The position numbers were made by a program, and so were the translations under genes. Of a stretch of 64,000 nucleotides of DNA, positions 1 through 64,000 are shown piece by piece. This DNA comes from the human T2T-CHM13v2.0 reference genome, Homo sapiens. Below the pieces are notes generated by a model that was given only the letters and a program-made list of their open reading frames with translations, had not been told where the DNA came from and searched no databases. Numbering within the stretch: the stretch's first letter is position 1; every line of letters starts with the position of its first letter. The DNA lies in the NCBI RefSeq assembly GCF_009914755.1, contig NC_060934.1; one strand, given 5' to 3'.

Positions 1-508
1 GGAGGACCACAGACACAGCTGTGCTAACCCTTTGACAGAGAAATGTACTGATTTTCTCAATAATATGGGAAAATGCATAATTATAGTCACAGAATTATTC
101 CCTCTTGTTTTGTCAATGGCAAAACAAAACTCTTCTATGTATCATCTTCAGCCACATGGTGACACGTAATTCCACTCACATGCCTCTTCATGCGCATATG
201 TGGAACACTCATTTTCCTTCTTAAAAAAGTATACTCAAACATCCTTTGCAACAACTTCCCTGATTCTCTCAGACAGAATTTGCTCCCCACTCCCTCTATA
301 TTCTCATATCACTATGAATGTTTATTGTACATATTATATAATATTATGATTTGTTTTAGGTAGTTGTGTATCCCTCTCCACTTCCCACTGTCCCATGAGT
401 GTGTTGAGTGTGGGAACTGCATCATGAGTGCACAAGTGGGGCACTAAGCCCATGTGCCTGGCTGGAAATACATCACAGGTGAGCCATAGAGTTGAACATG
501 TCCTAGTC

Positions 509-672
509 CCTTGCTATTCAAGTGTTGTACTTGGACCAGAAGCCCCAGAATCACCTGGGAGCCTGTTAAAAATAAAGAATCTAAAACCACCCAAAACCTA
601 CTGAGTCAGAATCTGCATTTTAATAAGATCCACAGGGTATTCATGTGTGCACTTATATTTGAAAAGCATTTC
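509..672. mobile_element. MER5A1-like hAT-Charlie DNA transposon (MITE)
   Basis: Matches remembered MER5A1 core: atcacctgggagcctgtta...acctactgagtcagaatctgcattttaataagatcc; flanked by ctag-containing target sites. Confidence 0.75.
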
Positions 673-867
673 TCTAGCATAAGCTGCAGTCCGGCTTCCC
701 TCATTGAAATGTACTCAATCTTTCCTGACAGGAAATACCTAAAGACATTTTTTCAAACCCCTTTCTCAATTTTTGAAGACAAATAATTTAGTATAGTTTG
801 GTTAAAAAACATAATTTCTTTTTGACCACATATACATATGCTTTTTTAAAAATCTGGATTACTTTAT

Positions 868-1385
868 AATTTTTATTTTTTCATTTTTGTGGGTACATGG
901 TAGGTGTATATATTTATGAGGTACATGAGATATTTTGACACAGGTGTGCAGTGTGAAATAAGCACATCATGGAGAATTAGATATCCATTCCCTCAAACCT
1001 TTATCCTCTTATCCTCTGAGTTACAGATAATCCAATTACACTCTAAGTTATGTTACAATGTACAATTAAGTTATTATTGATGATAGTCATCCTATTATGC
1101 TATCAAATAATAGGTCTTACTCATTCTTTGTAACTACTTTTTGTACCCATACACCCCCTCACCCCCCACTACCATTTCTAGTCGATGGTAACCATTATTC
1201 TACTCTCAATGTCCATGAGTTCAATTGTTTTGATTTTTAGATCCCACAAATTTTGTGCCTGGGATATTTCACTTAACATAATGACCTCCAGTTCCACCCA
1301 TGTTGTTGCAAATGACTGGATCTCATTCTTTTTTTGTGACTGAATACTACTCCATTGTGAATATGTACCACATTTTATCTATTCA
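868..1385 (-). mobile_element. L1MA/L1PB-type LINE-1 3' end fragment
   Basis: T-rich tail then gtgggtacatggtaggtgtatatatttatg...gttccacccatgttgttgcaaatgac, typical antisense L1 3' UTR. Confidence 0.85.
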
Positions 1386-1410
1386 TAAAGAATAAAGAAT
1401 ATCTATTCAA

Positions 1411-1639
1411 GGACTTTGCGACTCTTGGACCTTTGGCCTCAGACTGAAGGCTGCACTGTCAATTTCCCTAATTTTGAGGTTTTGGAACTCAGACTGGCTT
1501 CCTTGCTCCTCAGCGTGCAGACAGCCTATTGTGGGACCTCACCTTGTGATTGTGCGAGTCCATACTCCTTAATAAACTCCCCTTTATATATACATCTATC
1601 ATATTAGTTCTGTCCCTCTAGAGAACCCTTACTAATACA
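1411..1639 (+). mobile_element. MLT2A-type ERVL LTR, 3' half only
   Basis: cagactgaaggctgcactgtc...ttaataaactcccc...gttctgtccctctagagaacccttactaataca (MLT2A 3' terminus ending CA). Confidence 0.85.
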
Positions 1640-1644
1640 GGCAA

Positions 1645-1775
1645 ACACTGTCCTGAGTGCTTTACCTGCATTGGTTCATTTCATTTTACAACAATTTTGA
1701 GAAGCTGGTATTATTATCCCCATTTTATAGAGGAAGCAACTGACATTCAGAAAGGTAAAGTGTTTTTCTCAAGGT
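1645..1775 (-). mobile_element. MIR SINE fragment
   Basis: attatccccattttatagaggaagcaactga, reverse complement of MIR core. Confidence 0.7.
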
Positions 1776-2889
1776 GTTGTGAAAAAATCATCATTTTTAA
1801 TTTTTAAGGCTTACTACATATTATGTTTACACCTGAAATTAATTTATGGAAATAATTTTCTGGAGGATGTAATGATAAGCATCAGCAATGCCTTAATAGG
1901 GGTGTTGTCAATTGACACATTAGGGAAGTCCAATACATGAGGACTGACCTATAATAGAGTCAATTCAGTGCCAATACCAGTTTCTGATGGACTATGAGAT
2001 ATCAATCTTCTTCATCTTTTACTGTCAATACAACAAGTGTTTCAATATGTAACCTTAGCTTCTATGGTGCTTAGTAGAGAGCAGACCAATCAGAAGGCTT
2101 CACAGAGAAGCATCCTGGGCATCTTACAAGGCTGTGCTACAGGTTCTCCTATAGGTGGTCCATGTGAATATTAGATTCCTTCTCTGGGTGAAAGAGTAAC
2201 CACTTAAGCAACAGTTCATGTGCTTTGAAACCTCCTTCACCTCACTGCTGAGAAGATTAAACTCTTACTTTTATTTTAGCATCCAGGAGGAGGTGATCAG
2301 AGACTATCTAGAATGTGACAAGTTCTTGTCAATCACTCTGAGAGCAGGAGGTGAGGAGAGAAAGAACTTTGAATCCTCCTGGAGAACGCTTTATGCCTTT
2401 GAACAGAGACCATTTGAATTTCCAACATCCCAGGACACTATTTAAAAATTATTGTCTTTGTATCTCTCATAACCTATTCCACTGAGTGTCAATTTTGCTA
2501 GTTACCATAAAGTGACTAGACTACCTTCATGACATTCCACCTTAGAGTCACATCATTCAGTTATTTCCTCATGTATGAGGTTAGGGCATTTTTGGTGCTG
2601 TGAATTAAAGCAGGATTACCATACAGCCTTAAAACACACTTCAAGTCAAGCATCGGTCCCCAGCTTCATTGCCTGTTAGAATTCTGTTGTGAAGGAGAGA
2701 AGTGAAACAAAAAAATAAGTTGAGACATCAATGATTTAATCTTTGTTCTGAGAATGAAGAAGCAGTGAAAGCCATCATACTCCACAAAGAAAATCAGAAG
2801 GGACTGAAAGGCAAAAGAGAGGGGTAGTGCAGCAGTAGAGACAGTGCAGCTCTTCCACCGGGCAGGGCAGTGAAACTTGATTTCACCAT

Positions 2890-2995
2890 TTGCTGGCTGG
2901 GTAGCCTGAGGCAAAGTCAGTCTTTGCATCTCAATTTCTCATTTGTCAAACATAAAATACCCTACCTTGATGGGATTTTGCAAAGAGTAAGGAAA
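2890..2995 (+). mobile_element. MIR fragment
   Basis: tgcatctcaatttctcatttgtcaaa...cctaccttgatggg, degenerate MIR core. Confidence 0.5.
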
Positions 2996-3018
2996 AAAGG
3001 AAGAAAAGGTATATAGAC

Positions 3019-3378
3019 TGTATTAGTCTGTTCTCATGCTGCTAATGAAGATATACCCAAGACTGGGTAATTTACAAAGGAAAGAAGTTTAATTGACTCA
3101 CAGTTCCACATGGCCAGCAAGGCCTCACAGTCATGGCGGAAGGCAAAGGAGGAGCATAGTCACATCTTACATGGTGGCAGGCAAGAGAGCATGTGCAGGA
3201 GAACTCCCTTTCATAAAACCATCAGATTTCATGAGACTTATTCACTGTCACAAGAACAAGATGGGAAAAACCCGCCCCCATGATTCAATTACCCCCCATG
3301 GGGTCCCTCCCATGACACATGGGGATTATTACAATTCAAGGTGAGATTTGGGTGGGGACACAGAGCCAAACCATATCA
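3019..3378 (-). mobile_element. THE1 (THE1C-like) MaLR solo LTR
   Basis: tgtattagtctgttctc...gagccaaaccatatca termini; perfect 5-bp TSD TAGAC (3014-3018/3379-3383). Confidence 0.95.
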
Positions 3379-3429
3379 TAGACCATGGGCACTCAACATT
3401 ATAAACTAAATTTGTAAAAAGCATTAAAT

Positions 3430-3870
3430 CTTCTTAGTTAAGATTCTCTGAAAACATGCTCTGGAATAGAGCTTTTCCTAAAGGAGATTTTTGGTGAGTA
3501 CATTCAGAATCATCCTATGCAAGGTAATGAAGGAAGTGGCATTGGAAGAGGAAGAAGTTGAACTGTGATGAAGATTCAATACAAGGCTCAGCTGACACCA
3601 TGGGAATCTCTGGAGTCTTGATAATCTATCAGAATTGTTTAAATTGAGGAAAGGGAACTCAATTTGTTCCTTGATACCAACCTATCTTTGGATGAATGCT
3701 ATCCTTGGGAAGAATCATAACCCTGGGCAGGACAGCTCCCTTCAGCAGAGAGTGATGCTAGAGACAGACTCAGATGTGAGTCCCAGCAGTTAACATTTCT
3801 GGTAGATTGGGGAATGAATGGCTCTGTCCTGAAACAGTAATCTGGCCAGGGCACTATATTATCCACTACT
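3430..3870 (-). mobile_element. LTR16A-like ERVL LTR
   Basis: gaagttgaactgtgatg...ggctcagctgacaccatggg...ggggaatgaatg...atccactac resembles remembered LTR16A. Confidence 0.65.
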
Positions 3871-4094
3871 GATGCAAATGCCACATAGGCAGAATTCTGA
3901 CTCCAGGCCATTGGGAAAACCCATATTGATGCTAAATCCAATGAGACATACCAATGTGTGCCTTTGTGTTTCCAAACACAACCTCAGGACTGGACTCTCC
4001 CCTAATTCTATCTTAAGGTCAGCACAATGCAGAATATCAACTGTATGACCCTTTGTGTACCCTAAAGTGAAAGGTCTAGGTGTGCAAAAATTGG

Positions 4095-4180
4095 ATCAGT
4101 TCTGTCACTAATAGATTCTCAATACCTATCACAGAGCCTGCACATAATAGTGGTTCAAAAGTTGTTGAATAAATGAGTAT
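4095..4180 (+). mobile_element. L2 3' tail fragment
   Basis: cacagagcctgcacataatag...gttgttgaataaatga. Confidence 0.55.
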
Positions 4181-5139
4181 ACATAATGAGCTGGATTGAC
4201 TCTGAAGACAGACACAGAAGAAACATCAGAAAAGGAAACATGGAGGCCTTTCTTCACCAAATATAGATTCTGGTAAGTCACTCAAGTTAATTCAGAGTCT
4301 ACTATACATGTTTCAAAAAAAGCAAAGACTTAATGATAAAGAATGATGAATAATCCCAGGAAAATAATGTACATCTGAAACTTAGTCTTTTTATATCCGA
4401 TAATGAGTGTAGCCACAAAGATGTTTTCTATAATAGTCATTAAAGCTCTCCAGGTTTGAAGCAAAAGAAAGTCAGAAAACCATTTCCCATAATGACAGCC
4501 ACCAATTTTCTCACAATCATAAAGGAGATGCAGAATTAGCTCCATAATATCTGCTATTTAAAAATGTCAGCCTAGTATTACTAAGGAAACACAACCCAGG
4601 CACAAGACCCAGCTTCTCACACAACGCATTTCATGGATATGCTGACTTGGCTAACGCTTCTGCGATTGTACCAAAGGTTGAGGTGACATCTGACTACAGC
4701 TTGAGAGAAAATAAATTTATGTGGCCAAAAATGACATGTAGCCTTCCCTGTGAAATGTAGTTTTTCAAATTTCTACTTTTAACGTGATTTACATCACAGA
4801 AAACACTGAGAGCCAGTCAGCACTTTCATGCCTTTGATTTTGGGGTAATTATTTTTAGGCTGAAAGATTTTTACTGTCTATTACTTTTGCCCATAAGCAT
4901 ATCAAGTTTTTTTTTCTATTCTCTCTGTTTAAAAGATGGAAATAGAAATTTCTCAAAAAAGTCTTTTCAGAAGCAAAACATTGCCAAAACTCTCATCAGA
5001 AGAGGGAGTGTTTTGCTATTGCAGCCTAGGGAGCATTCTAAAATCTGACAGAGCCTGGCTTGGTGTCTGGGGCGGGCAGAGTCACATGAATGCCTAAGTT
5101 CTAATTCACCTTCCAAGGTGCTGGCTGGGAACTCTCACA

Positions 5140-5350
5140 AAGACTGCTGCTATAGCTCCCAACTCATCTCCCTGCTTCCCTTCCCTCTTGGTCCTCTTTA
5201 ATCCACCCTCCACAGTCAGTCAGTGTGAGTTCATTCAGCAAAATCAGACTTTGTCACTCCTCGGCCTGAACTGTTTCAATGCCTTTCCTGACTCTTAAAA
5301 TAAAAATAAAAGCTCAATGCCATGTCCTTTGTAGTACTTATGATCTGACT
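5140..5350 (+). mobile_element. L2 fragment
   Basis: aatccaccctccacag...aaaatcagactttgtcactcctc...tatgatctgactcc. Confidence 0.6.
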
Positions 5351-7199
5351 CCAACTCTTTGACCAGGATAACCTTATGAAAGGTTTGAGAGAGAACAATT
5401 ATAGGCGAGTGAAGTTGATATTTTTCTACATGATAAGCGTCTAAGAAATGTACCCTGGAAAGTGACCAGCAGACCTCTAGGCACTACCTCTCTCATCTCC
5501 CATGAACTACTCCTCTCTGAGCCCACAGGCCCTAGCTCCATATCTTAAATAGTCCTAATGTGTGGTTGTTTGCTTTTTTACTAAACTTTTCTTTGGCACT
5601 GGACTTAGAACAGAGACAATAGAGCTGAAGTGGAATTCAGACCTGACACTTGGCAAAAGTACGATGTTCACTCTGATGATTCTTGCATTTGACACCTTTG
5701 TAGCTTTTAATTTAATATAAAAAACTGACCCCTACACCAACATTCTAAACCATCCATCCCAGTTAGAGGCACATATTACCATGCAAGAGAAAGTTCTATT
5801 AAGAGCCTCTTGTGTTTAAGCAATGAACTTCGTATGGAGAGAACTGATTATTTACTTTCAGTTCCACAGCTCGGTTGCCCTTAGCTTTTTCATGTATAAG
5901 TGTCTATTTCCACTGCTGAGGCTCCAATATGTTTTGGTGTGTTTGGTGAGTAGGTGGGACCAGCCACCGTTTTACTCCCCATCTAATTCCTATGGTAATT
6001 GACAGAGCAAAAATCTTAGAAAACCTTCAGGGTTATTGTGCTGACATTAAGAACATGCAGAGAAGGAATCTGTGATAACTTCTAGAGTTTCATGGGATAT
6101 TCAGGAAAGAGAAGACCCTGGTTAAAAACAGCAAGCAGTGTCAATGAAAGTCGAAGAGGTGGAGCTGCTACTCAGAATCTTCGCCATAAAGGAAAAGATT
6201 ATCTGCAAAGATGAAGCCCAGAGACCAAGAACACTGATCTCCGAGAGCCTCACTGATCCCTGTGGAAGGCTTCTTTCTTCCTTATTTACTCAATAAATAT
6301 TTCATTAATGGTCAAGTTTATTGATTTATTCAACTATAGCACACAAGGTACCCTGTGTTGTGTAGAAATATTTATGATTACTTAATGATACATAACCCAC
6401 TATTGATTATTAACATATAATAACTTGAACTTCTCTTCTGACAGCTGTGAGAACAAGCTACTTATCAATCAACCAAAATTTTTAACACTGACATAGTGAG
6501 ATGAACCCTATCATTTTCATCAGATTTATTGGATGACAGCATCATTGCCAGGTCTCACAATGAAATGCAATCTGGAATAATGTGAAGGTATTAAATTTAT
6601 ATTTGGGTTATTAACTGTAGCTATGAAATAAGAAATGATAAAGATAGTGACTTCAAAAGTTTTAGAAATACGTATTGGAGGAACCTATCATCTGAGAGGA
6701 ACTCCTTCTCACATGTCTTTCATGTGTTTTCAGAATAATAAAGATTTAGAAGTTATTTTCTAAAAAAACTAAGAAATATTTTTTAAAATTAAACCAAAAA
6801 AATTCTCAGAGATACATAAGGAGTGTTATCAAATAAGCAAGGAGTGTGGAAAGTTCTTATACAGTTTTCCAGCAAAAGTGAGAAATTGATAGCACTTCCA
6901 TGAAGAAAAGAAATTCCAAACTTATACTATAAATGAAAACTCACACTATAGTCTGTGTTTGGAATGTTTTATTTGGAGAAAAAAGTGAGTCACTCAGCAA
7001 AATCTCAGAAGCAAAAGAGTTTTAGAATCATAGCCTTCAGCAATGGGATTCATCACAAGTCTCTCTGTCTGCAGGATGTAATCCCTTCTTGAATTTAAAA
7101 TGGTGTGCCTCCTAAAAAGGCTCCCTGGGGGAGTTCTGAAGTACTTTAGGGGAAAGTACCAATGAAATTATCATTGATTCTATTTACACTGCTACAGCA

Positions 7200-7450
7200 C
7201 ATTTAGAACTAGGCTTTTGACTGCAGTACTATTTTTCCTTCCTCAATACTCACTAAGAGTTTGAAGACTTGGGCAACCTATTTAACCTGTTTCTTTTCCA
7301 TGTCTATGAAACTGGTTAATAACACTATTTGGTAGAGTGGTTTTGAAGATTAAATAAGTAAATAAAATTAAACCCTTAAAGTAGAGACAGTTTAAAAGAG
7401 AGTTTTTAGTGATAGCTGTCACATTAACATCATCATTACCATCATTTACC
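7200..7450 (+). mobile_element. MIR fragment
   Basis: gacttgggcaacctatttaacct...gttttgaagattaaataag. Confidence 0.55.
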
Positions 7451-7837
7451 AACAACTATGGGTTCTGAGCTACTTAGGGTTGACTTTATGGTAAAGGAAC
7501 CCTTCATACTTCAAGAAAGCAGCATCAACTCTGTCTCACAAATATTTCATGATGTATGCTTTCATGATGTATGCTTTAACTGTGTATGCTAAATGTTCTG
7601 AGTAAACAAAACTGTCTCCACTACTTTGATGACATATGGTTGGACAAAGGCCTGGTTGTAAGCTGAAGGCAATTATACCTTGGCCAAATATGAAGAAGGC
7701 AAACCATCTCTGAGGTGGCATATATACAATTCTTCCAAACAAGAGTAATCCAAATCAGATGGGCACAGGAACCCCACTTGAAATATCTCTTTTTAAAATG
7801 TAAGCATGGAGAAATTGGCAATGAGCACAATGATCAC

Positions 7838-8233
7838 TGTCTTAGTCCATTTTCTGCTGCTATAATTGAAACTGGATAATTTATAAAAAAATAGAAATTT
7901 ATTTCTCAAGATTCTGGAGGATGGGAAGTCCAAGATCAAGGCACCAGCAGGTTTTGATGTCTAGTAAGAGCTCAATCTCTGCTTCCAAAATATTAGACCG
8001 TACCTTGAACACAATGTCCTCTGGAGGGGAAGAACTGTTCGTCTCTTGGCAGAAGAGTGCAGGGAGCAAATCCACTCCCACAAGCCCTTTTTATAGTAGC
8101 ATTGATTCATTCATCAAGGAAACACCCTCATAAGCTAAACACCTCCCATTAAGCTTCATTTTCCAATACCATTGCATTGGGGATTTAGTTTCAACCTAAG
8201 TTTTAGAATGGATAAAACATTCAAACCATAGCA
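7838..8233 (-). mobile_element. MST (MSTC-like) MaLR solo LTR
   Basis: tgtcttagtccatttt...cattcaaaccatagca termini; TSD ATCAC/GTCAC. Confidence 0.85.
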
Positions 8234-8434
8234 GTCACTAAACTTAAGTATAAACCAAATGAACCTATGCAATTTTTGTAGTTCTACTTGAGAACCTAGA
8301 AATCTCAGTCTTGGTGCTGATAGACAATGCTCTTGAAGAAACGACACCTTTTGCTGTCCTGTAGTGTGTTGTATTTGTATATACATACTATAGCACATAC
8401 TATAGGGTATACACACACTATAGACACTACATAT

Positions 8435-8569
8435 ATTCTCCTTAACTTGCAGATGGCCATTTTCTCACTGTGTCCTAACATGATTTTCCTCTGTGCACTC
8501 AGGTCCCTCATGTCCCTGTGTGTCTAAATTTCTTCTTGTAAGGACACCAGTCCAATGGGATTAGAGCCC
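8435..8569 (-). mobile_element. MLT1A/B-like MaLR LTR fragment, interrupted by MLT2
   Basis: ttgcagatggccattttctcactgtgtcct...taaggacaccagtccaatgggattagagccc. Confidence 0.65.
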
Positions 8570-8995
8570 TGTGATGGTTAGATTTATGTGTGAAGTTGGC
8601 TGGGCCACAGAACCCAGATGTTTGGACAAACATTTTTCTGAATGTTCCTTTGAGGGTGCTTTTGAAAGAGATTTACACTTAAATCAATAGGTTTGGGGTA
8701 AAGCATATTGCCCTCCATAATGTGTGTGGGCCTCATCCCATCCATTGAAAGCCTGAAGAGAAGAAAAGGCTGGCCTTGCTCAAGAAACAGGGAATTCAGC
8801 CATCAGATCAATTCAGACTTCATCAGCAACATCACCACCAGCAGTCTGCCTTTGAACTTGAACTGCACCTCTTTCCTGAGTCTCTAGCCTGTGAGCTTCC
8901 TCCATGAGATTTTGTACTTGCCAGGCCTCCCTTCACCATTCCATGAGCCAATTATGTAATAACCACCCCCACCCCCCACCACCACACACACACAC
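8570..8995 (+). mobile_element. MLT2 (B/C/D-type) ERVL LTR
   Basis: Starts tgtgatggttagatttatgtgt; ccctccataatgtgtgtgggcctcatcc; catgagccaatt. Confidence 0.8.
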
Positions 8996-9179
8996 ATTGA
9001 ATAGGTGCACATTTCAGGCTGGAAATAAACTGGGGAAAATGTAGCCCAGGAACGACTGGCAGCCAACTGTGGCCCAGAGGAAAAGCCTGACCAATAATGA
9101 AATTAATTAATAAATGATGTTAATATTATTAAACTGAGCAACAGTGTGGAAAAGGCGGCATTTTTTAAGCCCTCATGAC

Positions 9180-9312
9180 CAGCTATTCTTGGGCCTGCTG
9201 GCAAAGAGTGTAATTCAGTGAGTCTGGGGAGAAGCCTCGTAAATTAAATTTTAAGAAGCACTCAGATACTCACTATAAAGTTGTTATATAGAGCACACTT
9301 TGAAACACAATG
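9180..9312. mobile_element. MER5-like DNA transposon fragment
   Basis: aattcagtgagtctgggg...cacactttgaaacac. Confidence 0.45.
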
Positions 9313-10176
9313 ACTTGTCTCTCTGACTTCACTCTGGACTCAAATTCTCTCCTAATCTGGCTCTTCTGCCAACTAAAGGCCAAATAACCCCATCTGGTTA
9401 CCTTAGCTCAGTGAATCTCGGCGCGTGGCCTTTTAAGCTGGAAGTTCTCCCACACCAACTTACATTAACTTACACAGACATGCATACAAATTTGAGCCTC
9501 TACTTCTTCAATAGTTATGTTTTTTAAATGCTGGATTCTATTTATTTATTTATTTATTTACCTGCAGGAAAGGCTGATTCTCACCCCTAACACAGGGTTT
9601 GCACACAGAAGGGCATTATTGAATAAGTGTGTGACCTTTTGCGATAATACCAGCAATGTTATTTCTTTGGTTATCCCTCTGCAGTTATCATTTTCCCTGT
9701 TTCTATGATTGTTATGAGACCCAAGTAAATAATTTTAATTTCATGACTGTCAGCTTGGAAAGCTGTTGAAGAAGGATTTTTTTTTTTTCATCTAATGCAG
9801 CTAAGTTACTGATAGGGTCTTAGAATTGGGGTTCCTTCAGACACTAAATTTTCTGAGATTATCTTTGTTCATGGTGATCAGAGAAACACATATACATGTT
9901 TATACTCAGAAAGAATATAAAGCAACAAATATACAATTTTTTAACAATGTAAATAAATTTGTTTCTTTTGAAGAAAAATGACTGGAGGAGATATCCTCGA
10001 TCTCTTCACTGATAATGAATTGGGGCAGTAAGTAACAGCTAGGGAAATAGTCACTGTGGCAGAAATAGCACAGCAGCAAAATTAATGTGGTGATGTAACT
10101 ATGTTTTTCAAATAGCCCCTATTCTGTTGTTGTACCTGTTCGTGAGTTACAGGAACCCCACCTATTTCCATTTTCT

Positions 10177-10489
10177 TTGTTTTTGTTTTTCTTTTATTTT
10201 TCTTGTGAAACAGGGTCCCTCTCTGTTACCCAGGCTGGAGTGCAGTGCTGTGGTCATAGCTCACTGCAGCTTTGACCTCCTGAACTCGAGGGATCCTCTT
10301 GCCTCAGACTTTCTAATAGCTTGAACTACCAACAACTTACCCAGCTTTTTTTTCTTTTCTTAATTTTTGTTAGAGACAGAGGTCCTGTTATGTTGCTCAG
10401 GTTTGTCTTGAAATCCTGACCTCAAGTGATCCTCCCTCCTCAGACTCCCAAATTGCTGGGATTACAGGAATAAGCCACCATGCTCAGCC
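10177..10489 (-). mobile_element. AluJ
   Basis: Diverged dimeric Alu with J-type catagctcactgcagc; TSD TCCATTTTCT (10167-10176/10490-10499). Confidence 0.92.
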
Positions 10490-11801
10490 TCCATTTTCTC
10501 ATATTAGCAAAGATTCTGGAAAATATTACAAATCATTCAGGGAAGAAAAAAGAAATGAAGATTGGCATTTTCTAAGACTAGCTGTAGATGCCTGCAAATC
10601 TCCTATTTTCCTGAGGTTAAACCTTTCTGTCTTTTTCTGTTGCAATTTAAACTTGAACAAATATTTATAGGTAAATTAAATTATTGGTCTCACATTTCTC
10701 AACAAAGAGATTTTTGTCTTCCCTCTATCAAAGTATTTTGCAATAATGATTTTTTCATTTTCACCTTTTAAAGCCACACAATCTGTATTGTTAATATACT
10801 TCAAGAAGACGTTGTCAATATGTGCACTGAAGGAATATAAAGAAAAATCTCACCTTGGCCAGCCAATCTGTAGAGTGTATGGGGATGTGCAGTGCTGTTA
10901 ATTCCTCTGAGCTCTATCTGTGGGAATGATGAATTCTAGCCATTATGGAGGACTGTGAGGTTAAACTAATTAGGTTCTTCTATTACACTGCAGTATTCTG
11001 GAAATGGTAGCCATTTTTCCTTTAAATGTCATCATTTCTGGATCTAGTTAGCAGCTGATAAAATTAAAGAGGAGATCATGTAAATTTAACAATACAAATA
11101 ACACTTCCCTTCATGTATATTGAAAAATGCATGAAGAGAAGGATCAGCCAAGTTGTACCTGCCCACAATGAACAAAGGATATAATATAATTCATATTTTA
11201 AAAGAATAAAGTAGAACCAGCCAGTGTGCACTTGGATTCTTCAGTAAGTTCTTGAATCCATACTGTTCTTAGTAACATTAATATATGTAGTTACAAACTG
11301 TTGCCAATAAGAAAGAAAATATCCTCTGCTGTGTGGCCTTCTAAACACTTTTTAAAGAATTATGCCCTTTTTTTCATTTGGAATTATAATTTTGATTGTC
11401 TGCGATATCTTAGAATCTCCAATGGATCATAAGCATACACATTTAATTCCTTAAACTAATCACCTGAGTTGAAAAACAATGTCACATTAGCAGACCCAAT
11501 AACATCTCTTATCTTGTGAAAAAAGAGCACATATAGGCATAAAAATAACATCAATTATGATATTTATTCTGCTGCTGCAGAAACAGAACAAAGAGACTGG
11601 TAGGCTAATGAATCCGTATAGTATTAAAAACAGATGTGTTCCTATTGCATTAGAGAGTAAGAATGCACTATTAATAGGTGACAAACTGCACATTCTAATA
11701 AAAATAGTACAATTTTTTAAAAAAGTTTAAACCTTTCAAGGGGTATTTTATTACGCTTATAGTTAATAAAATTTTTTTACTGCAAAAAAAGACCAACAAT
11801 A

Positions 11802-11886
11802 TCTTGAACTCCAGGGCTCAAGCTATCCGCCTACCTGAGCCTCCCAAAATGCTGGGATTACAGGTGTGAGCCACCGCACCCAGGCT
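11802..11886 (-). mobile_element. Alu left-monomer fragment
   Basis: tcttgaactcc...ctgggattacaggtgtgagccaccgcacccag. Confidence 0.85.
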
Positions 11887-12960
11887 GCCTTATATATATT
11901 GTAATAGCCTTTGGCCAAGGGTAACACAACCTGATGTACCAATATTAATTTCAAAAAATGAGTAGAGAGTAATATGTCATGAAGAAAAAACAGGGCATTA
12001 AAGTAAATAAAGATAAAGCAGCCAAAAGAATGGCAGATATAGTCTTGAGCTTAGAAAGTAGATGGGAAATACAGATGAGACATTCCCTAAACCCAGTGAG
12101 TTCTCAGACGTGGATAAAATGAGGAAGTAGGAGACAGAGAGTAAATGAGAGGCAGAGCTACTTGGGAGCAATGTCTATTGTCCACAAGATTTGAAGAACT
12201 TTTAATATAGAGGAATGTAGGTTCAAAATTCTGAGTTTATCTACCTACTCCCCCACCACCACCAGAATTTTATCCCAACTTCCACCTCTCACACGATAAA
12301 TTTGGAGCAGGGAGTAATTTTCAGCCTGGGAAATACTTTCATTTAATAACTAATTATATTAATGACAACATTTTATCTAATGAATCCTTTTGATCCTAAG
12401 ACTCTCCTCAATTTGTCCAAGAAGACCATTCTCCCAAGATTTCAAGAGTCATTGGATGGTTTGATCATTACTGCAGGGAAGATTTACTCAAACTGTTGTG
12501 AGGGAAGGTTTCTAGTGGGAAGCCAACCCCTCCTCAGGTTTCTCTGTCCCTTACACCACTCAGCTACAAAAATACTCTCAAACATAAATTTAGATCTAGA
12601 AAAAATATATTGTGGAAATGGAAATTATGCACATAATCATAAAAGTTTGAATTTTATTGAGTCTTCTTCCTCTATCCATTCTGGGTATCCTGAGAATATG
12701 TGCTAAAAGGTTTCCCCCCACCTGCCCACATGAAGGAATGTATACACATTATTGTTGATCTTAGGTACTTAGTACAAAAATACATTTCTTTCTGAGGGAA
12801 TGATTGAATGAATGAAATGAGAGCAACTGGGAGGCCAAATCAACACGTGGAAATAATCGTTACTGTTGCTTTATCAGCTGTGTTCAATTATCACTTAATA
12901 ATGACTTTCATTAAAATTGGCTCATTTATGGCCAAGTTTAGAATTAGAGCAAAGCATAGT

Positions 12961-13416
12961 TGTCTTAGTTCAGATTCCCCAGGAAGCAGGCAGAGAGACA
13001 GTATTTCTGTGGAATTTATTAAGGGAGTATTCCCAAAAGAAACCAGCAAGAGAGCAAAAGAAGCAGGAAAGATGAGAGGAAGAAGCCAAGCAGGGTGCAG
13101 TTTTAGACATCACACTAGACTTCAGCTGAGGCTGCAGGAGGCTGTGGAGCACACTTAAACGTTACAGGGCCTGTAAGGCAAGGGAGCTAGCTGGGCTTTC
13201 ATAGTCCTTTGCAAGTGCCTGGCAACTCTCCAACTGAAATTGAACTCCCAGGCATTTCTGGCTCCTGGCATGTCTGATCAAAGTGTTCCAGAGGCCCCAG
13301 GGTGGTCCTCTAAACAGGTTGCAGGTGTGAGCCCTTAGGAGGCACTAACAGACAGGCAGGCTTTACCCACGGAACTGGTAACAGAGATCTGAGGGATGAC
13401 AACAGCATTTGCTACA
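12961..13416 (-). mobile_element. LTR16C-like ERVL LTR
   Basis: tgtcttagttcagattccccaggaagcag start, acagcatttgctaca end, TG...CA termini. Confidence 0.65.
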
Positions 13417-13479
13417 ATATTTAAAACCACTGGGGAAACCTGAAAGCACTTATTATATCATCAAACAGAACTGAACTTA

Positions 13480-13685
13480 AGGCTCACCTGAGCACTTACA
13501 CCTGTGCCACATTAGCCAAATTACTGCAGCTTCTTGATCCTCGGTTTCCCCATATGCAGAATGAATGTGATAGTAACTGCCCCCGTATGTTTACAAAGAC
13601 CAAATTAGAAAACATGTACAAAGCAATGTAAAACAGTGCCTTCTATATAATAACTACTCAATAAACGTTCATTATGATTATCATC
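13480..13685 (+). mobile_element. MIR
   Basis: cctcggtttccccatatgcagaatg...aacagtgcc...ctcaataaacgttcattatgatt. Confidence 0.7.
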
Positions 13686-15624
13686 ATCACCATGCTCTTC
13701 CCCCTCCTCATTGTCCTCGTCATCCTCAACATTGCTGAAATGAGAAAATATTTTGGTAAAATACAATATTTTGACATTTCTTTAATGCCTAAATTCCAAG
13801 CTTTCTTGTGTTTTCTGGTCCAAAATATTCAACTCTCTAGCTTCAAGAAAGATGCTTGCTCTTCTCTTTCCACTTCATTCTTCTCTTTCCACCTCTGATT
13901 CTCATGTCTGTGTTTCCCCTGACCTTACATTTAGAGCCAGCCAATTCATTATTCAGCCAGTACCAGGCAGACTCAGAGAGGAGTGTGGATCCAAAACTAA
14001 TAGATATTGTCAGTTATTTGCACACTGAAATTAAGGAGATCATTGCCAGCTCCATGGAAGGTCTGCCAGAAAGCACAAGTGACAAAGACCTCTGGCAGCA
14101 ACAATCCTGGGATGATCAGGCTTTATTAAAAGGCAGTGATGGAGAGATTCCAAAACAGAACTGCTGGGTCTCAGAACTGCTGAAAGCCTCGGGTATCCCA
14201 GAACCTTTGAGTATGATTTCATTTGCCTTAGGTGGTAAATTAATTTCTGATTCATACAAGGGGGATGAGAAGAGAAGTGTGTTTTCAGAGGGAACCTTGA
14301 CCTGAGAAATTCAAATACTGAGCAAACAGAAAACAGAAACAGCTTAAACTTTTAAGGCTCCCAAAAAACTTGTCAGGCTTGTCATTAGTCCTACCTGCTG
14401 CTGTGGTCATCTTTCTGTCGTCAAGAATGTCCCCTTATACCAGCTTAAGATCTCTCTTTGGGTTTTCTGTCTTGCTTCCAATTATAGAAGGGTCTAATCT
14501 TTCATTATAAATACCATGCTCTTAATTATGGATATCTATGACAGACACAATAGATTCTCAGAACCTGGCCTCAGCACTCAAGACAAAAGACTCCAGTGAG
14601 ACACTCTGATGACCCAGTGGGGAAAATATTGCCCTGTGGTTATGCGTTATTATCGTTTTCAAGCTGCCTAAGGATACAGTAATTTGAAGATAAGGGGAAT
14701 GTCAATCAAATTATTCACATCCTTAGATCATATTTCATATTAGAAAGTAAAAATTAGTCTATTTTTCACTCAATCAGTTAACACAAATCATCATTTAAGA
14801 TGCAAATTTAACATAGATTAAAAATTCTTTATTGAGGGATGCTTCTTGGAGGCATACCAATTAAACATGTATTGGATTTTACATGACTTTTTTTGCTATT
14901 TTTTTGCTCATTTAAGATTCCAACTTGGCAAAGGAGATCCCAGGAAACTATCACACTTCCACCAAATTATTTTTGGACTTGAAAGAGAAATAGTGCTAGA
15001 ACTTGAAGCCAATTTTCAATACCCACAGAAGCTCACATAGCCCCAACCTATAAATGTGGTAGGGCATTAAATGAATAATATATTGGAGCACAAAATAGTA
15101 CATTGTGGAGTACTAGCGGCTGTATGAAAAAGGCAGAGTGAAAATCATCTTTTTTACTTCATGAAATTCAGCTACATTCCTGGCCTCATAAGATGGGTTT
15201 CAGGAACCCATGTAGCTTTGTGATGGTGAGCCTTGCAACCTAGCCCCTTGCTCCCTCAGTGACTAGCAGCAAAAATGAAAAGGATATGATAAGTTAATTT
15301 CACGATTGTTTTTTGTTGGTCTTATGTAAAAGTCTGGAAAATTAAAAAATTAAATAAATATATAAATATACAATGCCAGGTGTTTTCAAGACCCTATGAA
15401 GCAAGGGGCCATAATGTCCTAATTTTTTACAGCTAGTATACCTCCCACACGGTGCTCAGCATTGATAGGAAAAAAAATCTGTTTATTTAATACATGTGGA
15501 AATACAGTCTAGTAGAGAAGGCAAGACTGTATGTATGCAAAATAAATAGGAAAGGATTCACAATAGATTAAAAGATCACTGGGCGTGCTGAAATTGTCAG
15601 AAAATGTCTTGGTTGAAAGGAGGT

Positions 15625-16014
15625 TGATACTGCTTCGATGTTTGTCTCCTCCAAATCTCATGTTGAGATGTGATCCCCCATGTTAGAGGCAGGGCCTAAT
15701 GGGGGTGATGGGGGTGGGTACTTCATGAATGTCTTGACGTCCTCACCATGGTAATGAGTTCATGTGAGATCTGGTTGTTAAAGGGTCTAGGACCTCCCTA
15801 CTCTCTGTATTGCTCCCTCTCTCCCCATGTGAAATGCCTGCCCCTCCTTTGCCTTCCTCCATGAGTAAAAGCTTCCTGAGGTCCTGACCAGAAGCAGATG
15901 CTGGTGCCATGCTTCTTGTACAGCCTCCGGAACTGTGAGTCAAATAAACTTCTTTTCTTTATAAATTACTCAGTCTCAGGTATTCCTTTATAGCAATGCA
16001 AAATGAATAATATA
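15625..16014 (+). mobile_element. MSTB-like MaLR solo LTR
   Basis: ccaaatctcatgttg...gaagcagatgctggtgccatgcttcttgtacagcct...ttatagcaatgcaaaatg; TSD GAGGT/GAGGC. Confidence 0.88.
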
Positions 16015-16889
16015 GAGGCACATGACAAAATATCTTGAAGAAGATCAACAAACAGTCTTTATAGAGTGATATTATATGAAAGATGATTACATTCCTGATG
16101 GGAAAACAGTTAAGCTGGCACCAAGGTACAGTAAGGGCAACCCCAACTTTCATCCCTGAATTTCTTAAATTATGATTCCAAAGAGTTCTCTGAGGAATGA
16201 GGATTCATGTGTTGATGGCTATATGGTAGTGATACTCATGTGCTTCTCTTTGTGTTGGGACCTTCCTGTGATGTATCAGGGGTCTCAGCATCCATGTTTC
16301 TCCTTGTTCCTCCACCTGCTCAAATCACCCTCATTCTTCTAGGATAACTCAAGTTGTTTTTTCATGAAGCCTTCTCAAATGGTTCAGTCTTTATTTATTT
16401 ATGTTTCAAATGTTCATCTTGCTCCCTCAAAATGGATTGTACTATAATTTTTAAAATAAAGTCTATGCAAAGCAAAATAACATTGTGTGTTTATCAAACC
16501 ATGTCATTTCTCTGACTGATGAGAAAAAAAAATGGAAGACTAAATTTTCTTGCTTCTAGGTGAAGTCATTTGACCACTTTTATCTAATACTATGTGAGAG
16601 AAAATGTTGTTCACCATTCCCACACCCAGCCCCTAAAAACTCATCCTTCATGAGTTTCTTGTACCATTTAGTTTCCACAAAGAATCATACTTTGGTAATA
16701 GCCAAGTCCAAAAATAGAAGGAACCTGGACTCTTGGGTCAGTGCCTCGAGAAGAGCCATCAGGAGTACTCCTGACTGGCAATAATCTCAGAAACATGAGC
16801 AAATAATAAAATTTTATTATATTAGGACATTGAGATTCTATGATCACCTATATAATAACTACTATTTATTATCCTATTTAATATAGTTG

Positions 16890-17520
16890 TTTTTCTATTT
16901 ATTATAACTTTTAATTGAAGTATAACATATACATACAGAAAAATGCCCCAATTATTAGTATATAGCTTGATGAATTTTCACAAAATGAACACACTTGGCA
17001 TCCAGCACCAAGATCAAGAAACAAAAAAAAAATTATCACCTCTGTATTAGTTCATTTTCATGCTGCTAATAAAGACATACCCGAAACTGGGCAATTTACA
17101 AATGGAAGAGGTGTAATGGGCTTATAGCTCCACATGGCTGGGGAGGCCTCACAATCATTGCAGAAGGCAAGGAGGAGCAAGTCACATCTTACATGGATGG
17201 CAGCAGGCAAAGAGAGAGTGAGCTTGTTCAGGGAAACTCCTCCCTTATAAAACCATCAGATCTTGTCAGACTTATTCACTATCACGGGAACAGCATGGGA
17301 AAGACCTGCCTCCATGATTCAATTACCTCCCACTTGGTCCCTCCCACAACACATGGGAGTACAAGATGAGATTTGGGTAGAGACACAGTCAAACACTATC
17401 AAGCTCCTAAAAGCCACCTTCATGCCCTCCCCCAGCCACAGCTTTCAAGAGTTTCCAGTAGCCTGGCTTCCAACATCAAGCACTAGTTTTGCCTCCTTCT
17501 GCACTGTAGAAATGGAATCA
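16890..17520 (-). mobile_element. Old L1M (MD/ME-type) 3' fragment split by THE1
   Basis: ttttaattgaagtataacatatacatacagaaaaatgc...cttgatgaattttcacaaaatgaacacac; resumes after 17401. Confidence 0.6.
17043..17401 (-). mobile_element. THE1B-like MaLR solo LTR
   Basis: tgtattagttcattttcatgctgctaataaagacataccc...gagatttgggtagagacacag...tatca; TSD ACCTC/AGCTC. Confidence 0.93.
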
Positions 17521-18036
17521 TGAGACTGAAGTTTGATAGCCTCTCCTGATGTAAGAACACACCCTTCCTCACTCTGAATTTGGCCTAACCTGCAGTATCC
17601 TTAGCACTTACCTTCATCTTCTATAATAAAAGCAATTGTTTCTCATGTCACAGAGTGGGAGGAAAGAGGGAGATGTGGTTCAACACCAGGATTTCTACGT
17701 ATCTGGGTCTTCAGTCCCAAGGTTCTCAGGGAGATTTGGGGGACAAAGCTGAGTACAAAAGCAACATCTAGGACTTTGTCCTCAAAATCTCACTGCAATG
17801 TGTCAATGAGCTGGTGTTGCTCAAATGAGCAATGGGGACTGCTGCTTTCCAGACAAAAGTCCCACTATCACAAGGGCCCTTTATTCCAGGCCCAAACCCT
17901 AAATTCACCTTCTTAGAGCTTATCACCCTAATCAAGGTAAGATGAAGGCAAGGAAGAACATACAAAGGAAAGAAATAAGGAAAAAAATGAAGTAGCATAC
18001 AGACGCTAAGTATACAGACATTGGAGTCAGGCAGAA

Positions 18037-18397
18037 TGCTATGGATTGTGTTTACCACCTCCTTGAATTCATATGTTAATGCCTAATCGCCAATGTGATA
18101 ATGATAAGAGGTAAAGCCTTTTGAGAGGTGATTTAAGCCATAAGATCAGAACCCTCTTTTATGAGATTAGTCCCATTATAAAAGAGGTCTGAGGGAGCTT
18201 GTTTTCCCCTTCCACCACATGAGGACACAGCTAGAAGGTGCCACCATTGAGGAAGAAGGCCTTCACCAGGACCTGCATCTGCCAGCACCTTTATATCGGA
18301 CCTCCCAGGCTCCCTCCAGAACTAGGAGGAATCAATTTCTGTTCTTTAGAAGCCACCTGGCTTATATTTTTGTGATAGCAGCCCAAACTAAGATACA
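18037..18397 (+). mobile_element. MLT1A0-like MaLR LTR inserted in the 5' part of a MIR
   Basis: tgctatggattg...aattcatatgttaatgcctaa...gcagcccaaactaagataca; MIR head ttggagtcaggcag | ctaggtttgaatc on either side. Confidence 0.85.
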
Positions 18398-18599
18398 CAG
18401 CTAGGTTTGAATCACTACCCCACCACTTATTATATTTGTAAATTAGTCCTTTGTTATTTTTGGTGTCTGCATAATATTTCAAAGTGCAGCTGCTGTGTAA
18501 TTAAGTCATAGTCCCATTGGGACATATGGGTGACTACCAAAGGAAATGGCAAGGGGGTTTGGGGGTTTTTTAGTGCTTAATTTATGTACACTCACTTTG

Positions 18600-20200
<1,601 letters not shown>

Positions 20201-20949
20201 CTATGTCCTTATTTTTTTAATGTATACAGCAATATTGACTTGTTGCTACTCTTTCAGTTATGTGAATTTTAACATATATAAATCCATGTAAACACCACAA
20301 TAATCAATATGCAGAAAGTTAAATTACTACAAAATACTCTTATGCTTTCAGTTTGCTTTCTCCCTCTGTTCCCAATTATAATCTCTAAAAACCACTGAGA
20401 TAGTCTCCATACCTACAGTTTCCTTTTTTTTTAGTAATTAATCAAGCAGTAGTAACCTTTGGAGACCAGGTTCTTTCACTCACTGCAATGCCTTTGAGAC
20501 TCACATAAGTTGTGTGGATCACAAGTTTGTTCCTCTTTGTTGCTGTATCTGATCTATTCCATTGTGTAAATACACCTCGGTTTGTTTATCCATTAACCAA
20601 TTGAAGAACATTATGTTTTTTCCGATTTGAGTCAATTTTTAATAGTCGCTATAAATATCCATGTAGAGATGTTTGTGTGAATATATGTTTTCATTTTTCT
20701 AAGATATATTTCCAGGAGCGGGATTGGTGGAGTCACACAATAGAGTGCTGTTAACTTTGGAGGAAACTGCCAAACCATTTTCTAGTGTGGCTGTACCAGT
20801 TTTCATTCCACCAGCAATCTATGAAGAGTTCTAGTTGCTCTACACCCTTGTCAGTACGTGTTACTGAATGTTTTGTTTTAGCCTTTCTAATATGTAGTAA
20901 CATTTTATCATGATTTCAATTTGTAAATGTTAAAGACTTTTTTTTAGGT

Positions 20950-21470
20950 ATTCTTTTCTGAAATGGTCAGTCAGGTATGACCACATGAGAGAAAGGAGAG
21001 GCTCAGGGAAAAACTAAGTTTATTATACTAACAGATTTTAGAGATAGGAGGCATAGGAACACCATGCAAGGCCAGATGGGAAAGACACGGAGGTGGTCAG
21101 AAGGCAGAAGACAAGAGTGGAAGGACCCTGTAGGCCACAGTCTTTTTGAGAGTTTCCGCAGGAAAAGAAAGGGCAGAAAGAACAGATTAAGCCTGGCTAG
21201 TCTGAATAATGTCAGTAGACTCTAAGCTACAGGGATTGTCCTCAGGTGTCCAATACCAGGCTTTGAGATGATTAAGCAAGAGGAATGTTGGTTCCTGGAG
21301 TGTATAGGCCAGAGAGAGGAGGCATGGCTCTGGATTGATTAGTTTGCACCTCAAATGCATGCTCCTGGCTGAGCCCTTGCTATTTCTAAGAATTGGCTAG
21401 CTCCAGGAGGGGCAGTCTCTCCACAGCCAGAAAAGTTTTTCAAGATGTCAAAACATTATGATACACACAA
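20950..21470 (-). mobile_element. LTR40-like ERVL LTR
   Basis: gtggtcagaaggcagaag...ggctagtctgaataatgtcag resembles remembered LTR40. Confidence 0.55.
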
Positions 21471-21623
21471 CATTTATACTATAATAGTATTATAAATATT
21501 TTTAAATGCATATTTGCCAACTTTATATCCTCTTCAAGGAAGGGTATATTCATGTCATTAACCCTTTTTAGAATTGTGGTTTTATTTTCGTATTATTGAG
21601 TTTGGGAAGTTATATATTCTGGG

Positions 21624-21760
21624 GATAGGTGTGGTGACTCACACCTGTAATCCCAGCATTTTGGGGGGCTGAGGCAGGAGGATTATTTGAGGCCAAGAGT
21701 TGAAGACCTCTCTGGACAACATAGTGAGACCCCATCTTTACCAAAAATAAAATACAAAAA
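21624..21760 (+). mobile_element. FLAM / Alu left monomer
   Basis: gtggtgactcacacctgtaatcccagc...acatagtgagacccc followed by A-tail; monomer only. Confidence 0.85.
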
Positions 21761-21792
21761 GTTTATGTATACTTGTTAAAAGCAATTGTTTT

Positions 21793-22008
21793 TTATATAT
21801 ATTTATATATATGTATATATATTATATGTATATATACATATATACACATATGTATTATATATGTATATATGTCTGTATATATGTATATATGTGTATATAT
21901 GTATATATGTATTATATATTTATACTTATTTATATAATATTTATATATACATATATTTAATATACTAATATATAATATACAAATATATAATATTTACATA
22001 TATATATA
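21793..22008. repeat. Degenerate (TA)n/(TATG)n microsatellite
   Basis: Direct inspection. Confidence 0.9.
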
Positions 22009-22391
22009 GTTTTGCTAATATTCCTAATGTGTAGTTTATCTTTTCATTTCCTTAATAGGATATTTTGCAAAATCAACATTTTTAATTTAGATGAAGTCTA
22101 ATTTTTCCAAGTGTATTTTTAAATTGACAAATAATTATATATATTTATGGCACATAGTGATGTTTTGATACATATAATGTATAGTAATCATGTCAGGGTA
22201 ATTAGCATGCCTATTGTCTCAAACATGTATCATTTATTTGTGTTAGGAACATTTAATATCTTTCTTCTAGCTATTTGAAACTATATATTGTTATTCACTG
22301 TAGTCATCCTACCCTGATAAAGAACACTGCAATTTATTCCTCTTATCTAGCTGTGATGTTATATTCTTTAACAAATCTCTCCTTATTCTTC

Positions 22392-22777
22392 TGTATTAGT
22401 CCATTCTCACACTGCTCTCAAGACATACTGGAGACTGGGCAATTTATAAAGAAAAGAGGTTTAATCAGCTCATGGTTCTGTGGGCTGTACAGGCTCCTGC
22501 TTCTGGGGAGGCCTCAGGACACTCACAATTATGGCAGAAGGTGAAGGGGAAGCAGGCATGATCTTCACATGGCCAAAGCAGGACAGAGAGAGAAAGAGAG
22601 TAAAGGGGGAGGTGCTATACACTTTCAAACAACCAGATCTCCTGAGAACACTATCACAAGAAAAGCAAGGGGAACCACCCCAATGATTCAATCACCTCCC
22701 ATGCAGCCTCTCCTCCAAAACTGGGAATTACAATTCAACATGATATTTGGACGGGGACATGCAGCCAAACCATATCA
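22392..22777 (-). mobile_element. MSTA-like MaLR solo LTR
   Basis: tgtattagtccattctcacactgct...ccaaaccatatca; gctcatggttctg...gcttctggggaggcctcagg. Confidence 0.9.
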
Positions 22778-22848
22778 CCTTTCCTTCTTATTACTCTTCC
22801 CAGCCTCTAGTATCCTCTGTTCTATTTTTTAGTTCTATGAGGTCACCA

Positions 22849-23139
22849 TTTTTTTCTGAGGCAGAATCTCACTCTGTTGCCCAGGCTGTAGTGCAGTGGT
22901 ACAATCTTGGCTCACTGCAACCTCTGCTTCCCAGATTCAAGCAATTCTCCTGTCTCAGCCTCCTGAGTAGCTGGGACTACAAGCACGCACCACCACACCC
23001 GACTAATTTTTCTATTTTCAGTAGAGATGGGGTTTTGCCATGTTGGCCAGGCTGTTCTTGAACTCTAGACCTCAAGTGATCCACCCGCCTTGGCCTCCCA
23101 AAGTGCTGGGATTACAGGTGTGAGCCACTGCACCCAGCC
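22849..23139 (-). mobile_element. AluS (Sz/Sx-like)
   Basis: Full dimer; TSD tcaccatt on both sides. Confidence 0.95.
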
Positions 23140-23745
23140 AATCACCATTCTTTAGCCTCCACATATGAGTGAATGCAATGTTTAAGTATCTGCTCCTGGC
23201 TCATTTCACTTAACATAATGTCCTCCAGTTCCATCCATGTTACTGTGAATGACAGGATTTCATTTCATTTCAGAGCTGAGTAGTATTACATTGTGTATAT
23301 ATATCACATTTTCTTTACCCACTCATTTGTTTTTGGACACTAGTTTTACTCCATATCTTAGCTATTACAGTGTTGCAATAAAAATGGGGGTACAGATGTC
23401 TATTCAACATAACAATTTCCTGTCCTTTTGATATATTCCCAGTTGTACAATTTCTGACTCATCTGGTGGCTCTAGTTGTTTTTTTAAGGAACCTTGTATT
23501 GTTCTTTTTAGTGGTTGTACTAGTTTACATTCCAGCATGAATAAGAGTTCCCCTTTCTCTGCATCCTTGCCAGCACTTGTGACTTTTTGTCTTTGTAATA
23601 ATAGCCTTCCTAACTTTAACTTAGGTCTGTATTGTCTAATATAAGTATAGCTACTCTTGTTTACCTTTGGTTTCCGTTTACATAGAATATCTTTTTCCAT
23701 CCCTTAACTTTCAGTCTATGTATGTCTTTTCAGTAAGGTGAGTTT

Positions 23746-24831
23746 ATTTTATGATTATACTTTAAGTTCTTGGGTACATGTGCAGAACGTGCAGTTTTGT
23801 TACATAGGTATACACGTGCCATGGTGGTTTACTGCACCCATCAACCCGTCATCTACATTAGGTATTTCTCCTAATGCTATCCCTCCCCTAGCCCCCTACA
23901 CCACAACAGACCCCGGTGTGTGATGTTCCCCTCCCTGTGTCCATGTGTTCTCATTGTCCAACTCCCACTTATGAGTGAGAACACGCAGTGTTTGGTTTTC
24001 TGTTCCTGTGTTAGTTTTTTTAGTTTACTGAGAATGATGGTTTCCAGTTTCATCCATGTCCCTGCAATGGACACGAATGCATCCTTTTTATGGCTGCATA
24101 GTATTCCATGGTGTATATGGGCCACATTTTCTTTATCCAGTCTATCATAGATCAGCATTTGGGTTGGTTCCAAGTCTTTGCTATTGTGAACAGTGCCACA
24201 GTAAACATAGGCGTGCATGTGTCTTTATGGTAAAATGATTTACAATCCTTTGGGTATATACCCAGTAACAGGATTGCTGGGTCAAATGGTAGTTCTAGTT
24301 CTAGACCCTTGAGGAATTGCCACACTGTCTTCCACAATGGTTGAACTAATTTACACTCCTACCAACAACGTAAAAGTGTTCCTATTTCTCCATGTCCTCT
24401 CCAGCATCTGCTGTTTCCTGACTTTTTAATGATCGCCATTCTAACTGGCATGAGACGGTATCTCATTTTGGTTCTGATTTGCATTTCTCTAATGACCAGT
24501 GATGATGATCTTTTTTTCATATGTTTGTTGGCTGCATAAATGTCCTCTTTTGAGAAGTGTTGGTTCATATACTTTGCCCACTTTTTGATGTTTTTTCTTT
24601 TTTGTAAATTCCTTTGTTGATTCTGGATATTAGTCCTTTGCCAGATAGATAGATTGCAAAAATTTTCTCCCATTCAGCAGGTTGCCTGTTCACTCTGATG
24701 ACAGTTTCTTTTGCTGTGCAGAAGCTCTTTAGTTTAATTAGATCCCATTTGTCAATTGTGACTTTTGTTGTCATTGTTTTTGGTGTCTTAGACATGAAGT
24801 CTTTGCCCATGCCTATGTCCTGCATGGTATT
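23746..24831 (-). mobile_element. L1PA7/8-like 3' end (1.1 kb), 3' part of the U5-L1 chimera
   Basis: attatactttaagttct 3' terminus; frameshifted ORF2 C-terminal peptides in ORF track ([31 protein letters not shown]). Confidence 0.95.
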
Positions 24832-24906
24832 CAGAGTTGTTCCTCTCCATGGAAATCTTTAGTAAAAGGCAAACGATTCATACAATCTGAAGAGAAACCA
24901 CAGTAT
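24831..24906 (-). pseudogene. U5 snRNA retro-pseudogene (nt 1-76, truncated before the Sm site), fused to L1
   Basis: Reverse complement ATACTGTGGTTTCTCTTCAGATTGTATGAATCGTTTGCCTTTTACTAAAGATTTCCATGGAGAGGAACAACTCTGA; about 6 mismatches to remembered human U5; invariant loop-1 GCCTTTTAC intact. Confidence 0.93.
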
Positions 24907-25806
24907 GTGAGTTTCTCATAAACAGCATATAGTTAGGCCTCATTGTTGTTGTTTTTAATCTATTAACCCAGTTTTTATCTTCTAAATGGGAAATTTAATC
25001 CATTTACATTCAAGGTTACTATTGATAAGTAAGACTTACTCCTGTCACTTCATTGTTTTCTGGTTGTTTTATATAAATTTTTGTTTCTTACTTCCCATCT
25101 TATTTTTGCAATTTGGGTGGTTTTAAGTAGCCATAAGGTTTGATTCCTTTCTCCTTTGAGTATCAACTGTACCAGTGAGTTTTATAGTTTTTGCACATTT
25201 TCATAATGGTGATCATCTTTTCACTTCCAGATGTAAGATTACCTTGAACATTTCTTCTAAGGCTGGTCTAGCGGTGATAAATTCCCTTAGTCTTTGTCTG
25301 TGAAATATTTTATTTCTCTTTCATTTCTGAAGTATAATCTTTCTGAGTATAATAATTGCATTGCTAGGTTTTTTTCAGTACTTTGAATATATCATCTTAT
25401 TCTCTCCTGCCCTATAAAGTTTCTGCTGCAAAATTCAGTGTAAGTCTAATGATGATTCTTTCATAAGTGACTTGATGCTTTTCTCTTGCTGCTTTTACAA
25501 TTCTTTCATAATCTTTGACTTTTGACAATTTGAGTACATTGCGCCTCAGAGAGGACTTGTTTGAGTTGAGTCTATTTGGGGTTCTTTTAGCTTCTTAGGT
25601 CTGGATGTTCACCTTTCTCCCAAGACTTGAGAAGCTTTCTGCTATTTTTTTAATTAAATATGTTTTCCTCATTTTTTCTCTTCTCTTCTTCTTCTGAAAT
25701 GCTAATAGGAATATTTGTCCTGTAAATCCCAAAGGCTTTCTTCATTCTATTTTATTCTTTACTCTTTTGTTTTTGTTTTCCTGTGTAATTTCAAAAGACC
25801 TATCCT

Positions 25807-26066
25807 CAAGCAGGCGGATCATAAGGTCAGGAGATCGAGATCATCCTGGCTAACATGGTGAAACCCGGTCTCTACTAAAAAATACAAGAAATTAGCCAAG
25901 TATGGTGGTGGGCACCTGTGGTCCCAGCTACTTGTGAGGCTGAGGCAGGAGAATGGCATGAACCCAGGAGGCAGAGCTTGCAAGTGAGCCGAGATCGTGT
26001 CACTGCACTCCAGCCTGGGCGACAGAGCAAGACTCCATCTCAAAACAAACAAACAAACAAACAAAA
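25807..26066 (+). mobile_element. AluY, 5'-truncated
   Basis: Y-diagnostic gagatcgagatcatcctggctaac, gaatggcatgaacc, gagcttgca; (CAAA)n tail. Confidence 0.9.
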
Positions 26067-26599
26067 GCTAATTTGGTGTTGAAGTTATTTTTTGTTACAT
26101 TAAATTTTTCAGCTCCAAGATTTCTGATTATTAAATGATATTTATCATTTTATTGGATTTCTCAAAATTTTTTTTCTGATTTTATTGAATTGTCTATTGG
26201 TATTTTCTTGTATCTCACTGAGTTTCTTAAAGATTATTATTTTGAACTTTTCCTGGCATTTTATATATTTATGATACCAGTCTTTGGTTTTTTTTTTTTT
26301 TTTTTTGGAAATGGCATGTTTCTTTGAGTTGTCATGGTTGGTGTATCCTTATGTTGATTTCTATGTATCAAGTCATCTTTTCTAATTATATATGGTTTTG
26401 TAGGAAATGATTTAATTGTATGAATAAGTCTTGGGATATCATTTTGTGGGGTATGTTGGCCTTGGTTCTAGGTAGACATAGTAGTGTAGTCTTCATGTTG
26501 AATCTTCAGTTGTAATCCACGCTAGAGGTCTTTTTGAGTTTCTCAGTGGCTTAGACTGAGTGATCTTGTGGCAATGGTGGTGTGGTTTTGCCAGGAATG

Positions 26600-27330
26600 G
26601 ATTTTCAGGCTGTTTCTAAAATCAGGAATGTGTGAGTACACATGGTAGGTTGGCCAACTTGAGGTATGGATTACTGGAGTTACAGCCATGGGACTGTTCA
26701 TGAGCCTGTGGTTGCTAGGTCAGCCTGGGTGTTTGCCTGACAGGAGTGGCTGGTAAGGCCATTTCCTCAGAGGTGGGACACAAGTGTAAGGCTGCTCAAC
26801 CATCGTAGGGGGCATGCCTGCTGCAGCAGCCCACAGAGCTGTTTCTCAGGCCTGGGACAGAGTTACATGGCTGCACAGTTGGCCAGGGTGTGTGTTTGCT
26901 GGAGATGGTCTATGGGCCATTTCTCTGGCTCAGGACATAAGCAAACAGCCGCTTAGCTGGGCAGGTGACATGTCGGTTAGTGGCAGCTCACAGGGCTGCC
27001 TCTCAAACTCTAGATGTGGATCCAAGGCTACTTAGCCAGGCTGGGGATATGGCTGCTAGGAGTACCCTGTGGAACTGTTTATAAGCCCTTATTGGAAGTG
27101 CAGGGCTATTAAGCAGACCAGGAACATGTCTGTGAGGAGTAGGGAGGCTGCTGGGCTGTTACTCAGGTCCCAAGCACAGGCTCGTAGCCACATTGGCTCA
27201 GGGGCATATCAGCTGCTGTAGGCTCAGAGACCTCCCCCACTTAAGGGAGGGCACATAGTATTTGGCCAACTTAAGGGTGTATTTGCCCTGGGTGAGACTG
27301 TTGGACTGTTCTACTGGCTGACAGTGTGGC
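26600..27330 (-). repeat. Degenerate ~79-bp tandem monomer array in the 5' region of the old L1
   Basis: ggctgtttctcagg-like anchor recurs near 26608, 26691, 26757, 26837, 26915, 26994, 27073, 27154, 27304. Confidence 0.7.
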
Positions 27331-29769
27331 AGTGGGATTTGGTTTCCATAATGTGCAGGACAAGAGTCATAGCCAATCCTGGGCTTAAGGCTGTAGAAGC
27401 TGGCCTCACAGGGGATGAGTTGGAGGTGGGGAGTTAACACCTTGTGCTCCTAATTTAGGGAAATGCAGCTCTATGAATTTCTAACAGGACTCCAAACTGG
27501 GCCCAAGACTTTGCAAGGACTGTGAAAGTATCCTGTGATAAGAATTGTAGAATTATTTTGTAGTAAGGATTATAGCTGTTTGTGGTGGGAATCAGGATGG
27601 TGGTTGTCTTCTGCTTACATTTCCACACAGTGGGAAATCCCTCCTACTTCCAGGCTGATCCAATCCAGGCAGGGGAGACAGGACTGCATAGGCTGAGTGC
27701 CTTCATGCTGGCTTCCTCAGCTTTCAATCACCAGAGGTGTATCTGCACTTCCCCACTACACTGCAACTCTCTCCCTTTGACACTTGAGTCACATCTTAGC
27801 TCTATTTGTTGTTTTGGTCTACTCTTGTGGGAATCCAATGTATACATTTTTATTTCATGAATAGTGCTGTGTGTCATGTCTAAGAATTCATTACAAAACT
27901 CAATGTCAAATACATTTTCTCTGTTGTTTTTCTTAAAACGTTTATAGTTATAGTCTTACACTGACATTTAAGCCAATAATCCCTTTTGAGTTTATTTTTG
28001 TATAAGCTGTAAGATTTAGATCAAGATTTGTTCTGTTTTATTACCCTGTTTTTTGTTTTATTGCCTATGGATATTTAATTGTTCTAGCATCATTTATCAA
28101 AAAAGCTCTTCATTGAATTGATTTTGTAGTTTGGTCAACGATAAATTATCTGTATATCTATGAATCTATTTCTGGACTCTTTATTCTGTTTCATTGAGCT
28201 ATCTGTCTATTATTATGCCAATATCACACTGTCTTGATTATATGGTTTTATAATAAATCTTAAAATTGGGTAACTTTTTCAAAATTGTTTGCTATTTTAC
28301 TTGTCTTTGAATATACATTTCAGATTATCAATATCTACCAAATATCCGCTTATCAATATCTACCAATATAAAATCCTGCTGAAATTTTTTTGATATTGAG
28401 TTAAATTTATAAATAATTTTTGGAGGAGTCTCTGCTTTCCTGTGACAATTCTTCACTCATGATGATTCTCCAATTCATGAACATGGTATGCCTCTCCACT
28501 TATTTAGATTTTTAAAATTACTTTCGTCAGTGTTTTGTAGTTTTCAGCATATAGAGCTGAAAACTATATTGTTTTCATACATAGCTAAATATTTCATCAG
28601 TTTTGTTATTCGAAATGATATAATTTTAATTTTGGTTTCCAAATATACATTGTTAGTGTAGAAATACCCAGTTGTTTTTGTGCTTTATCTCATGACTTTT
28701 CTGAACTCACCTGTTAGTTCTAGGGTTATATTGTTTTCATTTGTAGAGTCATACTATCTACTATGTTTTTTTTCTTCCTTTTATATGTCTGCCTTTTATT
28801 TCCTGACTTATTGCATAGGCTAAGACTTCTAGCTCAATTTTGAGTGAAGTTGAAATAAGTTTATGTCTTTGACCAAATTTAAAATTGGAAGCAAAAAAGG
28901 ACACCAGTTGGACTTTTGGCTTCGTGGAGCATTCAGAACATACCAACATGGCATGGCTACTCCCAGAAACCTGTACCCCTGGGGTCCCCTAGAGGCCAAT
29001 AATGGAGAGCATATAGTGTAAATGACTTCTGCTGCCACAAACCACCTTTAACACTGTTAAATAGAGGCAATACCATATTTAGAACACAAGCAAGCAAAAG
29101 CACAAGAGCTTGTGCCAATGGTCAATGGTATATTCTTCATAGCCCAGAGCCTTAAAATCTTTCTGTGTTTGATGTGAGCAAGAGCAAGAGCAAATCAGGG
29201 CGTTATAACTATTCTAGAAGCACAATCTCATGTAATCTTGTAAGGGAAATAGCACTATGGTCAGAAGGAACATTCTACTTACCAAGTCACTTTCCTGAAA
29301 TCAGACCAGCACTATGAATCCTTGGGATAATTTCACAGTCAACAGCCCAGAATTACTTGGGGTATGTGGTCAAACCCCTATGAGGGTAGAGGGTTGGAGA
29401 GTGCCTGCAGAGGGAAAGGGCCAGAACCCATTATGGGTTTTGGTCCAGGATGAAGCACCCTGCCTCGACAGTACTGCTGCATTGGCTGGTCCTGGGCATC
29501 ATAGAAGACTCCAAAGTTCAAGGGATTCTGAGGCACAGGTCCTGAGTCTCAGGATTTCTTTTGCTTGAGCTTAAAGGTGGTACTGCTTCTGTGTTTGAGA
29601 GTCCAAGCAGGATAACACATACACAATGTGGAAGTCGTGGTTCCCATGGGAAATTAAAGAGATTTTTCCAAAGCAAAGAGAAAGGTATGCTTGGCTGTCA
29701 TAAACAATAGATGTCAACTGAAAATGCTTATGATTTTGTAATAATAATAGCGAAATCCCTATAATGAAA

Positions 29770-29980
29770 GCTAACACGGTGTACTTAGTCTATGCCAGGT
29801 ACTTTTCTAAACATTTTTTATATATTAACTCATTTGGCCTTCAAAACAACATAATGAGGGAAACATTGCCTATTTTCACAGCTAAATAAATACAAACATA
29901 GGGAAGTAAATTATTTACTCAACGTCACAGAGCAACCAAAGAGTAGAGCTAGGATTTGAACCCAGGTCACCAAGCACCAG
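29770..29980 (-). mobile_element. MIR
   Basis: tatgccaggtacttttctaa...attaactcattt...gtagagctaggatttgaacccagg. Confidence 0.75.
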
Positions 29981-31520
29981 GATATCAACCATTAAACTTT
30001 ATTCTATATTGCTCAATGGAAGTTTAAAGATAAGAGGAAAAAAGACTTCAAAGCATTAGGTGATTCCATTATACCAGGTTTTTTCATTTACTGAAAAAGT
30101 TCTAAAACCATCATTTGATAGATTAAAAGTAAATTCATGTAATCTTCCAGCACTCGCTTTCATTGAAGGCTGGAAGATTACCTACATACACACAAGCACA
30201 GAAACACAATTTTTAATAACTCAACATGTGAAATTGGGATTTTAAAGTCTACTTTCTAAAAGTCCACTGTGTTCTCCAAAATTCTGGGCATCAGTGCTGG
30301 TGTTATCAAGTAATGTCTTTTTTATTAAAAAATTAGACCTTTCTGAAAGCAAGTGATATTATTGATACAACAGAAGTTCAAGTTCCTCGTGAACATATTG
30401 TACAGAATCACATAATTGGACATTTAGTCAAGCAGAGAAGGTAGATGGTAATGGTAAAATCAAATACTACCATTATCTGAATGCCTGTAAACCCAGGCAT
30501 TTCAAAATGAAAATAATTTACCAGTCTCCAGAAGGACAAAGAAAAGGAAGCCTCAAAAATAGACTGTAATAGCTGAGATATGAGTACCCTTGAAAGGTCG
30601 TAGCAATAATTAAGGTTCAGTTCAACTATAGCATATGCTAAGGACACACAAAAAATAATGTCAATTAAGAAACGTTTATTGGATTGGCCTCTAAAACAGA
30701 TGCCCCAAAGCATAACTGATACAAGAATATAACCTATTATCTCTAATCTTCCTAGCAGCAAGTATTCATTATAATTATGACCTAAATTTTGTACTCACTA
30801 GCCCAATTAAAAATTATTTTCATGTGAACAGCATCAATACTCTTGCCCTTGATCCAAAAGCTTAATAATAATTTAAAACAAATTTGTTCTTTTCTTTAAA
30901 AGCTATTCACCTTCATGGCCTTTCAAGACCATTATATAATGTATCATTATATTCAGCTTATTCTATTATGATTGGCATTATAACAGAAACCACAGCAGAA
31001 TCTCCGAAGACCTTTAGTAAATCTGCTTACTTGCAATGAAATATTAAAAAACTCTCAGTGCCAAAAAATCTTCTCAAATCATTTCCATATCCATGTAAAT
31101 CTTCTCATTTGTACCCACTCATACGTGTCTTGGAGGACAGAGTCAGCAAATGTTTAGAAAATAAATGTAAGAGAATTGCAGTGCAGATGGAGATAGACCA
31201 AAAGTGGAAGAATAGCATTATGTTGAAAAGCACATTTTAATATACGACTATGGAAACTTATCTGGCCCAAAAAAGGGAAGAAAGATTGCAGTGATTTTGA
31301 CTTTTCTGTTACTTCTCTAATATTTCACAATAGGAAAGACTTCTTGAAGTTGGGAAGCAAGAGATCTCATTTTTGAAAAGGAGAGTAGATTGTTTGCACA
31401 GGAAGCGTTTTCTATAGCTCTGACGGAATTTAAGGTAACCATATAGTCAGGTTGTGTTTTCATAATTTGGAGTTTCTCATCTCATCAACGTCACCAAATT
31501 GGCATTCCTATTTGTTTTCT

Positions 31521-31600
31521 GGAAGGAAGGAAGGAAGGAAGGAAAGAAGGAAGGAAGGAAGGAAGGAAGGAAGGAAGGAAGGAAGGAAGGAAGGAAGGAA
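31521..31600 (+). repeat. (GGAA)n microsatellite: 6 GGAA + AGAA + 13 GGAA
   Basis: Direct count, 80 bp. Confidence 0.98.
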
Positions 31601-31924
31601 GTCCCTAGTCTTCAATGAGTCCGTAGTCTTAAGAATTCAGCAAAATGAAAGAGGAAAAGTTTTATAGTAAATTATATTTACATAAAATACACATAATTAA
31701 AAGAAAATGTGCTAGAATAAAAGCAAGAGGGAGGTTAGGAAGAAAGGTTAGATAAGCAAGAGACATAGAAGAAATCTATGGTATCAGGAGTAAATAAATA
31801 TTAGAACTGTCAGGTTGAAGATATTGAATGAATTCCCTGAGTTAATTAGTAAACATTAAAGAAACAAAAGAAGAACGAACCATCTTGAGCATCAAGACTC
31901 CCAGAAGAACAGAACTGTTTAGGC

Positions 31925-32040
31925 ATTCATTCAGCTCACAGTAAGCAAATATTTAATACTTTTTATGTGACAGACCCTGTGCTAGATACCGAAAATTGAA
32001 GAATAGGAAGGACAGTCTCTCCTCTGAAGATCTGATAGGC
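31925..32040 (-). mobile_element. L2 3' tail fragment
   Basis: cattcattca...gcaaatattt...tatgtgacagaccctgtgctag. Confidence 0.55.
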
Positions 32041-32189
32041 CAGACTTTGAGTCTTTTTGATATTCAGAAGAGCTGTTTGATTCTAGATGGTTCAGCCAAA
32101 TATGGAAGAGACATGAGAGAAACAATGAGATAAGGAATTAACTGCAAAATGGAACCCATTCTGAGCACAGTTGCCCAAAAGACCCTGTG

Positions 32190-33095
32190 AAGGATAAATC
32201 AAATCATGGCACTTCTTTGCTCTAAAATCTTCAATAGAGTCATCACTTTTTTAGAGCAAAATGTCCTTAAAGACCTATAGAGCAGGTCTGGGGGCTGTGG
32301 CTTATACCTGTAATCACAGCACTTTGGGAGGCTGAGGTGGGTGGATCACTTGAGGTCAGGAGCTGAAGACCAGCCTGGTCAACATGGTAAAAGCCCATCT
32401 CTACTAAACATACAAAAATTAGCTGGGTGTGGTGGTTCACACATGTAGTCCCAGCTACTCAGGAGGCTGAGGTGGGAGGATCACTTGAACCCTGGAAGCA
32501 GAGGTTTCAGTAAGCCAAGATAGCACCTCTGCACTCCAGCCTGAGTGACAGAGCAAGAATCTGTCTTAAAAAATAAAAATAAAGAAATAAAAGACCTGTA
32601 AGGCAATAGCAATACCCGCTACTGTCTGATCCTCTGTTATCCCTGTGGCTGCAACTATTACTAATCTTCCATTCCCTCACTCAGTCTCTACCATGCTGGA
32701 GGGACTACACACTGCTGCCTCCTCTTCCTCTGGCTGGAATGCTTCTCCCTCAGCTAGCCCCAGGCCTTACTCCTTCCACTTCCTCAGGTCTTGGCTTAAA
32801 TGTCACATCTCAATATGGCATTCCCTGACCAGCCTATTATCAACATGATATCCCAATGACCAGCATGTCCGATCCCTCTTACTATTCTCTATTTTGCCCA
32901 TTGCAGATATCTTCTACCCCATTACATACATCTACTTATCTCACATTCATTTATCTAGCTTCTGTCACTGGAATAGGAGCCTCAAGAGAACAAAGGACTT
33001 TTTGTTTTTCTTCACTGTTTTACCTGCAGCACTTAGAACAGTTGTTGAAACAGATTATGCCTTTCATAAATATCTGTTGAAACAAGGAATGAATG
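32190..33095 (+). mobile_element. L2 3' region, split by Alu
   Basis: ctggaatgcttctccc...aaatgtcacatctc...ataaatatctgttgaa...gaatgaatg. Confidence 0.75.
32285..32590 (+). mobile_element. Alu (Jb or old S)
   Basis: Full dimer; TSD aaagacctatagagca / aaagacctgtaaggca. Confidence 0.92.
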
Positions 33096-33163
33096 TTGAA
33101 AGAATAGACATGTATGAAAACTCCTTTTGGTGTGTTTCATGTTGAGAAAACAGTTATAGATTT

Positions 33164-33931
33164 TGAAATGGGAGAGTTCCCTGATTCCCCTTGCAGGATG
33201 TGTGACAGGGGTGTCACTTGCCTGTTGGGTCACTCCTGCTGCTCAAACCCCTGAGGGGAGGGGGAGCACACAGACAGGCAGGTGCAGGGGCCGGGGCAAG
33301 TGCTTTGGGCTTTGGCCACATGGTAGTATCTAGGGGTGGGTGTCTGCAGCCCCAGTGTTACCATGCTCTCTTAGCCTTGCCATCCGCAGATGGCTTACGT
33401 GTTAACCAGCTCAAAGGACCTTCTGCCTTTTTGCAAAGGCAGAGGGACAGTGTGACACCTTTCTGTTTCCTGAGTTCTTGCCCAGTGTCCCAGAAAAATC
33501 AGATCACACATGGGTTTGAAGGATGCATGTGGCTCTCAGCGGGATGGATGGGGAACCAGAAGAGGGGATGGAGTGGAAAGATGATCTTCCCCTGGAGTTT
33601 AGCCAACCAGAGGCTAAACTACTCTCTAACCACCCCCAGCCAAACTTTTCTCAGAGCTCAGACATTCCTCTTCTTTCTCTGCTGTGTCATTCCACCATCC
33701 ATCTGCTTGTCTTGTCTCCTCGCCTGCGCATCTGCTTCTGGAGCCTCGGGTTCAGGATTTATATGGGTGCAGGATCAGGGTGTATGGCAGGTCAAAAGAC
33801 AACTTTTTTGGGCACGAAAATAGAAATGCCTGTTCCCACCTAGGGCCACGGGTCTCTAGGCTTGAGGGTGAGGCTTTGGCCAGGGAGCTGGCTTCTTCTA
33901 CCCAGAATTTCCCTGTATCCTGTTCCTATCA
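33164..33931 (-). mobile_element. LTR1-family ERV1 solo LTR
   Basis: Reverse complement begins TGATAGGAACAGGATACAGGGAAATTCTGGGTAGAAG...CCCTCAAGCCT; TG...CA termini; perfect 4-bp TSD ATTT. Confidence 0.85.
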
Positions 33932-34295
33932 ATTTCAATACTAAATAAGTACTATTTATAAGAATTAAGTGAAATTTTCTTTCTAGAGATCCACAGAGTT
34001 AAAAAAAAAAACTGGCTGCTTTAAGTGGCATAGATAAGTACTTATCTACAGCAAAACATGGAACAACCAGACAATTTCACAGAATTGTTTTATTCTTCTT
34101 CTGATTTAAGATAAAGAACAATTGGGTAAGAAGTGGATATTGCACTCTTCAATGATCACACTTTTTGAAGAGTACCTTTCTACACTAGGTACTTGCATGT
34201 AAGGGGATGCCATCAGAGATTGTTCCATTTAAACATATGCAGCCCATACAATGCTCTATTGTTTTATTACATTACTTAAATTCTCCACTTATTTT

Positions 34296-38535
<4,240 letters not shown>

Positions 38536-38649
38536 TCTCCACCTATTTTAATGAAATCTTCTATTCAGAGAACAGGCATAATTAAAGTTATTATCAGTCT
38601 AATACCAATTTATTTATCTTGTCTTGAATACAGTATGACATCATTAAAA

Positions 38650-38880
38650 AAGGACTTGGAGGTACACAGACAAGAGATGTAATTTCAGCTCTTCTATATT
38701 CAGGATATCTGGCCTTGAACAAATCATTGAACAGCTTCAAGTCTTCATTTTCTTTCTATTAAATGGAGAGGATGGGTAGTAATACTTGTTTTGAGGTGTT
38801 GTGGGGAATAAGCTAATACGTGTAAAGTGTTGTCACAGTGTTTGGGACAGAAACATTTAAAATGTTAATAGCTACAATTA
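38650..38880 (+). mobile_element. MIR
   Basis: ccttgaacaaatcattgaac...ttaaatggagag...gtgtaaagtg. Confidence 0.6.
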
Positions 38881-38889
38881 AGAACTCTC

Positions 38890-39070
38890 TATGACCCAAG
38901 TACTTTCGTATCAAATGACTTCCATATATTATCTCCTTTTATCAAAATCCTATGAGGTAGAAGATATTATGATCCTCATTTCACAGATGGAAAATCAAGA
39001 CACACTGGGATTAAGTGATTTGCCTACACATTACATGGGCAGAAAGCAGAAGTGTGGGGATAGAAACTCT
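38890..39070 (-). mobile_element. MIR
   Basis: cctatgaggtag...cctcatttcacagatggaaaatcaag...ttaagtgatttgcc. Confidence 0.7.
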
Positions 39071-41449
39071 AATCTGATCCCAGAAGTAGAAGATATAAAC
39101 ACAAGTGTTTATGTGCTCCATATGCCACTATGCTAGCTCCATCACCCTTGGATTCCAGAAAAACATACTTGTCTTGAATTTTGCTCCAAAATAGATTGTA
39201 TTATAGGAGGACTCCAATATATCACCTATTCCCCAAACTGTTGAACACAACATGTTCAACTTCACCTGATTGTTCTTTCTAAATCATTCCTCTCTGCCCT
39301 TTAGCATCTTTTCCAGAAAGGAGGGTACTCAGAGAGCTCTTTTTCTCACCAATTTTTGTTTACCATCCTTTTCCCAAAACCACACATATTTGGTATCTTT
39401 ACCCAAAAGGGTTGCCCTCTGGCCTGGTTCATTATTTTGCTTCCTCCTTTCTCAGTCACTCCCTATAGCGTTTGGTGACAACTTCCAGGTACAGGAATTC
39501 TCTGAAATAAAGCCATGGTTTCAGGAGAGGTTTGTAGGGTCTCTAGTTCTACCCAAGCAAAGTAGCTTCTGTTTCTAAATTCAGCCTCCCAGTGCTCATG
39601 AAGCAGGAAAAATAACACTGTAAAATTTAGTATGGTGGCTATAGTGATAATCACAGGTATAGTCTTACATCAGTTTCAAACAAAAGGGGATAAGCAGGAG
39701 GCCTGAGGCATTTTTCAGACAAGAAGCCAAAGAACACACAAACCAGAGAGCTGTAGATATCTAAAACTGTAGTTCTGCTTGTCTGCATGAGGCAAATATT
39801 TGAATAATGATCGCTGGATGTAAAGTCTACACACACATGCGCACACATCACAAAGTCAAAAAAAAGTTGAAAATGCTCAATAAGCTCTGCCGAGCAGTTA
39901 GAAGGAGACACTGGATTTTAAAAAAAGAAAAGACAGTCCACTCTGGTACACAGTGTAAATACAGGTGTTCTCAAAGGGCCCCATATTTCTTTGAAGCTTC
40001 ACACAGCAAAGAAATTTTTCCACAGATAGTTCAAACACAGCTAAAACCAAAAACAAAAGTGAAGAACAAAGAGGAAGGATGGGCTGACAGAGGGTTACAG
40101 TTCCAAACTGAAGAATAGTCCTAAATATACAATTCATTAAGCTCTTACTAGGTATCAGCCACTCTTTGACGCTCTGTTCATAATCTTAAAACAACTCTCC
40201 AAGAAAGGAATTATTATCAACTTCACAGAGCTTAAAAAATTGAAGTACATGTCTATCCTGCTTTGCAAAGAAAAAAGTAAAAAAAAAATAAATAAAAAGT
40301 TAAGATTTTAAAAAATGAAAATTGTGGTACAAACTACTACCTACAAATTATTTCTCATCACAGGATTCAAACCCAGATCTACATAATTTCAAGCCCTCTT
40401 TCTTAAGCACTCTTCTGTTCTCGTAAGAAACAGCCTTTACAGCTCCTGCTTCATGGTTGGAATTACTGCCTCAGCTCCACCAGCTCTTGTGGGGAGAAAT
40501 GAGAAATGAGGGTTCCCATACCAGAAAGAGGCAGCCATACTTAGCAATCTAGAAAACAAGAATGGTCCAATCTGTTGTTTTCAGACACTTTGCTCTTTAT
40601 AGCCACATAATGTTCAGCTACCATGATCTGTTCAATTCTTTCTGTGCCAGAAATGGGAATTCATTGAAATATGCAATTGAACTTTATTTCTCCCTGTCCC
40701 ATCAACACACCCTGAATCCTAAAGTAATAAAGTGAAATCTCATGTTAAGTAGGCTTCAGAGTATATGAAAACGTCTGCCTTGGCAAAAGAATCTAACTAC
40801 AACAAGCACATAAAGAGACAGTTTGTTAGGATGTTAAATTTCCTCCTAGACTATGTTGGAGAACCATGCATGATTACTTGGGGATTTTTGGCATCGTTGG
40901 CAAATGTGGAAAGAAGGTTTGTTGCTTGGTTATATATAGAGTGATCATACAATTCATCCAAATTGGAACTCTCTTAAGAAAAGAGAATGCCAATTGGACT
41001 ACTTGTGGGTTAAACAGGCATTAACTTGGCATTTCCTGGAAAAGCTAGGAATTTTGATCTTGCTGGTTTTTTGTAACTTTACCTCCAAGGAAGGATGAAG
41101 AGTTTTAAGCCAAATGAAAAACTTTAGATGCCACCTTGCAAGTTTATTTACAACCCAGGTTGACACTTGGTTTGCTCAAAAGAAGATGATAGCTTGCTCA
41201 AATTTGGAGCAAAATCAAATAGAAAAAAAATTCATTGCCATTGACTCCAATTCTTTCAACTCTGCATAGGTGAGACATATATAAAATTCTTTTCTGTACT
41301 TATCTGTTCCAAAATTAATAAGGTTTTTTAAAAATTAAAACAGTATTATCCTCTCTCCCCACAACTATGTATAGGAGCCTTACATGATTTTTTCTAAAAA
41401 TAAGGGTCTTAAAAACAAGTTTAAAAAAAGAAAGTTTTCTTAAAATCAA

Positions 41450-41755
41450 GGAAGCCAGAGGCCATTATCCTTAGCAAATTAACACAGGAATAGAAAACCA
41501 AATACCGCATGTTCTCACTTATAAATGGGAGCTAAATGACGAGAATGCATAGAGGGGAACAGCAGACACTGGGGCCTATTTGAGGGTGAAGGATGGGAGG
41601 AAGGAGAGGATCAGGAGAAATAACTAATGAGTAGTAGGCTTAATACCTGGGTGATGAAACAATCTATACAACAAGCCCCTATGACACAAGTTTACCTATG
41701 TTACAAACCTGCACATGTATCCCTGAACTTAAAATCAAAGTTAAATTAAAAGAAA
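41450..41755 (+). mobile_element. L1PA13-16-like 3' end (~300 bp)
   Basis: gagaggatcaggagaaataactaatgagtagtaggcttaatacctgggtgatg...cctgcacatgtatccctgaacttaaaat; TSD aaaa(t/c)caagg. Confidence 0.9.
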
Positions 41756-44275
41756 AAACCAAGGGTTTCTGTTTTAATTATATTGTCTATTTCCAAACAG
41801 CATGATGATTGACATGATAAAAAACCCACACGTTATTGTAAGAATTAATGAGTTAATGATTGAGAGTGGCATTGCCAAATTGAGAGAGACTTGAACTGGT
41901 GCACGCTTTATGAAAAAAAGAGACTGCACAGCAAAATTCACAAATACTCCTCTCATCATATCTTAGCTTAATTCATGTTCTTTTTATAAACAGCTGGAAA
42001 ATTCTGGTATAAAATGCCAAAATTTTATCACATTGCTTAAAGAATCAACCAAATAGATCCATAAAGTCTTCTGGGATTCAGCTAGTAGACCAATTTATTT
42101 TATGGCAACAACTGCAATAATTTTCAATGACCACATATAATTCTCATACGTGATTTTCCTACTCCAGCATATTGGGCCCATCTGTGATAATGGCAGGGAG
42201 CCCACAAGCAAGGTGGCAGGCTGTCAGCTGTTTGGCATAGGTGCGGAGAGAAGGGATAGGGGAGCAAAGCTGCTAGAACCTTTAGCATTAGCTAAAGACC
42301 ACCAAGCCATGCCAAGTCCTTCCGTGCCAGCCTGCTCAATCCTGAATCTCTTTGATTCCCTTTGTGACCATTAACACTCAAAAACTGATAAAAACTAGGA
42401 AAAAAATGATAAAAGCCAGAAAATAAGAGGACATAAGGAAAGCTAGAGTTGTTCAGCTTGGAGAAGAAACGGAAAAGACATAAAATATGTAGAAATTTCC
42501 TGGGTATACAATGAAGGGACTTGACAGAGTGCAATTTCCTCATTCTGCAGCTGAGGAAACTGAGGTCTAGATCGGGGCAGAGACGTGTCTATTTCTAACA
42601 GAACTGCTCTGTGCTGGCACTCTGATAACTTTGCACATCTTCACATAAGCTGTATAAATAAAGGTCAACCACAGGCTGACCAAAAATCCTTGTGGAATAT
42701 CCTGTGACCCTCCAAGTTCAGGGCAAGAACGGCAGTCTTGGGAGGAGCTGCTACAGGCACTGCGTTCTCTTTTGAAGGGAGGCTGCTATAAGGCAGTTTC
42801 TCATCTGCCTCCCTCATTCTGGTGAGGTAAGGGGCTCTTCTAATCCACTTAGATAAACTTTAAATCAATCCAAAAATGTTCTGCCGCCCACAAGTGTAAC
42901 TCCTTTGTGAAAATGCAGTTGGCTACCTAAGACCAAACTCAGAGTAATAATGGTTCATTTTAATTCATTCTAATAAGATAATTTGTATAACTCAGAATTA
43001 TCCCCAAACGCAATAAATCAATTTATCACCAGAAATATTCAGTCAGAGGCTGGAAGGGCATCAGTCAGAAAGACTGTAGGATAAATTTCTATGCTGGATG
43101 AGTTGTTGGACTTAATGACATTTAAGGTTCATTCAATGTCAAAATTGAATATTTTTTAGTATATTTGAGCTGACCCCTGCTTCCTTTCCTGACACTTGGG
43201 TGTGTGGGAACTGTCCTCTATCAGAGGTAGAACATCCCCAATTATGGCTCCTGAATATAGGAGAGATGACATGGTAATAGTGAAAAGCAAAGAAGACTAA
43301 CCAAGGAGCCAGAACACCTGCATTATTCCATGTCACCTCTCTGGACCTCAGTTGTCTCATCAGGAACATGGAAATAATAACAAGACTAGTAATTATATCT
43401 GCTTGGTTTTGTTTTCAAGATTATTGTCAAAAACCTTTAAAACTATAAAATGGAGTTTAAAAATAGGGGATTATAATTATATAATTTTCTTAAAAGTCAG
43501 TTCAATGGGAAATATGATTTGTGGCTATTAAACTTATTTGCAGGGGTCCAGTCTTCCAAGAAGCAACAAGACCATCTTCCCATATTAAACAATAAACCTG
43601 TAATCCCTCAAATCCCATAAATTCTGGGCCTATGAAACATAGCACTTCAGCTAATGCACAGATTATATTTGTCCGAGCAGAAGAATCAACAGGGGAAGGC
43701 CACTTTCACTAGCTGATGCAATCTACTGTTAGCTTATTTTCTGAAATTTCTCCAAAACATCTGTAAAAGTAATAAACCAATTATAGGAGCCATCTGGAAC
43801 ACAGCATAGAAGATTATTTTTTAAATTTTACTCTGAATAACTGGCACTGTCATAGATAACATATAACAAGAATCAAGATATTAAGAAAGCCATTATCACT
43901 AAGGGAAGGATGACAGAGACTTGTTTAAAGAAATTGTGATTGCTCTTTACCAAGTAAGGTGGAATCACATGACGATCCACTGCTGAAACAGGCTGAGCGT
44001 CCATCTTCACTCCTTCCTGAGTCTTAAGTCAGGACTCTCAGCTCATTCTTTATGGGAAGCAGGTCAGTAATGGATAGCTTATGACTATTCAGACACCCTC
44101 AGCAAATTACTCATGCTCTTAGGATACAGGACTCATTAATAAAAATAGTGACTTTTTACCACAAACCAATCCCACATGAGCACAGAATATTGAAGAAACA
44201 CAACAAGAAGAAGGTTTCAAGGCTCAAACAACCCATCCCAGTTCCAACACAAACTTCACCTACCCAATGGCATAG

Positions 44276-44354
44276 CTGATCCAGAAAAGACAACTAGATA
44301 CAGAGCCCCCCGGCTCTGATCCAGAAAAGACAACTAGACACATCATCCCCCCGA
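44276..44354. repeat. 40-bp-period tandem duplication
   Basis: ctgatccagaaaagacaactaga identical at 44276-44298 and 44316-44338. Confidence 0.9.
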
Positions 44355-44479
44355 AGTGGAGAAAAGAAAACAAATGTAAAACCCACAACCCAGAATCTGT
44401 CCCCTTTAATCCCAGGACCTGCTCTACCTGTCTACTCTGTCTAGCTTCAATCAAGTCACAATGGAATTGGGTGGTTTAG

Positions 44480-44610
44480 TGCAAGGTTTTTAGAGTCTGG
44501 CAGCCCTGTGCTGAATCTCATGTATGCTATTTTGTAGATTCCAAATCACTGGAAAGCATGTTAACTCTCTAGGCCTCAGTTTTCTCATCTGTAAAATGAG
44601 GATTCTTAAA
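44480..44610 (+). mobile_element. MIR
   Basis: ttaactctctaggcctcagttttctcatctgtaaaatgaggat. Confidence 0.8.
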
Positions 44611-45260
44611 GAAAAATAATCATATTTTAGGTATGAGATTATTCCTAAAAAGGCCATTAGTAAAGCAGCGGGCCAATGGTAGTTCTTACTAGGAGCTCTG
44701 TTTCTCCTCTCATCCTCCCCTCGTCTCCCTCATAAATTAACATTAGAATTATTGCTTTGTAGTTTGATTATATCATTATATCCTGATGACTGTCTAATTC
44801 CACTGAAACAAAATTGCAAATTATTCCTCCCTTGACATTTTGTCTCCAAAATAAGTAAATACACAATTATTATAAAAGTTATAAAGTAATCAATACAAAA
44901 TAAGGAAGAAACAAATAATCTCTTTATTTTCCCTAGGCCACTGAGAAAATCCCAGGCCCAGCAGATGGTTCTGGCCTGACTCTGTTTCTTACATTTCATC
45001 TGGTCTTAAATAGTTATTGAATAGTCTTAAGATCAGTTTTTCTATCTATAAACTGGTGAAACAAAATGTGTTTTTCACCTTCAGGGTATTTTTTTGAGTG
45101 TTAAAAACTTATGGAAACATTCTTTGTAACTTAAAAATGTTCTTCCGTGTCCATAGTCTTTGATGCAGAAATCCTTTTCCTATTATTCTAAAAATATACT
45201 TTTAAAAAACATGAAGCTATGAATTCAAAGATATAAACTGTCTTTTAAAATAACAAATAT

Positions 45261-45571
45261 AGCCAGGCATGGTGGCTCATGTCTGTAATCCCAGCTATTC
45301 TGGAGGCTGAGGTGAGAGGATCACTTTAGGCCAGGAGTTCAAGACAAGCCTGGGCAATGTAGTGAGACCCCACCTCTAAAAAAAAAAAAGAAAAAAATAG
45401 AAAAAAATTAACCAGACATTGTAGCAAATGCCTGTAGACCCAGCTGCTTGGGAGGCTGAGGCTGGAAGATTACCTGAGTCCAGGAATTTGAGGCTGCAAT
45501 GAGTTATGATCACACCATTGTACTCCAGCTTGGGAGACAGAGTGAGACTCTATCTCTAGGAGAAAAAAAAA
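45261..45571 (+). mobile_element. AluJ
   Basis: Dimer with J-type gagtccaggaatttgaggctgcaatgagttatgat. Confidence 0.92.
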
Positions 45572-45899
45572 GATTTTATAAAAGTAATAAGTAATTATAA
45601 TAAAAAAGTTTGATAATTTATTTAATATCTTAATTTATTTTAGATAAGCATAATGAAATATATAACCAAGAAAAGCATATTTTGTGTTCTCTATGAATAA
45701 AGGCTCATGATTAAAATGTTAGATTAAAAAGGAGGCACAAAGGTATTACTCTTCAAAAATAATAAAATGTTATGTAAATGGGCAAATATTAATAAGGCAT
45801 ACTTAAAAAAGAAAGTTATATTAGTCATAAGATTTTTTTGCTATAAAAGTGAAGGACAAAATTAAATTTTAAAAGCGTTGTTATTTAAAAATGTTATGT

Positions 45900-46178
45900 G
45901 TGCATGACTGATTGAATCATTAGCCATGTGACTCAATCTCCAGTCATACCTTCCCTGCGACCAGACTGATATCACATGACTCAAAGACCCAGCATTCTAA
46001 TCACATAGTTGATCTTTATGGCATGATCTGAGTCATATTGTTAGCATGAATGAAGTAATGTGGTCTCAGGGGGCCACCATAAATAACAAAGACCCTGCTA
46101 TGACTTGGGAACTTTCAAGAATTTAGAGGTTACCTCCCAAGAACCACAGATAAAGGCAAACTGAATTATTTTTTATAG
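45900..46178 (-). mobile_element. MER21-like LTR fragment
   Basis: gcatgactgattgaatcattagccat...ataacaaagac...tttagaggttacctcccaagaacc. Confidence 0.6.
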
Positions 46179-46284
46179 AAGACCTTGACTTAAAATCGCA
46201 AAGTTGGCAGAATTGCAGTCCCTGATATATCTCCCTGTAAATCTGATGCTCTTTCTACTGAAATAGTCAATGACAAATTTTGCT

Positions 46285-46430
46285 GTCATCAGACTCACTT
46301 GAGAAACTTTTTAAAAAGTACAAGTTGTTGTACCTTACTCTTAGAGACAGGGACTCAGCTAAGGCCTGAGCATTAGCAGCTTTTAAAGCCCTACATGATT
46401 TTAATGCTCAGCCCAGGAGAAAAAGCACTG
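46285..46430. mobile_element. MER5-like fragment
   Basis: catcagactcacttgagaaacttttt...tgattttaatgctcagcc...aagcactg. Confidence 0.45.
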
Positions 46431-47755
46431 CACTCAACTAGAATGACATTATGTAGCCCAAACTCTAAAAATGATGCATATCCCTCAGAAAGAATATTCA
46501 GTAGGTTACAATTTATAGCTGGCAACTTGGAATATGAACACTTCCTAACAAAAATGTTTCCCACCTAAAAAGACAAGTAATAAGCAACTTGATTCAACTT
46601 CACAAGATGAGATCTACCCTGTCATCAGACTCTCATATCAACAATATTTGCAAGTAACAGTAACAGTACATACATATTACACATTTTAGCTCACAATGGG
46701 TTTTTATATCCACCACATTGCTTAAGAATCACAACAAAACATAGGTATTTTATGAGAAAATGAGACAACTCGGTCCTAGAATTATCCACATGTCTTACCC
46801 AAGATCACACAGCAAATTAGTGTCTCAGTCCAGTACTCATTTGATTATTCTACTCTAATTGCTCCAATGGCATTGTAACTTTGTGGCACCTCTTCAAAAT
46901 GAAATGAAAGATGGAGAATTCACAGATAACTAATTGAACAAGATAAAAAAATAGATATAATCACTTTCCTATGAAGCATTCCTAAAGCTCCTATGAGAAA
47001 TACCACCCAACCAGCATTGCCATAGTTATCCTTCCAAATAAAACATTTATATTCAAAATGCATGCTTATTAGCTTTTTTTTGAAATACAGATAACAATAT
47101 TTCTTCCTGAACTGCTTGCTAAGCACATTAACATGCATTTTACCCAAATGTAGTGAATAATACACTTAGACCATCATCAGGGGAAATCATCATTAAAATT
47201 CATTCAAGTGCAAGAAAACAATTAGCCAATAGCTTTTTGACCAACCTGCACTATTTGGTCTAGGCTCCCAGTATGTCCTTTCAGAATAAACAACTTCAGG
47301 GAGGCAACTACACAGATTACAGGGCACAGTGAGAAATCAAAGTGCCTGGAAGCGTTATCAAGGAACAACAGATGTTTGCTTGTGAGCTGGGGTCATTGGC
47401 TTTAACTCACAGAGGAAAATGATCTTTAGAAATTAGGCAAGCCTAGTGTTATCAGTCACTCTTGTGGAATCTTTGCACACTGGAAAACCACCCAGGTGTG
47501 AAAGCCATCTCCATTCTGTGTGAGATGGCTGGGAGGGACTGGCTCATTCCTCTTTGTGGCCTTTTGTTGGTAACTTGCTCTTTCTAAAACTCTTCTGAAA
47601 AATAGGGATGTAGTACAGGGATACTCAAGTAGTCTTTTGCACTGGGAAATGTGGGCACTGGTAATTCAAGAGGGAGAAGGAGAGAATAAAATGTTCCTAA
47701 ATTTTTGAGATGGCTTTTTCAACATTTAAAAACAATGAAATTTTTAAGAGAAATT

Positions 47756-48076
47756 GTTTTTGTTTTTTTGTTTTTTTTGAGACAGAGTCTCGCTCTCGCC
47801 CAGGCTGGAGTGCAGTGCCGCGATCTTGGTTCACTGCAAGCTCCGCCTCCCGGGTTCACACCATTCTCCTGCCTCAGCCTCTTGAGTAGCTGGGACTACA
47901 GGAGCCTACCACCACGCCCGCCTAAATTTTTTTTTTTTTTTTTTTTTTTTGTATTTTTAGTAGAGACGGGATTTCACCATGTTAGCCAGGATGATCTCAA
48001 TCTCCTGACTTCGTGATCCGCCCGCCTCGGCTTCCCAAAGTGCTGGGATAACAGGCGTGAGCCACCGCGCCCGGTC
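47756..48076 (-). mobile_element. AluY, CpG-rich, with expanded 24-T central linker
   Basis: ctgcaagctccgcctcccgggttcacaccattc; T run 47927-47950; TSD aagagaa(a/g)tt. Confidence 0.95.
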
Positions 48077-49019
48077 AAGAGAAGTTTTAAGTCTCCTAAA
48101 ACATTAATGATAAACTGCATTTTATTCTTCAAAACAATTGTATGTTTTATTCTTCAAACTAAGTATTTATGGCAAATACACAGATATGGGTTCAAATCCT
48201 TGTAGCTACTTACTTGTGTGTGTGTGTGTTTGCATATACATTTTAAAATTAGATTCTTTTCTTTTTAGTAAAAGCTAAAAGCAAGTAAGTAGAAAAGAAT
48301 ATTGGGACATCTCACCAACTGGAGGCTGCAGCATTAAGGTGTCTCAGTTCTTCTTGGTGGGCTCAGTGGAGCTTATGTAAAAGAGGCATGCCTGCATGCT
48401 CATCTCCTTGAGGATAGTCTTGTTGAGTTAACAGGTTGAGGTAAGCCTTGCTAAATTTACCACTAGAGGCTCACACACCCAAAAGTGGTAAACAGACCAC
48501 TCCAGCTCCCTGGAACATTGCCAGTTCCATGGATTTGTGTGACACTCAAGCTGTGATAGATGCATCAACATTGTCTATACCTCTGTTCATGTATTATTTA
48601 CTTAAGCTAATGTGGATAAGCTTGATCATTTGCATTCACTCTGACAACTCAAACAAACGCTTGTCCATAACCACTGCCAATCTGCAATATATGAATGTTT
48701 TGACAGTGTTATAAAATTCCCAAAAGAAACAATATAATTGGTCTAGCTGGGGCAAAAATATCTTCTTTATTCCAATCCACAATTACCATATATGACAACG
48801 TAGAACACAAATATAGTTGGTGCCCTGTCCTTCCTTGGCCTTTCCAAGGACCTGGGGTCATCAGGACTTGGGCAGGTATCTTAGAAAACCTTGACTACAA
48901 TTAATAACTTTTTCTCCCTGTGCCAGTTTCTTCATAGAAATGGAGACAATCACACCTATTTTCTACCATATCTACTTTATTATATTTTCATAGTGTCCTA
49001 ATCTGCTGTACATTTTATT

Positions 49020-49170
49020 TACTTATTAATATAAATATTCTATGTTTTTCTCCAATGGAATGTAAGCTTTGTGAGAGGACAGGTGCTTGATTTCTTTACC
49101 GCTAAATCCCCAGTGTCTTACAAAATGTTTGGCACAAAGTAGATTCTCTATAAATATGTATTGAAAGGTT
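49020..49170 (+). mobile_element. L2 3' end
   Basis: gaatgtaagctttgtgagaggacagg...ttggcacaaagtag...ataaatatgtattgaa. Confidence 0.7.
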
Positions 49171-49339
49171 ATGAAGTGATTTAGTGTTGTAAGGATGAAA
49201 TGAGATAAGCTAAGCAAAGTATCTGTGATTATGTAAGATGAGCAATAAATAGTGGCTATTAATGTTCTTGTATTTAACGTTTTCAAAATATCATATTCCA
49301 TTACAAAATAGCAGAAACAGTTAACACTTAAAGATCTAT

Positions 49340-49545
49340 TAGGTACCATGCACTGTTCTAAGCATGTTACATGAATTAACACATTTAGTTCTCACCACAG
49401 CCTTATGAGGTAAGTAGGTAGAATGTTATCTTCATTTTCTAAGTGTGGAAACTTCAGTTATGCAATTTGCCCAAGGTCACTCAACTACCAGGTGGCAGTG
49501 CTGGGATTCACATTAGGCAGTGTATATTTAGATCCATGATGCTTT
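49340..49545 (-). mobile_element. MIR
   Basis: cactgttctaagcatgttacatgaattaac...ttgcccaaggtcac...gtgctgggattc. Confidence 0.8.
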
Positions 49546-49610
49546 CCCAAAGCCAAGACTGCAGAAAGTAGATGGACAAGGGGTAGACAAGACTGAATGG
49601 GTAAATTTTT

Positions 49611-49928
49611 GTTTTGTTTTTGTTTGACATTAGTTTTTTGTTTTTGTTTAAGATGAGTCTTGCTCTGTTGCCCAGGATGGAGTGCAGTGACATGATCTCG
49701 GCTCAATATAACCTCTACCTCCCAGGTTCAAGTGATTCTCCTCCCTCAGCCTCCTGAGCAGCTGGGACTACAGGTGCATGCCACCACATCCAGCTAATTT
49801 TTGTATTTTTAGTACAGACAGGGTTTCACCATATTGGCCAGGCTGGTCTCGAACTCCTCACCTCGTGATCCACCCGCCTCAGCCTCCCAAAGTGCTGGGA
49901 TTACAGATGTGAGCCACCGCGCCCAGCC
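49611..49928 (-). mobile_element. AluS (Sg/Sc-like)
   Basis: Full dimer with cctcgtgatcc; approximate TSD tgggt(g)aaattttt. Confidence 0.93.
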
Positions 49929-52464
49929 TTGGGTGAAATTTTTAGGATTAAAACAGGTGGGATCCTGTACCCAAAATAACAGCAATAAAAAGGCAACAAC
50001 AAAACATGGTAAAGGGAACATCAGAATATACTCTATGGAAGAAAAAAGATTCAAAGAACGTTATGTATTTCTACTGCTATGGTTGAATAAAAAAATAAAA
50101 AACAAGATTTAGAAGATTATATGTATATAATGTGATCCCATTTAAAAAACAGAATTTTGAAAGGTTCATTAACATTATTTTAATTTGAAAGACCCACAAT
50201 TCCATTAAAGTCCAGTTCAGTTTTATATGTTATTTTTGTTAGTATCAACTTCCTGTAGGAATTCCAATTCAACTATCTAAGCCAATATATTGAAATCTTG
50301 TATCCTCACAGATAATGAATAAGAATCAAATAGGCTGATTATTATACAAGGGGACTGGTGGGAACTGTAGAAAACTGCAAAAGGTACACCCATAAGGGCT
50401 TTTTAGCTACAGGTGATCATTACAGGAATTCAAGGTCACTAGTGCCAGATCTCCCACTTTTCAAAATATGATAATAATCTGTACTTGTAATGAAGCTGAT
50501 TTTAAATAAAAGTAACTAAATAAATTTAAATAAAAGTAAGTAATTAATATGACACAAATACTACATGAGCTAGAAGAAAAAAGCTATCAGGCAAATTTAT
50601 TCAACTTTGTTTAGTTTTTTGCTCCAATGAGTCAGACTCCTTGAGAACAGAAAAGTATCTTCTACTTCAACTTTCCCTAGTCTCCACCGCCATGTGGGGC
50701 TCACTGCAGGCCCCCAGGAAAACTCACAGACCTGACAAGTCACAGATTGGCTGTCCCCAAGCTAAAACAAGACAGAGCCATGATAGCTACCAAAAGTGAA
50801 TAAATTATGCCTCATCCTTGCATTCTGCCTTTAGCAGTGGGACCAGTTGTAATCTGACCACTGAGCAGAAGATTATTTTGTCCCCATACTCCACTCTGCC
50901 TGATCCTCCATAGCTATAAGACATGATTATCTACTTGACCACACTCAAACTGCTAAGAACCTGAAAAAACATGGCTTTCTGATAGGTGGTGTTTGTTTTT
51001 TAAAATGGTAGTAGACATTACATTGGGAGCAAAGGAACTATTTAAAATGTCTATTGGAAAAAAAAGTGGGAAACAGATTAGCTCATAAACACTGGTGAGA
51101 GCACAGATTAGGAATGGCTTAAGGGAGAGCAGTCCAGCACTACATATTAAAATGTAAAATATACACCTTCTAATGCAGTGAAGTAAAAAAATAAATCAGA
51201 ATAGAACACAAGACTCTGTTCTAAAAGGATCCCTGTTCTATCATTCTAAAAGAATGATACCAGTTGTTTACAAGAGTAAGTTTAGATAGGAAAATTAGAA
51301 AAGAGAAAATGAGCACTGAGAGCTGAGGTGGCTTTAACGGGGTGACCAATAGCACAAGAAAGCAAATGCAATCAATTGAGTACAAGATTCTGGGCACTGT
51401 GAATTCAATCTTTGCAATCACGCTGAGATGTTCATTCCACAGAAGAGAAAACAAGTCTTGGAAAGTTATGATTTTCCACTGATTCTCTGGCATAAATATG
51501 ACTAACTACAACAGCACATGGCAGAAATGTCAGTGAGTCTCCATGGGAGTAAGGTATTAGGCACTGCCTTTAGAATGATCCTATCTGAATTCCAAAATTG
51601 TAGTTGAATTCTGGAAAAGACCCTCAGATATTCTGACTAGCCACCCCCTCTTTCTCCTATGAGAACTCCTAAATTTTAATTAAATTAAAACTTGATCATT
51701 CTGAGTCCAATGCTAGTGTTCTTTGCATCATTAGCAGTAGACACAGGAGTTGGCAAATCATCTGACTGTACTTATGTAAACTCATCATTTCATTTCATAA
51801 TGCAGATATGTATCCATTTTCATTAGTATATCCACTAACCATGGGCAAGAAAGAATAAACACAAGGGTAATTGATCATCTTATCAGGTTCAACAAACACC
51901 ATATTGATGTGCTAACAGTCTCTAATGAAGACAGAAAATGTCGTAAATTATTTGATTCATGAATACATGTATTCAGCAGTTATTTATTTGGAACTTATTT
52001 CCTAGTCAGGCTGCCTGATCTCAGTATGTAGATTTGAAGATGAATGAGACATGGCCTCTCTGGCCCTAGCTGAGCTCATCAAGTAGAGATGAGGCAGAGG
52101 GAAAGTAGGAATAGAATGTTTTGGGAAAATGAAGCTATCTCTGCCAGAGGTGGCCCTGAGGGCCACACACACTTGTCATGGAGAACTTACCCTACTCTGG
52201 GATGCTGCAGCACACTCTAGCTCTTTGAAACTCCATAATTATCCTGTGAGTTAGGTACTATTTTACCTTATTTTCCAGCTCAGAAAGATTAAACGTAGAC
52301 CTCAGGTTTTCTAGGGCCACACAGCTAAAAGAATTAAAAATACACTAATTAACAATGAAACATTTATTTAAAGTCACTTTTGATCACATATCACACAAAT
52401 ATTTAAAAATACTTAGTCCTAAAGGAGTTTAGGAGATTATATATTACTATAATATTAAAATATC

Positions 52465-52857
52465 ACCAGGTGCTGTTACAAACTCCCAGATTTCAGTGGC
52501 TGAGCACAATAGTTTATTTCTTACCCTGTGTAATTACTTAAATGAGTTTCTTTTTGGCCAGTAACTTCCATGAAGCTCAGACTTCAATATTATGAGTCTA
52601 CCCTCAGATTCTAAGTGTTCTCTCATAATCATATACATCCTGAGAGGATTTGAATATTCATGTGAGACAAAATAATGGGCGAGTCCTGGGAATAAATAAC
52701 ACATTCTACTTCTTCCCCCTTTCCATTGGGCAGAACTTAGCCACATGGCCACATCTAATAGCAGTCAGTCTGCAACATGCAGATGAACTATGCGCCTAAG
52801 TGGTAGAAGAAATATATTTAATTCATTGTGATGAACACATAAAAGTTTCTGCCATCA
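52465..52857 (-). mobile_element. Old MLT1/LTR33-like LTR
   Basis: gctgttacaaactcccagatttcagtggct...ccattgggcagaacttagccacatggccacatcta. Confidence 0.55.
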
Positions 52858-52863
52858 TAAAGT

Positions 52864-52980
52864 TATATATAATATATATACACATATATTTATGTATTTG
52901 TATAAATACATGTATACCTATATAAGTATTATACATACATTTATATACATGTATATGTGTGTATATATGTATATATACAT
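52864..52980. repeat. Degenerate TA/CA-rich microsatellite
   Basis: Direct inspection. Confidence 0.8.
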
Positions 52981-53787
52981 CAACATAAAGTAGCTGTATG
53001 ACCTATATGATTTCCAAGTCATTATTACTTTTTCCTCAGCTTTTTCCTCACAAAGATGTAGAAAAGATAAAATTAACTCCCATACCTACGTACCACATTT
53101 GTGTGGGGTTACTTAGTCCAAACCATGGCTAGTGTCCACAGTGAGGAAACGATTTTGTCAAGCATGTGTCTTTCATTTCTCTATTCCAAAAGTGTAATAT
53201 AGAAATTTCTTTATTTATATTGGTAGTGATCCTGTTTGACTTATAGTTCTGCCCAAAAATCTGTTAATTGAGCTCTTGAACATGAATGCAAATCAGTGTG
53301 TGGACCAGAAATTAATTACCATAATTCAGGGCCAGTCGTAAGCTCAATATGAACATTAATAACAGAAGTGAGAATGATGAAGATGGTAATGATTAATAAT
53401 CATTAGAAAAATTACCTATCTCTTCTGTAATTTTATCAGAGCTTTCTTCCAGATTGTTCCAAAACTTTCCTTATATGCATCATCCTAACAAGAATGACAG
53501 GAATTAATTATGCCACTGCCTTTTGGTTTTGTTTTCTAAAAGTCCTCTGATTTGAGGCAACGTTTTTGTCATTGTTTCTCAAAACAGAAAATAGAGGAAG
53601 CTTGAGGAGAACATATGCCAGTATTTTAATTCATGCAAATATACTGTCGCTCTGAGCAGCACCATCCAGCTCCCAGACAACAAACTACTTAGTCCTTCAA
53701 AGGTGAAAATATTGAGAACTAAGTTCTTCCATAATTTGAAGTTGAGGCAAGGTATTAATATGAATTACCAATAAAAATATTGAACAT

Positions 53788-54153
53788 TGTATTAGTCCAT
53801 TTTCACACTGCTATGAAGACACACCCAAGACTGGGCAATTTATAAAGAAAAGAGGTTTAATTGACTCACAGTTCTGCACGGCTAAGCCTCAGGAAACTTA
53901 TAATTATGGCAGAAGGAGAAGAGTCAAGTCTTACATGGCAGCAGGTGAGAGATAAGAGTGAGGAGTGAAGGGGGAAGAGTCCCTTATACAACTATCAGAT
54001 CTCATGAGAACTCACTATCATGAGAACAGCATGGGGGAAACTGCCCCCGTGATCCAATCACCTCCCACCAGGTATCTCCCTACACACGTGGGGATTATTG
54101 GGATTACAATTCAAGATAAGATTTGTGTGGGGACACAGAGCCAAACCACATCA
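53788..54153 (-). mobile_element. THE1D-like MaLR solo LTR
   Basis: tgtattagtccattttcacactgctatgaagac...gagccaaaccacatca; perfect TSD AACAT. Confidence 0.93.
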
Positions 54154-54581
54154 AACATATAAATAGAAAATTGGCAATGGCTAGAGCTGGCAACAGAAAA
54201 AGATGCAAAGTTTTTTTTCCAATTCTTATTAACTTTCTTACTATCTTCCAAGAAGAGGGAAAAAATCAAGCAACATTTAGTGAGTGCCTATTACATTCAT
54301 GGTGCTGTATTGGATATTTTGCAGGAAAAAAAATAGAAGGTATTATTATCACTGTCATTATAACTGTCATTATCACCATCCTCATTATCACAGCTAATAT
54401 TTATTAAGGTTTTAGGAATGATGCTAAGCGTTTTATATGTAGTAAGCACCTGATTTCCCCCTTGCTGGAATCCTGTATGGTACTATATTAACTAGGAATT
54501 TTCCAGTTACAAACTAAAGAAGCTCAACTCAAGCTGACTTAAACAGCACAGCAACAAATAATGTTACTCTACTACTGCTAC

Positions 54582-55480
<899 letters not shown>

Positions 55481-55899
55481 TTACTAGTGCTAATAATGAC
55501 AATGCTAAAGTAAATTGGGGATTTAACAGTTCAAGAAAATGGGAAGAGTGGCTCTTGATGCAGTATTATATCGGGCTTGTTTGCTATGTCTCCCCCTGCC
55601 ACTCCACAACTTTTCTTAACTCACTGGCCACAATCTCACCTTCCATGGATATGTGTTCTACTTGTGGCAGGAAAGATGGATACCTGCAATTTGAAGAGGC
55701 AGTTGGCCCTGCTTTCTCCAGCAAAGAAATCCTAAGGAACATCTCTAATTATTCTGTCTTGAGTTACAAGTTTATCCTTTAACCGATGGCTGTAACCACA
55801 GGAATAAAGCTCTTCACTGAACAATCTTGAGTCAACATGCTCAGTCCTCAGATCCAAGGAGCGGGGATTCTGTATTAGTTGTTTTGAATTATGGAGGGT

Positions 55900-56100
55900 T
55901 TAAATAAAACATATCAAAGTCCACTAGAGGTAAGTATACCATCTTACCATTTAACAGATAAAGGAAAAAAAAGCTTAGATTGGTTAAGTAATTTAATGAA
56001 GGTCATCCAAGTACACGTGGCAAAGCAGGATTTTATTCCAGGTCTATCTCCAGCATTAATTTTAAAATCCATGTTCTTAAAAACAACTAAGCCATACCAC
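55900..56100 (-). mobile_element. MIR
   Basis: ccatttaacagataaaggaaa...ggttaagtaattt...aaggtca...gcaggattt. Confidence 0.6.
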
Positions 56101-57767
56101 TTACCTAGTTTAGGCCTTGGAGCTGTTTACGACCTATAGGAAGGACTATTACCATTACGGTATAAATTCATCACTCATTCCCTGCAGCCTGGAAACAGAA
56201 CTAGAATTATCAGTACATGGGAAGTTTTCTTGGATTGTTTTTGTTGTTACATAAAAGGATCTGCTCCTGGCTTTGAACAGTACAGAACACATTTACTGGC
56301 TCATTTTTTGCATGTTTCTTACTCATTGCAAAATCAAAAGTCTATAATGTAGCACTGGTCATTAGGATCATAGTGATGAAAGAGAATTGTGCTAAAATAC
56401 ATAAAAAACAAAGAAAAATAAACAAGTACTTCAATCATAACTGGTAGCTTAGAACAAGAAAATTATATTATTAGCCATGGGGAAGATTTTATTTTAGACC
56501 TGCTTTGTGGAGTTGGTGATATTCCAGGGTCTATTTGCAGCGATGGCTACTTATTTGACAGTTTCCTAACTGCCCTGGATTTGATGGTAAGAGACCTATG
56601 GCTGGATTTGGAGTGCCTTCATTGTTGCCCTTTTCAAATGTTTACTCAAAATTATTCCCTCCCTACTTGCAAAGAAGGATCTGAAGTGCTTTAAGGTACC
56701 GTCTCCTGTACCAAGGCTGTGTTTTTCCACTGAACCAGGCAGAAAAGAGAAAGAGCTAGTTTGTTCATCCCACCCAGTGCAGCTATGGGGTTTGGGGGTG
56801 GAGGTGGGGCAGGGAGCAGAAATAAGAGAATTATCAGTGCTGTTACGACACTAAAAATTCATTGCAGGTAATTGCTGAGTCTCTTGCTTATTATCAATCC
56901 TTTCAAAACTACACTAATACTTGGCATATACTCAACCCAGTGCTCTCAGGATCACCTGAGAATCTTCTTTGAAAAGCTACTTCCTAGACCTCACCTCCAA
57001 GAATGAGTCAATGGGCCTGGGATGAACAATATTAACCAACTGATTAATATCCTGCATATAATGTGTGGATCAATCCGTATCACTTGTTCCTTTTTTCCCA
57101 CTGACATCTACTTCCACCTCACTCCCCTACTCCCATTTTAATTATTTCCTATTCATCCTATTGGTGAGGGAGTGATGTCCAGAGCTTCTGCTTTATAGAA
57201 AAAAGGAGAGACTATAAGAGATCAATCTCACATAATTCAGCTGTGTGAGAGAAGCTGGCCCAAGAATGTGTGTGTACAAATGTGTGTGTGTGCGCTTGTA
57301 CAATAAAACTCCAGGAAAATAAATTATCTCTTCCAAGCAAAGTTCAAGATGAGATTATGCTAATCAAAAAATTGGTAAACATGAAGCCTTGATAATTAAC
57401 TCCCCCTTCCTTCCACTACCCCATATATATATAAATATATATAAATATATATGCATACACACCCACCTCACTTTTACATTATATTTTATATTTTATGTTA
57501 TATATATAACATATATATAAAAGTAAGGTGGCAGACAGGGTCAACATGAGTTCCTCAAGTCATATAAATTAATTCAGTCAATTCCACCTTATTCTGATGT
57601 AGATCCTTCAGTCTCTCTCCAACACATTCTTTCCCTGCCTTCTCCTTGGAAGCAATTTTCAAATTAACCCTATGAAATCTGGCCAGGACTGGGGCAGTTA
57701 CATCTCCAGGTGGATGGAAATGCCAGTGGCACTTTGTGCACAGACTACAGCCATTAAAAATGAGTGG

Positions 57768-58053
<286 letters not shown>

Positions 58054-58609
58054 CTATCAGAATAAAAAAAAATATTTCATACATTTCCATTTTAATCTTT
58101 ATGTAAATTTAGCCAGTCTACTTTAAAAATGGATTATTTGTGAATGTTTATGTTTATGCCACCTCTCTGTGAGAGATTTCTGCCTTTAATTAATGGTTTC
58201 AAAGCAACATTTTTACATTTTATAAAACCAGGTGATTGAGAAAATAAATACATACCCACTTCCTATTTGAGGACAAACAAAACCACTAAACCACATCTGA
58301 GCTAATAAAGAATAGAGTAAGGTTGACCTGAAAGCTGCTGACTATTCATTTATATTCGAAGGCCATTTGAGAATCTGAAGAAATATCTTCCAAACGCACA
58401 ATTTTCTAACTACTAAGTTCTCAATCAATATGAAATATAAAAGACTAGTAATTACTGAAATTTTGCATTATTTAGACAGATTTATATTAACAAAAAATGA
58501 AAAAAATATGTTTATTCTTCTTATCCTCAGGTGTAGTGCATTGATGAAGGCGTAATACACTTCCTCATAGACTTCTTATGTGTATTTCCTCGGAGAAGAA
58601 TTTATCTAG

Positions 58610-58990
58610 AGGAGTAGTTAAGGTAACACTAGTTTTGTAACAAAAAACCCCCATGGTTCTGTGACTTAAGATATTAGTTTACCTCTTGTTCATATAACAA
58701 ACCACACTTTTTCATGCTTTTCAATAATCCTAAATTCCTTCCATCTTGTGGAAACACCAGCCTTGAAGCCTAGTTCGGGTCCACAGCCAGTGAGTCAAAG
58801 GGAGGAGAGTGTGGAAAAGGATAGAACCACTTCCTAAAAGCTTTGGCCACACCCACATTCTAACAGCCAAAACCATACATTCCCCTGACTGGAAATGTGC
58901 TTATAGGATGGGCAGCCAAGCCCCAGCATAAAGGCTCTACTTTTCAAGGAGAATACACATTGTAGTGGATATATCTGAAAAGATATCTGT
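58610..58990 (-). mobile_element. Old MLT1K/L-like LTR
   Basis: ttgtaacaaaaaaccccc...gacttaagata...attccttccatcttgtgg. Confidence 0.45.
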
Positions 58991-59817
58991 ATAGAAAGGA
59001 TCATAATACATTATCTAATATAGTGTCCCAGACCTGCTTAAGGACCAGCATTACCAGATCCTGGGGAGTTTACTTAAATAGGGATTCTCTGCTGCTCCTC
59101 AGAAAATTAGATATAACTCCCTGACAACTTCACTGCCATTCCCACTGGATGGGATCCCGTGCAGTCTTTGTAATTATACTTAGGTTACAACCAGTAAAAC
59201 TATTGTCGTTGGGGAAGATTGAAAGGAAATCAAAATAGTACTTGGGTTTGGGTCATTTTCTTTTCTATTTACCGGTGTTCTGTATTTTTCTATACATTAT
59301 TTAAATATGCATAACTTGGGGCATTCTTTCTTCTGTTGAGCCAAAGATCCAGTTTCTGATATCAGGAGTTGTATATTTCTTTGAAGTCCAAATAACCTTC
59401 TTTTGTAATACCTTGAGGAAGGCTCAGTACATATAGGGCATCTAGTTAACTTAATGAGTGATGCAGAAAGAGAAAACAGGAGAAATTGAGGGAAAAAATG
59501 TGCTTGAAATCCAAGAATACATAAGTCAATGATTTTAGGGGGAGTTAATAGAAAATCTGCCACAAGCCTAGAAATAATTTCTTCCTTTGTTTCTTCCTCT
59601 TATATCCATTTCTCCATTATCATAATTGTTATTATCATTAACCTCATCATCACAATGATCATATTATCTAGTCCTTAAAAAATATGATAAAATAAGGTCT
59701 GCCCATCCATATCAATTATGGTTTTTTCCTTATAAAGCAACAAGAATCTCTAAATCAGAGCAAATTAAGCAAATGCTTAAACTCAAGGCTAAATTAATAT
59801 TAGTCAAAAACTTAGAG

Positions 59818-60771
59818 TGTATGGAGAAAATTCTGTGATCTCATTGATAAAAAATTTTCATGTCTTGAAAAGTGGGTAGATAGGTAAGTATAGTAAGTAG
59901 ATAGGTAAGTGGATTAGACAAGAAAATAGAGCAGTTAAGTAATCAGACAAAGTAAGGAGGTAGGCAGGCAACACAAAATTTCCCCAAGTCACCACTTTCA
60001 GTTCTCAGCTTCTCAAACTCACAAGTAATAGAAATAATGATCTCAGAGGACAAAGTGTGAGACAAGCTTATCTTGCGACTAGGTGGGGTTTTGGAACCTG
60101 AACTCAAGCTAACCCTAATAGGAGGCAGAGGGAATTACATCAGTAACTGTACACTGTCCACAAATTGAAAACATTTTCAGTGGCATGCCCTTGTCACTCA
60201 GTGTATTTTGAATGCTCATCCCCTTAATCCATAATTACCCATCACTATGTGATACCCTTGATTCCAAATAGTAATTCCATTAGCTCCTAGAGAATCCACT
60301 ATTCAACTCCTGGGAGCCCTCTTGCCAAATGAGATGCCAAGCTGTTTGGGAACAGAGCTCAGCAGCAGCCAGAAAAAAGGGCAGACATCAATCAGTTCAA
60401 TTGACGTGCTTCTCACTGGCTCTGGGCAACCTCAATTTTGCTGCTAAAATCTTATTTCAAATGATCCCAGAAAGATCAATGCTAAATGTAGTAATTACTC
60501 TTGGATACATGAATAATGGCCCTAATTTTTTACCTGTATGTATACATTATATACCATCAGGGTTTTTTGCTTTTGTTATTATTTATTTAAAAAACATAGG
60601 CCCACCTCATATGCTATTACAATTTTTTAAAGAAATGTATGAAAAATGTATGGAGAAAATAATTTAGCTATCTTATAAACAATTTTTATATTTTGAAAAG
60701 CAGGTAGATAGGTAAGCATGGTAAGTAGATAGGCAAGCAGGTTAAACAAGAAAACAAGTAGAGCAGTTAAG
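59818..60771. repeat. Diverged ~125-bp direct duplication (59818-59939 and 60647-60771)
   Basis: tgtatggagaaaat...ttgaaaag..ggtagataggtaag.at.gtaagtagatagg.aag...acaagaaaa...tagagcagttaag in both copies. Confidence 0.85.
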
Positions 60772-60849
60772 AGAAAAAACGTCTAATGTAAAGCAAAGTT
60801 TTTCTATTATCAGTAAAAAGATGTCTTCAGATGCTGTTTAAAACATTTA

Positions 60850-61130
60850 CTGGGAGGCCGAGGTGGGCAGATCACGAGGTCAAGAGTTTGAGACCATCCT
60901 GGCTAACACAGTGAAACCCCTCTCCACTAAAAATACAAAAATTAGCCAGGCATGGTGGTAGGCACCTGTAGTCCCAGCTACTCAGGGGCCTGAGGCAGAA
61001 GAATCGCTTGAACCTGGGAGGCAGAGGTGCATGCAGTGAGCCAAGATCACGCCGCTGCACTCCAGCCTGGGCCAGAGTGAGACTCCGTCTCAAAAAAAAA
61101 AAAGAAAGAAAGAAAGAAAAAAAGAAAAAC
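60850..61130 (+). mobile_element. Alu (Sc8/Y-like), 5'-truncated
   Basis: gatcacgaggtcaagag...catcctggctaacac; TSD AAACATTTA. Confidence 0.92.
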
Positions 61131-62466
61131 AAACATTTAAAGAGGAATTTTCTCCCCTGGAGGTATGCAAAATCTGAGTTTACAGATTTGGAGAAAGACA
61201 ACATGAAGTGGCAAGTATCAAAAACAAAAGAATTTAAAATGTGTAGCAGTTAGAATGTGCAAGTCTGTGGTATCCAAAATTATGCTCCCCTAAAGATGTC
61301 CACATCCCAATTCCTTGAACATCAGAACAAATATTACAAGTTGTCTATGTAACACTAATATCCTGCTCACTACACTTTCAGAGTTTAGTCAATGCCTTTC
61401 TCTTGATTCCCTGGGGAGGCAGACAAGCATCTGATCAGGTGTTTAATATGTATCTAAAGGGATATCTGATAGCCTAGCTCACCACTAATTGTATTACATA
61501 TAAAAATCGTTTGTGTTTATTCTTCCCTCTCAATCAGACCAAACAAGGTACAAATTAGGCTGGAATGAGTAAACAGTCTTACATTTTGTCAGTTAAAGAG
61601 CCTCTGACAGAAACTGATGAGATTAACAAAGCAGAGGCAAAACTGAAAATTAAGCAGCTGGCATCTTGAATAGCAACAGGGAAAAATGTTTGGTAAAATT
61701 TAGAGAGATTATGAAAAGTGGATGCAGCCGATTTGAGCTGTGTTTATTTCAATGGATGCTTTCTATTTAAGTGACTGAGTAACTTTACACAGATCTCTTG
61801 CCAGTTCTCAACTCTGCAAACAGCATTTAAGAAAAGAAAAAGTCATTGAGTTAAAGGAGCTCTGAAATTATGTCCCATAATTGGTCTCTCCTTTCAAAAC
61901 CCTTCCCCGCACTCCCTATTTTTCACAATTCACCTTTCTAGAATACTCAACCCCTAGCTATGCCAGCATCTAGAAACAAGGACACACTGTCACATTTCTC
62001 TGGGGCTCAGTACTATACACCCCCATACCTCGTAGCTGATATGCTGATACACAGAAAATGTTACCTTTGAATCTTCCAACTGCATTTTTCAAAGATGTTC
62101 TTTACTGCTGTTAAGACATCAAAATCAAGACAGAACCATCAGACACTGGACTTTCTTACGAGAATTCCAAGGCCCTGTGTGTTTTCCACAGAAAACCTAC
62201 ACTTTCAAAGCCTTTGTGGGAAGGAAACATTTTTAATCCTTTGAACAAAGACAGTTCAGTCCACACTAAAGCAGCATAACCCTTCCCCAATGCTCATAAG
62301 GTTCGCCCTACAACTAAACCCCTCTACCATCAAGAAAGTCAGTGTCTCCAGCCCTCATAGCATGATCTTTTCGATCCCAAGAGCTATCAGGCTAACAGAT
62401 TGGAGTTTTAGAGCTCAGACTTCACATGTGAAAATTCACATGTCCACTGTATTTCTTCAGAGACTT

Positions 62467-62585
62467 TGGGTTCGAAGGATTTGTCAAAATTACTTTCCCT
62501 TCTTCCTTTACACCTTGCATGGCTATGGGTTCAAAGGATTTGTCAAAATTACTTTCCCTTCTTCCTTTACCTTGCATGGCTATGG
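62467..62585. repeat. 59/57-bp tandem duplication
   Basis: tgggttc(g/a)aaggatttgtcaaaattactttcccttcttccttt(ac)accttgcatggcta twice. Confidence 0.95.
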
Positions 62586-63531
62586 ACTCTGTGGCTTATT
62601 GGAGACCACCAAATGGCTGCAGCCCCCAAGCACCTCAGGAAGGTTCGGCAGATACACATCAGAAGTGAAAAATAGAAGGAATATAAGAATCTAGCTCTTA
62701 TCACCAAAGTGACCAACTTTCCCACATGATATTTAGCCTCTGAGATCAACCAAACTCTTCTATGTGTTGACCACTCAGCATAGATAACCAGTTACAAAGT
62801 GGTAGAGGTGGGGTCTGTCTGCCAAAGCCCATTTATGCCCTTCGTTGCCTCAAAAAAGAGTAAGTCTGTAGTTGGCTCTAGTAAGATATGACTTGAGATT
62901 TCTCACCCAGGAAGCCTGCACTCAGAGACTCACTGCTATTGGTCAGGCACTGATGAGAAAAATCACATCCATTAAAATATAATATTCCTTTTTCCAGAAC
63001 TTAAAGCACAAAGAGGTATGTATAGTGAGAGAAGGATCACTAAAGACGAAAATAAACAGTACAACAGGGACACCAAGAGCTAACATTTCCAGCAAAAAGA
63101 AGGCCAGCCAACGGCTTCATTGGCCATTCCAAACTGTATTTCAGACATGTCCCAGACAAGGAATAACTATCAAATTATTTTCAAAGCCCAATCAAAGCAA
63201 TGAGGTCAAAGTACTACCCTCACTGAAATATTAACATCACATCACTTCTTTACAGGGGTATTTTTGTTTGAAAACACATCAGGGAAAAAGATTATTTTGT
63301 TTTACATCTTGGCAATCTGAACATCCTTAACAGGAGCTCGTTATTTCCTAGAAGGCACCAGGTAACAGAAATGTCCTACAGATCCTTTCCTGTATGGAAT
63401 GCCAGAGGCACTCAGTGACTGACCTGTGGTGAGTCTACATAGTAAATCACACTACAGAAGCCATTTTGCTCTCTATGCACTTTCTCAAGATGCTCAATTT
63501 TGTAGCTATGCATTAAAAATAGGGGAGGAGC

Positions 63532-63541
63532 CAAGATGGCC
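63532..63541 (+). promoter_or_regulatory. YY1 site of the L1 internal sense promoter
   Basis: CAAGATGGCC intact about 11-20 nt into the element. Confidence 0.8.
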
Positions 63542-63779
63542 GAATAGGAACAGCTCCTGTCTACAGCTCCCAGCGTGAGCGACGCAGAAGACGGGAGATT
63601 TCTCCATTTCCATCTGAGGTACCGGGTTCATCTCACTAGGGAGTGCCAGAGGGTCAGTGGGTGTGCGCACTGTGCACGAGCGTAAGCAGGGCAAGGCATT
63701 GCCTCACTTGGGAAGTGCAAAGGGTCAGGGAGTTCCCTTTCTGAGTCAAAGAAAGGGGTGACTGACGGCACCTGGAAAA

Positions 63780-63962
63780 TCAGGTCACTCCCACCCGAAT
63801 ACTGCCCTTTTCCGACAGGCTTAAAAAACGGCGCACCACGAGATTATATCCCGCACCTGGCTCGGAGGGTCCTACGCCCACGGAGTCTCGCTGATTGCTA
63901 GCACAGCAGTCTGAGATCAAACTGCAAGGTGGCAGCGAGGCTGGGGGAGGGACGCCCGCCAT
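63780..63962 (-). CDS. ORF0: L1 antisense ORF0, truncated to 60 aa (canonical 71 aa)
   Basis: MAGVPPPASLPPCSLISDCCASNQRDSVGVGPSEPG... matches primate L1 ORF0; CGA>TGA at codon 61. Confidence 0.85.
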   Translation of the reverse strand: MAGVPPPASLPPCSLISDCCASNQRDSVGVGPSEPGAGYNLVVRRFLSLSEKGSIRVGVT

Positions 63963-64000
63963 TGCCCAGGCTTGCTTAGGTAAACAAAGCAGCCAGGAAG

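What the first reader, a model, noticed from the sequence alone, without database searches (positions are those of the whole stretch)
23738..24914. U5 snRNA / L1 chimeric retrocopy with one shared TSD
Seen: on the minus strand, U5 nt 1-76 (24906 to 24831, starting exactly at U5 +1, loop-1 GCCTTTTAC intact, ending before the Sm site) is fused with at most 1 nt overlap to about 1.1 kb of L1PA7/8 3' end. The whole unit is flanked by GTGAGTTT (23738-23745, 24907-24914) and interrupts an older L1 that resumes colinearly. Known: snRNA-L1 chimeras made by L1 machinery (template switching or RNA ligation) are described, mostly with U6; U5 versions are rarer. Inference: this is a single integration event. 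Because U5 is Pol II-made and cut internally here, template switching or ligation of a cleaved U5 fragment fits better than the U6 terminal-ligation route.
Basis: partly seen in the sequence, partly recalled or inferred. Interest (0 to 1): 0.85.

Follow-up and report, generated by a model that had tools for sequence, protein, structure and literature searches.

The report
Known U5 snRNA–L1 chimeric retrocopy
This is a dead, roughly 1.2-kb retrocopy in which the first 76 bases of U5 spliceosomal RNA are fused to the tail end of an L1 retrotransposon; it was inserted in one event and has already been catalogued in print, so it is real but ordinary.

Summary
On the minus strand, window 24906-24831 is U5 snRNA nt 1-76. 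Rfam U5 scores 51.2 bits against a cut-off of 40, and there are 6 differences in 76 nt from the chr15 U5B-type gene. This piece is joined directly to 1.08 kb of L1 3' end that starts at ORF2p residue ~984. One A is shared at the junction. The unit is bracketed by an exact 8-nt duplication (24907-24914 and 23738-23745).

Six of six paralogues of the interrupted old L1 carry that 8-mer once and run straight across the site. The junction is unique among the scored genome hits. The two parts show similar decay. Together these results indicate a single L1-mediated insertion.

The locus is not new. Its four measured parameters match row 8 of Supplemental Table 1 in Doucet et al. 2015 ("U5_3'trunc-L1", L1 1084, TSD 8, cleavage AGTTT-CT, truncation 78). 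That paper interprets it as an internal template switch and says Buzdin et al. 2003 had already seen it. The locus is missing from the U5 sheet of a 2026 catalogue of 253 chimeras.

Sequence alone cannot decide between template switching and prior RNA ligation.

One small unexplained point: the L1 parts of both sense-oriented U5/L1 chimeras found start with ATACCAT.

The parts
24907..24914 (-). 5' copy of the target-site duplication (AAACTCAC on the minus strand, GTGAGTTT on plus). On the plus strand it is followed by CT, so the L1 endonuclease nick reads 5'-AGTTT/CT-3'.
   Evidence: It matches 'cleavage AGTTT-CT, TSD 8' in Doucet 2015 Suppl. Table 1 row 8.
24831..24906 (-). U5 snRNA nt 1-76 (U5B-like, with T at nt 25). 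This is the whole 5' stem-loop with loop 1 (24870-24862). The Sm site and 3' hairpin are missing. The base at 24831 (A76) could equally come from L1.
   Evidence: Rfam RF00020, 51.2 bits. Alignment to genomic U5 genes. BLAST 1-76 at 92%. MFE fold of U5 puts nt 75-78 at the 3' foot of the 5' domain.
23754..24830 (-). 5'-truncated L1 3' end: the ORF2 C-terminal region from about residue 984, with frameshifts, plus the 3' UTR ending in ..AAAGTATAAT.
   Evidence: PDB sequence matches to LINE-1 ORF2p. Genome hits 87-89% identical over the full length. 3' end aligned with 11 of the 13 related copies tried; one gave no match and one (L028) came out misregistered. Groups with a labelled L1PA7 in the tree.
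23746..23753 (-). Short, decayed A-rich tail (CATAAAAT) between the L1 3' end and the 3' TSD.
   Evidence: Comparison with the 3' ends of related copies, which carry A-rich tails at this point.
23738..23745 (-). 3' copy of the target-site duplication (AAACTCAC on the minus strand).
24915..25296 (-). Upstream part of the interrupted older L1: a decayed ORF2 endonuclease N-terminus ending ..CC(L)*ETH at the insertion site.
   Evidence: 73-78% identity to 6 of 6 paralogues. Aligns to the ORF2 start region of younger L1 copies, one of which carries an ORF there that matches ORF2p residues 1-47 in the PDB. The protein-level match is weak (E 0.002).
23615..23737 (-). Downstream continuation of the same older L1, colinear with the upstream part.
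   Evidence: The alignments to paralogues run for about 131 nt from the TSD.

Best explanation
This is a processed, non-functional chimeric retrocopy made in one L1 retrotransposition event. L1 endonuclease nicked an old L1 at 5'-AGTTT/CT-3'. Reverse transcription was primed on the poly(A) of an L1PA7-or-older RNA and copied its last ~1.08 kb. The enzyme then left the L1 template and continued on U5 snRNA, entering at nt 76 (76-78 if one mismatch is allowed). That point is the 3' foot of the 5' stem-loop, just upstream of the Sm site. It ran off at the capped 5' end. Joining to the other side of the staggered break produced the 8-bp duplication. What is shown: the anatomy, the single TSD, the colinear host, the unique junction and the similar decay of the two parts. 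What is inferred: the order of events, and that the join was made by template switching rather than on a pre-ligated RNA. I put the single event at about 0.95. The confidence given here is for the template-switch version.
For: U5 nt 1-76 starts exactly at +1 and lies in the same orientation as the L1 piece, with only one shared base at the join. One exact 8-nt TSD abuts U5 +1 and the A-rich tail. In 6 of 6 host-family paralogues the 8-mer occurs once and the sequence is colinear. A 91-nt query across the junction matched end to end only at this locus, among 40 hits scored of 747 candidates; the other 39 covered the L1 side and at most the last 16 U5-side bases (from query position 31 or later). 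Decay is similar in the two parts: 6/76 = 7.9% for U5 (3 of about 70 outside the CpG sites) against a star-tree branch of 5.9% (5.6% non-CpG) for the L1 piece. The nick site ends in TTT. Doucet et al. 2015 (main-text section 6 and Suppl. Table 1 read) list a U5-L1 with the same four parameters. They propose an internal template switch from L1 RNA to U5, and note that the three sense-type U5 chimeras are all 3'-truncated (at positions 83, 78 and 98).
Against: Nothing in the DNA separates a switch during reverse transcription from reverse transcription of an RNA that was already joined. One base of microhomology is what chance gives. The nick site AGTTT/CT departs from the TTTT/AA consensus. The A-tail is only 8 nt and impure. 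The age match of the two parts rests on 76 nt, so it is a weak test. No orthologous primate locus could be examined.
Confidence: 0.6

Rival explanations
1. RNA ligation came before retrotransposition. A U5 5' fragment cut in the single-stranded linker (ending at nt 75-78 with a 2',3'-cyclic phosphate) was ligated to a 5'-OH L1 RNA fragment by RtcB. This is the route the 2026 Cell Genomics paper attributes to Moldovan et al. 2019 for U6/L1. The joined RNA was then copied in one ordinary TPRT run.
For: This gives the same end product: sense-sense orientation, a direct join and one TSD. The 2026 Cell Genomics paper treats ligation and template switching as equally open for sense-oriented chimeras, including truncated U3 and 28S pieces (passages read). 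The U5 breakpoints of both sense U5/L1 chimeras (76-78 here, 82-84 on chr3) fall in the linker between the 5' stem-loop and the Sm site, where a nuclease could cut.
Against: U5 is not known to me to carry a cyclic-phosphate end; the natural U6 3' end does (recalled). An extra cleavage step is needed on both RNAs. Doucet et al. prefer an internal switch. No RNA data were available here.
Confidence: 0.3
2. The locus is a retrocopy of a transcript from a source locus where a U5 sequence already lay directly upstream of a truncated L1 (read-through or 5' transduction), so the fusion predates this insertion.
For: The unit starts at U5 +1, as a transcript driven by a U5 promoter would.
Against: Among the 40 hits scored of 747 candidates, no other place in the genome matches across the junction. 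The only other sense U5/L1 fusion found, on chr3, has different breakpoints on both sides. snRNA promoters direct 3'-box processing rather than long polyadenylated transcripts (recalled knowledge).
Confidence: 0.04
3. Two independent insertions, a 5'-truncated L1 and a 3'-truncated U5 pseudogene, landed side by side by chance.
For: 3'-truncated U5 pseudogenes without L1 do exist, for example chr4 (U5 1-69, A-rich tail, 13-nt TSD) and chr1 (U5 1-63 inside an Alu).
Against: There is no second TSD around either part and no A-tail after the U5 piece. The rest of U5 does not reappear after the L1. The host paralogues show a single 8-nt duplication for the whole unit.
Confidence: 0.02

Closest known systems
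U5-L1 chimera no. 8 of Doucet et al. 2015 (Mol Biol Evol 32:1815, PMC4476161, Suppl. Table 1), said there to have been seen earlier by Buzdin et al. 2003
   Same: L1 length is 1084 there, against 1083-1085 here depending on where the junction is put. TSD is 8 in both. The cleavage site AGTTT-CT is identical. The 3' truncation is 78 there, against 76 here, or 78 if a G-to-A change at nt 77 is allowed. The type is 'U5-L1' (sense, template switch). In my U5 scan I checked the flanks of 8 of the 16 3'-truncated hits and found only two sense U5/L1 fusions, this one and chr3; the chr3 locus fits their row 5.
   Different: Nothing that can be measured. The paper's table gives no coordinates, so identity rests on the four matching parameters. 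Buzdin 2003 and Garcia-Perez 2007 are not held in the library, so I could not confirm the earlier report.
chr3 U5/L1PA7 chimera (Doucet no. 5; hg38 chr3:40498921-40499003 in the 2026 Cell Genomics Table S2; locus L019 here)
   Same: It has sense orientation and a U5B-type T at nt 25. U5 starts at +1 and is cut in the linker before the Sm site. The L1 part starts with ATACCAT right after the shared bases.
   Different: The U5 breakpoint is 82-84 rather than 76. The L1 breakpoint lies about 380 nt further 3' (about 707 against 1087 nt from the L1 end). It has 2 shared bases (AG). Its 3' TSD was lost to a later Alu, according to Doucet et al..
U3 snoRNA/L1 chimeras
   Same: They are sense-oriented. 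The small RNA starts at +1 and is cut internally at a recurrent place: nt 69-77 in the 20 loci I looked at, 7 of them followed by L1 within 30 nt. The 2026 paper also notes recurrent U3 truncation.
   Different: It is a different small RNA, and these are more numerous (22 rows in the U3 sheet of Table S2). None of the 7 L1 parts begins at an ATACCAT site.
U6/L1 chimeras
   Same: They share the overall architecture: snRNA at the 5' end, 5'-truncated L1 at the 3' end, one TSD and an L1 endonuclease site.
   Different: U6 is full length in nearly all of them and is joined at its natural 3' end. The RtcB ligation route was worked out for that end. Here the snRNA is a Pol II, Sm-class RNA cut internally.
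Inverted U5/L1 or U5/SVA chimeras (twin-priming type)
   Same: A U5 fragment and an L1 lie within one TSD.
   Different: In those chimeras U5 is antisense to the L1 and is cut in loop 1 at nt 36-48 (four of the five rows of the U5 sheet). Here the orientation is sense and loop 1 is intact.

Membership tests
snRNA/L1 chimeric retrocopy (Buzdin / Garcia-Perez / Doucet class, sense type) | The 5' part is a copy of a small nuclear RNA beginning at its +1. | tested here: met
   Window 24906 equals U5 nt 1, directly after the TSD.
snRNA/L1 chimeric retrocopy (sense type) | The 3' part is a 5'-truncated L1 that reaches the L1 3' end and an A-rich tail. | tested here: met
   ORF2p residue ~984 onward. 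The 3' end ..AAAGTATAAT plus the 8-nt tail was aligned with related copies. The tail is short and impure.
snRNA/L1 chimeric retrocopy (sense type) | Both parts are in the same orientation and joined directly, with no filler. | tested here: met
   Junction ..CTCTG(A)ATACCAT.., with one ambiguous base, compared with 7 L1 copies and 2 U5 genes.
snRNA/L1 chimeric retrocopy (sense type) | A single target-site duplication brackets the whole unit, and none brackets either part alone. | tested here: met
   Exact 8-mer at both ends. 6 of 6 host paralogues show an 8-nt overlap of the two flank alignments. The chance rate is 643 in 200000 with slack.
snRNA/L1 chimeric retrocopy (sense type) | The nick site resembles the L1 endonuclease consensus TTTT/AA. 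| tested here: inconclusive
   The site is AGTTT/CT: three T before the nick but no A after it. Doucet's table lists the same site.
snRNA/L1 chimeric retrocopy (sense type) | Both parts are present or absent together at the orthologous site in other primates. | not testable with these tools
   No primate genome other than the window's own assembly is held.
U5 spliceosomal RNA, Rfam RF00020 (as a functional gene) | Covariance-model score above the gathering cut-off. | tested here: met
   51.2 bits against 40.
U5 spliceosomal RNA, Rfam RF00020 (as a functional gene) | Full length, with the Sm site and 3' stem-loop. | tested here: not met
   The match covers only model positions 7-74 of 117, and the alignment stops at nt 76. 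This is a fragment, not a gene.
U6/L1-type chimera (join at the snRNA's natural 3' end) | The snRNA is full length at the junction. | tested here: not met
   U5 ends at nt 76 of 116.
Twin-priming (inverted) U5/L1 chimera | The snRNA is antisense to the L1. | tested here: not met
   Both parts are on the minus strand in sense order.

The most novel reading that the evidence does not exclude
Sense U5/L1 chimeras may not be random joins. In both examples found in the genome, U5 is cut in the ~10-nt single-stranded linker between the 5' stem-loop and the Sm site (nt 76-78 and 82-84). In both, the L1 part begins with the same heptamer, ATACCAT, at two different L1 positions. Two random L1 positions share their next 7-mer with probability 1.7e-4 before allowing for slack and for the fact that this was noticed after the event. 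This could mean that the partner is the assembled, Sm-ring-bound U5 snRNP, and that a U5-specific feature selects AUACCAU sites on L1 RNA. U5's own 5' end also begins AUAC. The effect does not extend to U3/L1 joins (0 of 7).
Probability: 0.07. Interest if true: 0.45.

Novelty: already known. Interest (0 to 1): 0.12.

Why it matters
The locus matters little in itself. It is a decayed, promoterless fragment with no sign of function. This exact locus, its anatomy and its interpretation are in print: Doucet et al. 2015, row 8, which credits Buzdin et al. 2003.

It has three minor uses. First, it is one of only two sense-oriented U5/L1 fusions that the two catalogues read here and my partial check of the genome's U5 copies identify. 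That makes it one of very few data points on how L1 reverse transcriptase, or an RNA ligase, engages an Sm-class snRNA internally. Second, it is absent from the U5 sheet of the 2026 catalogue of 253 chimeras, so that list is not complete for U5. Third, the RefSeq pseudogene span RNU5B-6P (24729-25006, 278 nt) is far wider than the 76 nt that are actually U5.

Tried and rejected
Searches that returned nothing:
- Pfam on five stop-free translations from the region (four from the L1 piece, one from the downstream host flank, 23404-23703) gave 0 families. The L1 identity therefore rests on PDB sequence matches and genome copies.
- PDB sequence searches with the host flanks gave nothing: one ORF and two read-throughs with X at the stops. 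The host was named through DNA alignment to younger L1 copies whose ORF matches ORF2p residues 1-47, plus a weak BLASTP match (E 0.002).
- A full-text search for 'RNU5B-6P' found one unrelated paper.

Sources that could not be read:
- Buzdin 2003 (by DOI and PMC169886) and Garcia-Perez 2007 (PMC1855177) are not held. I therefore could not see the first description.

Other genome U5 hits with a partial model match:
- The chr4, chr22 and chr1 loci are not L1 chimeras.
- Three more 3'-truncated copies have no adjacent L1.
- The flanks of the other eight 3'-truncated hits (chr4:58517357, chr3:155122782, chr5, chr20, chr9, chr8, chr3:81325262 and chr1:163697053) were not checked.

Tests of the ATACCAT idea:
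- It was tested as a general L1 RNA break site. 0 of 7 U3/L1 junctions use it, and the chr19 U3/L1PA2 junction lies 16 nt downstream of the site used here.
- Local similarity between the L1 sequence just 5' of the junction and U5 nt 55-75 made BLAST extend some hits to query position 31. This stretch is purine-rich and lies on the uncopied side of the switch, so I treat it as chance.
- A splice-site reading fails. U5 A76|GU looks like a 5' splice site, but the L1 side is not AG|. At chr3 the reverse holds.

Technical failures:
- One labelled L1PA16 region was fetched at wrong coordinates and gave no match. No labelled L1PA8 could be located, so PA7 and PA8 were not separated.
- Several paper-tool calls failed on term format.
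- One fetch failed and was repeated.
Full report
**What is there**

Read on the minus strand, the sequence runs in this order:
- old L1 sequence;
- AAACTCAC (24914-24907);
- a U5-like stretch beginning ATACTGTGG at 24906;
- L1 coding sequence from about 24830;
- the L1 3' end ..AAAGTATAAT (ending at 23754);
- an 8-nt A-rich tail, CATAAAAT (23753-23746);
- AAACTCAC again (23745-23738);
- old L1 sequence once more.

**The U5 part**

Rfam's U5 model (RF00020) matches 24833-24900 (-) at 51.2 bits, above its gathering score of 40. The match covers model positions 7-74 of 117.

I took real U5 genes from the window's own assembly with the same model and aligned them. Window 24906..24831 is U5 nt 1-76, with no extra base between the duplication and +1. 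It differs at 6 of 76 positions from the chr15 U5B-type copy and at 7 of 76 from the U5A-type copy. Three of the six differences are at the three CpG sites of this segment. The T at nt 25 is the U5B state, in line with the annotated name RNU5B-6P.

Loop 1 (GCCTTTTAC) is intact. Everything from nt 77 on, that is the Sm site and the 3' hairpin, is missing.

In the minimum-free-energy fold of the genomic U5 sequences, nt 75-78 pair with nt 3-6. The break therefore lies at the 3' foot of the 5' domain. In Rfam's consensus the same positions are unpaired.

**The L1 part**

Two stop-free translations of 24858-24359 match solved LINE-1 ORF2p chains. One matches residues 984-1065 (E 8.7e-34) and the other residues 1053-1144 (E 1.5e-37). 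Pfam found nothing.

A genome search with the 1085-nt piece produced 17283 first-look candidates. Forty were scored; apart from the locus itself they were 87-89% identical over essentially the full length.

At the junction, 7 of 7 L1 copies read ..GGCA|ATACCAT.. (one has G for the C), and U5 reads ..CTCTGA|GTC... The window has CTCTGAATACCAT. Only the A at 24831 can belong to either parent. Doucet et al. count the truncation at 78, which corresponds to allowing a G-to-A change at nt 77 followed by the matching T.

**One event or two**

The 8-mer abuts both ends of the whole unit. Neither part has flanking repeats of its own, the U5 piece has no A-tail, and the rest of U5 does not reappear beyond the L1.

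As a stand-in for the empty site, I aligned the two flanks to six paralogous copies of the interrupted old repeat. In 6 of 6, the upstream alignment ends and the downstream alignment begins with an overlap of exactly 8 nt. The family therefore carries the 8-mer once and is colinear across the site.

The old repeat is the start of an L1 ORF2. The flanks align to the region of younger L1 copies where one of them carries an ORF that matches ORF2p residues 1-47, and the insertion follows the ..ETH codons. Direct PDB searches with the decayed flanks found nothing.

A random-placement control gave an exact 8-mer within +-5 nt of both ends in 643 of 200000 trials.

A 91-nt query across the junction matched end to end only at this locus among 40 scored hits of 747 candidates. 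There is thus no sign of a source locus or a sister copy.

The decay of the two parts agrees within the wide error of 76 nt. U5 shows 7.9% overall, with 3 changes in about 70 bases outside the CpG sites. The L1 piece has a star-tree branch of 5.9%, or 5.6% outside CpG-prone columns.

**Subfamily and age**

I used L1 copies whose subfamily is given in a published table and which I could locate through their attached U3 or U5 pieces. The tree forms a ladder L1PA2, PA3, PA5, PA6, followed by a star-like cluster that holds a labelled L1PA7 and the window's piece on a rather long branch.

It excludes PA2 to PA6. It cannot separate PA7 from PA8, because no labelled PA8 copy was available. An age of a few tens of millions of years is my inference from these figures.

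**Already in print**

Doucet et al. 2015 (PMC4476161) surveyed human snRNA copies. I read section 6 of the main text and Supplemental Table 1.

Row 8 of that table is 'U5_3'trunc-L1, length 1084, TSD 8, cleavage AGTTT-CT, 3' truncation position 78, U5-L1'. The window gives:
- an L1 length of 1083-1085, depending on where the junction is placed;
- a TSD of 8;
- the plus-strand nick GTGAGTTT/CT;
- a truncation at 76-78.

In my scan with the full U5 sequence (40 hits scored of 155 candidates), 16 hits were 3'-truncated copies. I checked the flanks of 8 of them. Only two have L1 fused in sense: this locus and one on chr3 that fits their row 5. I therefore regard this locus as their row 8, although the table gives no coordinates.

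[quoted passage not shown] It says the switch into U5 is internal, unlike U6, and that sequence 8 had been observed by Buzdin et al. 2003. That paper and Garcia-Perez et al. 2007 are not held here.

The 2026 Cell Genomics paper (PMC13174262) presents 253 candidate chimeras as the most comprehensive catalogue to date; that count and wording come from its bioRxiv version. The U5 sheet of its Table S2 has five rows (chr3, chr6, chr8, chr9, chrX) and none on chr10. Its mmc3 file contains no chr10 entry at all. This locus is therefore missing from that list.

**Mechanism**

The anatomy fits target-primed reverse transcription that begins on the L1 poly(A) at a nick ending in TTT. It copies 1.08 kb of L1, then continues on U5 from nt 76 to the cap.

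The same product would arise if a U5 5' fragment had first been ligated to an L1 RNA fragment. The 2026 paper leaves both routes open for sense-oriented chimeras. Nothing in the DNA tells them apart.

I favour the switch (0.6) over ligation (0.3). The reason is that it needs no prior cleavage of two RNAs, and an internal entry just 5' of the Sm site is plausible for an Sm-ring-bound particle. That last step is inference.

I reject two independent insertions (0.02). A retrocopy of a pre-fused source is unlikely (0.04).

**An unexplained detail**

The chr3 chimera reads ..TTA(AG)|ATACCATCTCATGCC.. and this one reads ..CTG(A)|ATACCATGCAGG... Both L1 parts thus start with ATACCAT, at two different L1 positions, 707 and 1087 nt from the 3' end of one reference copy. 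The heptamer occurs four times in 5.06 kb of that copy.

Two random L1 positions share their next 7-mer with probability 1.7e-4. That figure comes before allowing for junction slack and for the fact that I noticed the match after the event.

The motif is not a general L1 break site, since 0 of 7 U3/L1 junctions use it. With only two cases I treat it as probably chance and record it as a lead.

**Verdict**

The feature is real. It is already known, and it has no evident function.

Noticed in passing
window 24824-24830, and L019:2003-1997 (minus strand; G000 chr3): Both sense-oriented U5/L1 chimeras found have L1 parts that begin with the same heptamer, ATACCAT, at two different L1 positions. 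The chance of two random L1 positions sharing a 7-mer is 1.7e-4, assessed after the event. Both U5 breakpoints (76-78 and 82-84) lie in the linker before the Sm site.
   Followed up: partly
window 24729-25006: The RefSeq pseudogene RNU5B-6P spans 278 nt, but only 24831-24906 (76 nt) is U5. The remainder is about 102 nt of the fused L1 and about 100 nt of the older host L1 (including the TSD).
   Followed up: yes
window 23738-24914: This chimera is absent from the U5 sheet of Table S2 (5 rows) and from mmc3 of the 2026 Cell Genomics catalogue of 253 LINE-1 chimeras, although it is row 8 of Doucet et al. 2015. A possible reason is that the U5 stretch is not repeat-masked (the hub's mask list stops at 24825).
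   Followed up: partly
L065-L084 (20 loci of G000): Truncated U3 snoRNA copies end recurrently at nt 69-77. This holds whether they are followed by L1 (7 of 20) or by A-rich or other sequence (13 of 20). It points to a preferred internal entry or cut site in U3, much like the one in U5.
   Followed up: partly
L009:2421-2489 (chr4) and L011:1997-2060 (chr1): These are other 3'-truncated U5 retrocopies without L1. The chr4 copy has U5 1-69, an A-rich tail and a 13-nt TSD (GAATAGGTTAATA). The chr1 copy has U5 to about nt 63, inserted just 3' of the T-run of an antisense Alu, with a ~9-nt TSD.
   Followed up: partly
window 25893-25944 (+) and 23023-23138 (-): Rfam matches to mir-1268 (63.3 bits, below its cut-off of 83) and to Metazoa_SRP (37 bits, below 70) are what Alu elements typically give. 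I did not examine them further.
   Followed up: no
window about 23400-23614 (-): Alignments of the host old L1 to its paralogues stop about 131 nt downstream of the TSD in 5 of 6 copies. The old element may be broken or interrupted again there.
   Followed up: no
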